In this document: positions 1 through 64,000 of the stretch, one piece after another
Position numbering within the stretch: position 1 is the stretch's first letter
Layout: the number at the start of each line of letters is the position of its first letter
Assembly (NCBI GenBank): GCA_964016885.1
Contig: OZ024748.1
Coordinates: forward strand, 30,876,001 to 30,940,000
Length of the DNA: 64,000 bases
Direction of reading: 5' to 3'
Source of the DNA: Eledone cirrhosa
Taxonomy: Eukaryota
Program-made: the position numbers and the translations under genes
Notes under the pieces: model-generated
Database searches by the model: none
What the model saw: only the letters and a program-made list of their open reading frames with translations
Told to the model about the DNA's origin: nothing

Positions 1-365
1 CAAGTAAAAAACGGGGCACGGAAATAAAAACGGACCCCATAAAAAAACGGGGCACCAAAATAAAAAACGGGGCACCCAAATAAAAAAACGGGGCACCCAA
101 ATAAAAAACGGGGCACCCAAATCAATAACTGACACGCCCATAAAAAATGGGGCACCCAAATAAAGAAACGGGGCACCCAAATAAAAAAAGCGCCCCCCAC
201 ATAAAAAAACGGGGCACCCAAATAAAAATACGGGTCACCCAAATAAAAAGGAGGCACCCAAATAAAAAACGGGGCACCCCCCAAAAAAACGTACACCCCC
301 TTAAAAAAACGGGGCATACAAATAAAAAACGGGGCACCCAAATAAAAAAACGGGGCACCCAAATC
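1..365. repeat. Minisatellite, ~20-22 bp unit AAATAAAAAACGGGGCACCC (about 17 degenerate copies; truncated by the window start)
   Basis: Repeated aaataaaaaa(a)cggggcaccc with variable A-run length, read directly. Confidence 0.95.
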
Positions 366-677
366 AAAAATTATAATATAATATAATATAATATTATATT
401 ATATTAAAAACAAATAACGAAACGAAATTAAATTTCGCTTCGTTTGTAACTCACTTTTGTATGACTGACGCTTAAACAATTAAGTTAAAAATGTACATCT
501 ACATATGCATACTGAAATACTAGTGTGTATATGAATACACACACGTATACATATGTAGGTGTACCAAGTCTTTCACTGGTCGCTTTACAGTGAGCGGCCC
601 AGCTATTCTGTATGTAAACACACAGACAAACCGGTTTTTAGAGTCATACTGGTTTTTCGGGGGAACACCTTCCCCCT

Positions 678-773
678 ATTCTCCAGAAAGCCAGACAAGG
701 AATATTGAACTAGTTTCGTTGTTGTTACAACTCATCAGCAATATTTACCTATCTACCGGCCTTTCTGGAGAAT
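678..773 (-). ncRNA. Type I hammerhead ribozyme, intact core, minimal palindromic stem III
   Basis: The - strand of 701-745 reads AAUAUUG-CUGAUGA-GUUG-UAACAA-CAAC-GAAA-C-UA-G-U-U-CAAUAUU: 7-bp stem I, CUGAUGA box, 4-bp stem II with a 6-nt loop, GAAA box, C-G closed stem III, NUH = GUU, predicted cut between 708 and 707. Stem I extends through bulges to a 13-bp AUUCUCCAGAAAG/CUUUCUGGAGAAU helix. Confidence 0.88.
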
Positions 774-979
774 TGTAAAAGCACATATCGTTATATGCTT
801 TTTCTACGTGTGTGTATTCATATACACACTAGTATTTCAGTATGCATATGTAGATGTACATTTTTAACTTAATTGTTTAAGCGTCAGTCATACAAAAGTG
901 AGTTACAAACGAAGCGAAATTTAATTTCGTTTCGTTATTTGTTTTTATCGTCTCCGCTGAACCGGTGCGTACTCACACT

Positions 980-1016
980 CTATGCAAATTAGTCTGCCCA
1001 CTACTAATTTTCATAG
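980..1016 (+). promoter_or_regulatory. Octamer motif ATGCAAAT (982-989) inside a 14-bp imperfect hairpin
   Basis: ctatgcaaattagt (980-993) pairs with actaattttcatag (1003-1016) with one mismatch. Function is unproven. Confidence 0.3.
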
Positions 1017-1046
1017 AAAAAGCATATAACGATATGTGCTTTTACA

Positions 1047-1142
1047 ATTCTCCAGAAAGGCCGGTAGATAGGTAAATATTGCTGATGAGTTGTAACAACA
1101 ACGAAACTACTTCAATATTCCTTGTCTGGCTTTCTGGAGAAT
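1047..1142 (+). ncRNA. Type I hammerhead ribozyme, second copy with a stem III G>C change (possibly impaired)
   Basis: 1075-1119: aatattg ctgatga gttg taacaa caac gaaa ctac tt caatatt. Identical to the other copy except C at 1110 where the other has G. Confidence 0.8.
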
Positions 1143-1372
1143 AGGGGGAAGGTGTTCCCCCGAAAAACCAGTATGACTCTAAAAACCGGTTTGTCTGTGT
1201 GTTACATACAGAATAGCTGGGCCGCTCACTGTAAAGCGACCAGTGAAAGACTTGGTACACCTACATATGTATACGTGTGTGTATTCATATACACACTAGT
1301 ATTTCAGTATGCATATGTAGATGTACATTTTTAACTTAATTATTATATTATATTATATTATATAATAATATA

Positions 1373-1561
1373 GGCGGTGGATTGGCAGTATTGGTAGAGT
1401 GTCGGATGCCATGCTTTGGCGCATAGAGTTACGGCCCTTGCCATTCTGAGTTCAAATCCCACCGAGGTTAACTTTGCCTTTCATCCTTACGGGGTCGTTA
1501 AAATAAAGTACCAGTAATACACTGGATATTTGCTGGCCTTGTGCCTAACGTAGAAACAATT
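1373..1561 (+). mobile_element. tRNA-derived SINE with Nin-like core, resembling Octopus SINE families
   Basis: GGCGG start, A-box-like TGGCAGTATTGG (1383-1394), B box GTTCAAATC (1450-1458), core aactttgcctttcatccttacggggtcgttaaaataaagtaccag, 3' ggccttgtgcc...tagaaa and an AT-microsatellite tail. Family recognised from memory, not from a search. Confidence 0.85.
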
Positions 1562-2018
1562 ATATTATATTATAATATATAATATAATATTATATTATAT
1601 TATAATATAATATTATAATATAATATTATAATATATTATAATATAATATTATATAATATTATATAATATTATATAATATTATAATATAATATTCAAATCC
1701 CGCCGAGGTTAACTTTGCCTTTCATCCTTACGGGGTCGATAAAATAAAGTACCAGTAATGCACTGAGTAATTGGTGGCCTTGTGCCAAAAGTAGAAACAA
1801 TTATATTATAATATAATATAATATTAATATAATATAATATAATATTATATTATATTATATTATATTATAACATAATATAATATTAATATAATATTAATAT
1901 AAGATAATATAATATTATATTATATTATATTATATTACATTATATTATATTATATTATGTTATGTTATGTTATGTTATGTTATGTTATATTATATTATAA
2001 TATAATATAATATAATAT
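1562..2018. repeat. AT-rich microsatellites (TATAA/TTATA/ATAATATTAT/TTATG)n between and after the SINE copies
   Basis: Directly visible; includes a (ttatg)n patch at ~1955-1987. Confidence 0.9.
1692..1802 (+). mobile_element. 5'-truncated second copy of the same SINE
   Basis: Begins in the B box (ttcaaatcccgccgagg) and matches 1451-1561 with scattered substitutions. Confidence 0.85.
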
Positions 2019-2019
2019 G

Positions 2020-2756
2020 AATCTAAGTCTTGTGGTTTGGGTTTAAGTCTAAGTCTAAGGCTTAGGGTTTGGGTTTAAATCTATGTCCTAGGGTTGGGGT
2101 TGGGGTTTAAGTCTAACTCTAAGGCTTGGTGTTGGTTTTAAGTCTACGGCTTGTGGTTATGGTTTAATTCTAAGGCTTGGAGTTGGCGTTTAAGTCTAAT
2201 GCTAGTGGGTGGGGTTCAAGTCTAAGGCTTGGGGTTGGGTTTTAAGTCTAAGTCTAAGGCTTATGGTTGGGGATTAAGTCTAAGACTAAGGTTAGAGTTT
2301 AAGTCTAAGGCTTGGGGTTTGGGTTTAAGTTTAAGGCTTGTGGTTACGGTTTAAGTCTAAGGCTTGGTGTTGGGTTTAAGTCTACGGCTTGTGGTCATGG
2401 TTTAATTCTAAGGCTTGGAGTTGGGGTTTAGTCTAAGTGTAATGCTACTGGGTGGGCTTCAAGTCTAAGTCTAAGGCTTGGGGTTGAGTTTTAAGTCTAA
2501 GTCTAAGGCTTATGGTTGGGGTTTAAGTCTAAGTCTAAGGTTAGTGTTTACGGTTGGGGTTTAAGTCTAAGTCTAAGGCTTGGGGTTGGGGTTAGGCTTT
2601 AAGTCTAAGGCTTGGAATTGGGGTTTAAGTTTAAGTCTAAGGCTAGGAGTTGGGGTTCAAGTCTAAGTCTAATGCTTCGTGTTGGGATTTAAGTCTATGT
2701 CTATGGCTATGGTTTTGGGTTTAAGTCTAAGTCTATGGCTTGGGGTTACGGTTTTT
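2020..2756 (+). repeat. Telomere-like 32/26-bp satellite, G-rich strand on + (TTTAAGTCTAAGTCTAAGGCTTGGGGTTGGGG)
   Basis: Reverse complement of the family filling 10611-64000, including the same diagnostic variant monomers. Confidence 0.93.
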
Positions 2757-5740
2757 TGGGTTAGGGTCAGAGTTAGGGTTAGTGTTAGTGTTAGGGTTAG
2801 GTTTAGGTTTAGGGTTAGGGTCAGGGTTGGGCTTAAAGCTGGGGTTAGAGTTAGGTTTAGGGTTAGGGTTAGGGTTAGGGTTGGGGTTAGGGTTAGGGTT
2901 AGGGTTGGGGTTAGGATTAGGGTTTGGGTTAGTGTTAGGGTGAGGGTTTGGGTTAGGGTTAGAGTTAGGGATAGTGTTATTGTTAGGGTTAGGTTTAAGG
3001 TTAGGGTCAGGTTTTGGGTTAGGGTTAGGGTTGGGGTTGGGGTTGGAGTTGGGGTTAGTGTTGGGGTTGGAGTTAGGGTTAGTGTTTCGGTCAATTTTAG
3101 GCTTGGGGTTTGGGTTAGGGTTAGGGTTAGGGTTAGGATTTGGGTTAGTCTTAGGGTTGGGGTTAGTGATAGGGTTAGGGTTAGGGTTTCGGTTTGTGTT
3201 AGGGTTAGGGTAAGGTTTTAGGATTTGGGTTAGTGTTAGGGTTGGGGTTAGTGATAGTGTTAGGGTTAGGGTTAGGTTTTGGGTTAGGGTTAGGGTTAGG
3301 GTTAGTGTTTTGGTTTGGGTTAGGGTTAGGGCTAGGGTTTTGGTTTGGGTTAGGGTTAGGGTTAGGTTTAGGATTAGGATTTGGTTTGGGGTTAGGGTTA
3401 GGGTTAGGGTTAGGATTTGAGTTAGTGTTATGGTTGGGGTTAGTGATAGGGTTAGTGTTAGGGTTTGGGTTAGTGTTAGGGTTTGGGTTTGTGTTTGGGT
3501 TAGGGTTATGTTTAGGGTTAATGTTTATGTTAGTGTTAGGTTAAGGATTAGGGTTACGGTTAGGGTTAGGTGTAGGTTTAGTATTCGTGTTTGAGTAAGG
3601 GTTAAGTTAGGGTTTGGGTTTGGGTTAGGGGTAGGTTTAGGGTTAGGGTTTGGGTTAGAATTAGGGGTAGGCTTACGGTTACGGTTAGGGTTAGGGTTAG
3701 GGTTGGGGTTAGGGTTAGGGTTAGGGTTAGGGGTAGGGTTACGGTTACGGTTAGGGTTAGGGTTAGGGTTGGGGTTAGGGTTAGGTTTGGGGTTCCAGTT
3801 AAGATTTGGGTTAGTGTTAGTGTTAGGGTTAAAGTTAGGATTAGGGTTAGGGTTAGGTTTGGGGTTGGGGTTGGGGTTGGGGTTGGGTTGGAGTTGGGGT
3901 TAGTGTTGGGGTTGGAGTTAGGGTTAGTGTTACGGTTAGTGTTAGGTTTGGGGTTTGGATTAAGGGTAGGGTTAGGGTTAGGATTTGGGTTAGTGTTAGG
4001 ATAGGGGTTAGGGTTTGGGTTTGTGTTAGGGTTAGGGTTTGGGTTAGGGTTAGCGTTAGGGTTAGGGTTAGGGTTAGGGTTAGGGTAAGGGTTTTGGTTT
4101 GGGTTAGGGTTAGGGTTAGGTTTAGGATTAGGATTTGGTTTGGGGTTAGTGTTAGGGTTAGGGTTAGTGATAGAGTTAAGGTTAGGGTTAGGGTTTGGGT
4201 TAGTGTTAGGGTTGGGGTTAGTGATAGAGTTAAGGCTAGGGTTAGGGTTTTGGTTAGTGTTAGGGTTTGGGTTTGTGTTTGGGTTAGGGTTATGTTTAGG
4301 GTTAATGTTTATGTTAAGGAGTAGGGTTAGGGTTAGGGTTAGGTGTAGGTTTAGTGTTCGTGTTTGAGTGAGGGTTAAGTTAAGGTTTGGGTTTGGGTTA
4401 GGGGTAGGTTTAGGGTTAGGGTTTGGGTTAGGGTTAGGCGTAGGCTTAGGGTTGGTGTGAGGGGTAGGGTTAGGTTTGGGGTTCCGGTTAAGATTTGGGT
4501 TAGTGTTAGTGTTAGGGTTAAAGTTAGGATTAGGGTTAGGGTAAGGTTTGGGGTTGGGGTTGGGGTTGGGGTTGGGGTTGGGGTTGGGTTGGAGTTGGGG
4601 TTAGTGTTGGGGTTGGAGTTAGGGTTAGTGTTACGGTCAGTGTTAGGTTTGGGGTTTGGATTAGGGGTAGGGTTAGGGTTAGGATTTGGGTTAGTGTTAG
4701 GGTAGGGGTTAGGGTTTGGGTTTGTGTTAGGGTTTGGGTTTGGGTTAGGTTTAGGGTTAGGGTTAGGGTTAGCGTTAGGGTTAGGGTTAGGTTTAGGGTT
4801 GGGGTTAAAGCTGGGGTTAGAGTTAGGTTTAGGGTTTGGGTTTGTGTTAGGGTTAGGGTTGGGGTTAGGGTTAGGGTTAGGGTTGGGGTTAGGGTTAGAG
4901 TTAGCGTTAGGTTTGGGGTTAGGGTTAGGTTTGGGGTTAGGGTTAGGTTTGTGTTAGGGTTAGGGTTAGGTTTTGGGTTAAGGTTAGGGTTAAGTTTTGG
5001 GTTAGCGTTAGCGTTAGAGTTAGAGTTAGGGTTTGGGTTAGGGTTTGAGTTAGGTTTAGAGTTACGGTTAGGGTTAGGGTTTGGGTTAGGGTCAGGGTTA
5101 GGGTTAGTGTTAGGTTTAGGGTTAGGGTTTGGATTAGGGTTTGGATTAGGGTTAGGGTAAGGGTTAGGGTAAGGGTTTTGGTTTTGGTTAAGGTTAGGGT
5201 TAGGTTTAGGATTAGGGTCTGGTTTTGGGTTAGGGTTAGGGTTAGGGTTAGGGTTTGGGTTTGGTTTAGTTTTAGGGTTAGGGATAAGGTTTGGGTTTGG
5301 GTTAGGGTTAAGATTAGGGTTTGGGTTAGGGTTAGAGTTAGGGTTAGGGTTAGGTTAGGATTTGGGTTAGTGTTAGGGTTGGGGTTAGTGATAGGTTTAA
5401 GGTTAGGGTTAGGGTTTGGGTTAGTGTTCGGGTTTAGGTTTTGGTTTGGGTTTGGTTATGTTTAGGGTTAATGTTATGTTTAGGATTAGGGTTAGGTTTA
5501 GGGTTTGTGTTAAGGTTTGGGTTTGTGTTTGGGTTAGGCTTAAGTTAGGGTTTGGGTGTGGGTTAGAGTTAGGGTTAGGGTTAGGGTTTGGGTTAGGATT
5601 AGCGTTAGGGTTAGGGTTGGTGTTGAGGTTAGGGTTAGGTTTAGGGTTAAAGTTGGCGTTAGGGTTAGGGTTAGGGATAGGATTTCGGTTTGGGTTAGTA
5701 TTAGGGTTTGAGTATGGGCTTGGGTTAGTGATAGGGTTAA
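2757..5740 (+). repeat. Degenerate interstitial telomeric array (TTAGGG)n with TTGGGG, TTTGGG, TTAGTG, TTAGGT and other variants
   Basis: About 3 kb in 6-bp phase dominated by TTAGGG; perfect runs are short; non-telomeric sequence lies on both sides. Confidence 0.95.
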
Positions 5741-5963
5741 ATTAAATTAAATAAAATTAATTTAAATTAATTAATTATTTTATTTTATTTTAATTTATTT
5801 TAATTAATTAATTAATTAATTAATTAATAACATTTAATTTAATTGATTAATCAATTAAATTAATTAATTAAAATAAAATAAAATAAAATAAAATAAAATT
5901 ATTAATTAATAAAATAAAATAAAATAAAATAAAATAAAATAAAATTAAATAAAATAAATTTAA

Positions 5964-6002
<39 letters not shown>

Positions 6003-6032
6003 ATTTAATTTAATTTAATTTAATTAATTTAA

Positions 6033-6500
6033 TACCCGGAAATAACCGGAAATACACAGAAACACCGGAAATAGCCCACTGCGCACTGCGCATGCGAAAA
6101 GGTTGGACAGCACTGCGCATGCGCTAAGGTTGGACCGTAGTGCGCAGGCGCGAAGGTGTGACCGTAGTACGCATGCGCGAAGGTCGGACCGCCCAACGCA
6201 TGGGCGAAGGATGGACAGCACTGCGCATGCGCTAAGGCTGGGCTATAGTACGCATGCGCGAAAGTCGGACCGTAGTGCGCATGCGCTAAGGTTGGACCGT
6301 ACTGCGCATGCGCAGGGCGGTCCACCCTTCGCGCACTCGAGGTAGGTCCAACCTTCGCGCATGCGCATTACGGTCCATCCTCGAAACCAGTTTCGTTTCG
6401 TTTGAATTTGTAGGTTCCCCGGTTTCGTCTCGTTTCGGTGTTTCAGGTTCCCCGGTTTCGTTTCGTTTGGTTTTTTAGATACACCGGTTTCGTTTCGTTT
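6033..6500. repeat. Module M1: (CCGGAAATA)-like head, 27-bp TGCGCATGCGC repeats with internal inversion, ~31-bp GGTTTCGTTTCG tail repeats
   Basis: ggttggac recurs at 6101 and 6128 (27 bp); orientation flips at actgcgcatgcgcag 6301-6315. Confidence 0.85.
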
Positions 6501-6931
6501 TTTAAATTAAATTAAATTAAATTAAATTAAATTAAATTAAAATGAATTAAAATAATTAATTAATTAATTAATTAATTAATAATATAAAATAAAATAAAAT
6601 AAAATAAATAAACTGAAATGAAATGAAATAAATTTAATTAATTAATTAAATAATTAATTAAGTAATTAATTAATTAATTATTTAATTTAATTTAATATAT
6701 TTTATTATATTTTAATTTATTTTAATTAATTTAATTAATTAATTAATTAATTTAAATTTAATTTAATTAATTAATTAATTGAATTAATTAATTAAATTAA
6801 ATTTAAATTAATTAATTAATTTATTAAATTATTTAAAACAAAATATAATAAATAAAATAAAATAAATAAAATAAAATAATTAATTTATTAATAAAATAAA
6901 ATAAAATAAAATAAAATAAAATAAAATAAAT

Positions 6932-7835
6932 TTAAATTAAATTAAATTAAATTAAATTAAATTAAATTAAATTAAATTAAATTAAATTAAATTAAATTAA
7001 ATTAAATTAAATTAAATTAAATTAAATTAAATTAAATTAAATTAAATTAAATTAAATTAAATTAAATTAAATTAAATTAAATTAAATTAAATTAAATTAA
7101 ATTAAATTAAATTAAATTAAATTAAATTAAATTAAATTAAATTAAATTAAATTAAATTAAATTAAATTAAATTAAATTAAATTAAATTAAATTAAATTAA
7201 ATTAAATTAAATTAAATTAAATTAAATTAAATTAAATTAAATTAAATTAAATTAAATTAAATTAAATTAAATTAAATTAAATTAAATTAAATTAAATTAA
7301 ATTAAATTAAATTAAATTAAATTAAATTAAATTAAATTAAATTAAATTAAATTAAATTAAATTAAATTAAATTAAATTAAATTAAATTAAATTAAATTAA
7401 ATTAAATTAAATTAAATTAAATTAAATTAAATTAAATTAAATTAAATTAAATTAAATTAAATTAAATTAAATTAAATTAAATTAAATTAAATTAAATTAA
7501 ATTAAATTAAATTAAATTAAATTAAATTAAATTAAATTAAATTAAATTAAATTAAATTAAATTAAATTAAATTAAATTAAATTAAATTAAATTAAATTAA
7601 ATTAAATTAAATTAAATTAAATTAAATTAAATTAAATTAAATTAAATTAAATTAAATTAAATTAAATTAAATTAAATTAAATTAAATTAAATTAAATTAA
7701 ATTAAATTAAATTAAATTAAATTAAATTAAATTAAATTAAATTAAATTAAATTAAATTAAATTAAATTAAATTAAATTAAATTAAATTAAATTAAATTAA
7801 ATTAAATTAAATTAAATTAAATTAAATTAAATTAA
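6932..7835. repeat. Perfect (TTAAA)n pentanucleotide tract, ~900 bp (~180 units)
   Basis: Uninterrupted attaa repeats across 15 sequence lines. Confidence 0.97.
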
Positions 7836-8214
7836 TAAATAAATTAATTATTTTATTTAATTTAATTCATTTTTTTATTTTTATTTTAATTTATTTTAAT
7901 TAATTTAATTAATTAATTAAATTAATTAATTAAATTAATTAATTAAATTAATTAATTAATTAAAATTAAAATAATATAAAATAAAATAAAATAAAATAAA
8001 GTAAAATAAAATAAATTTAATTAATTAATTAATTAATTAATCAATTATTTAAATTTTTTTATTTTATTTTTTTTTATTAATAAATAAATAAATTAATTAT
8101 TTTAATTCATTTTAATTTAATTTTATTTAATTTTATTTTATTTTATTTAATCAAATTTACTTTAATTTAATTTAATTTAATTTAATTTAATTTAATTTAA
8201 TTTAATTTAATTTA

Positions 8215-8601
8215 AAAAACGAAACGAAACCGGGGAACCTAAAAAACCCCAGGAAACGAAACCGGGGAATCTAAAGAACCAAACGAAATGAAACCGGGGT
8301 ACCTAAAAAACCGAAAAGAGACGGAACCGGGGAACCTAAAAATCCAAACGAAACGAAACTGCTTTCCAGGTTGGAACGTAGTGCGCATGCGCGAAGGTTG
8401 TACAGCACTGCGCATGCGCAGTACGGTCCAACCTTAGCGCATGGGCACTACGGTCCAACCTTCGCGCATGCGCACTACGGTTCTATCTCGAAACCAGTTT
8501 CGTTTCGTTCGGTTTTTTAGGTTCACCGGTTTAGTCTCATTTCGGTCTTTTAGGTTTCCCGGTTTCGTTTGGTTTTTTAGGTACCCCGGTTTCGTTTCGT
8601 C
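8215..8601. repeat. Module P2: imperfect fold-back (tail-27mers-tail), MITE/foldback-like
   Basis: Left arm aaacgaaacgaaaccggggaacctaaaaaacc mirrors right arm ggttttttaggtaccccggtttcgtttcgt; pivot is the perfect 16-bp palindrome ACTGCGCATGCGCAGT at 8407-8422; flanks are (TTTAA)n and (TTAAA)n. Confidence 0.8.
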
Positions 8602-8643
8602 TTTTAAATTAAATTAAATTAAATTAAATTAAATAAAATTAAA

Positions 8644-8892
8644 TAACCGGATATACCCGGAAATAGCCCACTGCGCACTGCGCATGCGCCAAGGTTGGAC
8701 AGCACTACGCATACGCTAAGGTTGGACCATAGTGAGCATGTGCGAAGGTTGGACCGTAATGCGCATACGCTAAGGTTGGACCTACTGCGCATGGGCAGTG
8801 CTGTGCAAACTTGGCACATGCCCAGTGCCGTCCAACCTTCGTGCATGCGCCGTACGCTCCAACCTTCAAGCATGCGCACTACGGTCCAACGT
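8644..8892. repeat. Module M3: head plus 27-bp repeats, tail absent
   Basis: ccggaaatagcccactgcgcactgcgcatgcg start as in M1; flips near 8784-8799. Confidence 0.82.
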
Positions 8893-9135
8893 TAATTTAA
8901 TTAATTTAATTAATTAATTAATCAATTAAATTAATTAATTAAATTAAATTTAAATTAATTAATTAATTATTTAATTAAATAAAATAAAAATAAAATAAAA
9001 TAAAATAAAATATAATAAAATAAAATAGAATAAAATAAAATAAAATAAAATAAGTAAAATAAAATAAAATAAAATAAAAGAATTAATTAATTAATTAATT
9101 TAATTAATTTAATTTAATTTAATTTAATTTAATTT

Positions 9136-9651
9136 ACTACCCGGAAATAACAGGGAAATACCCGGAAATACCCGGAAACACCCGGAAATATTCCACTGCG
9201 CACTGCGCATGCGCCAAGGTTGGACAGCACTGCGCATGCGCTAAGGTTGGACCGTAGTGCGCATGCGAGAAGGTCGTACCGTACTGCGCATGCGCGAAGA
9301 TCGGACCGCACAGCGCATGCACGAAGGTTGGACAGCACTGCGCACGCGCTAAGGTTGGACTATAGGGCGCATGCGCGAAGGTTGGAATGTAGTGCGCATG
9401 CGCTAAGGTTGGACCGTACTGCGCATGCGAAGTGCTATTCCAAACTTGGCGCATGCGGCGCAGTGCCGCCCAACCTTCGTGCATGCGCGATACGGTCCAA
9501 CCTTCGCGCATGCGCACTACGGTCCAACCTCGAAACCAGTTTCGTGTCATTTGGTTTTTTGAGGTTACCTGGTTTCATCTAGTTTCGGTTTTCTAGGATC
9601 CCTGGTTTCGTTTCGTTTGGTTTTTTAGGTACCCCGGTTTCGTTTCGTTTC
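9136..9651. repeat. Module M4: complete head-27mer-tail copy
   Basis: Same order as M1; flips near 9418-9433; tail starts cctcgaaaccagtttcg. Confidence 0.85.
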
Positions 9652-10095
9652 TTAAATTAAATTAAATTAAATTAAATTAAATTAAATTAAATTAAATTAA
9701 ATTAAATTAAATTAAATTAAATTAAATTAAACTAAATTAAATTAAAATAATTAATTAATTAATTAATATAATGAAATAAAATAACATAAAATAAAATAAA
9801 ATAGAATAAAATAAAATAAAATAAATTTAATTAATGAATTAATTAAATAATTTATTAATTAATAAATTAATAATTTAATTTAATTTAATTTATTTTATTT
9901 TATTTTAATTTATTTTAATTAATTTAATTAATTAATTAATTAATTTAAATTTAATTAAATTAATTAATTAATTAAATTATTTAAAATAAAATAAAATATA
10001 ATAATATATAATAAAATAAATAAAATAAAATAATTAATTAATTAATTAATTAATTAATAAAATAAAATAAAATAAAATAAAATAAAATAAAATAA

Positions 10096-10250
10096 ATTGA
10101 ATTGAATTGAATTGAGTTGAGTTGAGTTGAGTTGAGTTGAGTTGAGTTGAGTTGAGTTGAGTTGAGTTGAGTTGAGTTGAGTTGAGTTGAGTTGAGTTGA
10201 GTTGAGTTGAGTTGAGTTGAGTTGAGTGGAAACGAAACGAAACGAAACGA
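10096..10250. repeat. In-phase pentamer series (ATTGA)4-(GTTGA)22-GTGGA-(AACGA)4
   Basis: Counted directly at 10096-10115, 10116-10225, 10226-10230 and 10231-10250. Confidence 0.92.
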
Positions 10251-10315
10251 AATAAATTTAATTAATTAATTAATTAGTTAATTTAATTAATTAAATTTAA
10301 TTTAATTTAATTTAA

Positions 10316-10614
10316 TACTCGGCAATAACCGGAAATACCCGGAAACACCCGGAAATATTCCACTGCGCACTGCGCATGCGCCAAGGCTGAACAGTACTGC
10401 GCATGCGCTAAGGTTGGACCGTAGTGCGTTGCGCGGAGGTCGGACCGTACTGCGCATGCGCGAAGATCGGACCGCACAGCGCATGCGCGAAGGTTGGACA
10501 GCACTGCGCATGCGCGAATGTCAGACCATAGTGCGCATGCGCTAAGGTTGGACCGTACTGCGCATGCGCACTGCTGTCCAAACTTAGCGCATGCGCACTA
10601 CGGTCCAACCTTAG
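10316..10614. repeat. Module M5: head plus 27-bp repeats, fused directly to the 32-bp satellite
   Basis: Flips at 10557-10572; ends cggtccaaccttag|acttaaacc. Confidence 0.85.
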
Positions 10615-13600
10615 ACTTAAACCACAAACCCAAGCCTTAGAGTTTACTTAAACCCCAACCACAAGCCTTAGACTAAGACTTAAACACCAACGCTAAGCCT
10701 TAGACTTAGAATTAAACCCGAACCGCTAAGCCTTAGACTTAGACTTAAAACCAAACTCCAATTCTTAGTCTTAGATTTAAACCCCATCCACTAGTATTAG
10801 ACTTAGACATAAACCCCAACTCCAAGCCTTAAAATGAAACCATAACCACAAGCCGTAGACTTAAACCCACACTCCAAACCTTAGACTTAGACTTAAACCC
10901 AAAACGATAGCCTTAGACATAGACTTAAATCCCAACACCAAGCCTTAGACATAGACTTAAACCCCAACCACAAGCCTTACACTTAGACTTAAACACCAAC
11001 CACAAGCCTCAACCTTAGACTTAACGCCGAACACGAAGTCTTAAAATTAGACTTAAACCCGAAATCCAAGCCTTAGACTCAGATTTAAACCCCAAATCCA
11101 AGCCTTAGACTAAAACCCTAACCCCAAATCTTAGACTTAAATCCTAACACCAACCCTTAGACTTAGTCTTAAACCACAAACACAAGCCTTAGACTTAAAC
11201 CCCAACCTCTACCCTTAGACGTAAAATTAAACCCCAACTCCAAGACTTAGACATAAACCCCAACCTCAAGCCTTAGACGTAGACTTAAACGCATACCCAA
11301 AGCCTTAGACTTAGACTTAAACTCCAACCGCAAGTCTTAGAATTAAATCCTAACCACAACCCTTAGACTTAAACCTGAAGCCCAACCCTAAGCCTTAGAC
11401 TTAGACTTAAACCGCAACCCCAAGACATAGACTTAACCTTAAACCCCAACCCCAAGACTTGGACTTAGACTTAAACACCAACCCCAAGCGTTAGACTTAG
11501 ACATAAACCCCAACTTCAAGCTTTAGAATTAAAACCTAACCCCAAGACTTAGACTTAAATCCTAACACAAACCCTTAGACTTAACCTTAAACCACAAACC
11601 CAAGCCTTAGAGTTAGACTTAAAACCCAACCACAAGACTTAGACGTAGATTTAAACCCGAACCACAAGCCGTAGACTTAAAACCCAACCACAAGCCTTAG
11701 ACTTAGACTTAAACCCCAACCACAATTCTTAGTCTTAGACTTAAACCCCACCACTAGCATTAGACTTAGGCATAAACCCCAAATCCCAAAGCTTAGAATT
11801 AAACCATAACTACAAGCCGTAGACTTAAACCCAACACCAAGCCTTAGATTTAGACTTAAAACCCAACTCCAACCCTTAGACATAGATTTAAACCCCAACC
11901 CTAAGCCTTAGACTTAGACTTAAACCCCAAGCCCAACATTAGAGTTAGACTTGAAATCCACCACAAGCATAAAACTTAGACTTAAACCCCAACACCAAAA
12001 CTTAGACTTAGACTTAAACCCCAACCTAAAGCCTTAGACTCAGACTTAAAGCCCAACCTAAAGCCTTAGACTTAGACTTAAACCCCAACCCCAAGCCTTA
12101 GGCATATACTTAAACCACAACTCCAAACCTTACAATTAAACCCTAACCCCAAGTCTTAGACTTAAATCCTAAACCAACTCTTAGACTTAGACTGAAACCC
12201 CCAAAACCAATCCTTAGATTTAGACTTAAACCCCAACCCCAAGCCTCAGATTTAGACATAAACCCGAACCCAAAGCCTTAGAATTTGATTTAAACCCCAA
12301 CCCAAGCCTTAGACCTAGACTTAAACCCCAACCCCAAGCCTTAGGCTTAGAATTAAACCCTAACACGAACCTTTAGATTTAGACTTAAACCTCAACCACA
12401 AGACTTAGAATTAGACTGAAACCTGAACCCCAAGCCTTAGACTTAAACCCCAACCCCAAGCCTTAGACTTAAACATAAACGCCAAACCGAAGGCTTAGAC
12501 TTAGACTTAAACCCCAACCCCAGCCTTAGATTTCGACTTAAACCCCAAATCCAAGCCTTAGACATACACTTACACCCTAACCCCAAGCCTTAGACTTAGA
12601 CATAAACCCCAAACCCAAGTCTTAGAATTAGACTTAAACCCGTACACCAAACCCCAACCCCAAGCCTTAGATTTAGACGTAATCCCAAATCTTAAGCTTT
12701 AGACTTAGACGTAATCCCCAAATACAAGCCTTCAATTAAACCATAAACACAAGCCTTAGACTTAGACTTAAACCACAATCCCTAGTCTTAGACGTAAACT
12801 TAAACCCCAACCCCTAAACTTAGACTTAGACTTAAACACTAAGCCTTAGAATTACCCTTAAACCCCAACTATAAGCCTTAGACTTAGACTAAACACCAAC
12901 CCCTAGCCTTAGACGTAGACTTAAACCCCAACCCAAAGCTTACACTTAAACCCTAACCCCAAGCCTTAGACTTAAACTCTAACCTTAGTCTTAGACTTAA
13001 ACACCGACACCAAGCCTTAGACTTAGGCTTAAATACAAACCCCAAGCCTTAGACTTAGACTTAAACCTTAACCCCAACCCTTAAACTTAGACTTAAACCC
13101 CAACCCCAAGGCTTAGACTTAGACTTAAAGCCCAACCTCAAGCCTTAGACGTAGACACTAAGCCCAAACCAAAGCCTTAGACTTAGATTTAAACCCCAGC
13201 CACAAGCCTTATACATAGACTTAAACCACAACGCCAAGCCTTAGCCCAACCCGTAAACTTAAACCCCAACGGCAAGCCTCAGACTTAGACTTAAAGCCAA
13301 ACACAAAGCCTTAAAATTAGACTTAAACCCGAAATCCATGCTTTAGACTTAGACTTAAACCCGAACCCCAAGCCTTAGACATAAATGCCAACCCCAAGTC
13401 TCAGACTTAGAGTTAAATCCCAAACCCAAGCCTTAGACTTAGACATAAATACCCCCCCCCCAAAAAAAAGCCTTAGGCTTAGACTTAAACCCCAAATCCA
13501 AGCCTTAGACGTAAACCCTAACCCCAAGCCTTAGACTTAAATCCTAACCCATAGATTTAAACCCAACCACAATTCTTAGACTTAGATTTAAACCCCCAAA

Positions 13601-16129
13601 CCAAGCCTTAGACTTAAATACTAGCACCAACCCTTAGACTTAGACTTAAACCACAAGCCCAAGCCTTAGACCTAGACTTAAAACCGAACCCCAAGCCTTA
13701 GACATAAACCCCAACCCAAGCCTTAGACCTAGACTTAAACCCCAACCCCAAGCCTTAGATTTAAATCCTAACCTTTAGATTTAAACTGCAACCACAAGTC
13801 TTAGACTTAGACTTAAACCCCAAACCCATGCCTTAGATTTAGATTTAAATCCCAACCCCAAGCCTCAGATTTAGACATAAACCCGAACCCAAAGCTTTAG
13901 AATTTGACTTAAACCCCAACTCAAATCTGAGACCTAGACTTAAACCCCAACCCCAAGCCTTAGACTTAGTCTTAAACACAAACTCCTAGCCTTAGACTTA
14001 AACTTAAATCCCAACCCCAAGCCTTAGAATTAAACCCTAACACGAACCCTTAGACTTAGACTTAAACCCCAACCACAAGAGTTAGAATTAGACTTAAACC
14101 CGAACCCAAGCCTTAGACTTAGACATAAACGCCAAACAGAAGGCTTAGACTTAGACTTAAACCCCAACCCCCAGTCTTAGATTTCGACTTAAACCCCAAC
14201 TCCAAGACTTAGACTTACACTTACACCCTAACCCCAAGTTTTCGATTTAAACTTAAACCCTACCCCAAGCCATAGATTTAGACATAAACCCCAAACCCAA
14301 GCCTTAGAATTAGACTTAAACCCGAACACCAAATCCCATCCCCAAGCTTTAGACTTAGACTTAAACCCAAACCTTCAGCTTTAGACTTAGACGTAATCCC
14401 CAAATACAAGCCTTCAATTAAACCATAAACACAAGACTTAGACTTAAACCCAAGCCTTTGACTTAGACTTAAACAACAATCCCTAGCCTTAGACGTAAAC
14501 TTAAACCCCAACCCCTAAACTTAGACTTAGACTTAAACCATAACCCCATGCCTTAGACTTAAACCCTAAGCCTTAGAATTACCCTTAAACCTCAACTATA
14601 AGCCTTAGACTTAGACTTGAACCCCAACCCAAAGTCTTAGACTTAGACTTAAACCCCAACCCCAAGCCTCAGGCTTAGACTTAAACTCCAACCCTTAGAC
14701 TTAGACAAAACCCCAACCCAAAGCCGTAGACGTAAACTTAAACTTAGACTTAGACGTAAACCCCAACCTCAAGCCTTAGGCGTAGACTTAAACACCAACC
14801 CAAAGCTTACAATTAAACCCTAACCCCAACCTTAGAATTAAACTCTAACCTTAGTCTTAGACTTAAACCCCAAACCCAAGCCTTAGACTTAGGCTTAAAT
14901 ACAAACCCCAAGCCTTAGACTTAGACTTAAACCGTAACCCCCAACCCTTAAACTTAGACTTAAACCCCAACCCTAAGGCTTAAACTTAGACTTACACCCC
15001 AACCCCTAGCCTTAGACTTAAACTTAAACCCCAACTCCAAGACTTAGACTTAGACTTAAAGCCCAACCTCAAGCCTTAGACGTAGAAACTAACCCCAAGC
15101 GTAAGCCTTAGACTTAGAAATTATCCCCAACCCCAAGCCTTATACATAGACTTAAACCACAACCCCAAGCCTTAGAATTAAACCCTAACAACAAGACTTA
15201 GACTTAAAATCTAACCCCAACCCAAGCCTTAGCCCAACCCATAAACTTAAACCCTAACCCCAACCCGTAGACTTAAACGCTAAACCCAACCCTTAAACGT
15301 AGACTTATACCCCAACCCCAAGTCTTAGACTTAGACTTACATCCTAACCTCAAGCCTTAGACGTAGTCACTAACGACAAACCAGAGCCTTAGACTTAGAA
15401 TTAAACCCCAACACCAAGTCTTATACCTAGATTAAACCACAACGCCAAGCCTTAGACTTAAAATTAAACCCTAACAACAAGTCTTAGACTTAAAACCTAA
15501 CCCCAACACTAAGCCTTAGCCCAACCCGTAAATTTCAACCCCAACCCAAAGCCTCAGACTTAGACTTAAACACCAACCCTAAGCCTTAGACATAGACTTA
15601 AACCCCAACCCCAAGCCTTAGAATTAAACCCTTACAACAAGATATAGACTTAAAATCTAACTCCAACCCAAAGCCTTAGCCCAAACCGTAAACTTAAACC
15701 CCAACCCAAAGCCTTAGACTTAGACTTATACCCCAACCCCAAGCCTTAGATTTAGACTTAAACTCCAACACCAAGCCTTAGACATAGACTTAAACCCCAA
15801 ACCCAAGCTTTAGACTTCGACATAAACCCCAACCACAAGCATTAGACTTAGACTTAAACCCCTACCCCAAGCCTTAGACTTAGACATAAACCCCAACTTA
15901 AAGTCTTAGACTTAATTTGAACCCCAACCCCAAGCCTTAGACATAGACTTAAACCCCAACCCCAAGATTTATCCTTCGACATAAACCGCCACCACATGTA
16001 TTAGACTTAGACTTAAACCCCAACCCCAAGCCTTATACATAGACTTAAAGCACAACACAAAGTCTTAGACGTAAAATTAAACCCTAATAACAAGCCTTAG
16101 ACTTAAACAAGTCTTAGAATTAAAGCCCA

Positions 16130-19100
16130 AACCCAAGCCTTAGACATAGACTTAAACCCCAACCCCAAGCTTTCAGACTTCGACATAAACCCCAACCACA
16201 AGCATTAGACTTAGACTTAAACCCTAACCCCAAGCCTTAGACTTAGACTTACCCCAACCATAAGCCTTAGACTTAGACTTAAACCCCAAGTCATAGACAT
16301 AGACTTAAACCCCAACCTCAAGCCTTAGACGTAGACACTAACCCCAAACCAGAGCCTTAGACGTAGACTTAAACCCCAACCTCAAGCCTTAGACTTAGAC
16401 TTAAACTCCAAGCCATACACATAGATTGAAACGCCAACCTCAAGATTTAGACTTAGATTAAACCCCAGCTCCAAGCCTTAGACTTAAACTTAAACCCCAA
16501 ACCCAAGCAGTAGACTTAGACTTAAACCTTAAACCCCAACCCCAAGCCTCAGGCTTAGACTTAAACTCCAACCCTTAGACTTAGACTAAACCCCAACCCA
16601 AAGCCTTAGACGTAAACTTAAAGTTAGACTTAAACGTAAACCCAGACCTCAAGCCTTAGGCGTAGACTTAAACACCAACCCAAAGCTTACACTTAAACCC
16701 TAACCCCAAGCCTTAGAATTAAACTCTAACCTTAGTCTTAGAATTAAAGCCCAAACCCAAGCGTTAGACATATACTTAAACCCCAACCCCAAGCTTTAGC
16801 CTTCGACATAAACCCCAACTACAAGCATTAGACTTAGACTTAAACCCCAACCACTAGCATTAGACTTAGACTTAAACACCAAGCCATAGACATAGATTTA
16901 AACCCTAACCTCAAGATTAGACTTAGATTTAAACCCCAGCTTCAAGCCTTAGACTTAGATTTACACCCAAACCCAAAGACTTAGACGTAAACTTAAACCC
17001 CAACTCAAAGACTTAGACTTAGACTTAAACCCCAACCCCAAGCCTTAGACATAGACTTAAACCCCAACCCCAAGCTTTCAGACTTCGACATAAACCCCAA
17101 CCACAAGCATTAGACTTAGACTTAAACCCTAACCCCAAGCGTTAGACTTAGACTTACCCCAACCATATGCCTTAGACTTAGACTTAAACCCCAAGTCATA
17201 GACATAGACTTAAACCCCAACCTCAAGCCTTAGACGTAGACACTAACCCCAAACCAGAGCCTTAGACGTAGACTTAAACCCCAACCTCAAGCCTTAGACT
17301 TAGACTTAAACCCCAACCCCAAGGCTTAGACTTAGACTTAAACCCAAACCACTAGCATTAGACTTAGACTTAAACTCCAAGCCATACACATAGATTTAAA
17401 CGCCAACCTCAAGATTTAGACTTAGATTAAACCCCAGCTCCAAGCCTTAGACTTAAACTTAAACCTCAACCCAAAGCCTTAGACTTAGACTTAAACCCCA
17501 AACCCAAGCAGTAGACTTAGACTTAAACCCCAACCCCAAGGCTTAGACATAAATTTAAACGCCAAACCCAAGCCTTAGACTTAGACTTAAACCCCAACCC
17601 CAAGCCTCAGGCTTAGACTTAAACTCCAACCCTTAGACTTAGACTAAACCCCAGCCCAAAGCCTTAGACGTAAACTTAAACTTAGACTTAAACGTAAACC
17701 CAGACCTCAAGCCTTAGGCGTAGACTTAAACACCAACCCAAAGCTTACACTTAAACCCTAACCCCAAGCCTTAGAATTAAACTCTAACCTTAGTCTTAGA
17801 ATTAAAGCCCAAACCCAAGCGTTAGACATATACTTAAACCCCAACCCCAAGCTTTAGCCTTCGACATAAACCCCAACTACAAGCATTAGACTTAGACTTA
17901 AACCCCAACCACTAGCATTAGACTTAGACTTAAACACCAAGCCATAGACATAGATTTAAACCCTAACCTCAAGATTAGACTTAGATTTAAACCCCAGCTT
18001 CAAGCCTTAGACTTAGATTTACACCCAAACCCAAAGACTTAGACGTAAACTTAAACCCCAACTCAAAGACTTAGACTTAGACTTAAACCCCAACCCCAAG
18101 CCTTAGACATAGACTTAAACCCCAACCCCAAGCTTTCAGACTTCGACATAAACCCCAACCACAAGCATTAGACTTAGACTTAAACCCTAACCCCAAGCGT
18201 TAGACTTAGACTTACCCCAACCATAAGCCTTAGACTTAGACTTAAACCCCAAGTCATAGACATAGACTTAAACCCCAACCTCAAGCCTTAGACGTAGACA
18301 CTAACCCCAAACCAGAGCCTTAGACCTAGACTTAAACCCCAACCTCAAGCCTTAGACTTAGACTTAAACCCCAACCCCAAGGCTTAGACTTAGACTTAAA
18401 CCGAAACCACTAGCATTAGACTTAGACTTAAACTCCAAGCCATACACATAGATTTAAACGCCAACCTCAAGATTTAGACTTAGATTAAAACCCAGCTCCA
18501 AGCCTTAGACTTAAACTTAAACCTCAACCCAAAGCCTTAGACTTAGACTTAAAGCCCAAACCCAAGCAGTAGACTTAGACTTAAACCCCAACCCCAAGGC
18601 TTAGACATAAATTTAAACGCCAAACCCAAGCCTTAGACTTAGACTTAAACCCCAACCCCAAGCCTCAGGCTTAGACTTAAACTCCAGCCCTTAGACTTAG
18701 ACTAAACCCCAACCCAAAGCCTTCGATGTAAACTTAAACTTAGACTTAAACGTAAACCCAGACCTCAAGCCTTAGGCGTAGACTTAAACACCAACCCAAA
18801 GCTTACACTTAAACCCTAACCCCAAGCCTTAGAATTAAACTCTAACCTTAGTCTTAGAATTAAAGCCCAAACCCAAGCGTTAGACATATACTTAAACCCC
18901 AACCCCAAGCTTTAGCCTTCGACATAAACCCCAACTACAAGCATTAGACTTAGACTTAAACCCCAACCACTAGCATTAGACTTAGACTTAAACACCAAGC
19001 CATAGACATAGATTTAAACCCTAACCTCAAGATTAGACTTAGATTAAAACCCCAGCTTCAAGCCTTAGACTTAGATTTACACCCAAACCCAAAGACTTAG

Positions 19101-19950
19101 ACGTAAACTTAAACCCCAACTCAAAGACTTAGACTTAGACTTAAACCCCAACCCCAAGCCTTAGACATAGACTTAAACCCCAACCCCAAGCTTTCAGACT
19201 TCGACATAAACCTCAACCACAAGCATTAGACTTAGACTTAAACCCTAACCCCAAGCGTTAGACTTAGACTTACCCCAACCATAAGCCTTAGACTTAGACT
19301 TAAACCCCAAGTCATAGACATAGACTTAAACCCCAACCTCAAGCCTTAGACGTAGACACTAACCCCAAACCAGAGCCTTAGACGTAGACTTAAACCCCAA
19401 CCTCAAGCCTTAGACTTAGACTTAAACCCCAACCCCAAGACTTAGACTTAGACTTAAACCCAAACCACTAGCATTAGACTTAGACTTAAACCCAAACCAC
19501 TAGCATTAGACTTAGACTTAAACTCCAAGCCATACACATAGATTTAAACGCCAACCTCAAGATTTAGACTTAGATTAAACCCCAGCTCCAAGCCTTAGAC
19601 TTAAACTTAAACCTCAACCCAAAGCCTTAGACTTAGACTTAAAGCCCAAACCCAAGCAGTAGACTTAGACTTAAACCCCAACCCCAAGGCTTAGACATAA
19701 ATTTAAACGCCACACCCAAGCCTTAGACTTAGACTTAAACCCCAACCCCAAGCCTCAGGCTTAGACTTAAACTCCAACCCTTAGACTTAGACTAAACCCC
19801 AACCCAAAGCCTTAGACGTAAACTTAAACTTAGACTTAAACGTAAACCCAGACCTCAAGCCTTAGGCGTAGACTTAAACACCAACCCAAACCTTACACTT
19901 AAACCCTAACCCCAAGCCTTAGAATTAAACTCTAACCTTAGTCTTAGACT
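16130..19950. repeat. 1058-bp higher-order repeat, ~3.5 copies
   Basis: Marker tttcagacttcgac at 17076, 18134, 19192 (1058 apart; 16171 is a shorter 905-bp copy); marker cagacctcaag at 16643, 17701, 18759, 19849. Confidence 0.88.
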
Positions 19951-22900
19951 TAAACCCCAACCCAAGCCTTAGACTTAGGCTTAAATACAAACACCAAGCC
20001 TTAGACTTAGATTTAAACCTTAACCCAACCCTTAAACTTAGACTTAAACCCCAACCCCAAAGCTTAGACTTAGACTTACACCCCAACCCCAAGCCTTAGA
20101 CTTAAACTTAAACCCCAACTCCAAGACTTAGACTTAGACTTAAAGCCCAACCTCAAGCCTTAGACGTAGAAACTAACCCCAAGCGTAAGCCTTAGACTTA
20201 GAAATAAACCCTACCCAAGCCTTAGACTTAGACATAAACCCCAAACCCAAGTCTTAGAATTAGACTTAAACCCGTACACCAAACCCCAACCCCAAGCCTT
20301 AGATTTAGACTTAATCCCAAATCTTAAGCTTTAGACTTAGACGAAATCCCCAAATACAAGCCTTCAATTAAACCATAAACACAAGCCTTAGACTTAGACT
20401 TAAACCACAATCCCTAGTCTTAGACGTAAACTTAAACCCCAACCCCTAAACCTAGACTTAGACTTAAACACTAAGCCTTAGAATTACCCTTAAACCCCAA
20501 CTATAAGCCTTAGACTTAGACTAAACACCAACCCCTAGCCTTAGACGTAGACTTAAACCCCAACCCAAAGCTTACACTTAAACCCTAACCCCAAGCCTTA
20601 GACTTAAACTCTAACCTTAGACTTAGACTTAAACACCGACACCAAGCCTTAGACTTAGGCTTAAATACAAACCCCAAGCCTTAGACTTAGACTTAAACCT
20701 TAACCCCAACCCTTAAACTTAGACTTAAACCCCAACCCCAAGGCTTAGACTTAGACTTAAAGCCCAACCTCAAGCCTTAGACGTAGACACTAAGCCCAAA
20801 CCAAAGCCTTAGACTTAGAATTAAACCCCAGCCACAAGCCTTATACATAGACTTAAACCACAACCCCAAGCCTTAGAATTAAACCCTAACAACAAGACTT
20901 AGACTTAAAATCTAACCCCAACCCAAGCCTTATCCCAACCCGTAAACTTAAACCCTAACCAAACCCGTAGACTTAAACGCTAACCCCAACCCTTAAACGT
21001 AGACTTATACCCCAACCCCACGTCTTAGACTTAGACTTACATTCTAACCTCAAGCCTTAGACGTAGACACTAACGACAAACCAGAGCCTTAGACTTAGAC
21101 ATAAACCCCAACCCCAGAGCCTTTGACTTAGACTTAAACCCCAACCCCAAACTTTAGGCTTAGGCTTAAACACCAACCCCCAAGCCTTAGAGTTAAACCC
21201 CAACCCAAAGTCTTAGACTTAGACTTAATCACAAACCCAAAGCCTTAGACTTAAACCAAAACCCCAAAACGTAAACATAGATTTAATCCCCAACCCTAAG
21301 CCTTAGAGATAGTCTTAAACCCCAACCCCAAACGTTAGACATAGATTTAAACCCCAACCACAAGCATTAAACTTAGACTTAAACCCAAACCACTAGTATT
21401 AGACTTAGAGTTAAACTCCAAGCCATATACATAGATTTAAACGCCAACCTCAAGATTTAGACTTAGATTAAACCCCAGCTCCAAGCCTTAGACTTAAACT
21501 TAAACCTCAACCCAAAGCCTTAGACTTAGACTTAAACCCCAAACCCAAGCAGTAGACTTAGACTTAAACCCCAACCCCAAGCCTCAGGTGAGACTTAAAC
21601 TCCAACCCTTAGACTTAGACTAAACCCCAACCCAAAGCCTTAGACGTAAACTTAAACTTAGACTTAAACGTAAACCCAGACCTCAAGCCTAAGGCGTAGA
21701 CTTAAACACCAAGCCAAAGCTTACACTTAAACCCCAACCCAAGCCTTAGACTTAGGCTTAAATACAAACCCCAAGCCTTAGACTTAGACTTAAACCTTAA
21801 CCCCAACCCTTAAACTTAGACTTAAACCCCAACCCCAAGGCTTAGACTTAGACTTACACCCCAACCCCTAGCCTTAGACTTAAACTTAAACCCCAACTCC
21901 AAGACTTAGACTTAGACTTAAAGCCCAACCTCAAGCCTTAGACGTAGAAACTAACCCCAAGCTTAAGCCTTATACTTAGAAATAAACCCCAACCCCAAGC
22001 CTTATACATAGACTTAAACCACAACCCCAAGCCTTAGAATTAAACCCTAACAACAAGACTTAGACTTAAAATCTAACCCCAACCCAAGCGTTAGCCCAAC
22101 CCGTAGACTTAAACGCTAAACCCAACCCTTAAACGTAGACTTATACCCCAACCCCAAGTCTTAGACTTAGACTTACATCCTAACCTCAATTCTTAGACGT
22201 AGACACTAACGACAAACCAGAGCCTTAGACTTAGAATTAAACCCCAACACCAAGTCTTATACATAGATTAAACCACAACGCCAAGCCTTAGACTTAAAAT
22301 TAAACCCCAACAACAAGTCTTAGACTTAAAACCTAACCCCAAATCTAAGTCTTAGCCCAACCCGTAAATTTCAACCCCAACCCAAAGCCTCAGACTTAGA
22401 CTTAAACACCAACCCCAAGTCTTAGACATAGACTTAAACCCCAACCCCAAGATTTAGCCTTCGACATAAACCGCAACCACAAGCATTAGACTTAGACCTA
22501 AACCCCAACCACTAGCATTAGACTTAGACTTAAACACCAAGCCATAGTAATAGATTTTAACCATAACCTCAAGATTAGACTTAGATTTAAACCCCAGCTT
22601 CAAGCCATAGACTTAGACTTACACCCCAACCCCAAGCCTTAGACGTAAACTTAAACCCCAACCCCAAGCGTTAGACATAGACTTAAACCACAACCCCAAG
22701 CGTTAGAATTAAACCCTTACAACAAGATATAGACTTAAAATCTAACCCCAACCCAAAGCCTTAGCCCAAACCGTAAACTTAAACCCCAACCCAAAGCCTT
22801 AGACATAGACTTAAACCTCAAACCCAACCATTAGACTTCGACATAAACCCCAACCACAAGCATTAGACTTAGACTTAAACCCCTACCCCAAGCCTTAGAC

Positions 22901-25900
22901 TTAGACATAAACCCCAACTTTAAGCCTTAGACTTAACTTGAACCCCAACCCCAAGCCTTAGACTTAGACTTAAACCCCAACCACTAGCATTAGACTTAGA
23001 CTTAAACCCCAACTACAAGCCTTAGAATTAAACCATAACCACAAGACTTAGACATAAACCCCAACCCCAGAGCCTTTGACTTAGACTTAAACTCCAACCC
23101 CAAAACTTTAGACTTAGACTTAAACACCAACCCCCAAGCCTTAGACATAAACCCCAACCAAAAGTCTTAGACTTAGACTTAACCACAAACCCAAAGCCAT
23201 AGACTTAAACCCAAACCCCAAAACGTTAACATAGATTTAATCCCCAACCCTAAGCCTTAGAGATAGTCTTAAACCCCAACCCCAAACGTTAGACATAGAT
23301 TTAAACCCCAACCCCAAGCCTTAGACTTTGACTTAAAACCCATCCACTAGCATTAGTCTTAGACTTAAACCCCAACCCCAAGCCTTAGACATAGGCTTAA
23401 ACACAAACCCAAGCTTTAGACTTAGATTTAAATCCTAACCACAACATTAGATTAGACTTAAACCCCAACTCAAAGCCTTAGACTTAGACTTAAACCCCAA
23501 ACTCAAGCCTTAGACTTAGAGTTAAAACCCCACAACAGGTCTTAGACTTAAACCCTAACCCCAACCCTTAAACTTAGACTTAAACACCAACCCCAAAGCT
23601 TAGACTTAGACTTACACCCCAACCACAAGCCTTAGACGTAAACTTAAACCCCAACTCCAAGACTTAGACTTAGACTTAAACCCTAACCTCAAGCCTTAGA
23701 CGTAGACACTAACGACAAACTAGAGCCTTAGACTTAGAATTAAACCCCAATCCCAAGCCTTATACATAGACTTAAACCACAACACCAAGCCTTAGACTTA
23801 AAATTAAATCCTAATAACAAGACTTAGAGTTAAACAAGTCTTAGAATTAAAGCCCAAACCCAAGTCTTAGACATAGAATTAAACCCCAACCCCAAGCGTT
23901 CAGACTTCGACATAAAACCCAACCACAAGTATTAGACTTAGACTTAAACCCCAACCACTAGTATTAGACTTAGACTTAAACTCCAAGCCATAGACATAGA
24001 TTTAAACCCTAACCTCAAGATTAGACTTAGACTTAAAAGCCAGCTTCAAGCCTTAGACTTAGACTTACACCCCAACCCAAAGTCTTAGACGTAAACTTCA
24101 ACCCCAACTCCAAGACTTAAACCACAACCTCAAGCCTTAGACGTAGACACTAACCCCAAACCGGAGCCTTAGACATAGACTTAAACCCCAACCCCAAGCT
24201 TTTAGACTTCGACATAAACCGCAACCACAAGCATTAGACTTAGACTTAAACCCTAACCCCAAGCGTTAGACTTAGACTTAACCCAACCATAAGCCTTAGA
24301 CTTAGACTTAAACCCCAAGTCATAGACATAGACTTAAACCACAACCTCAAGCATTAGACGTAGACACTAACCCCAAACCAGAGCCTTAGACGTAGACTTA
24401 AACCCCAACCTCAAGCCTTAGACTTAGACTTAGACTTAAACCCCAACCCCAAGCCTTAGACTTAGACTTAAACCCAAACCACTAGCATTAGACTTAGACT
24501 TAAACTCCAAGCCATACACATAGATTTAAACGCCAACCTCAAGATTTAGACTTAGATTAAACCCCAGCCTTAGACTTAAACTTAAAACTCAACCAAAAGC
24601 CTTAGACTTAGACTTAAAGCCCAAACCCAAGCAGTAGACTTAGACTTAAACCCAAAGCCCAAGCCTTAGAATTAACTTAAAACCCAACCACTAGCATTTG
24701 ACTTAGATTTAAACCCCATTAAATCCTAACCCCAAGCCTTAGACTTAGACTTAAACCCCAACCCCAAGCCTTAGACATAGACTTAAATCTCAACTGTAAG
24801 CCTTAGACAGACTTAAAGCCCAACACCAGGCCTTAGACTTAAACCCTAACCCCCACCCTTAAACTTAGACTTAAAAGCCAACCGCAAGACTTAGACTTAG
24901 ACTTACACCCCAACCCCTAGCCTTAGACGTAAACTTAAACCCAACTCCAAGACTTAGACTTAGACTTAAACCCCAAGCTCAAACCTTAGACGTAGACACT
25001 AACCCCAAACCAAAGACTTAGACTTAGAATTAAACCCCAACCCCAAGCCTTATACATAGACTTAAACCACAACACCAAGCCTTAGAATTATACCCTAACA
25101 ACAAGACTTAGTCTTAAAACCTAACCCCAACCCCAAGACTTAGCCCAACCCGTAAACTTAAACCACAACTCCAAGCCTTACACTTAGACTTAAAGCCCAA
25201 CCTAAAGCCTTAGACTTAGACTTAAACCCCAACATCAAGCCTTAGACATATATATGAACCCCAACCCCAAGCGTTAGACTTAGACTTAAACCCCAACTAA
25301 AAGCTTTAGAATTAAACCCTAACCCAAGACTTAGATTTAAACCCGAACCCCAAACTTTAGTCTTTGACTTAAAACCCAACCACTAGCATTAGTCTTAGAC
25401 TTAAAACCCAACCCCAAGCCTTAGACATAGGCTTAAACACAAACCGAAGCTTTAGACTTAGATTTAAACCCTAACAACAACCTTAGACTTAGACTTAAAC
25501 CCCAACTCAAAGCCTTAGACTTAGACTTAAACCCCAACCCCAAGCTTTAGACTTAGTGTTAAACAACCACGTCAGGTCTTAGACTTAAACCCTAACCCCA
25601 ACCCTTAAACTTAGATTTAAAGCCCAACCCCAAGGCTTAGACTTAGACTTACACCCCAACCACTAGCCTTAGACGTAAACTTAAACCCAAACTCCAAGAC
25701 TTAGACTTAGACTTAAACCCTAACTTCAAGCCTTAGACGTAGACACTAACGACAAACCAGAGCCTTAGACTTAGAATTAAACCCCAATCCCAAGCCTTAT
25801 ACATAGACTTAAACCACAACACCAAGCCTTAGACTTAAAATTAAACCCTAATAACAAGTCTTAGACTTAAAACCTAACCCGTAAACTTCAACCCCAACCC

Positions 25901-28900
25901 CAAGCCTTAGACTTAGAATTAAAGCCCAAACCCAAGCCTTAGACATATACTTAAACCCCAACCAGAAGCTTAGCCTTCGACATAAACCCTAACCTCAAGA
26001 TTAGACTTAGACTTAAACCCCAGCTTCAAGCCTTAGACTTAGACTTACACCCAACCCCAAGCCTTAGACGTAAACTTAAACCCCAACTCCAAGCCATAGT
26101 CATAGACTTAAACCCCAACCCCAAGCTTTCAGACTTCGACATAAACCCCAACCACAAGCATTAGACTTAGACTTAAACCCTAACCCCAAGCGTTAGACTT
26201 AGACTTACCCCAACCATAAGCCTTAGACTTAGACTTAAACCCCAAGTCATAAACAGAGACTTAAACCCCAACCTCAAGCCTTAGACGTAGACACTAACCC
26301 CAAACCAGAGCCTTAGACGTAGACTTAAACCCCAACCACAAGCCTTAGACTTAGACTTAAACCCCAACACCAAGCCTTAGACTTAGACTTAAACCCAAAC
26401 CACTAGCATTAGACTTAGACTTAAACACCAACCCAAGGCTTAGACATATATTTAACGCCAAACCCAAGCCTTAGACTTAGAATTGAGTCCCAACTCCTAG
26501 CCTTAGAATTAAACTTAAACCCCAACCCTAAGCCTTAGACTTAGATTTAAACCTCAACCCCAGGCCTTAGACGTAGACTTAACCCCAAACCCCAAGCCTT
26601 AGACATAAACTTAAACCCGAAGCCCAAGCCTTAGATTTAGACTTAAACCCCAACACCAAGCCTTAGACTTAGATCCTAACACCAAGCCTTAGACTTAAAC
26701 CCCAACCCCACGCCTTAGACTTAGTCTTAAACACAAACCCCCAAGCATTACATTTATATTTAAACCCAAACCAAAGCCTTGCACATAGACTTAATTCCCA
26801 ACCCCAACACTTAGACTTAAAGTCCAACGCCAAGCCTTAGACGTAGATTTAAACCTCTACCCAAAGCCTTAGAATTAGACTTAAACCCAAAACCGAAGCT
26901 TTAGACTTAAACTTAAACCCTAACCTCAAGCCTTAGACTTAGACTTAAACCCCAACCCCAAGCCTTAGACATAGACTTAAACCTTAACCGTAAGCCCTAG
27001 ACAGACTTAAAGCCCAACCACTAGCATTAGACTTAGACTTAAACACCAAGCCATACACATAGATTGAAACGCCAACCTCAAGATTTAGACTTAGACTTAG
27101 ACTTAAACGTCAACCAAAAGCCTTAGACTTAGACTTAAACCCCAACCCCAAGGCTTAGACATAGATTTAAACGCCAAACCCAAGCCTTAGACTTAGCATT
27201 GAGCCCCAACTCTTAGCCTTAGAATTAAATTTAAACCCCAAACCTAAGCCTTAGACTTAGATTTAAACCTCAACCCCAGGCATTAGACTTAGACTTAAAT
27301 CACAACCCAAAGCCTTACATTTATATTTAAACCCAAAACCAAAGCCTTGCAGATAGACTTAATTCCCAACCCCAACACTTAGACTTAAAGTCCAACGCCA
27401 AGCCTTAGACGTAGATTTAAACCTCTACCCAAAGCCTTAGAATTAGATTTAAACCGCAAACCGAAGCGGTAGACTTAAACTTAAACACTAATCCCAAGCC
27501 TTAGACTTAGACTTAAACCCCAACCCCAAGCCTTAGCCTTAGACCTAAAGCCCAACTCCAGGCATTAGACTTAAACACTAACCCCAACCCTTAAACTTAG
27601 AATTAAACTCCAACCCCAAGCGTTAGTCTTTGACTTAAACCCCAAGACTTAGACTTAAATCCTAAAACCAAGCCTTAGAGTTAGACTTAAACCCCAACCA
27701 CAAGACTTAGACTTAGATTTAAACCCGAACCCGAAGCCTTAGACTTAAACCCCAACCACAGGACTTAGTCTCAGACTAAAACCCGAACCCCAAGCCTTAG
27801 ATTTACACTTAAACCCCAACCACATTTCTTAATCTTAGACTTAAACCACACCAATAGCATTAAACTTAGACATAAACCCCAACTCCCAAGCCTTACAATT
27901 AAACCATAACCACAAGCCGTAGACGTAAACCCAACAGCAAGCCTTAGACATAGACTTAAACCCCAACCCCAACCCTTAGACATAGATTTAAACCCCAACC
28001 CTAAGCCTTAGTCTTAGACTTAAACCACAACCTCAAAACATAGACTTAGACTTAAACCTCAACCACTAGCATTAGACTTAGACTTAAACCCCAACCCCAA
28101 GCCTTAGACATATATATGAACCGCAACCCTAAGCGTTAGACATAGACTTAAACCCCATCTCCAAGCTTTAGAATTAAACCGTAACATCAAGACTTAGATT
28201 TAAACCCGAACCCCAAACCTTAGACTTAGACTTAAACTCCAACCCCAATTCTTAGTCTTAGACTTAAACCCACCACTAGCATTAGACTTAGACATAAACC
28301 CCAACTCCTAGCCTTAGAATTAAACCATAACCACAAGCCGTAGACGTAAATCCAACACCATACTTTAGACTTAGACTTAAACCCCAACCCCAACCCTTAG
28401 ACATAGATTTAAACCCCAACCCTAAGCCTTAGACTTAGACTTAAACCCCAACCCCAAAACACAAGCATTAGACTTAGACTTAAAGCCAACACCAAGCCTT
28501 AGACTTAAACCGTTACCCCAAGCCTTACACTTAAACCCAAAACCATAGCCTTAGACATAGACTTAAATCCCAACACCAATCCTTAGACATAGACTTAAAT
28601 GCCAACCAAAAACCTTACACTTAGACTTAAACCCCAACCCCAAGCCTTAGACTTATATTTAAACACCAACCCCAAGCCTCAGACTTAGACTTATCGCCGA
28701 ACGCGAAGCTTTAAAATTAGACTTAAACCCGAAATCCAAGCCTTAGACTTAGATTTAAACCACAATCCCAAGCCTTAGACTTCGACTTGAACCCGAACAA
28801 CAAGCCTTAGACTTAAATGCCAACCCCAAGCCTTACACTTAAATTTAACCCCAAACCCAAGCCTTAGGCTTAGACATAAACGAGCCCCCAAGCTTTAGAC

Positions 28901-31884
28901 ATAGACTTAAACCCCAAATCCAAGCCTTAGACGTAAAATTAAACCCCAACTCCAAGACTTAGACTTAAACCCCAAACTCAAGCCTTAGACGTAGACTAAA
29001 ACCCCTACCCAAAGCCTTAGACTTAGACTTAAACTCCAACCCCAAGTCTTAGAATTAAATCCTAACCACAACCCTTAGACTTAAACCCGAACTCCAACTC
29101 CAAGCCTTATACTTAGACTTATACCCCAAGCCCAAGTCTTAGAATTAGAAATACACCCTAACGCCAAACATTAGATTTATACTTACATCCTAACCCCAAG
29201 TCTTAGACTTAGACTTAATACCCAAACTTAAGCCTTAGACATAGACTTAATCCCCAACATTAAGCTTTAGACTTAGACTTAAACCCCAAGCCTTAGACAT
29301 AGATTTAAACCCCAACCACAAGCCTTAGAGTTAGACTTAAACACCAAGCCCAACCATTGAGTTAGACTTGAAACCCAATCGCAAGCGTTAGACTTAGATT
29401 TCAACCTCAACCACAAGCATGAGACTTTGACTTAAACTCCAACCCCAAAACTTAGACTTAGTCTTAAACCCCAGCCCCAGGCCTTAGATTTAAACTTAAA
29501 CCTCAACACAAAGCCTTAGACTTAGACTTAAACCCAAACCCCAAGCCTTTGACTTAGACTTAAAGCCCATCCTAAAGCCTTAGACTTAGACTTAAACTCC
29601 AAGACCAAGCCTTAGATATATACTTAAACCCCAACTCCAAGCCTTAGAATTAAACCCTAACCCCAAGCCTTAGACTTAAATCCTAAACCAACCCTTAGAC
29701 TTAACTTAAACCACAAACCCAAGCATTAGAGCTAGACTTAAACCCCAACCACAAGACTTAGACTTAGACTTAAACCCCAACGCCAACCTTAGACTTAGAA
29801 TTAAACCCGAACACCAAGCCTTAAACTTAGACTTAAACCCCAACCCCAATTCTTAGTCTTAGCCTTAAACCCCATCCACTAGTATTAGACTTAGACATAA
29901 ACTCCAACTCCAAGCCTTAAAATTAAACCATAACCACAAGCCGTAGACTTAAACCCAGCACCAAGCCTTAGAGTTAGACTTAAACCCCAAACCCAAGCCT
30001 TAGACTTAGATTTAAACACCAACCCCAAGCCTCAGACTTAGACTTAAAGCCGAACACGAAGTCTTAAAATTAGACTTAAACCCTAAACCCAAGCCTTAGG
30101 CTTAGACATAAACGCCCCCAAAGCCTTAGACTTAGACTTAAACCCCAAATCAAAGCCTTAGACTTAAACACTAACCGCAAGATTTAGACTTAAATCCTAA
30201 CACCAACCCTTACACTTAGTCTTAAACCACAACCCCAAGCCTTAGACTTAGACTTATACCCCAAGCCCAATCCTTAGACTTAGACATAAACCCTAACGCC
30301 AAGCATTAGATTTATACTTACATCCTAACCCCAAGCCTTAGACTTAGACTTAAACCCTAACCCATGCCTTTGACTTAGACATAAACCCCAACCACAAGAC
30401 TTAGCCTTAAAACCCAACACCCATCCTTAGATTTAAATCCTATCCCTTAGATTTAAACCCCAACCACAAGTCTTAGGCTTAGACTTAAAATCTAACCCCA
30501 AGCCTTAGACTTAAACTCTAACCTTAGACTTACACTTAAACCCCAACCATAAGCCTTAGACTTAGACTTAAACCACAACTCCAATCCCTAGAATTAAACC
30601 ATTACCACAAGCCGTAGACTTAAACCCAACACCATGCCTTAGGGTTAAACTTAAACCCCAACGCCAACCCTTAGACATAGATTTAAACCCCAACCCTAAG
30701 CCGTAGACTTAGACTTAAACCCGAAACCCAAGCCTTAGACTTAGACTTAAATCCCAACCCCAAGCCTTAGACTTAGATTTAAACGCCAACCCCAAGCCTT
30801 AGATTTAGATTTAAAACCCAACCACAAGCCTTAGACTTAGATTTAAACCCGAACCCAAAGCCTTAGAATTAAACTTAAACACGAACCCCAAGCCTTAGAA
30901 TTAGACTAAATCCCCAACCTTAAGCCTTAGACATAGACTTAATCCCCAACATTAAGCTTTAGACTGAGACTTAAATCTTAAACAGAGACTTAAATCCCAA
31001 AACCAAGCCTTAGACATAGATTTAAACCTCAACCACAAGCCTCCCACTTAGACTTAAACCCCAACCCCAAGCCTTAGACTTAGATTTAGACACCAACCCC
31101 AAGCCTCAGACTTAGACTTAAAGCCGAACACGAAGTCTTAAAATTAGACTTAAACCCGAAATCCAAGCCTTAGACTTAGATTTAAACCCCAATCCCAAGC
31201 CTTAGACTTAGACTTAAAACCGAACACACAGCCTTAGACTTAAAGGCCAACCCCAAGCCTTAGACTTAGACTTAAACCCCAAACCCAAGCCTTAGACTTA
31301 GACATAAACGCCCCCCCCCCAAAGCCTTAGACTTAGACTTAAACCCCAAATCCAAGCCTTAGACTTAAACACTAACCGAGAGACTTAGATTTAAATTCTA
31401 ACACCAACCCTTAGACTTAGACTTAAACCACAACACCAAGCCTTAGACTTAGACTTATACCCCAAGACTAATCCTTAGACTTAGACATAAACCCTAACGA
31501 CAAGCATTAGATTAATACTTACATCCTAACCCCAAGTCTTAGACTTAGACTTAAACCCCAAACCCAAGCCTTCGATTTAGACTTAAACCTAACCCCAACC
31601 CTTAGACTTAAACTCTAACCTTAGACTTAGACTTAAACCCCAACCATAAGCCTTAGACTTAGACTGAAACACCAACTCCAAGCCCTAGAATTAAACCATT
31701 ACTACAAGCAGTAGACTTAAACCGAACACCATGCCTTAGGGTTAGACTTAAACCCAAACCACAACCCTTAGTCATAGATTTAAACCCCAACCCTAAGCCG
31801 TAGACTTAGACTTAAAGCCAAACCCCAAGCCTTAGACTTAGACTTAAACCCGAACACCAAGCCTTAGATTTAAAGGCCAACCCC

Positions 31885-32645
31885 AAGCCTTAGACTTAGA
31901 CTTAAACCCCAAACCCAAGCCTTAGGCTTAGACATAAACGCCCCCAAGCCTTAGACTGAGACATACACGCCCCTCCCGCCCCCCAAAGCCTTAGACTTAG
32001 ACTTAAACCCCAAATCCAAGCCTTAGGCTAAAACACTAACAGAGAGACTTAGACTTAGACTTAAACCGCAACCCCTACCCTTAGACGTAATATTAAACCA
32101 CAACTCTAAGACTTAGACTTAAACCACAAACTCAAGCCTTACACATAGACTTAAACCCCAACCCAAAGCCTTAGACTTAGACTTACACTCCAACCCCAAG
32201 TCTTAAAATTAAATCCTAACCACAACCCTTAGACTTCAACCCGAACCCGAACCCAAGCCTTAGACTTAGACTTAAACCCCAAACCCAAGCCTTAGGCTTA
32301 GACATAAACGCCCCCAAGCCTTAGACTGAGACATACACGCCCCTACCGCCCCCCAAAGCCTTAGACTTAGACTTAAACCCCAAATCCAAGCCTTAGGCTA
32401 AAACACTAACAGAGAGACTTAGACTTAGACTTAAACCGCAACCCCTACCCTTAGACGTAATATTAAACCACAACTCTAAGACTTAGACTTAAACCACAAA
32501 CTCAAGCCTTACACATAGACTTAAACCCCAACCCAAAGCCTTAGACTTAGACTTACACTCCAACCCCAAGTCTTAAAATTAAATCCTAACCACAACCCTT
32601 AGACTTCAACCCGAACCCGAACCCAAGCCTTAGACTTAGACTTAA
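31885..32645. repeat. 370-bp tandem duplication
   Basis: cttaggcttagacataaacgccccc at 31921 and 32291; agagagactt at 32041 and 32411. Confidence 0.88.
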
Positions 32646-35600
32646 ACCCGAACCCCAAGCCTTAGACTTAGACTTAAACGCCAACCCAAAGTCTTAGATT
32701 TAGACTTAAAACCCAACCACAAGCCCTAGACTTAGACTCAAACCCAAACCCAAAGCTTTAGAATTAAACTTAAACCCGAACCCCAAGCCTTAGACTTAGA
32801 CTTAATCCCCAACCTTAAGCCTTATACATAGACTTAATCCCCAACATTAATCTTTAGACTTAGACTTAAACCCCAAGCCTTAGACATAGATTTGAACCCC
32901 AACCACAAGCCTTAAACTTAGACTTAAACCCCAAGCCCAACATTAGAGTTAGACTTGAACCCCAACCACAAGCATAAGACTTAAAATTAAACCTCAAACC
33001 AAAGAATTATACCCCAAGCCCAAGCATTAGACTTAGACATAAACCCTAACGCCAAGCATTAGATTTATACTTAGATCCTAAACCCAAGCCTTAGACTTAG
33101 ACTTAAACCCTAACCCTATGCCTTAGACTTAGATTTAGATTTAAACCCTAACCCTATGCCTTAGACTTAGATTTAGATTTAAAACCCAACCACAAACCTT
33201 AGACTTAGATTTAAACCCGAACCCAAAGCCTTAGAATTAAACTTAAACACGAACCCCAAGCCTTAGAATTAGACTAAATCCCCAACCTTAAGCCTTAGAC
33301 ATAGACTTAATCCCCAACATTAAGCTTTAGACTGAGACTTAAAACCCAACCCCAAGCATTAGACTTAGAATTAAACCCAAACTCCAAGCTTTAGAAGGAA
33401 AACCTAACACAAAGACTTGACTTAAATCCTAACACCAAGCCTTAGACTTAGACATAAACCCGAACTCCCAAGACTTAGAATTAAACCATAACCACAAGCC
33501 GTAGACTTAAACGCAACACCAAGCCTTAGACTTAGACTTAAACCCCAACACCAAACATTAGACATAGATTTAAACCCCAACCCTAAGCCTTAGACTTAGA
33601 CTTAAACCCTAACCCCAAGTCTTACACTTAAAACCAAAACCATAGCCTTAAACATAGACTTAAATCCCAACACCAAGCCTCACACTTAGACTTAAACCCC
33701 AACCCAAGCCTTAGACTTAGATTTAAACACCAACCCCAAGCCTCAGACTTAGACTTAAAGCCGAACACGAAGTCTTAAAATTAGACTTAAACCCGAAATC
33801 CAAGCCTTAGACTTAGACTTAAACCCCAAACCCAAGCCTTAGGCTTAGACATAAACGCCCCCCCAAAGCCTTAGACTTAGACTTAAACCCCAAATCCAAG
33901 CCTTAGGCTAAAACATTAACCGCAAGACTTAGACTTGGACTTAAACCGCAACCCCTACCTTAGACGTAATATTAAACCACAACTCTAAGACTTAGACTTA
34001 AACCCCAAACTCAAGCCTTACACGTAGACTTAAACCCCAACCCAAAGCCTTAGACTTAGACTTACACTCCAACCCCAAGTCTTAAAATTAAATCCTAACC
34101 ACAACGCTTAGACTTCAACCCGAACCCCAAGCCTTAGACTTAGACTTATACCCCAAGCCCAAGCATTAGACTTAGACATAAACCCTAACGCCAAGCATTA
34201 GATTTATACTTACATCCTAACCCCAAGCCTTAGACTTAGACTTAAAACCTAACCCCAAGCCGTAGAGTTAAACGCTAACCTTAGACTTAGACTTAAAACC
34301 CAACCCCAAGCCTTAGACTTAGACTTGAACACAACCCACTAGCATTAGACTTAGCTTTAAACCCCAACACCCATCCTTAGATTTAAATCCTATCCCTTAG
34401 ACTTAAACTACAACCATAAGCCTTAAACTTAGACTTAAACCCCAACTCCAAGCCCTAGAATTAAACCATTACCACAAGCCGTAGACTTAAACCCAACACC
34501 AATCCTTAGTGCTAGACTTAAACCCCAACCCCAACCCTTACACATACATTTAAACCCCAACCATAAGCCTTAGACTTAGACTTAAACCCAAACCACAAGA
34601 CTTAGACTTAGACTTAAACCTAAAACCCAAGCCTTAGACTTAGACTTAAACCCGAACCCAAAGCCTTAGATTTAGACTTAAAACCCAACCACAAGCCATA
34701 GACTTAGACTCAAACCCAAACCCAAAGCTTTAGAATTAAACTTAAACCCAAACCCCAAGCCTTAGACATAGACTTAATCCCCAACATTAAGCTTTAGACT
34801 TAGACTTAAACTCCATGCCTTAGACATAGATTTGAACCCCAACCACAAGCCTTAGACTTCGACTTAAACCCCAAGCCCAACATTAGAGTTAGACTTGAAG
34901 CCCAAGCCCAACATTAGAGTTAGACTTGAACCCCAACCACAAGCATAAGACTTAAACTTAAACCTCAACACAAAGCCTTAGACTTAGATTTAAACTCCAA
35001 CACCAAGACTTAGACTTAGACTTAAACCCCAACCCCAGGCCTTAGACTTAAACTTAAACATCAACACAAAGCCTTAGACTTAGACTTAAACTCCAACTCC
35101 AAGACTTAGATTTAGACTAAAACCCCAACCTAAAGCCTTAGACTTAGACTTAAACACCAACCCAAGCCTTAGACATATACTTAAACCCCAACTCCAAGCC
35201 TTAGAATTAAACCCTAACACCAAGCCTTAGACTTAAATCCTAAACCAACCCTTACACTTAGACTTAAACCACAAAACCAAGCCTTAGAGTTAGACTTAAA
35301 CCCCAAACCCAACCCTTAGATTTAGACTTAAACCCCAACCCAAGCCTAAGATTTAGACATAAACCCGAACACAAAGCCTTAGAATTTGACCCAAACACCT
35401 AGCCTTAGACTTAAACTTAAATCCCAACCCCAAGCTTTAGACTTAAACCCTAACACGAACCCTAAGCCTTAGACTTAAACCCCAACCCCAAGCCTTAGAC
35501 TTAGACATAAACGCAAAACCGAAGGCTTAGACTTAGACTTAAACCCCAACCCCCAGCCTTAGATTTCGACTTAAACCCCAAATCCAAGCCTTAGACTTAC

Positions 35601-38600
35601 ACTTACACCCAAACACAAAGCTTTCGATTTAGACTTAAACCCTACCCCAAGCCTTAGACTTAATCATAAACAACAAACCCAAGCCTTATAAATAGACTTA
35701 AACCCGTACACCAAACCTTAACCCTAAGCCTTAGACTTAGACTTAAACCCAAATCGTAAGCTTTAGTTTTAGACGTAATCCCCAACTACAAGCCTTCAAT
35801 TAAACCATAAACACAAGCCTTAGACTTAAACCCAAATGCCAAGCCTTAGACTTAGATTTAAACCACAATCCCTAGCCTTAGACGTAAACTTAAACCCCAA
35901 CCCCTAAACTTAGACTTAGACATAGACCCTAACCCCATGCCTTAGACTTAAACCCTAAGCCTTAGAATTACACTTAAACCCCAACTATAAGCCTTAGACT
36001 TAGACTTAAACCCCAACCCCAAGCCTCAGACTTAGACTTAAACTCCAACCCTTAGATTTAGACTAAACCCCAACCCTAGCCTTAGACGTAAACTTAAACT
36101 TAGACTTAGATGTAAACCCCAACCTCAAGCCTTAGGCGTAGATTTAAACCCCAACCCAAAGCTTACACGTAAACCTTAACCCCAAGCCTTAGACTTAAAC
36201 TCTAGCCTTAGTCTTAGACTTAAACCCCAACCCCAAGTCTTAGACTTAGACTTGAACCCCAACCCCAATCCTTAGACTTAGACTTAAACCCCAACACCAA
36301 GCCTTAGACATAAAGCCTAACCCCAAGCCTTAGACTTAAACCCCAACCCCAAGCTTTAGATTTAGGCTTAAACCCCAACTCCAAGACTTAGAATTAAACC
36401 ATAACCACAAGGCTTAGACTTAAACACCAACTCCTAGCCTTAGACTTAAACTTAAACCCCAAACCCTAGCCTTTGACTTAAACCCCAACTCCAAGCCATT
36501 GACATAGATTTAAACCCCAACCCCAAGACTTAGACTTAGACTTGAACCCCAACCCCAAGCCTTAGACTTAGACTTAAAGCCCAACTCCACGCCTTAGACT
36601 TAAACCCTAAACGCAACCCTTAAACGTAGAATTAAACCCCAACCAAAATGCTTAGACTTAGACATAAACCCCAACCACAAGCCTTAGACTTAGACTTAAA
36701 CCCCAACCCCTAGCCTTAGACGTATACTTAAACCCCAACTCCAAGACTTAGATATAGACTTAAACCCCAACCCCAAGTTTGGACTTCGACATAAAACCCA
36801 ACCACAAAGCTTAGACTTAGACTTAAACACCAACATTAAGCCTTAGACTTAGATTTAAACCACAAGCCATAGACATAGATTTAAACCCCAACCTCAAGCC
36901 TTAGACGTAGACTTAAACCCCAACCCCAAGGCTTAGACTTAGACTTGAACCCCAACCCCAAGCCTTAGACTTAGACTTAAACCCCTACCTCTAGCGTTAG
37001 ACTTAGAGTTAAACCCCAAATCCAAGCCTCAAAATTAAACTATAACCACAAGCCTTAGACATAAACCCCACCCCAAGCCTTAGACTATGACTTAAACACC
37101 AACTCCTAGCCTTAGACTTAAACTTAAACCCTAACCCCAAGCCTTAGACTTAAACTTAAATCCCAACGCCAAGCCTTAGACTTAGACTTGAACCCCAACC
37201 TCAAAGGTTAGACGTAGACACTAACCCTAAACCAGAGCCTTAGACTTAGACTTACACACAAGCCTTAGAATTAAACCCTAACAACAAGCCTTAGACTTAA
37301 AACCTAACCCCAAGCCTTAGCCCAACCCGTAAACTTAAACCCCAACCCAAAGCCTTAGATTTAGACTTAAACCCCAACCACAAGCATTAGACTTAGACTT
37401 AAACCATAACCCCAAGCATTAGACTTAGACTTACCCCAACCATAAGCCTTAGATTTAGACTTAAAGCCCAAGCCATAGACATAGATTTAAAACCCAACCT
37501 CAAGCCTTAGACGTAGACATGAATCTCAACCCAGCCCTTAGACTTACACTTAAAACCCAACCACTAGCATTAGACTTAGATTTAAACCCCAAGCCATAGA
37601 CATAGAATTAAACGCCAACTTCAAGACTTAGACGTAGACTTAAACCCCAGCTCCAAGCCTTAGACTTAGTCTTAAACCCCAACCCCAAGACTTAGACTTA
37701 GTCTTAAACCCCAACCCCACGCCTTAGACTTAGAGTTAAATAATAACCCAAAGCCTTAGAAATAGATTTAATCCCAAATCCCAAGCCTTAGAGATAGACT
37801 TAAACCCCAACCCCAAGCTTTAGACATCGACATAAACCCCAACCACAAGCATTAGACTTAGACTTAACCCCAACCCCAAGCCTTAGACTTAGACTTAAAC
37901 CCCAACATTAAGCCTTAGACTTAGACTTAAACCCCAAGCCATAGACATAGATTTAAACCCCAACCCCAAGTCTTAGACTTAGACTTAAACCCCAACCTCA
38001 AGCCTTAGAATTAAACCCTAACAACAAGCCTTAGACTTAAAACCTAACCCCAAACCTTAGCCCTACACGTAAATTTAAACCCCAAACCAAACCCTTAGAT
38101 TTAGACTTAAACCCCAACCACAAGCATTAGACTTAGACTTAAACCCTAAACCCAAGCATTAGACTTAGACTTACCCCAACCATAAGCTTTAGACTTAGAT
38201 TTAAACCCCAACCACAAGCCTTAGACGTAGACTTAAAGGCCAACCTCAAGCTTTAGACTTAGATTTAAAACCCAACCACTAGCATTAGACTTAGACTTAA
38301 ACTCCAAGCCATAGACATGGATTTAAACGCCAACCTCAAGACTTAGACTTAGACTTAAACCCCAGCTCCAAGCCTTAGACTTAGACTTAAACCCCAACCC
38401 CAAGACTTAAACTTAAACTTAAACCTCAACCCAAAGCCTTAGACATAGATTTAAACGCCAAACCCAAGCTTTAGACTAAAACTTGAGCCCCAACGCCAAG
38501 CCTTAGACACCACAACAACAAGCCTTAGAATTAAACCCTAACAACAAGCCTTAGACTTAAAACCTAACCCCAAGCCTTAGCACAACCCGTAAAACTTAAA

Positions 38601-39949
38601 CCCCAACCCAAAGCCTTAGATTTAGACTTAAACCCCAACCACAAGCATTAGACTTAGACTTAAACCCTAACCCCAAGCATTAGACTTAGACTTACCCCAA
38701 CCATAAGCCTTAGACTTAGTATTAAACACCAAGCCATAGACATAGATTTAAAACCCAACCTCAAGCCTTAGACGTAGACTTAAAACTCAACCTCAAGCCT
38801 TATACTTAGACTTGAACCTCAACCCAAGCCTTAGACTTAGACTTAAAACCCAACCACTAGAATTAGACTTAGACTTAAACCCCAAGCCATAGACATAGAT
38901 TTAAACCCTAACCCCAAGTCTTAGACTTAGACTTGAACCCCAACCCCAAGTCTTAGACTTAGACTTAAAACCCAACCACTATCCTTAGACGTAAACTTAA
39001 ATCCCAACCCCAAGCCTTTGACTTAGACTTAAACCCAAGCCTTAGACTGAGACTTAAACCCCAACACCAAGCCTTAGACTTAAACAACAACCCCAAGCTT
39101 TAGACATAGGATTAAACGCCAACTCCAAGCCTTAGAATTAAACCATAACCACAAGGCTTAGACATAAACCCCAACGCCAAGCCTTAGACTTAGAATTAAA
39201 CACCAAGTCCCAGCCTTAGACTTAACCTTAAACCCCAACACCAAGCCATATACATTGACTTCAACTTCAACCCAAAGACTTAGAGTTAGACTTAAACCCG
39301 AACCCCAAGCCTTAAACTTAGACTTAAAGCCCAACCTAAAGCCTTAGACTTAGACTTAAACCCAACCAGAAGCCTTAGACATAGATTTAAACCTCAACAC
39401 AAAGCCTTAGACTTAGACTTAAACCACAACTCCAGGCCTTAGACTTAAATCCTAACCCCAACCCTTAAACTTAGACTTAAACCCCAACTCCAAGGCTTAG
39501 ACTTAGACTTAAATACACACCCCAAGCCTTAGACGTAGGCACTAACGCCAAAGCAAAGCCTTAGACTTAGAATTAAACCCCAACCCAAAGCCTTATGCAT
39601 AGACTTAAACCACAACAGTAAGCCTTACAATTAAACCCTAACAACATGTCTTAGTCTTAAAACCTAACCCCAACCCCAAGACTTATCCCAACGTGTAAAC
39701 TTAAAGCCCAACCCCAAGTCTTAGATTTAGACTTAAACTCCAAACCCAAGCCTTAGACATAGACATAAACCCCAACCCCAAGCTTTAGACATCGACATAA
39801 TCCTCAACCCCAAGCCTTAGGCTTAGACTTGAACCCCAACTCCAAGTCTTAGAATTAGGCTTAAACCCCAACCACTAGCATTAGCCTTAGACTTAAACTT
39901 AAACCCCAACCCAAAGTCTTTGTCTTAGAATTAAACACAAGCCTTAGAC

Positions 39950-40320
39950 TTAGACTTAAACCCCAACCCCAAGCATTAGACTTAGGCTTAAACCCCGAAC
40001 CCCCAAGATTAAGACTTAAACCCCAACCCAAAGTCTTAGATTTAGACGTGAACCCTGTCCCCAAGTTTTAGACTTAGACTTAAACCCCAACCACTAGCAT
40101 CAGACTTAGACTTAAACCCAAACTCCAAGCCTTAGACTTAAAACCCAACCCCAAGCATTAGACTTAGGCTTAAACCCCGAACCCCCAAGATTAAGACTTA
40201 AACCCCAACCCAAAGTCTTAGATTTAGACGTGAACCCTGTCCCCAAGTTTGAGACTTAGACTTAAACCCCAACCACTAGCATCAGACTTAGACTTAAACC
40301 CAAACTCCAAGCCTTAGAAT
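39950..40320. repeat. 182-bp tandem duplication
   Basis: aagcattagacttaggcttaaaccccgaacc at 39971 and 40153; gtgaaccctgtccccaag occurs twice. Confidence 0.85.
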
Positions 40321-43194
40321 TAAACCATAACCACAAGCCTTAGACATAAACGCCAACCCAAAGTCTTAGACTTGGAATTAAACCCCAAACCCAAGCCTTA
40401 GAATTAGACTTAAACCCATTCCCCAAACCCCAACCCCAAGCCTTAGATTTAGACTTAAACTCCAAACCTTAAGCCTTAGACTTAGACTTAAACCCCAACC
40501 CCAAGCCTCAGACTTAGACTTAAACCTCAACCCTTAGACTTAGACTAAACCCCAACCCCTAGCCTTAGACGTAAACTTAAAATTAGACTTAGACTTAAAC
40601 CCCAACTCCTAGCCTTAGACTTAGACTTAAACCCCAACCCCAAGCCTCAGACTTAGACTTAAACCCCAACCCTTAGACTTAGACTTAAACACTAACCCCA
40701 AGCCTTAGACTTAAAGCATAATCGCAATCCCAATCTTTAGACATAGACTTAAACCTTAACACCAAGCCTTAGACGTAGACTTAAACCTCTACCCAAAGAC
40801 TTAGACTTAGACTTAAACCCCAACCCCAAGCCTTATACATTGACTTCAACTTCAACCCAAAGACTTAGAGTTAGACTTAAACCCGAACCCCAAGCCTTAA
40901 ACTTACACTTAAAGCCCAACCTAAAGCCTTAGACTTAGACTTAAACCCCAACCCCAAGTCTTATGCATAGAATTAAACCACAACACCAAGCCTTAGAATT
41001 AAACCCTAACAACAAGACTTAGTCTTAAAACCGAACCCCAACCCCAAGCCTTAGCCCAAACCGTAAATTTACACCCCAACCCCAAGCCTTAGATTTAGAC
41101 TTAAACTCCAACCCCAAGACTTAGACATAGACTTAAACCCCAACCCCAAGCTTTAGACATCGACATAAACCCCAACCACAAATATTAGACTTAGATTTAA
41201 ACCCCAACAACAAGGCTTAGACATAAACCCTAACCCCAAGCCTTAGACTTAAACCCCAACACCAAGCTTTAGACTTAGGCTTAAACCCCAACCCCCAAGC
41301 CTTAGACTTAAACCCCAACCACAACACTTAGACTTAGACTTAAACCCCAGCTCCAAGCCTTAGACTTGGATTTAAACCCAAACCCCAAGACTTAGACTTA
41401 GATTTAAACCCCAACACTAAGTCTTAGATTTAGACTTAAACCCAACCACAGGCCTTAGACATAGACTTAAACCTCAACCCAAAGCCTTAGACTTAGACTT
41501 AAACCACAACTCCAGGCTTTAGACTTAAACCCTAACCCCAACCCTTAAACTTAGACTTAAACCCCAACTCCAAGGCTTAGACTTAGACTTAAATGCCAAC
41601 CCCAAGCCTCAGACTTAGACTTAAACCCCAACCCTTAGACTTAGACTAAACCCCAACCCCTAGCCTTAGACGTAAACTTAAAATTAGACTTAGACTTAAA
41701 TCCCAAACTCAAGCCTTAGACTTAGACTTCAACCCCAACTACAAGCTTTAGACTTAGACTTAAACCCCAACCCCAAGCCTCAGACTTAGACTTAAACACC
41801 AACCCTTAGACTTAGACTTAAACCCCAACCCAAAGCCTTAGACTTAAATTTTAAACCCCAATCCCAATCCTGAGACTTAGACTTAAACCCTCACCCACAG
41901 CCTTAGACTTAAAGCCTAACCGCAACCACAATCTTTAGACTTAGAATTAAACTCCAACCCAAAGACTTAGACCCTAACCCCAAGCACAAGAATTAGACAA
42001 AGACATAAACCTTAACCCCAAGCCTTAGACTTAGACGTCAACACAAACCACACGCCTTAGACATAGACTTAAACACCAACCCCAAGCCTTAGTCTTAGAC
42101 ATAAAATCGAACCATTAGAATTACACTTAGATTTAAACCCCAACCTTAGACATACACTTAAATCCCAACCCCAACACTTGGACTTAAACCCCAACCCCAA
42201 GCCTTAGACATAGACTTAAACCTCAACCCAAATCCTTAGACTTAGTCTTAAACCAAAACCCCATGCTTTAGATTTAGACTTACACCCCAACCACTCAACT
42301 TAGACCAACTCCAAGACTTAGACTTAGATTTAAACCCCAACCTCAAGCCTTAGACGTAGACACTAACCCCAAACCAAAGCCTTAGACTTAGAATGAAACC
42401 CCAACCCCAAGCCTTATACATAGACTTAAACCACAAGCCCAAGCCTTAGAATTAAACCCTAATAACAAGCTTTAGACTTACAACATAACCCCAAACCCAA
42501 GTCTTAGCCCAACACGTAAACTTAAACACCAACACAAAGCCTTAGACTTAGACTTAAACCATAGCCACAAGCCTTAGACTTACACTTAAACACGAATCCC
42601 AAGCCTTAGACATAGACTTAAACCTCAACCCCATGTTTAGACTTCGACATAAAACCCAACCACAAGCCCTAGACTTAGACTTAACCCCAAACCCAAAGCC
42701 TTAGACTTAGACATAAACCCCAAGCCCTAGACATAGATTTAAACCCCAACCTCAACACTTAGACTTAAAATTAAACCCCAACCCCAAGCCTTAGACTTAG
42801 ACTTAAACCCCAACCACTAGCATCAGACTTAGACTTAAACCCCAACTCCAAGACTTAGAATTAAACCCCAAACCCAAGCCTTAGAATTAGACTTAAACCC
42901 GTTCCCCAAACCCCAACCCCAAGCCTTAGATTTAGACTTAAACTCAAAACTTAAGCCTTAGACTTAGACTTAAACCCTAACAACAAGACTTAGTCTTAAA
43001 ACCGAACCCCAACCCCAATTCTTAGCCCAAACCGTAAATTTACACCCCAACCCCAAGCCTTAGATTTAGACTTAAACTCCAACCCCAAGCCTTAGACATA
43101 GACTTAAACCACAACCCCAAGCTTTAGACATCGACATAAACCCCAACCCCAAGTCTTAGACATAGACTTGAACCCCAACCCCAAGTCTTAGAAT

Positions 43195-46100
43195 TAGACT
43201 TAAACCCCAACTCCAAGCCTTAGACTTAAACCCGAAACCCAAGCCTAAGACTTAGACTTAAACCCCAACCCAAAGTCTTAGATTTAGACTTAACCCCATA
43301 CCCAAAGCCTTAGACATAGACATAAACCCCAAGCCCTAGACATAGATTTAAACCCCAACCCCAAGCCTTAGACTTAGACGTGAACCCCATCCCCAAGTTT
43401 TAGACTTAGACTTAAACCCCAGCCACTAGCATTAGACTTAGACTTAAACCCCAACTCCAAGTCTTAGAATTAAACCATAACCACAAGCCTTAGACATAAA
43501 CGCAAACCCCAAGTCTTAGACTTAGAATTAAACCCCAAACCCAAGCCTTAGAATTTGACTTAAACCCGTTCCCTAAACCCCAAACCCAAGACTTAGATTT
43601 AGACTTAAACTCAAAACTTAAGCCTCAGACTTAGACTTAAACCCTAAGACATAGGCATAGATTTAAACCCCAACCTCAAGCCTTAGACTAAGACTTAAAT
43701 CCCAACCCCAAGCTTTAGACTTAGACGTAATCCCCAACTACAAGCCTTAGAATTAAATCATAAACACAAGCCTTAGACTTAAACCCCAACCCAAAGCCTT
43801 AGACTTAGACTTAAACCCCAACCCCAAGCCTCAGACTTAGACTTAAAGCCCAAACCTTAGACTCAGACTAAACCTCAACCCCTAGCCTTAGACGTAAACT
43901 TAAACCCCAACTCCTACACTTAGACTTAAACCCTAACCACAAGCCTTAGACTTAGACTTTAACCCCAACCCAAACCCTTAGACTTAGACTTAAACCCCAA
44001 CCCCAAGCCTCAGACTTAGACTTAAACCCCAACCCTTAGACTTAGAGTAAACCCCAACCCCTAGCCTTAGAAGTAAACTTAAAATTAGACTTAGACTTAA
44101 ACCCCAAATCCTAGCCTTAGACTTAGACTTAAACCCCAACCCCAAGCCTCAGACTTAGACTTAAACCCCAACCTTTAGACTTAGACTTAAACCCCAACCA
44201 CAAGCCTTAGACTTAGAATTTAAACCCCAATCCCAATCCTGAGACTTAGACTTAAACCCTAACCCCAAACCTTAGACTTAGACTTAAAACCCAACCCCAA
44301 GCCTCAGACTTAGACTTAAACCCCAACCCTTAGACTTGGACTAAACCCCAACCCCTAGCCTTAGACGTAAACTTAAAATTAGACTTAGACTTAAATCCCA
44401 AACTCAAGCCTTAGAGTTAGACTTGAACCCCAACTACAAGCTTTAGACTTAGACCTAAACCCCAACCCCAAATGTCAGACTTAGATTTGAACACCAACTC
44501 CTAGCCTTAGACTTAGACTTAAACCCCAACCCCAAGCCTCAGACTTGGACTTAAACCCCAAACTTTAGACTTAGAATTAAACCCCAACCACAAGCCTTAG
44601 ACTTAGAATTTAAACCCCAATCCCAATCCTGAGACTTAGACTTAAACCCTAACCCCAAGCCTTAGACTTAAAGCCTAACCGCAACCCCAATCTTTAGACA
44701 TAGACTTAAACCTTAACCCCAAGCCTTAGACTTAGACTTAAAGCCCAACCCCAAGCCTCAGACTTAGACTGAAACCCCAACCCTGAGACTTAGACTAAAC
44801 CCCAACCCCTAGCCTTAGACGTAAACTTAAAATTAGACTTAGACTTAAATCCCAAACTCAAGCCTTAGACTTAAAACCGAACCCCAAGTCTAAGACTTAG
44901 ACTTAAACCCCAACCCAAAGTCTTAGATTTAGACTTAACCCCAAACCCAAAGCATTAGACTTAGACATAAACCCCAAGCCCTAGACAGATTTAAACCCCA
45001 ACCCCAAGCCTTAGACTTAGACTTGAACCCCATCCCCAAGTTTTAGACTTAGACTTAAACCCCAACCACTAGCATTAGACTTAGACTTAAACCCCAAATC
45101 CAGGCCTTAGAATTAAACCATAACCACAAGCCTTAGACATAAACGCCAACCCCAAGTCTTAGACTTAGAATTAAACCCCAAACCCAAGCCTTATAATTAG
45201 ACTTAAACCCGTTCCCTAAACCCCAAACCCAAGACTTAGATTTAGACTTAAACTCAAAACTTAAGCCTCAGACTTAGACTTAAACCCTAAGACATAGGCA
45301 TAGATTTAAACCCCAACCTCAAGCCTTAGACTAAGACTTAAATCCCAACCCCAAGCTTTAGACTTAGACGTAATCCCCAACTACAAGCCTTAGAATTAAA
45401 TCATAAACACAAGCCTTAGACTTAAACCCCAACCCAAAGCCTTAGACTTAGACTTAAACCATAATCCCAAGCGTTAGACTTAGTCTTAAACCCCAACCAC
45501 AAGACTTAGACCTAGACATAAACGCCAACCCAAAGGTTTAGACTTAGAGTTAATCACCAACCCCCAGCCTTGGAATTAGACATAAAACCGTACCCCAAAT
45601 CGCAAACCCAAGCCTTAGACTTAGATTTAGACCCAAATCTGAAGCCTCAGACTTAGACTTATACCCCAAGACATAGACATAGATTTAAACCCCAACCTCA
45701 AGCCTTAGACTAAGACTTAAACCCCAACCCCAAGCATTAGAAGTAGACAATAAACACAAGCCTTAGACTTAGACTTAAAACCACAACCCCTATCCTTAGA
45801 CGTAAACTTAAACCCCAACCCCTAAACTTAGACTTAGAATTAAACCATAACCCCAAGCCTAATACTTAAACCCTAACCCCAAGCCTTAGACTTAAAGCCT
45901 AACCGCAACCCCAATCTTTAGACATAGACTTAAACCTTAACCTCAAGCCTTAGACTTAGACTTAAAACCCAACCCCAAGCCTCAGACTTAGACTTAAACC
46001 CCAACCCTTAGACTAAGACTAAACCCCAACCCCTAGCCTTAGACGTAAACTTAAAATTAGACTTAGACTTAAATCCCAAACTCAAGCCTTAGATTAGACT

Positions 46101-49100
46101 TGAACCCCAACTACAAGCTTTAGACTTAGACCTAAACCCCAACCCCAAATGTTAGCTTTATTTTTGAACACCAACTCCTAGCCTTAGACTTAGACTTAAA
46201 CCCCAACCCCAAGCCTCAGACTTAGACTTAAACCCCAACCCTTAGACTTAGACTTAAACCCCAACCACAAACCTTAGACTTAGAATTTAAACCCCAATCC
46301 CAATCCTGAGACTTAGACTTAAACCCTCACCCACAGCCTTAGACTTAAAGCCTAACCGCAACCCTAATCTTTAGACTTAGAATTAAACTCCAACCCAAAG
46401 ACTTAGACCCTAACCCCAAGCCCAAGCATTAGACAAAGACATAAACCTTAACCCCAAGCCTTAGACTTAAACGTAAACACAAACCACAGGCCTTAGACAT
46501 AGACTTAAACCCCAACTCCAAGCCTTAGACTTAAACCCGAAACCCAAGCCTAAGACTTAGACTTAAACCCCAACCCAAAGTCTTAGATTTAGACTTAACC
46601 CCATACCCAAAGCCTTAGACATAGACATAAACCCCAAGCCCTAGACATAGATTTAAACCCCAACCCCAAGCCTTAGACTTAGACGTGAACCCCATCCCCA
46701 AGTTTTAGACTTAGACTTAAACCCCAGCCACTAGCATTAGACTTAGACTTAAACCCCAACTCCAAGTCTTAGAATTAAACCATAACCACAAGCCTTAGAC
46801 ATAAACGCAAACCCCAAGTCTTAGACTTAGAATTAAACCCCAAACCCAAGCCTTAGAATTTGACTTAAACCCGTTCCCTAAACCCCAAACCCAAGACTTA
46901 GATTTAGACTTAAACTCAAAACTTAAGCCTCAGACTTAGACTTAAACCCTAAGACATAGGCATAGATTTAAACCCCAACCTCAAGCCTTAGACTAAGACT
47001 TAAATCCCAACCCCAAGCTTTAGACTTAGACGTAATCCCCAACTACAAGCCTTAGAATTAAATCATAAACACAAGCCTTAGACTTAAACCCCAACCCAAA
47101 GCCTTAGACTTAGACTTAAACCCCAACCCCAAGCCTCAGACTTAGACTTAAAGCCCAAACCTTAGACTCAGACTAAACCTCAACCCCTAGCCTTAGACGT
47201 AAACTTAAACCCCAACTCCTACACTTAGACTTAAACCCTAACCACAAGCCTTAGACTTAGACTTTAACCCCAACCCAAACCCTTAGACTTAGACTTAAAC
47301 CCCAACCCCAAGCCTCAGACTTAGACTTAAACCCCAACCCTTAGACTTAGAGTAAACCCCAACCCCTAGCCTTAGAAGTAAACTTAAAATTAGACTTAGA
47401 CTTAAACCCCAAATCCTAGCCTTAGACTTAGACTTAAACCCCAACCCCAAGCCTCAGACTTAGACTTAAACCCCAACCTTTAGACTTAGACTTAAACCCC
47501 AACCACAAGCCTTAGACTTAGAATTTAAACCCCAATCCCAATCCTGAGACTTAGACTTAAACCCTAACCCCAAACCTTAGACTTAGACTTAAAACCCAAC
47601 CCCAAGCCTCAGACTTAGACTTAAACCCCAACCCTTAGACTTGGACTAAACCCCAACCCCTAGCCTTAGACGTAAACTTAAAATTAGACTTAGACTTAAA
47701 TCCCAAACTCAAGCCTTAGAGTTAGACTTGAACCCCAACTACAAGCTTTAGACTTAGACCTAAACCCCAACCCCAAATGTCAGACTTAGATTTGAACACC
47801 AACTCCTAGCCTTAGACTTAGACTTAAACCCCAACCCCAAGCCTCAGACTTGGACTTAAACCCCAAACTTTAGACTTAGAATTAAACCCCAACCACAAGC
47901 CTTAGATTTAGAATTTAAACCCCAATCCCAATCCTGAGACTTAGACTTAAACCCTAACCCCAAGCCTTAGACTTAAAGCCTAACCGCAACCCCAATCTTT
48001 AGACATAGACTTAAACCTTAACCCCAAGCCTTAGACTTAGACTTAAAGCCCAACCCCAAGCCTCAGACTTAGACTGAAACCCCAACCCTGAGACTTAGAC
48101 TAAACCCCAACCCCTAGCCTTAGACGTAAACTTAAAATTAGACTTAGACTTAAATCCCAAACTCAAGCCTTAGACTTAAAACCGAACCCCAAGTCTAAGA
48201 CTTAGACTTAAACCCCAACCCAAAGTCTTAGATTTAGACTTAACCCCAAACCCAAAGCATTAGACTTAGACATAAACCCCAAGCCCTAGACAGATTTAAA
48301 CCCCAACCCCAAGCCTTAGACTTAGACTTGAACCCCATCCCCAAGTTTTAGACTTAGACTTAAACCCCAACCACTAGCATTAGACTTAGACTTAAACCCC
48401 AAATCCAGGCCTTAGAATTAAACCATAACCACAAGCCTTAGACATAAACGCCAACCCCAAGTCTTAGACTTAGAATTAAACCCCAAACCCAAGCCTTATA
48501 ATTAGACTTAAACCCGTTCCCTAAACCCCAAACCCAAGACTTAGATTTAGACTTAAACTCAAAACTTAAGCCTCAGACTTAGACTTAAACCCTAAGACAT
48601 AGGCATAGATTTAAACCCCAACCTCAAGCCTTAGACTAAGACTTAAATCCCAACCCCAAGCTTTAGACTTAGACGTAATCCCCAACTACAAGCCTTAGAA
48701 TTAAATCATAAACACAAGCCTTAGACTTAAACCCCAACCCAAAGCCTTAGACTTAGACTTAAACCATAATCCCAAGCGTTAGACTTAGTCTTAAACCCCA
48801 ACCACAAGACTTAGACCTAGACATAAACGCCAACCCAAAGGTTTAGACTTAGAGTTAATCACCAACCCCCAGCCTTGGAATTAGACATAAAACCGTACCC
48901 CAAATCGCAAACCCAAGCCTTAGACTTAGATTTAGACCCAAATCTGAAGCCTCAGACTTAGACTTATACCCCAAGACATAGACATAGATTTAAACCCCAA
49001 CCTCAAGCCTTAGACTAAGACTTAAACCCCAACCCCAAGCATTAGAAGTAGACAATAAACACAAGCCTTAGACTTAGACTTAAAACCACAACCCCTATCC

Positions 49101-52100
49101 TTAGACGTAAACTTAAACCCCAACCCCTAAACTTAGACTTAGAATTAAACCATAACCCCAAGCCTAATACTTAAACCCTAACCCCAAGCCTTAGACTTAA
49201 AGCCTAACCGCAACCCCAATCTTTAGACATAGACTTAAACCTTAACCTCAAGCCTTAGACTTAGACTTAAAACCCAACCCCAAGCCTCAGACTTAGACTT
49301 AAACCCCAACCCTTAGACTAAGACTAAACCCCAACCCCTAGCCTTAGACGTAAACTTAAAATTAGACTTAGACTTAAATCCCAAACTCAAGCCTTAGATT
49401 AGACTTGAACCCCAACTACAAGCTTTAGACTTAGACCTAAACCCCAACCCCAAATGTTAGCTTTATTTTTGAACACCAACTCCTAGCCTTAGACTTAGAC
49501 TTAAACCCCAACCCCAAGCCTCAGACTTAGACTTAAACCCCAACCCTTAGACTTAGACTTAAACCCCAACCACAAACCTTAGACTTAGAATTTAAACCCC
49601 AATCCCAATCCTGAGACTTAGACTTAAACCCTCACCCACAGCCTTAGACTTAAAGCCTAACCGCAACCCTAATCTTTAGACTTAGAATTAAACTCCAACC
49701 CAAAGACTTAGACCCTAACCCCAAGCCCAAGCATTAGACAAAGACATAAACCTTAACCCCAAGCCTTAGACTTAAACGTAAACACAAACCACAGGCCTTA
49801 GACATAGACTTAAACCCCAACTCCAAGCCTTAGACTTAAACCCGAAACCCAAGCCTAAGACTTAGACTTAAACCCCAACCCAAAGTCTTAGATTTAGACT
49901 TAACCCCATACCCAAAGCCTTAGACATAGACATAAACCCCAAGCCCTAGACATAGATTTAAACCCCAACCCCAAGCCTTAGACTTAGACGTGAACCCCAT
50001 CCCCAAGTTTTAGACTTAGACTTAAACCCCAGCCACTAGCATTAGACTTAGACTTAAACCCCAACTCCAAGTCTTAGAATTAAACCATAACCACAAGCCT
50101 TAGACATAAACGCAAACCCCAAGTCTTAGACTTAGAATTAAACCCCAAACCCAAGCCTTAGAATTTGACTTAAACCCGTTCCCTAAACCCCAAACCCAAG
50201 ACTTAGATTTAGACTTAAACTCAAAACTTAAGCCTCAGACTTAGACTTAAACCCTAAGACATAGGCATAGATTTAAACCCCAACCTCAAGCCTTAGACTA
50301 AGACTTAAATCCCAACCCCAAGCTTTAGACTTAGACGTAATCCCCAACTACAAGCCTTAGAATTAAATCATAAACACAAGCCTTAGACTTAAACCCCAAC
50401 CCAAAGCCTTAGACTTAGACTTAAACCCCAACCCCAAGCCTCAGACTTAGACTTAAAGCCCAAACCTTAGACTCAGACTAAACCTCAACCCCTAGCCTTA
50501 GACGTAAACTTAAACCCCAACTCCTACACTTAGACTTAAACCCTAACCACAAGCCTTAGACTTAGACTTTAACCCCAACCCAAACCCTTAGACTTAGACT
50601 TAAACCCCAACCCCAAGCCTCAGACTTAGACTTAAACCCCAACCCTTAGACTTAGAGTAAACCCCAACCCCTAGCCTTAGAAGTAAACTTAAAATTAGAC
50701 TTAGACTTAAACCCCAAATCCTAGCCTTAGACTTAGACTTAAACCCCAACCCCAAGCCTCAGACTTAGACTTAAACCCCAACCTTTAGACTTAGACTTAA
50801 ACCCCAACCACAAGCCTTAGACTTAGAATTTAAACCCCAATCCCAATCCTGAGACTTAGACTTAAACCCTAACCCCAAACCTTAGACTTAGACTTAAAAC
50901 CCAACCCCAAGCCTCAGACTTAGACTTAAACCCCAACCCTTAGACTTGGACTAAACCCCAACCCCTAGCCTTAGACGTAAACTTAAAATTAGACTTAGAC
51001 TTAAATCCCAAACTCAAGCCTTAGAGTTAGACTTGAACCCCAACTACAAGCTTTAGACTTAGACCTAAACCCCAACCCCAAATGTCAGACTTAGATTTGA
51101 ACACCAACTCCTAGCCTTAGACTTAGACTTAAACCCCAACCCCAAGCCTCAGACTTGGACTTAAACCCCAAACTTTAGACTTAGAATTAAACCCCAACCA
51201 CAAGCCTTAGACTTAGAATTTAAACCCCAATCCCAATCCTGAGACTTAGACTTAAACCCTAACCCCAAGCCTTAGACTTAAAGCCTAACCGCAACCCCAA
51301 TCTTTAGACATAGACTTAAACCTTAACCCCAAGCCTTAGACTTAGACTTAAAGCCCAACCCCAAGCCTCAGACTTAGACTGAAACCCCAACCCTGAGACT
51401 TAGACTAAACCCCAACCCCTAGCCTTAGACGTAAACTTAAAATTAGACTTAGACTTAAATCCCAAACTCAAGCCTTAGACTTAAAACCGAACCCCAAGTC
51501 TAAGACTTAGACTTAAACCCCAACCCAAAGTCTTAGATTTAGACTTAACCCCAAACCCAAAGCATTAGACTTAGACATAAACCCCAAGCCCTAGACAGAT
51601 TTAAACCCCAACCCCAAGCCTTAGACTTAGACTTGAACCCCATCCCCAAGTTTTAGACTTAGACTTAAACCCCAACCACTAGCATTAGACTTAGACTTAA
51701 ACCCCAAATCCAGGCCTTAGAATTAAACCATAACCACAAGCCTTAGACATAAACGCCAACCCCAAGTCTTAGACTTAGAATTAAACCCCAAACCCAAGCC
51801 TTATAATTAGACTTAAACCCGTTCCCTAAACCCCAAACCCAAGACTTAGATTTAGACTTAAACTCAAAACTTAAGCCTCAGACTTAGACTTAAACCCTAA
51901 GACATAGGCATAGATTTAAACCCCAACCTCAAGCCTTAGACTAAGACTTAAATCCCAACCCCAAGCTTTAGACTTAGACGTAATCCCCAACTACAAGCCT
52001 TAGAATTAAATCATAAACACAAGCCTTAGACTTAAACCCCAACCCAAAGCCTTAGACTTAGACTTAAACCATAATCCCAAGCGTTAGACTTAGTCTTAAA

Positions 52101-55100
52101 CCCCAACCACAAGACTTAGACCTAGACATAAACGCCAACCCAAAGGTTTAGACTTAGAGTTAATCACCAACCCCCAGCCTTGGAATTAGACATAAAACCG
52201 TACCCCAAATCGCAAACCCAAGCCTTAGACTTAGATTTAGACCCAAATCTGAAGCCTCAGACTTAGACTTATACCCCAAGACATAGACATAGATTTAAAC
52301 CCCAACCTCAAGCCTTAGACTAAGACTTAAACCCCAACCCCAAGCATTAGAAGTAGACAATAAACACAAGCCTTAGACTTAGACTTAAAACCACAACCCC
52401 TATCCTTAGACGTAAACTTAAACCCCAACCCCTAAACTTAGACTTAGAATTAAACCATAACCCCAAGCCTAATACTTAAACCCTAACCCCAAGCCTTAGA
52501 CTTAAAGCCTAACCGCAACCCCAATCTTTAGACATAGACTTAAACCTTAACCTCAAGCCTTAGACTTAGACTTAAAACCCAACCCCAAGCCTCAGACTTA
52601 GACTTAAACCCCAACCCTTAGACTAAGACTAAACCCCAACCCCTAGCCTTAGACGTAAACTTAAAATTAGACTTAGACTTAAATCCCAAACTCAAGCCTT
52701 AGATTAGACTTGAACCCCAACTACAAGCTTTAGACTTAGACCTAAACCCCAACCCCAAATGTTAGCTTTATTTTTGAACACCAACTCCTAGCCTTAGACT
52801 TAGACTTAAACCCCAACCCCAAGCCTCAGACTTAGACTTAAACCCCAACCCTTAGACTTAGACTTAAACCCCAACCACAAACCTTAGACTTAGAATTTAA
52901 ACCCCAATCCCAATCCTGAGACTTAGACTTAAACCCTCACCCACAGCCTTAGACTTAAAGCCTAACCGCAACCCTAATCTTTAGACTTAGAATTAAACTC
53001 CAACCCAAAGACTTAGACCCTAACCCCAAGCCCAAGCATTAGACAAAGACATAAACCTTAACCCCAAGCCTTAGACTTAAACGTAAACACAAACCACAGG
53101 CCTTAGACATAGACTTAAACCCCAACTCCAAGCCTTAGACTTAAACCCGAAACCCAAGCCTAAGACTTAGACTTAAACCCCAACCCAAAGTCTTAGATTT
53201 AGACTTAACCCCATACCCAAAGCCTTAGACATAGACATAAACCCCAAGCCCTAGACATAGATTTAAACCCCAACCCCAAGCCTTAGACTTAGACGTGAAC
53301 CCCATCCCCAAGTTTTAGACTTAGACTTAAACCCCAGCCACTAGCATTAGACTTAGACTTAAACCCCAACTCCAAGTCTTAGAATTAAACCATAACCACA
53401 AGCCTTAGACATAAACGCAAACCCCAAGTCTTAGACTTAGAATTAAACCCCAAACCCAAGCCTTAGAATTTGACTTAAACCCGTTCCCTAAACCCCAAAC
53501 CCAAGACTTAGATTTAGACTTAAACTCAAAACTTAAGCCTCAGACTTAGACTTAAACCCTAAGACATAGGCATAGATTTAAACCCCAACCTCAAGCCTTA
53601 GACTAAGACTTAAATCCCAACCCCAAGCTTTAGACTTAGACGTAATCCCCAACTACAAGCCTTAGAATTAAATCATAAACACAAGCCTTAGACTTAAACC
53701 CCAACCCAAAGCCTTAGACTTAGACTTAAACCCCAACCCCAAGCCTCAGACTTAGACTTAAAGCCCAAACCTTAGACTCAGACTAAACCTCAACCCCTAG
53801 CCTTAGACGTAAACTTAAACCCCAACTCCTACACTTAGACTTAAACCCTAACCACAAGCCTTAGACTTAGACTTTAACCCCAACCCAAACCCTTAGACTT
53901 AGACTTAAACCCCAACCCCAAGCCTCAGACTTAGACTTAAACCCCAACCCTTAGACTTAGAGTAAACCCCAACCCCTAGCCTTAGAAGTAAACTTAAAAT
54001 TAGACTTAGACTTAAACCCCAAATCCTAGCCTTAGACTTAGACTTAAACCCCAACCCCAAGCCTCAGACTTAGACTTAAACCCCAACCTTTAGACTTAGA
54101 CTTAAACCCCAACCACAAGCCTTAGACTTAGAATTTAAACCCCAATCCCAATCCTGAGACTTAGACTTAAACCCTAACCCCAAACCTTAGACTTAGACTT
54201 AAAACCCAACCCCAAGCCTCAGACTTAGACTTAAACCCCAACCCTTAGACTTGGACTAAACCCCAACCCCTAGCCTTAGACGTAAACTTAAAATTAGACT
54301 TAGACTTAAATCCCAAACTCAAGCCTTAGAGTTAGACTTGAACCCCAACTACAAGCTTTAGACTTAGACCTAAACCCCAACCCCAAATGTCAGACTTAGA
54401 TTTGAACACCAACTCCTAGCCTTAGACTTAGACTTAAACCCCAACCCCAAGCCTCAGACTTGGACTTAAACCCCAAACTTTAGACTTAGAATTAAACCCC
54501 AACCACAAGCCTTAGATTTAGAATTTAAACCCCAATCCCAATCCTGAGACTTAGACTTAAACCCTAACCCCAAGCCTTAGACTTAAAGCCTAACCGCAAC
54601 CCCAATCTTTAGACATAGACTTAAACCTTAACCCCAAGCCTTAGACTTAGACTTAAAGCCCAACCCCAAGCCTCAGACTTAGACTGAAACCCCAACCCTG
54701 AGACTTAGACTAAACCCCAACCCCTAGCCTTAGACGTAAACTTAAAATTAGACTTAGACTTAAATCCCAAACTCAAGCCTTAGACTTAAAACCGAACCCC
54801 AAGTCTAAGACTTAGACTTAAACCCCAACCCAAAGTCTTAGATTTAGACTTAACCCCAAACCCAAAGCATTAGACTTAGACATAAACCCCAAGCCCTAGA
54901 CAGATTTAAACCCCAACCCCAAGCCTTAGACTTAGACTTGAACCCCATCCCCAAGTTTTAGACTTAGACTTAAACCCCAACCACTAGCATTAGACTTAGA
55001 CTTAAACCCCAAATCCAGGCCTTAGAATTAAACCATAACCACAAGCCTTAGACATAAACGCCAACCCCAAGTCTTAGACTTAGAATTAAACCCCAAACCC

Positions 55101-56431
55101 AAGCCTTATAATTAGACTTAAACCCGTTCCCTAAACCCCAAACCCAAGACTTAGATTTAGACTTAAACTCAAAACTTAAGCCTCAGACTTAGACTTAAAC
55201 CCTAAGACATAGGCATAGATTTAAACCCCAACCTCAAGCCTTAGACTAAGACTTAAATCCCAACCCCAAGCTTTAGACTTAGACGTAATCCCCAACTACA
55301 AGCCTTAGAATTAAATCATAAACACAAGCCTTAGACTTAAACCCCAACCCAAAGCCTTAGACTTAGACTTAAACCATAATCCCAAGCGTTAGACTTAGTC
55401 TTAAACCCCAACCACAAGACTTAGACCTAGACATAAACGCCAACCCAAAGGTTTAGACTTAGAGTTAATCACCAACCCCCAGCCTTGGAATTAGACATAA
55501 AACCGTACCCCAAATCGCAAACCCAAGCCTTAGACTTAGATTTAGACCCAAATCTGAAGCCTCAGACTTAGACTTATACCCCAAGACATAGACATAGATT
55601 TAAACCCCAACCTCAAGCCTTAGACTAAGACTTAAACCCCAACCCCAAGCATTAGAAGTAGACAATAAACACAAGCCTTAGACTTAGACTTAAAACCACA
55701 ACCCCTATCCTTAGACGTAAACTTAAACCCCAACCCCTAAACTTAGACTTAGAATTAAACCATAACCCCAAGCCTAATACTTAAACCCTAACCCCAAGCC
55801 TTAGACTTAAAGCCTAACCGCAACCCCAATCTTTAGACATAGACTTAAACCTTAACCTCAAGCCTTAGACTTAGACTTAAAACCCAACCCCAAGCCTCAG
55901 ACTTAGACTTAAACCCCAACCCTTAGACTAAGACTAAACCCCAACCCCTAGCCTTAGACGTAAACTTAAAATTAGACTTAGACTTAAATCCCAAACTCAA
56001 GCCTTAGATTAGACTTGAACCCCAACTACAAGCTTTAGACTTAGACCTAAACCCCAACCCCAAATGTTAGCTTTATTTTTGAACACCAACTCCTAGCCTT
56101 AGACTTAGACTTAAACCCCAACCCCAAGCCTCAGACTTAGACTTAAACCCCAACCCTTAGACTTAGACTTAAACCCCAACCACAAACCTTAGACTTAGAA
56201 TTTAAACCCCAATCCCAATCCTGAGACTTAGACTTAAACCCTCACCCACAGCCTTAGACTTAAAGCCTAACCGCAACCCTAATCTTTAGACTTAGAATTA
56301 AACTCCAACCCAAAGACTTAGACCCTAACCCCAAGCCCAAGCATTAGACAAAGACATAAACCTTAACCCCAAGCCTTAGACTTAAACGTAAACACAAACC
56401 ACAGGCCTTAGACATAGACTTAAACCCCAAC
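43195..56431. repeat. 3305-bp higher-order repeat, 4 near-identical copies
   Basis: gttagctttatttttgaac at 46151, 49456, 52761, 56066; cccgaaacccaagcctaag at 43231, 46536, 49841, 53146. Confidence 0.93.
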
Positions 56432-59400
56432 CCCAAGCCTTAGTCTTAGACTTAAAATCCAACCACTAGCATTACACTTAGATTTAAACCCCAACCTTAG
56501 ACATACACTTAAATCCCAACCCCAACCTTAGACATACACTTAAATCCCAACCCCAACACTTGGACTTAAACCCCAACCCCAAGCCTTAGACGTAGACTTA
56601 AACCTCAACCCAAAGCCTTAGACTTAGACTTAAACCACAACCCCATGCTTTAGATTTAGACTTACACCCCAACCACTTACCTTAGACGTAAACTTAAACC
56701 CCAACTCCAAGAATTATACTTAGATTTAAACCCCAACCTCAAGCCTTAGACGTAGACACTAACCCCAAACCAAAGCCTTAGACTTAGAATTAAACCCCAA
56801 CCCCAAGCCTTATACATAGACTTAAACCACAACCCCAAGCCTTAGAATTAAACCCTAATAACAAGCTTTAGACTTACAACATAACCCCAAACCCATGTCT
56901 TAGCCCAACACGTAAACTTAAACACCAACACAAAGCCTTAGACTTAGACTTAAACCCCAATCACAAGCCTTAGACTTACACTTAAACCCCAATCCCAAGC
57001 CTTAGACATAGACTTAAACCTCAACCCCATGTTTAGACTTTGACATAAAACCCAACCACAAGCCCTAGACGTAGACTTAAACCCCAACCTTAAGCGTTAG
57101 ACTTAGATTTAAACTCTAAGCCATAGACATAGATTTAAACCCCAAACTCAAGCCTTAGACGTAGACTTAAACCCCAACCCCAAGCCTTAGACTTAGACTT
57201 AATCCCCAACATTAAGCTTTAGACTTAGACTTAAACCCCAAGCCTTAGAAATAGATTAAAACCCCAACCACAAGCCTTAGACTTAGACTTACAGCCCAAG
57301 CCCAAGCCTTAGAGTTAGACTTGAAGGCCAAGCGCAAGCGTTAGACTTAGACTTGAACCCCAACCCCAAGTCTTAGACTTAGACTTAAACACCAACCACT
57401 AGCATTAGACTTTGACTTAAACCCCAACCCCAACCCTTAGAGATAGATTTAAACACCAACCCTAAGCCTTAGACTTAGACTTAAACCACAACCTCAAGCC
57501 TTAGACATACACTGAAATCCCAACCCCAAAACATAGACATAAATTTAAACCTCAACCACTAGCATTAGATTTAGACTTAAAGCCATCACCAAGGCTTAGA
57601 CTTAAACCGTAACCCCAAGCCTTAGACTTAAACACCAACCCCACGCCTTAGACTTAGACTTACACCCAAAACCAAATCCTTAGACATAGACTTAAGTCCC
57701 AACACCAAGCCTTAGACATAGACTTAAACCCCAACCACAAGCCTTACACTTAGACTTAAACCCCAACACCAAGCCTTAGACTTAGATTTAAACACCAACT
57801 GCAAGTCTCAGACTTAGACCTAAAGCCGAAACCTTAAATTAGACTAAAACCCGAAATCCAAGCCTGAGACTTAAACGCCAACCCAAAGCCTTAAACTTAG
57901 ACATAAACGCTCCCCCCCCAAAGCCTTAGACCTAGACTTAAACCCCAAATTCAAGCCATAGACTTAAACCCTAACACCAACCTTTAGACTTAGATTTAAA
58001 CCACAACCCAAGCCTTAGACGTAAAATTAAACCCCAACTCCAAGACTTAGACTTAAACCCCAACCTCAAGCCTTAGACGTAGTCTTAAAGCCCAACCCAA
58101 AGCCTTAAATTTAGACTTAAACTCAAACCCCAAGCCTTAGACATAGACATAAACCCCAACCCCAAGCTTTAGACTTAGACGTAAACCCCAACTTCAAGCC
58201 TTAGAATTAAATCCTAACCACAAAACTTAGACTTATACCCCAAGCCCAAGCCTTAGACTTAGACTTAAACCCTAATCCCTTGCCTTAGACGCAGGCATAA
58301 ACCCCAACCACAAGCATTAGACATAACCTTAAACCCCAACACTCATCCTTAGATTTAAATACTAACCCTTAGATTTAAACCCCAACCACAAGACTTAGAC
58401 TTAGAATTAAACCCGAACCCCAAGCCTCAGACTTAGACTTAAACCCCAACCCCAAGCCTTAGAATTAGACTTAAACCCCAACCCCAAGCCTTAGAATTAG
58501 ACTTAAACGCCAAACCAAAGACGTAGATTTAGACTTAAAACCCAACCACAATCCTTAGATTTAGACTTAAACCCGAACCAAAGCCTTAGACTTAGACTTA
58601 ATCTCCAACCTTAGACATAGACTTAATCCCCAACATTAAGCTTTAGACTTAGACTTAAACCCCAAGCATTAGACATAGATTTAAACCCCAACCACAAGCC
58701 TTAGACTTAGTCTTAAACCCCAAGCCCAAACTTAGAGTTGGACTTGAAGCCAAAGCGCAAGCGTTAGACTTAGACCTGAACCCCAACCTCAAGCATAAGA
58801 CTTAGACTTAAACCCCAACCCCAAGACTTAGACTTAGACTTAAACCCCAACATTAAGATTTAGACTTAGACTTAAACCCCAAGCCTTAGACATAGATTTA
58901 AACCCCAAATACAAGCCTTAGACTTAGACTTAAACCCCAACCCCAATTCTTTGTCTTAGACTTAAATCCCACCAACTAGCATTACACTTAGACATAAGCC
59001 CCAACTCCAAGCGTTAGAATTAAACCATAACCACAAACCGTATACTTAAACCCAACACCAAGCCTTAGACATAGATTTAAACCCCAACCCTAAGCCTTAG
59101 ATTTAGACTTAAATCCCAACCCCAAAACATAGACTTAGACTTAAAACTCAACCACTAGCATTAGACTTAGAGTTACAGCCAACATAAAGCCTTAGACTTA
59201 AACCGTAACCCCAAGCCTTAGACTTAAACCCCAACACCAAACCTTAGATTTAGACTTAAACGCCAAACCAAAGACGTAGATTTTGACTTAAACCCTAACC
59301 ACAAGACTTAGACTTAAATCCTAACACCAACCCTTAGACTTAGACGTAGAATTAAACCCCAACCTCAAGCCTTAGACGTAAACTTAAACCGGAACCCAAA

Positions 59401-62400
59401 CCTTAGACTTAGACTTAAACTCCAACCCCAAATCTTAGACATAGACGTAAACCCCAACTCCAAGCCTTAGAATTAAACCCTGACAACAACCCTTAGACTT
59501 AAACCCGAACCCCAACCTTAGCCTTAGACTTAGACTTATACCCCAAGCCCAAGCCTTAGATTTAGACATAAACCCCTACCACAAGCATTAGACTTAGCCT
59601 TAAACCCCAACACCCATCCTTAGATTTAAATCCGAACCCTTAGATTTAAACCCCAACCACAAGACTTAGACTTAGATTTAAACCCGAAACCCAAGCCTTA
59701 GAATTAGACTTAAACCATAATCCCAAGCGTTAGACTTAGTCTTAAACCCCAACCACAAGACTTAGACCTAGACATAAACGCCAACCCAAAGGTTTAGACT
59801 TAGAGTTAATCACCAACCCCCAGCCTTGGAATTAGACATAAAACCGTACCCCAAATCGCAAACCCAAGCCTTAGACTTAGATTTAGACCCAAATCTGAAG
59901 CCTCAGACTTAGACTTATACCCCAAGACATAGACATAGATTTAAACCCCAACCTCAAGCCTTAGACTAAGACTTAAACCCCAACCCCAAGCATTAGAAGT
60001 AGACAATAAACACAAGCCTTAGACTTAGACTTAAAACCACAACCCCTATCCTTAGACGTAAACTTAAACCCCAACCCCTAAACTTAGACTTAGAATTAAA
60101 CCATAACCCCAAGCCTAATACTTAAACCCTAACCCCAAGCCTTAGACTTAAAGCCTAACCGCAACCCCAATCTTTAGACATAGACTTAAACCTTAACCTC
60201 AAGCCTTAGACTTAGACTTAAAACCCAACCCCAATCCTCAGACTTAGACTTAAACCCCAACCCTTAGACTAAGACTAAACCCCAACCCCTAGCCTTAGAC
60301 GTAAACTTAAAATTAGACTTAGACTTAAATCCCAAACTCAAGCCTTAGATTAGACTTGAACCCCAACTACAAGCTTTAGACTTAGACCTAAACCCCAACC
60401 CCAAATGTTAGCTTTATTTTTGAACACCAACTCCTAGCCTTAGACTTAGACTTAAACCCCAACCCCAAGCCTCAGACTTAGACTTAAACCCCAACCCTTA
60501 GACTTAGACTTAAACCCCAACCACAAACCTTAGACTTAGAATTTAAACCCCAATCCCAATCCTGAGACTTAGACTTAAACCCTCACCCACAGCCTTAGAC
60601 TTAAAGCCTAACCGCAACCCTAATCTTTAGACTTAGAATTAAACTCCAACCCAAAGACTTAGACCCTAACCCCAAGCCCAAGCATTAGACAAAGACATAA
60701 ACCTTAACCCCAAGCCTTAGACTTAAACGTAAACACAAACCACAGGCCTTAGACATAGACTTAAACCCCAACCCCAAGCCTTAGTCTTAGACTTAAAATC
60801 CAACCACTAGCATTACACTTAGATTTAAACCCCAACCTTAGACATACACTTAAATCCCAACCCCAACCTTAGACATACACTTAAATCCCAACCCCAACAC
60901 TTGGACTTAAACCCCAACCCCAAGCCTTAGACGTAGACTTAAACCTCAACCCAAAGCCTTAGACTTAGACTTAAACCACAACCCCATGCTTTAGATTTAG
61001 ACTTACACCCCAACCACTTACCTTAGACGTAAACTTAAACCCCAACTCCAAGAATTATACTTAGATTTAAACCCCAACCTCAAGCCTTAGACGTAGACAC
61101 TAACCCCAAACCAAAGCCTTAGACTTAGAATTAAACCCCAACCCCAAGCCTTATACATAGACTTAAACCACAACCCCAAGCCTTAGAATTAAACCCTAAT
61201 AACAAGCTTTAGACTTACAACATAACCCCAAACCCATGTCTTAGCCCAACACGTAAACTTAAACACCAACACAAAGCCTTAGACTTAGACTTAAACCCCA
61301 ATCACAAGCCTTAGACTTACACTTAAACCCCAATCCCAAGCCTTAGACATAGACTTAAACCTCAACCCCATGTTTAGACTTTGACATAAAACCCAACCAC
61401 AAGCCCTAGACGTAGACTTAAACCCCAACCTTAAGCGTTAGACTTAGATTTAAACTCTAAGCCATAGACATAGATTTAAACCCCAAACTCAAGCCTTAGA
61501 CGTAGACTTAAACCCCAACCCCAAGCCTTAGACTTAGACTTAATCCCCAACATTAAGCTTTAGACTTAGACTTAAACCCCAAGCCTTAGAAATAGATTAA
61601 AACCCCAACCACAAGCCTTAGACTTAGACTTACAGCCCAAGCCCAAGCCTTAGAGTTAGACTTGAAGGCCAAGCGCAAGCGTTAGACTTAGACTTGAACC
61701 CCAACCCCAAGTCTTAGACTTAGACTTAAACACCAACCACTAGCATTAGACTTTGACTTAAACCCCAACCCCAACCCTTAGAGATAGATTTAAACACCAA
61801 CCCTAAGCCTTAGACTTAGACTTAAACCACAACCTCAAGCCTTAGACATACACTGAAATCCCAACCCCAAAACATAGACATAGATTTAAACCTCAACCAC
61901 TAGCATTAGATTTAGACTTAAAGCCATCACCAAGGCTTAGACTTAAACCGTAACCCCAAGCCTTAGACTTAAACACCAACCCCACGCCTTAGACTTAGAC
62001 TTACACCCAAAACCAAATCCTTAGACATAGACTTAAGTCCCAACACCAAGCCTTAGACATAGACTTAAACCCCAACCACAAGCCTTACACTTAGACTTAA
62101 ACCCCAACACCAAGCCTTAGACTTAGATTTAAACACCAACTGCAAGTCTCAGACTTAGACCTAAAGCCGAAACCTTAAATTAGACTAAAACCCGAAATCC
62201 AAGCCTGAGACTTAAACGCCAACCCAAAGCCTTAAACTTAGACATAAACGCTCCCCCCCCAAAGCCTTAGACCTAGACTTAAACCCCAAATTCAAGCCAT
62301 AGACTTAAACCCTAACACCAACCTTTAGACTTAGATTTAAACCACAACCCAAGCCTTAGACGTAAAATTAAACCCCAACTCCAAGACTTAGACTTAAACC

Positions 62401-64000
62401 CCAACCTCAAGCCTTAGACGTAGTCTTAAAGCCCAACCCAAAGCCTTAAATTTAGACTTAAACTCAAACCCCAAGCCTTAGACATAGACATAAACCCCAA
62501 CCCCAAGCTTTAGACTTAGACGTAAACCCCAACTTCAAGCCTTAGAATTAAATCCTAACCACAAAACTTAGACTTATACCCCAAGCCCAAGCCTTAGACT
62601 TAGACTTAAACCCTAATCCCTTGCCTTAGACGCAGGCATAAACCCCAACCACAAGCATTAGACATAACCTTAAACCCCAACACTCATCCTTAGATTTAAA
62701 TACTAACCCTTAGATTTAAACCCCAACCACAAGACTTAGACTTAGAATTAAACCCGAACCCCAAGCCTCAGACTTAGACTTAAACCCCAACCCCAAGCCT
62801 TAGAATTAGACTTAAACCCCAACCCCAAGCCTTAGAATTAGACTTAAACGCCAAACCAAAGACGTAGATTTAGACTTAAAACCCAACCACAATCCTTAGA
62901 TTTAGACTTAAACCCGAACCAAAGCCTTAGACTTAGACTTAATCTCCAACCTTAGACATAGACTTAATCCCCAACATTAAGCTTTAGACTTAGACTTAAA
63001 CCCCAAGCATTAGACATAGATTTAAACCCCAACCACAAGCCTTAGACTTAGTCTTAAACCCCAAGCCCAAACTTAGAGTTGGACTTGAAGCCAAAGCGCA
63101 AGCGTTAGACTTAGACCTGAACCCCAACCTCAAGCATAAGACTTAGACTTAAACCCCAACCCCAAGACTTAGACTTAGACTTAAACCCCAACATTAAGAT
63201 TTAGACTTAGACTTAAACCCCAAGCCTTAGACATAGATTTAAACCCCAAATACAAGCCTTAGACTTAGACTTAAACCCCAACCCCAATTCTTTGTCTTAG
63301 ACTTAAATCCCACCAACTAGCATTACACTTAGACATAAGCCCCAACTCCAAGCGTTAGAATTAAACCATAACCACAAACCGTATACTTAAACCCAACACC
63401 AAGCCTTAGACATAGATTTAAACCCCAACCCTAAGCCTTAGATTTAGACTTAAATCCCAACCCCAAAACATAGACTTAGACTTAAAACTCAACCACTAGC
63501 ATTAGACTTAGAGTTACAGCCAACATAAAGCCTTAGACTTAAACCGTAACCCCAAGCCTTAGACTTAAACCCCAACACCAAACCTTAGATTTAGACTTAA
63601 ACGCCAAACCAAAGACGTAGATTTTGACTTAAACCCTAACCACAAGACTTAGACTTAAATCCTAACACCAACCCTTAGACTTAGACGTAGAATTAAACCC
63701 CAACCTCAAGCCTTAGACGTAAACTTAAACCGGAACCCAAACCTTAGACTTAGACTTAAACTCCAACCCCAAATCTTAGACATAGACGTAAACCCCAACT
63801 CCAAGCCTTAGAATTAAACCCTGACAACAACCCTTAGACTTAAACCCGAACCCCAACCTTAGCCTTAGACTTAGACTTATACCCCAAGCCCAAGCCTTAG
63901 ATTTAGACATAAACCCCTACCACAAGCATTAGACTTAGCCTTAAACCCCAACACCCATCCTTAGATTTAAATCCGAACCCTTAGATTTAAACCCCAACCA
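55364..64000. repeat. 4341-bp higher-order repeat, ~2 near-identical copies (second cut by the window end)
   Basis: aaaccataatcccaagcg at 55371 and 59712; gttagctttattttt at 56066 and 60407; 59620 matches 63961. Confidence 0.92.

Follow-up and report, generated by a model that had tools for sequence, protein, structure and literature searches.

How does an RNA that encodes no protein come to lie in a genome as a partial tandem joined head-to-head to an inverted copy of itself, with both of its 3' ends in the same AT-rich microsatellite? The question is raised by a repeat at positions 405–1341 of a 64,000-nucleotide stretch of the Eledone cirrhosa genome (contig OZ024748.1, positions 30,876,001 to 30,940,000; hereafter the window, to which all positions refer). 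We think it likely that a hammerhead-containing RNA lacking an open reading frame (ORF) was inserted here in trans by an endonuclease-bearing Penelope-like element (PLE), through two-ended priming and in a single recent retrotransposition event.

Anatomy of the insertion and its microsatellite target

The repeat is a real, young insertion, built from a 467-bp unit (GC 0.38) in which segments A, B and C can be distinguished (Table 1). The region 805–1341 reads A-C-B-A(1–70), amounting to 1.15 units in direct tandem, and 405–806 is the reverse complement of B plus A. This order had been reported in a preliminary description of the locus, together with the claim that the inverted copy holds the whole unit except the 66-bp segment C; the coordinates proved exact to the base, and C indeed occurs only once. 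The A segments at 405–547 and 805–947 are exact reverse complements (143/143), and A is identical across all three copies over their common length. Two further inverted pairings join 617–806 with 1014–1203 and 475–617 with 1202–1344. All these repeats are far above chance (blastn E-value of 6e-71 for A). Inverted and direct copies are 99.5% identical; two of 402 columns differ, and these lie in B, one being a substitution (1110 versus 710) and the other a single-nucleotide indel near 1202/617.

Table 1. Features of the insertion and its target in window coordinates; both matches to Rfam RF02275 are under its gathering score of 52.
Feature	Positions	Strand	Remarks
Left target microsatellite, (TATAA)4 then (TATTA)3	372..406		
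Inverted copy, B+A, 402 nt	405..806	-	RNA-sense 3' end at 405, pointing outward
73-nt extension ("tail", A71–A143), left terminus only	405..477	-	13-bp hairpin, then T run; fold z -3.3 for 405–476
Type I hammerhead, HH9-like, intact 6-nt palindromic helix III	685..756	-	Predicted cut between 708 and 707; RF02275 38.6 bits, E 1e-7
Inversion junction, head-to-head, TA common to both copies	805..806		Overlap extends no further
Segment A, 143 nt, upstream partial-tandem copy, pseudo-LTR-like	805..947	+	Tail at 875–947
Segment C, 66 nt, single copy	948..1013	+	
Segment B, 258 nt, series of hairpins including hammerhead on long stem I	1014..1271	+	
Second hammerhead copy	1064..1135	+	Core from 1082, predicted cut after 1112; RF02275 32.8 bits, E 7.6e-6
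A(1–70), right terminus without tail	1272..1341	+	70/70 identical to 805–874
Right target microsatellite, (TATTA)4 and further AT sequence	1341..1372		In phase with left tract

The repeat has no evident coding capacity. Among the 15 stop-to-stop frames of at least 40 amino acids in 1–2100 (the longest of 84), none was an ORF for a reverse transcriptase (RT) or GIY-YIG endonuclease; a protein-level search with the 84-residue frame at 524–775, which has little power for non-coding repeats, returned no homologue. No RT gene was found near the element or matched to it, and so the mobilizing enzyme is one that we infer. Among the blastn matches listed for the 64-kb window there was no second copy of 405–1341, the others being self-matches or chance-level or motif matches of at most 30 nt. 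The direct part (805–1341) had no match in 72,556 plasmid and 50,697 phage records. The window contained no tRNA genes, and sigma-70-like sites, a type not applicable to an animal genome, numbered 4 against 4.4 expected.

Both outer ends lie in an AT pentamer microsatellite, as the preliminary description had it, and when the insert was removed in silico the TATTA phase was unbroken. Positions 392–406 and 1341–1355 form a perfect 15-bp direct repeat, (TATTA)3, made of the microsatellite itself. This repeat may hide a target-site duplication (TSD), for which lengths of 0, 5, 10 or 15 bp are indistinguishable. The earlier remark that there was no obvious TSD carries little weight, as a duplication of up to 15 bp may be hidden in the microsatellite rather than absent. 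TSDs are also described as hard to see for microsatellite-targeting PLEs (PMC8557442). The RNA 3' ends both face outward into in-phase (TATTA)n, the left being 73 nt longer than the right, and neither terminus has an A tract in the RNA sense. The two presumed start sites, A70 and A143, are represented by one terminus each, and the target preference by this one locus.

The surroundings are themselves repetitive. The left flank is a 20-bp satellite (1–370, 18.5 copies, 76% match). On the right lies a SINE-like repeat (1373–1557), which may resemble an octopus SINE, with a 5'-truncated second copy at 1692–1802 (102/110 identical); each is followed by (ATTAT)n, and such tails may supply microsatellite targets. 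Protein-level searches with two frames of this repeat, again of little power for non-coding repeats, gave nothing. A second, older and hammerhead-less repeat family occupies 6031–10610 and consists of 10-mer, 27-mer and 32-mer modules in several partial copies that are approximately 73–91% alike. It includes a head-to-head inverted pair at 8217–8606 (75% over 509 nt), both ends of which run into (TTAAA)n, facing outward as in 405–1341. A 12-nt T-rich motif at the end of A (925–936 and 416–427) is common to second-family ends near 6488, 8220, 8590 and 9638, where it sits shortly before AT microsatellite; 68 of 5000 shuffles reached this degree of sharing in a post hoc test. The motif is possibly a 3' signal common to both families. 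It had no match in the 584,131 characters of the PMC8557442 supplement, which may hold no DNA sequences. Two tracts stand out amid otherwise degenerate repeats: a long run of (TTAAA)n (6502–8040), nearly perfect over some 900 bp at its core, and (TTGAG)26 at 10097–10227, which is likewise near-perfect.

A hammerhead motif in a strongly structured RNA

Each strand of the insertion carries one hammerhead, and the whole catalytic core is present in both. The 7-bp helix I is prolonged by a long stem (z about -5 in both copies, 0/200 shuffles), and helix II has 4–5 bp. The cut in the right copy is placed at a GUU triplet, according to hammerhead numbering and triplet rules. In the left copy all six helix III dimer pairs can form (6/6), whereas the substitution at 1110 leaves four in the right copy (4/6), and the right ribozyme is therefore probably impaired. 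A short palindromic helix III is described as requiring a dimer (PMC4209133). The minimum-energy structure given by ViennaRNA contained neither the hammerhead core nor the dimer; the ribozyme assignment is based on the Rfam alignment and on motif reading, and self-cleavage is a prediction.

The ribozyme sets the sense of the RNA, and hence the copies are head-to-head with both 3' ends outward, 229 and 302 nt beyond the predicted cut and in AT microsatellite. Both copies extend through the cut, which suggests that the template RNA was either uncut or re-ligated. The 467-nt unit folds far better than shuffled sequences (z -9.2, 0/100), and so does the opposite strand (z -8.2). Segment C is no more structured than shuffles, 319 of 1000 folding as well. 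It contains an octamer-type 8-mer within a hairpin (982–989), an 8-mer also contained in 125 of 5000 shuffles; newt hammerhead satellite 2 uses an snRNA-type promoter.

In the rest of the window (2000–64000), an Rfam search at an E-value of 0.01 detected no hammerhead; its two matches were both to miRNA models, far under their gathering scores. Matches to miRNA families in the scan that gave the two hammerheads were rejected as AT/GT-rich hairpins far below the gathering scores.

Routes to a head-to-head insertion

The geometry had previously been recognized as Penelope-type, and this identification is well founded: the partial tandem, the inverted 5'-truncated copy, the one-sided tail and the microsatellite target all match published endonuclease-bearing PLEs. 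In PLE insertions, as described in PMC8557442, a full copy is preceded by a truncated copy, often with an adjacent inverted 5'-truncated copy at the 5' end, and a tail of 30–40 bp is found at one end only; the layout of our locus agrees with the figure given there, and the same geometry of endonuclease-bearing PLEs appears in PMC3846280. Pairs of hammerheads 100–700 bp apart on opposite strands, linked to truncated PLEs, are described in Schistosoma (PMC4209133). In AT-rich DNA (5'-ATT-3') the purified anole PLE protein, a predicted dimer, cleaves both strands and extends them; it begins synthesis at either of two internal positions of the RNA, the stretch between which is the tail, and it uses unprocessed RNA, ribozyme cleavage being unneeded (PMC11167929).

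What is directly observed at the locus is its geometry, a ribozyme motif, an absence of coding capacity and an AT target that stays in phase; from these we infer the further steps, including the action of a Penelope RT and endonuclease. A GIY-YIG endonuclease would make a double-strand cut in (TATTA)n, staggered by 0–15 bp, and each DNA 3' end would prime reverse transcription on RNA that was uncut by the ribozyme or re-ligated. Synthesis would begin at A143 from the left end and, 73 nt farther upstream, at A70 from the right end, a pattern reminiscent of the paired start sites by which the PLE tail is defined. The left cDNA would measure 402 nt. The right cDNA, of 537 nt, would begin at A70 and extend upstream through B and C into another A, the RT having either read through a multimeric or circular RNA or jumped between templates. 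The two cDNA ends would then be joined head-to-head at the TA and filled in. Against two-ended priming by a PLE stand the single locus, the lack of a partner enzyme and a tail of 73 nt, about twice the published 30–40 nt; nor does the distribution of the two copy differences between B and A (Fisher p 0.50) demonstrate two templates.

An alternative that we regard as possible, if rather unlikely, retains the PLE machinery and differs in the template: the pieces would be three 5'-truncated 3' ends (143, 394 and 402 nt) of a longer autonomous PLE, and the A143/C1 joint would be a template jump. It is compatible with two-ended priming and, given that the PLE mechanism is right, may apply in a sizeable minority of cases. 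The start of segment C (C1) is set only by where the partner of the inverted copy ends, which leaves truncated 3' ends as an equally good reading of the three pieces. Most PLE insertions are 5'-truncated and give rise to tandems like this one (PMC8557442), and A alone is directly repeated here. Nothing marked segment C as a native part of the unit, since its pairing with the tail (reached by 226 of 300 shuffles) and its folding (matched by 319 of 1000) were both at the level of shuffles. On the other hand, the hammerhead is of the canonical HH9-like type, which PMC7229834 ties to retrozymes, tying the minimal type to metazoan PLEs (see also PMC4209133), and the entire 467 nt folds far above shuffles (z -9.2), though the other strand does so too (z -8.2).

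Whichever template was used, the inversion junction bears on how the two arms were made. In the preliminary description the TA was interpreted as a microhomology at which the RT had switched template. The TA at 805–806 does belong to both copies. However, an overlap of at least 2 nt occurs at 17% of the 218,089 possible inverted junctions of the unit (at least 1 nt at 46%, at least 3 nt at 6%), which makes the TA compatible with annealing but no evidence for it. An overlap at chance level does not establish a switch at the TA, and priming from two ends accounts for the layout no less well. Self-priming or template switching by one RT on one molecule, the mechanism preferred for PLE inversions in PMC3846280 with an antisense template, is improbable in our case. 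Palindromes are reported at PLE inverted junctions (PMC3846280), and B1 lies in the loop of a 5-bp hairpin, as do 9% of unit positions. But no palindrome spans the actual junction, the arms start at different unit positions (A1 versus B1) where a snap-back would give a near-perfect mirror, and A1 has only a 3-bp stem, present at 28% of positions. Quasi-palindromes at the four breakpoints are altogether unremarkable, the same stem being found at 9%, 9%, 28% and 98% of positions.

A rearrangement of an existing tandem array at the DNA level (fork stalling and template switching, or inversion plus deletion) or an assembly or library chimera is quite improbable. The surroundings are satellite-rich and hard to assemble, the copies are 99.5% identical, and PLE inverted structures are known to trouble assemblers (PMC8557442). 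Yet the left copy joins B to a full A, an order that is not contiguous on the plus strand, so that it is not a simple fold-back and a fold-back artefact is unlikely. The arms also differ at two sites, both outer ends lie in the same microsatellite phase, and at least two switches would be needed.

Twin priming of the L1 kind, by a LINE acting on a single multimeric RNA, is in our view very improbable. It too would yield 5' inversions whose junctions show short overlaps (PMC2912911), and the adjoining SINE-like repeat hints at past activity of LINE machinery in this AT tract. The insertion has no poly(A) tail, however, and no short-repeat tail distinguishable from the target; such priming would call for a template of no less than 1077 nt, of which 139 nt are skipped, or of 1262 nt, of which 324 are skipped, or else for a 143-nt overlap; and the hammerhead and the one-sided tail point to PLEs.

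The distance of about 1.4 kb to a TTAGGG array, given earlier as part of a suggested link to the endonuclease-less, telomere-associated Athena elements and Terminons, was accurate (1417 bp from the element to the start of the array at 2758–5739); the link itself was not borne out. Such elements do carry hammerheads (PMC6431247), but attachment of this type, which is described as needing reverse-complement telomeric repeats right after the 3' hammerhead (PMC6431247; PMC8557442), is refuted for this copy, as there are 0 TTAGGG or CCCTAA hexamers in 305–1441, the 3' ends lie in AT microsatellite, and the array is degenerate and interstitial. Of the 50 hexamers that 300 nt of it could hold, 12–20 are perfect, with no more than 5 of these in succession, and the 58 kb beyond it consist of AT tracts, a further repeat family and a 32-mer satellite in reverse orientation. 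The TTAGGG-type array plays no part in the insertion. In Xenopus, multimeric retrozymes are reported to be concentrated at the ends and centres of chromosomes (bioRxiv 10.64898/2026.07.22.740005), and the repeat-rich neighbourhood thus needs no telomere mechanism. The 32-mer satellite is telomere-like; it lies on the plus strand at 2022–2754 and is reversed throughout the final 53 kb (10610–63969). The two orientations face each other across 5.7–10.6 kb, an arrangement that resembles an old fusion or inversion point.

Relation to Penelope-like elements and retrozymes

As an example of PLE insertion geometry, the locus is a clean, fresh instance of a process already known, and one copy alone repeats a pattern already in print. 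What may be new is the combination of an ORF-less unit of retrozyme size, a canonical hammerhead, the whole PLE signature and a 73-nt tail. The literature listings covered, which included few subscription papers, showed no earlier description of this repeat family. The origin of PLE tandem and inverted structures is still called undefined in PMC8557442, and mobilization of animal retrozymes by PLEs is put forward as a hypothesis, with a mechanism that "remains to be elucidated" (bioRxiv 10.64898/2026.07.22.740005).

We tentatively raise the possibility, which we hold to be doubtful, that the 467-bp unit is a true retrozyme with a circular or multimeric RNA, and that every mark of integration by a trans-acting Penelope protein is preserved at the locus, namely two cDNAs, one primed from each end of a single cut, and two fixed start sites 73 nt apart. 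In its boldest form, the hammerhead-less family at 6031–10610 would share both the 3' signal and the enzyme. Because a very young and very short insertion displays both termini and the junction in less than 1 kb, a family of such insertions would be a good natural data set. If the proposal is true, such a family would tie retrozyme mobilization directly to PLE enzymes, a hypothesis put forward in the 2020 and 2026 papers, and junction statistics could decide between two-ended priming and self-priming for PLE inversions.

Several known systems share some of these features. L1 twin-priming inversions also involve two cDNAs primed from two target ends and joined by a short overlap (PMC2912911); unlike them, the unit has no poly(A), and its two arms contain one and the same sequence instead of neighbouring parts of an RNA. 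Athena elements and Terminons similarly have a hammerhead near the 3' end, whereas in our unit no reverse-complement telomeric repeats follow the ribozyme and there is no joining to telomeric repeats. Naiad and Chlamys PLEs, including the non-autonomous Chlamys element MRC1, show tandem and inverted insertions, a microsatellite bias ((TA)n in Naiads) and non-autonomous derivatives with pLTRs; in contrast to the Naiads, which have no canonical hammerheads in the account of PMC8557442, the unit carries one. The same account describes cephalopod Naiads as preferring (TA)n, long inactive and without canonical hammerheads. The TTAGGG-type repeats and the kind of hammerhead seen in the window are features that indicate an animal genome. 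In Octopus vulgaris, recently active Penelope-like families are reported (31 families, 336 insertions; PMC13282606).

The metazoan non-LTR retrozymes of coral, mussel, axolotl and Xenopus (PMC7229834; bioRxiv 10.64898/2026.07.22.740005) resemble the unit in being ORF-less, strongly self-paired and a few hundred bases long, with a canonical type I hammerhead, a palindromic helix III and a GC content below 50% (38% in the unit). Its 467 bp are just above the 150–450 bp given for retrozymes in PMC7229834 and within the 51–972 bp of bioRxiv 10.64898/2026.07.22.740005. It departs from them in having 1.15 units in direct tandem and its two hammerheads on opposite strands. To count as active, a retrozyme should have two or more units in uninterrupted tandem, every one with its hammerhead complete (bioRxiv 10.64898/2026.07.22.740005); here there is one hammerhead per strand.

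The closest systems are the endonuclease-bearing PLEs (Penelope/Poseidon, Neptune and Nematis; Pen2a_Av of Adineta vaga and PAc of Anolis). Several features of the unit differ from theirs: it has no RT/GIY-YIG ORF, its tail is 73 nt versus 30–40, its inversion overlap is 2 nt versus 15 nt, and its hammerhead is canonical versus minimal. The 467-bp unit is not an autonomous PLE, having no ORF, but it behaves like a PLE insertion, and it has in common with these elements the partial tandem with an adjacent inverted 5'-truncated copy, the extension at one end only, a type I hammerhead, an AT-rich target and a TSD that is hard to see in microsatellite.

What the first reader, a model, noticed from the sequence alone, without database searches (positions are those of the whole stretch)
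678..773. Intact type I hammerhead ribozyme hidden in the only complex sequence of the window
Seen: the - strand has CUGAUGA and GAAA boxes in correct spacing, with a 7-bp stem I, a 4-bp stem II and a bulged stem I extension. Stem III is minimal and self-complementary (AACUAGUU). Established: minimal type I hammerheads with palindromic stem III occur in Penelope-like elements and metazoan non-LTR retrozymes and can cleave as dimers. Inference: this is a self-cleaving RNA; the GUU triplet is less usual than GUC/GUA, and the stem I bulge may dock on the UAACAA loop II.
Basis: partly seen in the sequence, partly recalled or inferred. Interest (0 to 1): 0.9.

Follow-up and report, generated by a model that had tools for sequence, protein, structure and literature searches.

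The report
Hammerhead retrozyme with U6-type promoter
This predicted self-cutting RNA is one copy of a young 468-base jumping repeat with hundreds of near-identical copies in this animal genome, a new member of a known class (retrozymes) that likely spreads with enzymes borrowed from Penelope-type transposons and likely carries its own U6-type promoter.

Summary
Confirmed. A type I hammerhead lies on the minus strand at 678-773 (predicted cut 708/707). It is the canonical kind, not the minimal one, and it is not alone: a second copy with a broken stem III lies at 1047-1142 (+). Both belong to a 468-bp non-coding repeat (at least 867 candidates in the genome, about 99% identical): an animal non-LTR retrozyme. 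Six helix pairs change on both sides against a sister family. Three extras: (1) of 29 head-to-head insertions with canonical ends, 28 have one long and one short 3' end, the Penelope 'tail'; (2) one insertion is fused to the 3' end of a young RT/GIY-YIG Penelope-like family, naming a candidate helper; (3) both families keep a 12-mer that matches the -78 element of the host's U6, U6atac and RNase MRP genes, though 4-5 nt closer to the TATA box. Cleavage, transcription and circles are untested; no RNA run was listed. The window's copy is probably a dead end. The scan noted these families and the octamer before on other pieces of this genome. New member of a known kind; interest 0.45.

The parts
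678..773 (-). Canonical type I hammerhead with its long closing stem; core C3 at 738, U17 at 708, predicted cut between 708 and 707
   Evidence: sequence, Rfam HH9 38.6 bits, fold z -5.0, covariation with sister family
405..806 (-). Left arm of the insertion: retrozyme unit positions 1-402, ending at the long 3' end (405); lacks the upstream 12-mer
805..1344 (+). Right arm: unit positions 260-468 then 1-332, ending at the short 3' end (1344)
1047..1142 (+). Second hammerhead copy; G16.2 replaced by C at 1110, which breaks stem III and the palindrome; change private to this copy
   Evidence: 1 of 87 cores; G in the three runs covering it
981..992 (+). 12-mer TATGCAAATTAG matching the -78 element of host U6, U6atac and RNase MRP genes; identical in the sister family; also the 5' arm of an RNA hairpin
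1025..1029 (+). TATA-like box, 43 nt after the octamer start (46-48 in host Pol III genes); predicted start G1055-G1059 (inferred)
878..947 (+). 'Tail' between the two preferred 3' ends (unit 334-403), also present at 405-474 on the minus strand
1144..1161 (+). 7-bp hairpin 3' of the ribozyme with two compensatory G-C to A-U changes in contigs of other runs
361..404 (.). AT-rich (TATAA)n target repeat, left flank
1345..1372 (.). AT-rich (ATTAT)n target repeat, right flank

Best explanation
The motif is a canonical type I hammerhead inside a 468-bp non-coding repeat that forms tandem and head-to-head insertions in AT-rich microsatellites, an animal non-LTR retrozyme that is likely copied by a Penelope-like (Neptune-type) reverse transcriptase/GIY-YIG protein. 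Shown: the fold, the unit, the copy number, the insertion layout and ends. Inferred: a U6-type element ahead of each ribozyme starts transcription just 5' of stem I; read-through gives multimers; paired hammerheads cut slowly (GUU site, 2-bp stem III) to release a cut-to-cut monomer that can be ligated to a circle and carries the next unit's promoter inside it; the helper protein nicks both strands of an AT-rich target and starts cDNA inside the RNA, once at unit 403 and once at unit 329-335, and the two cDNAs meet head to head. The window's insertion is probably a dead end: its intact ribozyme has lost the upstream element and its promoter-bearing arm has a broken stem III.
For: At least 867 and 981 candidates, 40 of 40 scored 100% identical. 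468-bp period, up to about 7 units; 15 of 42 insertions hold two same-strand ribozymes one unit apart. 31 of 42 insertions are head to head; 28 of the 29 with two canonical ends have one long and one short end (binomial 5.6e-8). This is the tail described for PLEs (PMC8557442) and explained by two internal RT start sites (PMC11167929). A sister family (429 bp, 59% aligned identity) has the same layout with ends at 324 and 375. 6 of 15 pairs change on both sides, 93% of cells pair, slid controls 27-51%. Monomer folds at z -12. L193 joins the array directly to a 241-nt end 98-99% identical to RT/GIY-YIG elements L076 and L080. The 12-mer scores 18.7 bits on a matrix of 5 host Pol III promoters, 0 of 500 shuffles, in both families; best score in 8 U1/U2 upstream regions 10.0.
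Against: No cleavage, transcript or circle was observed. No arm among 42 insertions starts at the cut site (unit 100), so cut linear RNA is not seen as a template. Li et al. found cleavage in 1 of 9 Xenopus dimers and Frangieh et al. found the ribozyme dispensable for insertion in vitro. The element-to-TATA spacing is 42-43 nt against 46-48 in host genes, and the unit has T5 runs at 316 and 397 that Pol III would have to read through; a test for T-run avoidance was not significant (727 and 1297 of 5000 shuffles). The helper link rests on one chimera, in which both ends are long ends. No autonomous element sharing the unit was seen. The covariation count rests on six sequences from two families.
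Confidence: 0.82

Rival explanations
1. Same element, but the ribozyme is nearly dormant: uncut multimeric RNA is the template and the fold serves mainly as a protein-binding or folding signal.
For: GUU site in 80 of 87 cores and in the sister family; in the dimer U17 pairs with A14, which from recalled knowledge slows cleavage; no arm starts at the cut site; the monomer's lowest-energy fold misfolds the core; published negatives.
Against: Core, loop II and the stem I bulge are invariant between families while stems change in pairs; position 17, the one tolerant core site, is the variable one (5 GUC, 2 GUG). Rapid ligation to circles would also hide the cut site.
Confidence: 0.2
2. The 12-mer is not a promoter: it is kept as one arm of an RNA hairpin or as a POU-factor site, and the RNA comes from read-through of host transcription.
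For: The block folds into a hairpin with an inverted copy in both families; spacing to TATA is 4-5 nt short; T runs oppose Pol III multimers; a TTGG variant exists (3 of 70 copies); earlier scan notes e1-9581706 and e1-9568511 read it this way.
Against: The 5' arm is 12 of 12 identical between families, as long as the best ribozyme block, while the 3' arm differs at 3 of 12 and mispairs at a different place in each family. The motif sits at -77 to -79 in 5 host Pol III genes. In 761 kb of fetched loci its 224 matches fell in the two families or at those promoters, but for one.
Confidence: 0.4
3. The unit is the solo pseudo-LTR of an autonomous Penelope-like element not yet found, not an independent non-autonomous element.
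For: All end features are those of PLEs; Xenopus retrozymes are related to pLTRs; only 50 GIY-YIG stretches of 10,596 candidates were fetched.
Against: None of 42 insertions runs from the unit into an ORF of its own; arrays of up to about 7 pure units exist; the GIY-YIG loci compared carry unrelated ends.
Confidence: 0.08
4. The arrays are satellite DNA amplified by recombination and the ribozyme is a relic.
For: Li et al. favour local amplification for some arrays.
Against: Dispersed insertions with fixed 3' ends, variable 5' ends, inversions and AT-rich targets; strand-specific G-U and compensatory changes.
Confidence: 0.03

Closest known systems
Animal non-LTR retrozymes (Cervera and de la Pena 2020, PMC7229834; Li, Clavereau and Pollet 2026, bioRxiv 10.64898/2026.07.22.740005)
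   Same: Non-coding tandem repeat, GC under 45%, one canonical type I hammerhead per unit, weak palindromic helix III, structured monomer, co-occurrence with PLEs.
   Different: 468 bp is above the 170-400 nt of the 2020 paper, within the 51-972 bp of the 2026 preprint; GUU site; expression and circles not shown here; in the parts I read neither paper reports fixed two-site ends, a chimera with a helper or a U6-type element.
EN+ Penelope-like elements, Neptune-type (Craig et al. 2021, PMC8557442; Frangieh et al. 2024, PMC11167929)
   Same: Partial tandems, inverted 5'-truncated arm, tail at one end, AT-rich and microsatellite targets, internal cDNA starts, type I hammerhead.
   Different: No ORF; canonical rather than minimal ribozyme; tail 69-74 nt (51 in the sister family) against 30-40; the long/short pairing is nearly strict, whereas the in vitro work saw no strand difference in start sites.
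Newt satellite 2 and schistosome hammerhead satellite
   Same: Hammerhead repeats with an internal promoter: snRNA-type with Pol II in newt, Pol III in schistosome (as cited in PMC2220036; originals not held).
   Different: Here the element matches the host's Pol III type 3 genes and not its U1/U2 genes; polymerase untested.
Rfam Hammerhead_HH9 (RF02275)
   Same: Type I topology with bulged stem I and 6-nt loop II, full-length match.
   Different: 38.6 bits, below the cut-off of 52; helix III shorter; multi-copy mobile context.

Membership tests
Type I hammerhead ribozyme (canonical metazoan) | CUGANGA, GAAA and NUH core in order with helices I-III | tested here: met
Type I hammerhead ribozyme (canonical metazoan) | Helix I 6 bp, helix II 4 bp, helix III 1-2 bp with short palindromic loop (PMC4209133) | tested here: met
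Type I hammerhead ribozyme (canonical metazoan) | Self-cleavage at H17 | not testable with these tools
   no RNA holder listed; needs bench assay
Rfam Hammerhead_HH9 | Gathering score 52 bits | tested here: not met
   38.6 bits
Minimal PLE hammerhead (min-HHR) | Helix II 7-8 bp, helix I 4-5 bp, extra base before stem II | tested here: not met
   helix II 4 bp, helix I 6 bp, no extra base
Animal non-LTR retrozyme | Non-coding tandem unit of a few hundred bp with one type I hammerhead each | tested here: met
   468-bp unit; 15 of 42 insertions with tandem ribozymes
Animal non-LTR retrozyme | No LTR layout, low GC, dispersed high copy | tested here: met
Animal non-LTR retrozyme | Expressed as linear and circular monomers | not testable with these tools
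   no RNA run listed
Animal non-LTR retrozyme | Target-site duplication | tested here: inconclusive
   flanks are microsatellites, duplications cannot be read
Autonomous Penelope-like element | ORF with RT and GIY-YIG between pseudo-LTRs | tested here: not met
   no such ORF in the unit or joined to it
PLE-mobilised sequence | Inverted 5'-truncated arm, tail at one end, AT-rich target | tested here: met
   31 of 42 inverted; 28 of 29 long plus short
PLE-mobilised sequence | Identified helper | tested here: inconclusive
   one chimera, L193; no shared sequence with PLE ends
Pol III type 3 (U6-like) promoter | Host upstream element | tested here: met
   18.7 bits, 0 of 500 shuffles, both families
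Pol III type 3 (U6-like) promoter | TATA box at the host spacing (46-48 nt) | tested here: not met
   43 and 42 nt
Pol III type 3 (U6-like) promoter | Transcription start and polymerase | not testable with these tools
   needs 5' RACE and inhibitor tests

The most novel reading that the evidence does not exclude
A self-sufficient retrozyme cycle can be read from the DNA: the element has captured the host's U6-type upstream promoter and keeps it, though such promoters are normally lost on retrotransposition, because the hammerhead cuts the multimer into a permuted monomer that carries the next promoter inside; a named young Neptune-type family then inserts it by two cDNA starts, one long and one short, from the two ends of one break.
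Probability: 0.35. Interest if true: 0.68.

Novelty: new member of a known kind. Interest (0 to 1): 0.45.

Why it matters
The ribozyme itself is ordinary: animal genomes hold thousands of such motifs. What this family adds bears on an open question. The 2020 and 2026 retrozyme papers propose PLEs as helpers from co-occurrence and relatedness and leave the mechanism open. Here the insertions carry the PLE two-start-site footprint almost without exception, one insertion joins the retrozyme to a specific PLE family, and a host promoter element is kept as tightly as the catalytic core. That gives a defined RNA, two predicted start sites, a candidate enzyme and a candidate promoter for direct tests.

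Tried and rejected
RNA evidence: no RNA holder listed; no evidence either way. Rfam HH9 search of the genome scored 58 candidates and returned one unrelated locus: uninformative. Conservation among copies: core 0.34%, stem I 0.48%, stem II and loop 0.33%, 12-mer 0.56%, GAAA to N17 1.24% (8 of 11 changes at N17), whole unit 0.65%; biased by retrieval, not used. T-run avoidance as a sign of Pol III: not significant. Local alignment of the upstream region to whole U6 promoters was weak (2 to 215 of 300 shuffles); only the 12-mer carries the signal. U1/U2-type promoter: their TCAGT at about -57 has no counterpart at the right spacing. Cut site as an insertion end: none seen. Parent PLE by homology: none; the listing was cut at 6000 characters, best hits first, and showed only retrozyme copies and microsatellite matches. 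Genome search with the L193 PLE end returned nothing, not even itself, so its copy number is unknown. One structure evaluation used a mis-registered string and gave a meaningless energy; ignored. miRNA matches are far below cut-off and reflect the TA/CA hairpin. Three of six U6atac loci plus two in microsatellites lacked the element and look like pseudogenes; only L146 was used. Papers on newt and schistosome promoters were not held.

Full report
Observation. The minus strand of 678-773 carries a complete hammerhead core: CUGAUGA (738-732), a 4-bp stem II with loop UAACAA, GAAA (717-714), a 2-bp stem III closed by UA, the triplet GUU (710-708) and a predicted cut at 708/707. Rfam HH9 matches over its full length at 38.6 bits, E 1.4e-7, below its cut-off of 52. 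The stretch folds with z = -5.0, though its lowest-energy monomer fold mispairs the core. A second copy lies on the plus strand (core at 1082) with G16.2 changed to C. Helix sizes fit the canonical metazoan type I motif of PMC4209133 (passages), not its minimal PLE motif.

The element. Self-comparison shows two arms pointing away from 805/806: 405-806 on the minus strand and 805-1344 on the plus strand, between AT-rich microsatellites. A genome search with 141 nt found 867 candidates, 40 of 40 scored 100% identical; a second fragment found 981; both are lower bounds. The loci define a 468-bp non-coding unit that forms tandem arrays; unit position 1 is window 806 (-) or 1014 (+), and the cut follows position 99. 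The cut-to-cut monomer folds with z = -12. Of 42 independent insertions, 31 are head to head and 11 run one way; 15 hold two same-strand ribozymes one unit apart. The window's insertion does not.

Insertion ends. Outer ends are 3' ends at two sites, unit 402-403 and unit 329-335. Of the 31 inverted insertions, 29 have both ends at these sites and 28 of them have one of each (binomial 5.6e-8); L185 has two short ends, L029 ends at 381 and L193 at 64. The 5' ends are scattered and none lies at the cut site. PMC8557442 (passages) describes this layout for PLEs, with a 30-40 bp tail often at one end only; PMC11167929 (parts 1-2 of 4) shows that the tail is the distance between two internal cDNA start sites, that both target strands are nicked and extended, and that the ribozyme is protein-assisted and not needed for insertion in vitro. 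I infer that the two ends of one break each prime cDNA, one at each site.

Sister family. A 429-bp family (3495 candidates, 94-95% identical to the query) shares the layout, with ends at 324 and 375, at 286 of 484 aligned positions identical. Its ribozyme keeps GAAACUAGUU, loop II UAAYAA and the AGG-UAN bulge but has other stems. On six sequences, 6 of 15 pairs change on both sides and 93% of cells pair, against 27-51% for slid partners; the base pair of stem II is open in the four sister sequences. With only two families this supports but does not prove the fold. Contigs of coded runs X3 and X6 show two compensatory G-C to A-U changes in the hairpin at 1144-1161, and X1 and X3 two changes that give G-U pairs on the sense strand. 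Two copies co-fold as a double hammerhead at -33.8 kcal/mol against twice -15.2; in that fold U17 also pairs with A14, which by recalled knowledge slows GUU sites. Position 17 is U in 80, C in 5 and G in 2 of 87 cores.

Helper. The genome holds many GIY-YIG elements (10,596 candidates, 150 scored); fetched ones show RT, a CxxC linker and GIY-YIG, and end in (TA)n. I call them Neptune-type from the linker alone; no tree was built. None shared the unit (listing cut). In L193, one insertion bounded by (TA)n, three retrozyme units run without a spacer into a 14-nt fold-back and a 241-nt end that is 98-99% identical to the ends of L076 and L080, which encode GIY-YIG and (L080, weakly) RT and have their own two ends 34 nt apart. 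A template switch during one insertion is the simplest reading; insertion of one element beside the other with a deletion is not excluded, and this is one case.

Promoter-like block. The two longest identical blocks between the families are the ribozyme's GAAACTAGTTCA and TATGCAAATTAG (981-992), 12 nt each. The host's U6 genes at three loci, its best U6atac gene and its RNase MRP gene carry this motif at -77 to -79 with TATA at -30; 12 U1 and U2 loci do not. A matrix from the five promoters scores both families at 18.7 bits, 0 of 500 shuffles, and 17.9 bits without the identical U6 site. In 761 kb of fetched loci (overlapping ones included) the motif occurred 224 times, all in the two families or at those promoters but one. 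Predicted starts (G1055-G1059) lie just 5' of stem I. Against: spacing to the TATA-like box is 43 and 42 nt against 46-48, and insect data treat this spacing as tightly kept (PMC1761439, passages); T5 runs at units 316 and 397 would stop Pol III; T-run avoidance was not significant; the block is also a hairpin arm. The hairpin reading explains less, since only the 5' arm is fixed. I put a promoter role at about 55-60%, polymerase open. A precedent exists: newt satellite 2 has an snRNA-type promoter and the schistosome satellite a Pol III promoter, seen only as cited in PMC2220036.

This copy. The intact ribozyme's arm begins at unit 1 and lacks the 12-mer; the arm that has it carries the broken stem III; the two ribozymes face apart and cannot pair in one transcript. 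It is probably a dead end.

What is known. PMC7229834 (passages and Discussion; supplement unreadable, and it may list related species) defines non-LTR retrozymes and names PLEs as strong helper candidates. The 2026 preprint (parts 1-3 of 5) ties them to PLE pseudo-LTRs and found cleavage in 1 of 9 dimers. Searches listed no paper on this family or on a U6-type element in a retrozyme; the library lacks most subscription papers. The scan's earlier notes describe the same families and the octamer on other pieces of this genome and call the animal octopus-like, which I did not test. Two of them judged an snRNA-type promoter not shown or not supported; my comparison with the host's own Pol III genes disagrees in part.

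Verdict. A real, canonical hammerhead in a new member of a known class. The ribozyme does not merit 0.9; the end rule, the chimera and the promoter match make the retrozyme life cycle testable. Interest 0.45.

Noticed in passing
window 1373-1560 and 1690-1800; also L063 end, L026 2150-2330, L120: Very common SINE-like repeat with A- and B-box-like motifs in AT microsatellites; ARAGORN finds no tRNA. One copy interrupts U6 promoters in L120 and L121.
   Followed up: no
window 6031-6500, 8217-8890, 9138-9650, 10314-10614: Blocks of 10-bp, 27-bp (with a TGCGCATGCGC palindrome) and 32-bp repeats in direct and inverted layout within (TTAAA)n; they share GAAACGAAAC runs with the retrozyme tail.
   Followed up: no
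window 2758-5739 and 10610-63969: Interstitial (GGGTTA)n array and a 53-kb satellite of 26/32-bp units with telomere-like words.
   Followed up: no
L067, L068, L077, L078, 3' of the ORF: A Neptune-type family with a compact type I hammerhead, palindromic stem III and U at position 17.
   Followed up: partly
L064, L065, L069, L075, L076, L080, L081, L082, 3' of the ORF: PLE ends with a CCGGTA palindrome after a GAAA-like word but no CUGANGA upstream; earlier notes on rearranged hammerheads in this genome may bear on them. L075 versus L065/L069 shows a tail of about 62 nt.
   Followed up: no
L136-L143 and L126-L129, upstream 100 nt: U1 and U2 promoters share AATTA near -91, TCAGT near -57 and a TA-rich box near -32, unlike the Pol III genes.
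   Followed up: partly
L031 1500-1580 (-): A separate hammerhead-like match (HH9 35.8 bits) with a long closing stem.
   Followed up: no
L074 5438-5657 and L181 (-): Older variants: a 90%-identical family 1 insertion, and a sister subfamily with CUGACGA, GUA site and a TTGG form of the 12-mer.
   Followed up: partly

Follow-up and report, generated by a model that had tools for sequence, protein, structure and literature searches.

Metazoan non-LTR retrozymes, described from coral, mussel and axolotl (PMC7229834; bioRxiv 10.64898/2026.07.22.740005), are non-coding tandem units with one type I hammerhead each. They are low in GC, highly self-paired and dispersed as thousands of 1- to n-mers, with long target duplications (>4 bp) and Penelope-like elements (PLEs) in the same genome. 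Their ribozymes cut as dimers (PMC4209133; PMC7229834), although 8 of 9 Xenopus retrozyme dimers were without cleavage in vitro (bioRxiv 10.64898/2026.07.22.740005). The two retrozyme papers name PLEs as the likely mobiliser, disagree on whether circles are copied or arrays amplified locally, and leave the mechanism open. EN+ PLEs (Penelope/Poseidon, Neptune and Naiad) insert as partial tandems with an inverted 5′-truncated copy, have AT-rich, microsatellite or (TA)n targets, and carry a tail of 30–40 bp, often at one end only (PMC8557442, PMC11167929). Their terminal features include a type I hammerhead (PMC8557442, PMC4209133). The tail is bounded by two RT start sites, and both target strands are cut and extended; an Anolis PLE uses uncleaved linear RNA in vitro, with an RT start site that shows no strand bias (PMC11167929).

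The insertion reported here, from the octopus Eledone cirrhosa, belongs to a family that has the sequence and genomic properties given above for retrozymes, with target duplications of 11–13 nt, and has a stem III of one pair with a palindromic tetraloop like that of axolotl HHR_Amex1. Its unit of 463–470 nt compares with 150–450 nt for metazoan retrozymes in PMC7229834 and 51–972 nt in the 2026 survey (bioRxiv 10.64898/2026.07.22.740005). Inverted arms, two fixed 3′ ends and a tail are absent from the parts of those papers used for this comparison; the present family, for its part, is known from DNA alone. With EN+ PLEs it shares partial tandems, an inverted 5′-truncated arm, a tail at one end, two putative RT start sites and AT-rich or (TA)n targets; it differs from them in having no ORF, a purely tandem structure, a tail of ~70 rather than 30–40 nt and a canonical-type instead of a minimal hammerhead. 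The Chlamys non-autonomous elements such as MRC1 are likewise non-coding PLE passengers with multicopy head-to-tail insertions but, unlike the unit, are similar to their autonomous partner in the 3′ region and come from a clade without canonical hammerheads (PMC8557442). Plant LTR retrozymes have a type III hammerhead in two LTRs and a 4-bp duplication; the present element has a type I hammerhead, tandem units and longer duplications.

Architecture of the insertion

The window is the whole stretch of 64,000 nt that was analysed (contig OZ024748.1, positions 30,876,001 to 30,940,000). The original prediction recognised in it a terminally redundant 467-bp unit at 805–1341, read as 1.15 turns with one hammerhead per turn. 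The exact match of 805–874 to 1272–1341 at a spacing of 467 is real, as is one type I hammerhead in the turn, with its CTGATGA core at 1082. The six hairpins that had been named are all present in the predicted fold of the monomer, which is strongly self-paired both in linear form (z −9.2 against 100 shuffles) and as a circle (z −12.6 against 40 shuffles). However, this description covers just half of a two-armed insertion (Table 1). The repeat finder gave three long inverted pairs in the window and these, taken together with the direct repeat, identify the segment to the left as an inverted arm, 99% identical to the unit, which had been missed along with its own hammerhead. The figure of 467 is a consequence of the 1-nt deletion in the right arm. 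The 70-nt redundancy is not fixed either, its right end being a fixed family 3′ end and its left end a chance 5′ truncation point. The 3′ ends of both arms enter a 5-nt AT microsatellite. A family that makes a circular RNA of ~467 nt had also been envisaged. For this locus such a product is not supported: because there is one ribozyme per strand, double self-cleavage could not be expected to free a monomer, and the window copy is likely a dead end.

Table 1. Features of the insertion in window coordinates (unit positions are counted from window 805 on the 468-nt family unit; S and L, proximal and distal family 3′ ends)
Feature	Position	Strand	Remarks
Whole insertion	405..1344	.	two arms joined 5′-to-5′, 3′ ends outward
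Left arm	405..806	-	unit 210-468 then 1-143; stops at distal (L) 3′ end; tail included
Right arm	805..1344	+	unit 1-468 (1 nt deleted) then 1-73; stops at proximal (S) 3′ end; tail absent
Inversion junction	805..806	.	arms overlap by 2 nt
Tail (~70 nt) between the two 3′-end sites	405..474	-	internal counterpart 878-947 on +; contains 908-936 hairpin
Type I hammerhead, left arm	685..756	-	family-typical; predicted cut between 708 and 707, after GUU
Type I hammerhead, right arm	1064..1135	+	predicted cut between 1112 and 1113; stem III palindrome altered by a private C at 1110
Octamer ATGCAAAT	982..989	+	100 nt upstream of ribozyme core; sister family has octamer too
First copy of 70-nt direct repeat	805..874	+	second copy 1272-1341
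Left target microsatellite (TATAA)n	372..404	.	
Right target microsatellite (TATTA)n	1341..1372	.	

Ribozyme and conserved octamer

The Rfam model Hammerhead_HH9 matches the plus-arm hammerhead at 1064–1135 (E 3.4e-6) and the minus-arm hammerhead, whose core is at 738, at 685–756 (E 4.6e-8), both below the gathering score; at the gathering threshold, Rfam gives no match in the window. The predicted form has a stem I of 7 bp followed by a UA bulge, a stem II of 5 bp with an AACA loop and a stem III of one pair capped by CUAG, with the predicted cut after GUU at unit 308. GUU is generally a weaker cleavage triplet than GUC or GUA. The stem III region is self-complementary, with a duplex energy of −8.0 kcal/mol for the family-type sequence, and the private G-to-C change at 1110 breaks this self-complementarity in the plus arm (+0.3). 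Position 1110 is G in all the sequencing-run contigs compared, from four runs, and C was not seen there. Among 14 variants drawn from the 468-nt family and its sister families, no core position varies, 6 of the 16 pairs have changed on both sides, and stem pairing reaches 90% against 32–50% in slid controls; this covariation is supportive but is not to be read as a probability, since the variants are related and come from few lineages. The ribozyme folded alone is not significant (z −0.9).

Of 115 distinct family contexts, 82 have the octamer 98–100 nt upstream of the core, and 26 of 44 contexts from sister families contain it; many of the others are shortened or variant. It recalls the internal snRNA-type promoter cited for newt satellite 2, also a tandem hammerhead repeat that needs dimers (PMC2220036); metazoan retrozymes, according to PMC7761336, are seemingly without promoters. 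As a putative promoter element the octamer is only a lead, because the motif also sits in a predicted stem.

A new non-LTR retrozyme family

Judged by its sequence, the element is a non-coding, hammerhead-bearing tandem repeat and represents a non-LTR retrozyme family that is new, the class itself being known. The 3.0-Gb source genome yielded 836 candidates for the unit, of which 40 were scored, and the best-scoring family copies are 99% identical. A 39-nt ribozyme stretch has 4,933 exact matches in the genome (0 for the reversed control), a ribozyme variant with a compensatory change in stem II has 2,603, and a looser clan motif has 40,341 (12 for the control). Copies of the family are scattered as 1- to 30+-mers, for the most part in (TA)n, as had been expected from a genome search with the unit. 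The unit has a GC content of 38%, and its longest ATG frame is 20 codons.

The retrozyme assignment put forward earlier thus holds for a multicopy, dispersed, tandem family that sits in microsatellites and has no shared RT/GIY-YIG body alongside. An adjoining ORF of that kind, which was to be looked for, was placed beside no copy in the sampled loci: no shared coding body was found, a PLE protein fragment occurs in the flank of just 3 of 91 locus records, none of them placed as a body, and of 182 flanks none is shared with over 6 others. Judged from DNA, the unit is neither a single-copy sequence without a transcript nor, in the sampled loci, a fixed terminus of a coding Penelope element, the two outcomes named beforehand as counting against a retrozyme. 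A Penelope remnant had been offered as the alternative to a retrozyme; the unit is a non-coding retrozyme and also carries a Penelope insertion footprint, and it is only the mutual exclusivity of the two that is lost. No account of a cephalopod or octopus retrozyme, or of a two-armed retrozyme insertion, was found in the literature searched, and supplementary files or Repbase/Dfam may list one.

Sister families of ~424–500 nt are ~69% identical to the 468-nt family over aligned columns. Their loci (L150 at C1:9968462-9972121, L151–L167, L105, L121 and L122) have GUA as their cleavage triplet and a stem II with a U-U mismatch at its base. The two-arm rule holds in them with a shorter tail (~50–56 nt), and much of the total of 40,341 clan matches comes from these families.

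Insertion footprint

The ends of 87 insertions were classified: the 40 that best match the window copy, 27 sampled in sequence along contig C1, 19 from a second subfamily and a single long array. Recognisable 3′ ends are present at both sides in 63 of them, in a few cases as very short arms recognised by motif; the remaining 24 have one recognisable end only or extend past the stretch analysed. The two ends are one S (unit 64–77) and one L (unit 137–146) in 62 of these 63 insertions, with one S+S and no L+L (p 7e-18 against 0.5), and in 32 of 33 when the best-match set is left out. Six of six head-to-head insertions of sister families are also S+L. The longer arm can be either one (28 versus 20). 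In sequencing run X1, contigs pass into (TA)n and end at 879 and at 948, that is, at both 3′-end sites; runs X5 and X6, from other organisms, gave thin partial cover and were left out of the evidence. The sole S+S insertion (L078:1469-3185) has a left end that is partly duplicated with its microsatellite, and at L022 (1400–1431 and 3235–3270) the flanks are mutually inverted for ~11 nt beyond (TA)n.

Alternating TA borders both ends in 34 of 44 insertions. Target duplications of 11–13 nt, microhomology included, are seen at the non-microsatellite sites L011, L138 and L140, three of the 44 examined. The head-to-head junctions overlap by microhomology in 30 of 44, and the 5′ ends are scattered, with 4 of 88 near the cut site against ~3.6 expected. 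In L1, 5′ inversion by twin priming also creates a head-to-head junction with microhomology, both target nicks acting as primers. The present family differs from it in that the putative priming sites are fixed, internal and 70 nt apart and that both arms can exceed the unit length. This lopsided two-arm footprint, by its likeness to that of PLEs, makes it likely that a Penelope-like enzyme inserts the element. The family displays a PLE footprint on a pure retrozyme, with the one-sided tail quantified at 62 of 63.

Array growth

Divergence between the two arms of an insertion is 0.53% of positions, compared with 3.4% from one insertion to another (17 insertions), and the own opposite arm is not the nearest in 5 of 17 unbiased insertions. 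Homogeneity was assessed in 11 arrays that have at least three full units. Young arrays of 6–18 units are homogeneous, each with its own haplotype, and those of L064, L068, L073, M1 and M2 are 3–15 changes apart; L073 has 6 identical units, and M1 is a two-armed array of 18 invariant units, separated by at least 4 changes from every other insertion in the sample. In an older 6-unit array there are 18 singletons and no variant common to full units, and the units look born together because the variants are singletons only.

Block-shared variants are found in L071 (period 2), in one arm of M2 (period 3) and in the three longest arrays (31, 33+ and 16+ units). Local duplication therefore also makes or lengthens arrays, since variants recur in blocks, and tandemness alone is no proof of a circle. 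The long arrays are insertions turning into local satellites, and both routes to an array are visible in this family: birth as homogeneous multimers and, for some, later local expansion. The longest arrays lie at C1:5738327-5752443 (31 units, L148–L149), from C1:81847175 onward (33+, L180–L181) and from C1:69497395 onward (16+, L182). No unit order common to the long arrays of one subfamily was seen, which is not decisive. The idea that a dead ribozyme in every second unit leads to dimer circles was considered for L071, where units alternate as ABAB with a core change, and was rejected; the flanking partial unit and tail are without the variants, which indicates local duplication.

Penelope-like elements in the source genome

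The source genome holds 10,595 GIY-YIG candidates, with at least six families among the 19 loci compared. Copies of one coding family, P1 (RT plus GIY-YIG), are ~98% alike, end in (TA)n and have a 64-nt tail, and P1 shows S+L ends at L116, L120 and L122; the tails of other PLE families, read by eye, are apparently near 40 nt. P1 is a candidate partner by geometry only. None of the five terminal regions of local PLEs that were compared resembles the unit, matches there remaining at shuffle level, and no likeness was found among 50 PLE loci. Matches at L105, L121 and L122 were considered as partner homology and rejected as nested retrozyme copies. Beside 18 sister-family loci, the ORFs are unrelated RT or transposase fragments or are without assignment.

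Most top copies of P1 (L175, L176, L178, L179 and the majority of those compared) have a common 775-codon RT-EN frame, and their N-terminal part lies in a second frame that overlaps it. This split corresponds to a conserved frameshift or a short intron and is unusual in that the class has been described as having one ORF; the frame overlap was also checked for motifs, and nothing was found. Selenocysteine was rejected, as the recurrent TGA precedes the second reading frame and sits at no cysteine. By eye, P1 (L111:2273-3000, minus strand) and a second family, P2 (L113:7480-7870), have apparent variant hammerheads with U at core position 3.

Mobilisation and rival explanations

The window copy is best described as a two-armed insertion of a young, non-coding, non-LTR retrozyme, for which we consider on balance that a Penelope-like RT/GIY-YIG enzyme was the mobiliser, with a unit-length RNA circle as its probable template. 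An array with at least two same-strand units would be transcribed, and paired ribozymes, through their 1-bp stem III and palindromic loop, would excise a 468-nt monomer that a host ligase would circularise. The footprint suggests that the enzyme nicks both strands of an AT-rich target ~11–13 nt apart and primes one cDNA per nick, at unit ~144 in one case and at unit ~70–75 in the other. The inserted DNA indicates that both cDNAs continue through the ribozyme site, covering between 0.1 and over 10 turns with scattered stops, that they are joined head to head, mostly via short microhomology, and that some arrays later lengthen by local block duplication. The two-arm haplotype, the homogeneous short arrays and the 5′ ends that ignore the cut site favour rolling-circle copying of a circle and, given the rest of this model, there is a good chance that the template would be an RNA circle.

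The same twin priming could also act on an uncleaved linear multimeric transcript of a homogeneous array, with long arrays arising by local DNA duplication and the ribozyme being incidental or serving in trimming. Block-shared variants in the long arrays agree with such a template, as do the local amplification model (bioRxiv 10.64898/2026.07.22.740005) and the finding that PLE target-primed reverse transcription in vitro does not need ribozyme cleavage (PMC11167929), and the lack of a 5′-end pile-up at the cut site fits it equally. However, locally grown arrays are heterogeneous, while young insertions of 6–18 units are homogeneous with haplotypes of their own; because of this, a linear template would require repeated monomer-to-multimer steps, where a circle gives such arrays directly. 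The ribozyme has, moreover, been kept with compensatory changes across families 69% identical, and we regard a linear template as unlikely. The unit could instead be the pseudo-LTR that 5′ truncation leaves of a coding Penelope-like element: a type I hammerhead, a microsatellite target, an inverted arm and a tail on one side only all belong to the terminal features of PLEs (PMC8557442, PMC4209133), and the sample is a small part of both the family and the GIY-YIG candidates. This explanation is nevertheless very improbable for a unit that has no ORF and closes on itself for up to 30+ turns, whose flanks are each shared with at most 6 others of 182, in which PLE fragments are as rare as reported above and never placed as a body, and beside whose sister families the ORFs are unrelated or unassigned. 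A local rearrangement of DNA, whether a fold-back or a template switch within satellite, might be suspected, as might an artefact of assembly, because the rest of the window is satellite and telomere-like repeat with inverted blocks and the 805/806 junction is without cover in the sequencing-run contigs compared. Yet dozens of unlinked loci across many contigs have this architecture and stop at the same two 3′ ends, by which this explanation is largely refuted, and independent run contigs show both ends; we give it next to no credence.

More tentatively, and as a possibility that we would not yet prefer, each insertion may be one concerted event, in which a dimeric Penelope-like enzyme would prime both nicked strands at two fixed sites of one circular RNA and run a rolling circle from both break ends. 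The one-tail rule would then reflect the geometry of the complex, the clan, with its ~40,000 ribozyme copies, would still be active, the internal octamer would be a promoter element, and animal retrozyme circles would be PLE passengers, of which these insertions would be a direct genomic readout. The combination, in one genome, of a small defined RNA, two mapped putative priming sites and a candidate enzyme family makes PLE second-strand priming and circle use testable.

Sequence context of the window

The insertion is preceded by a 20-nt tandem repeat of ~18 copies (window 1–370) and followed by two SINE-like repeat copies (1418–1579 and 1692–1820) that are common to the flanks of other loci; the flank at ~1418–1560 presumably resembles octopus SINEs. 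An inverted stretch of a 32-nt satellite occupies 2022–2754, and ~500 copies of a degenerate GGGTTA telomere-type repeat (2758–5739) adjoin 26/32-nt satellite. Blocks of a 27-nt GC-rich satellite and a 32–33-nt repeat occur in both orientations at 6031–10614, with (TTAAA)n between them, and the 32-nt satellite, in ~1,700 copies at 10610–63969, occupies the remainder of the window.
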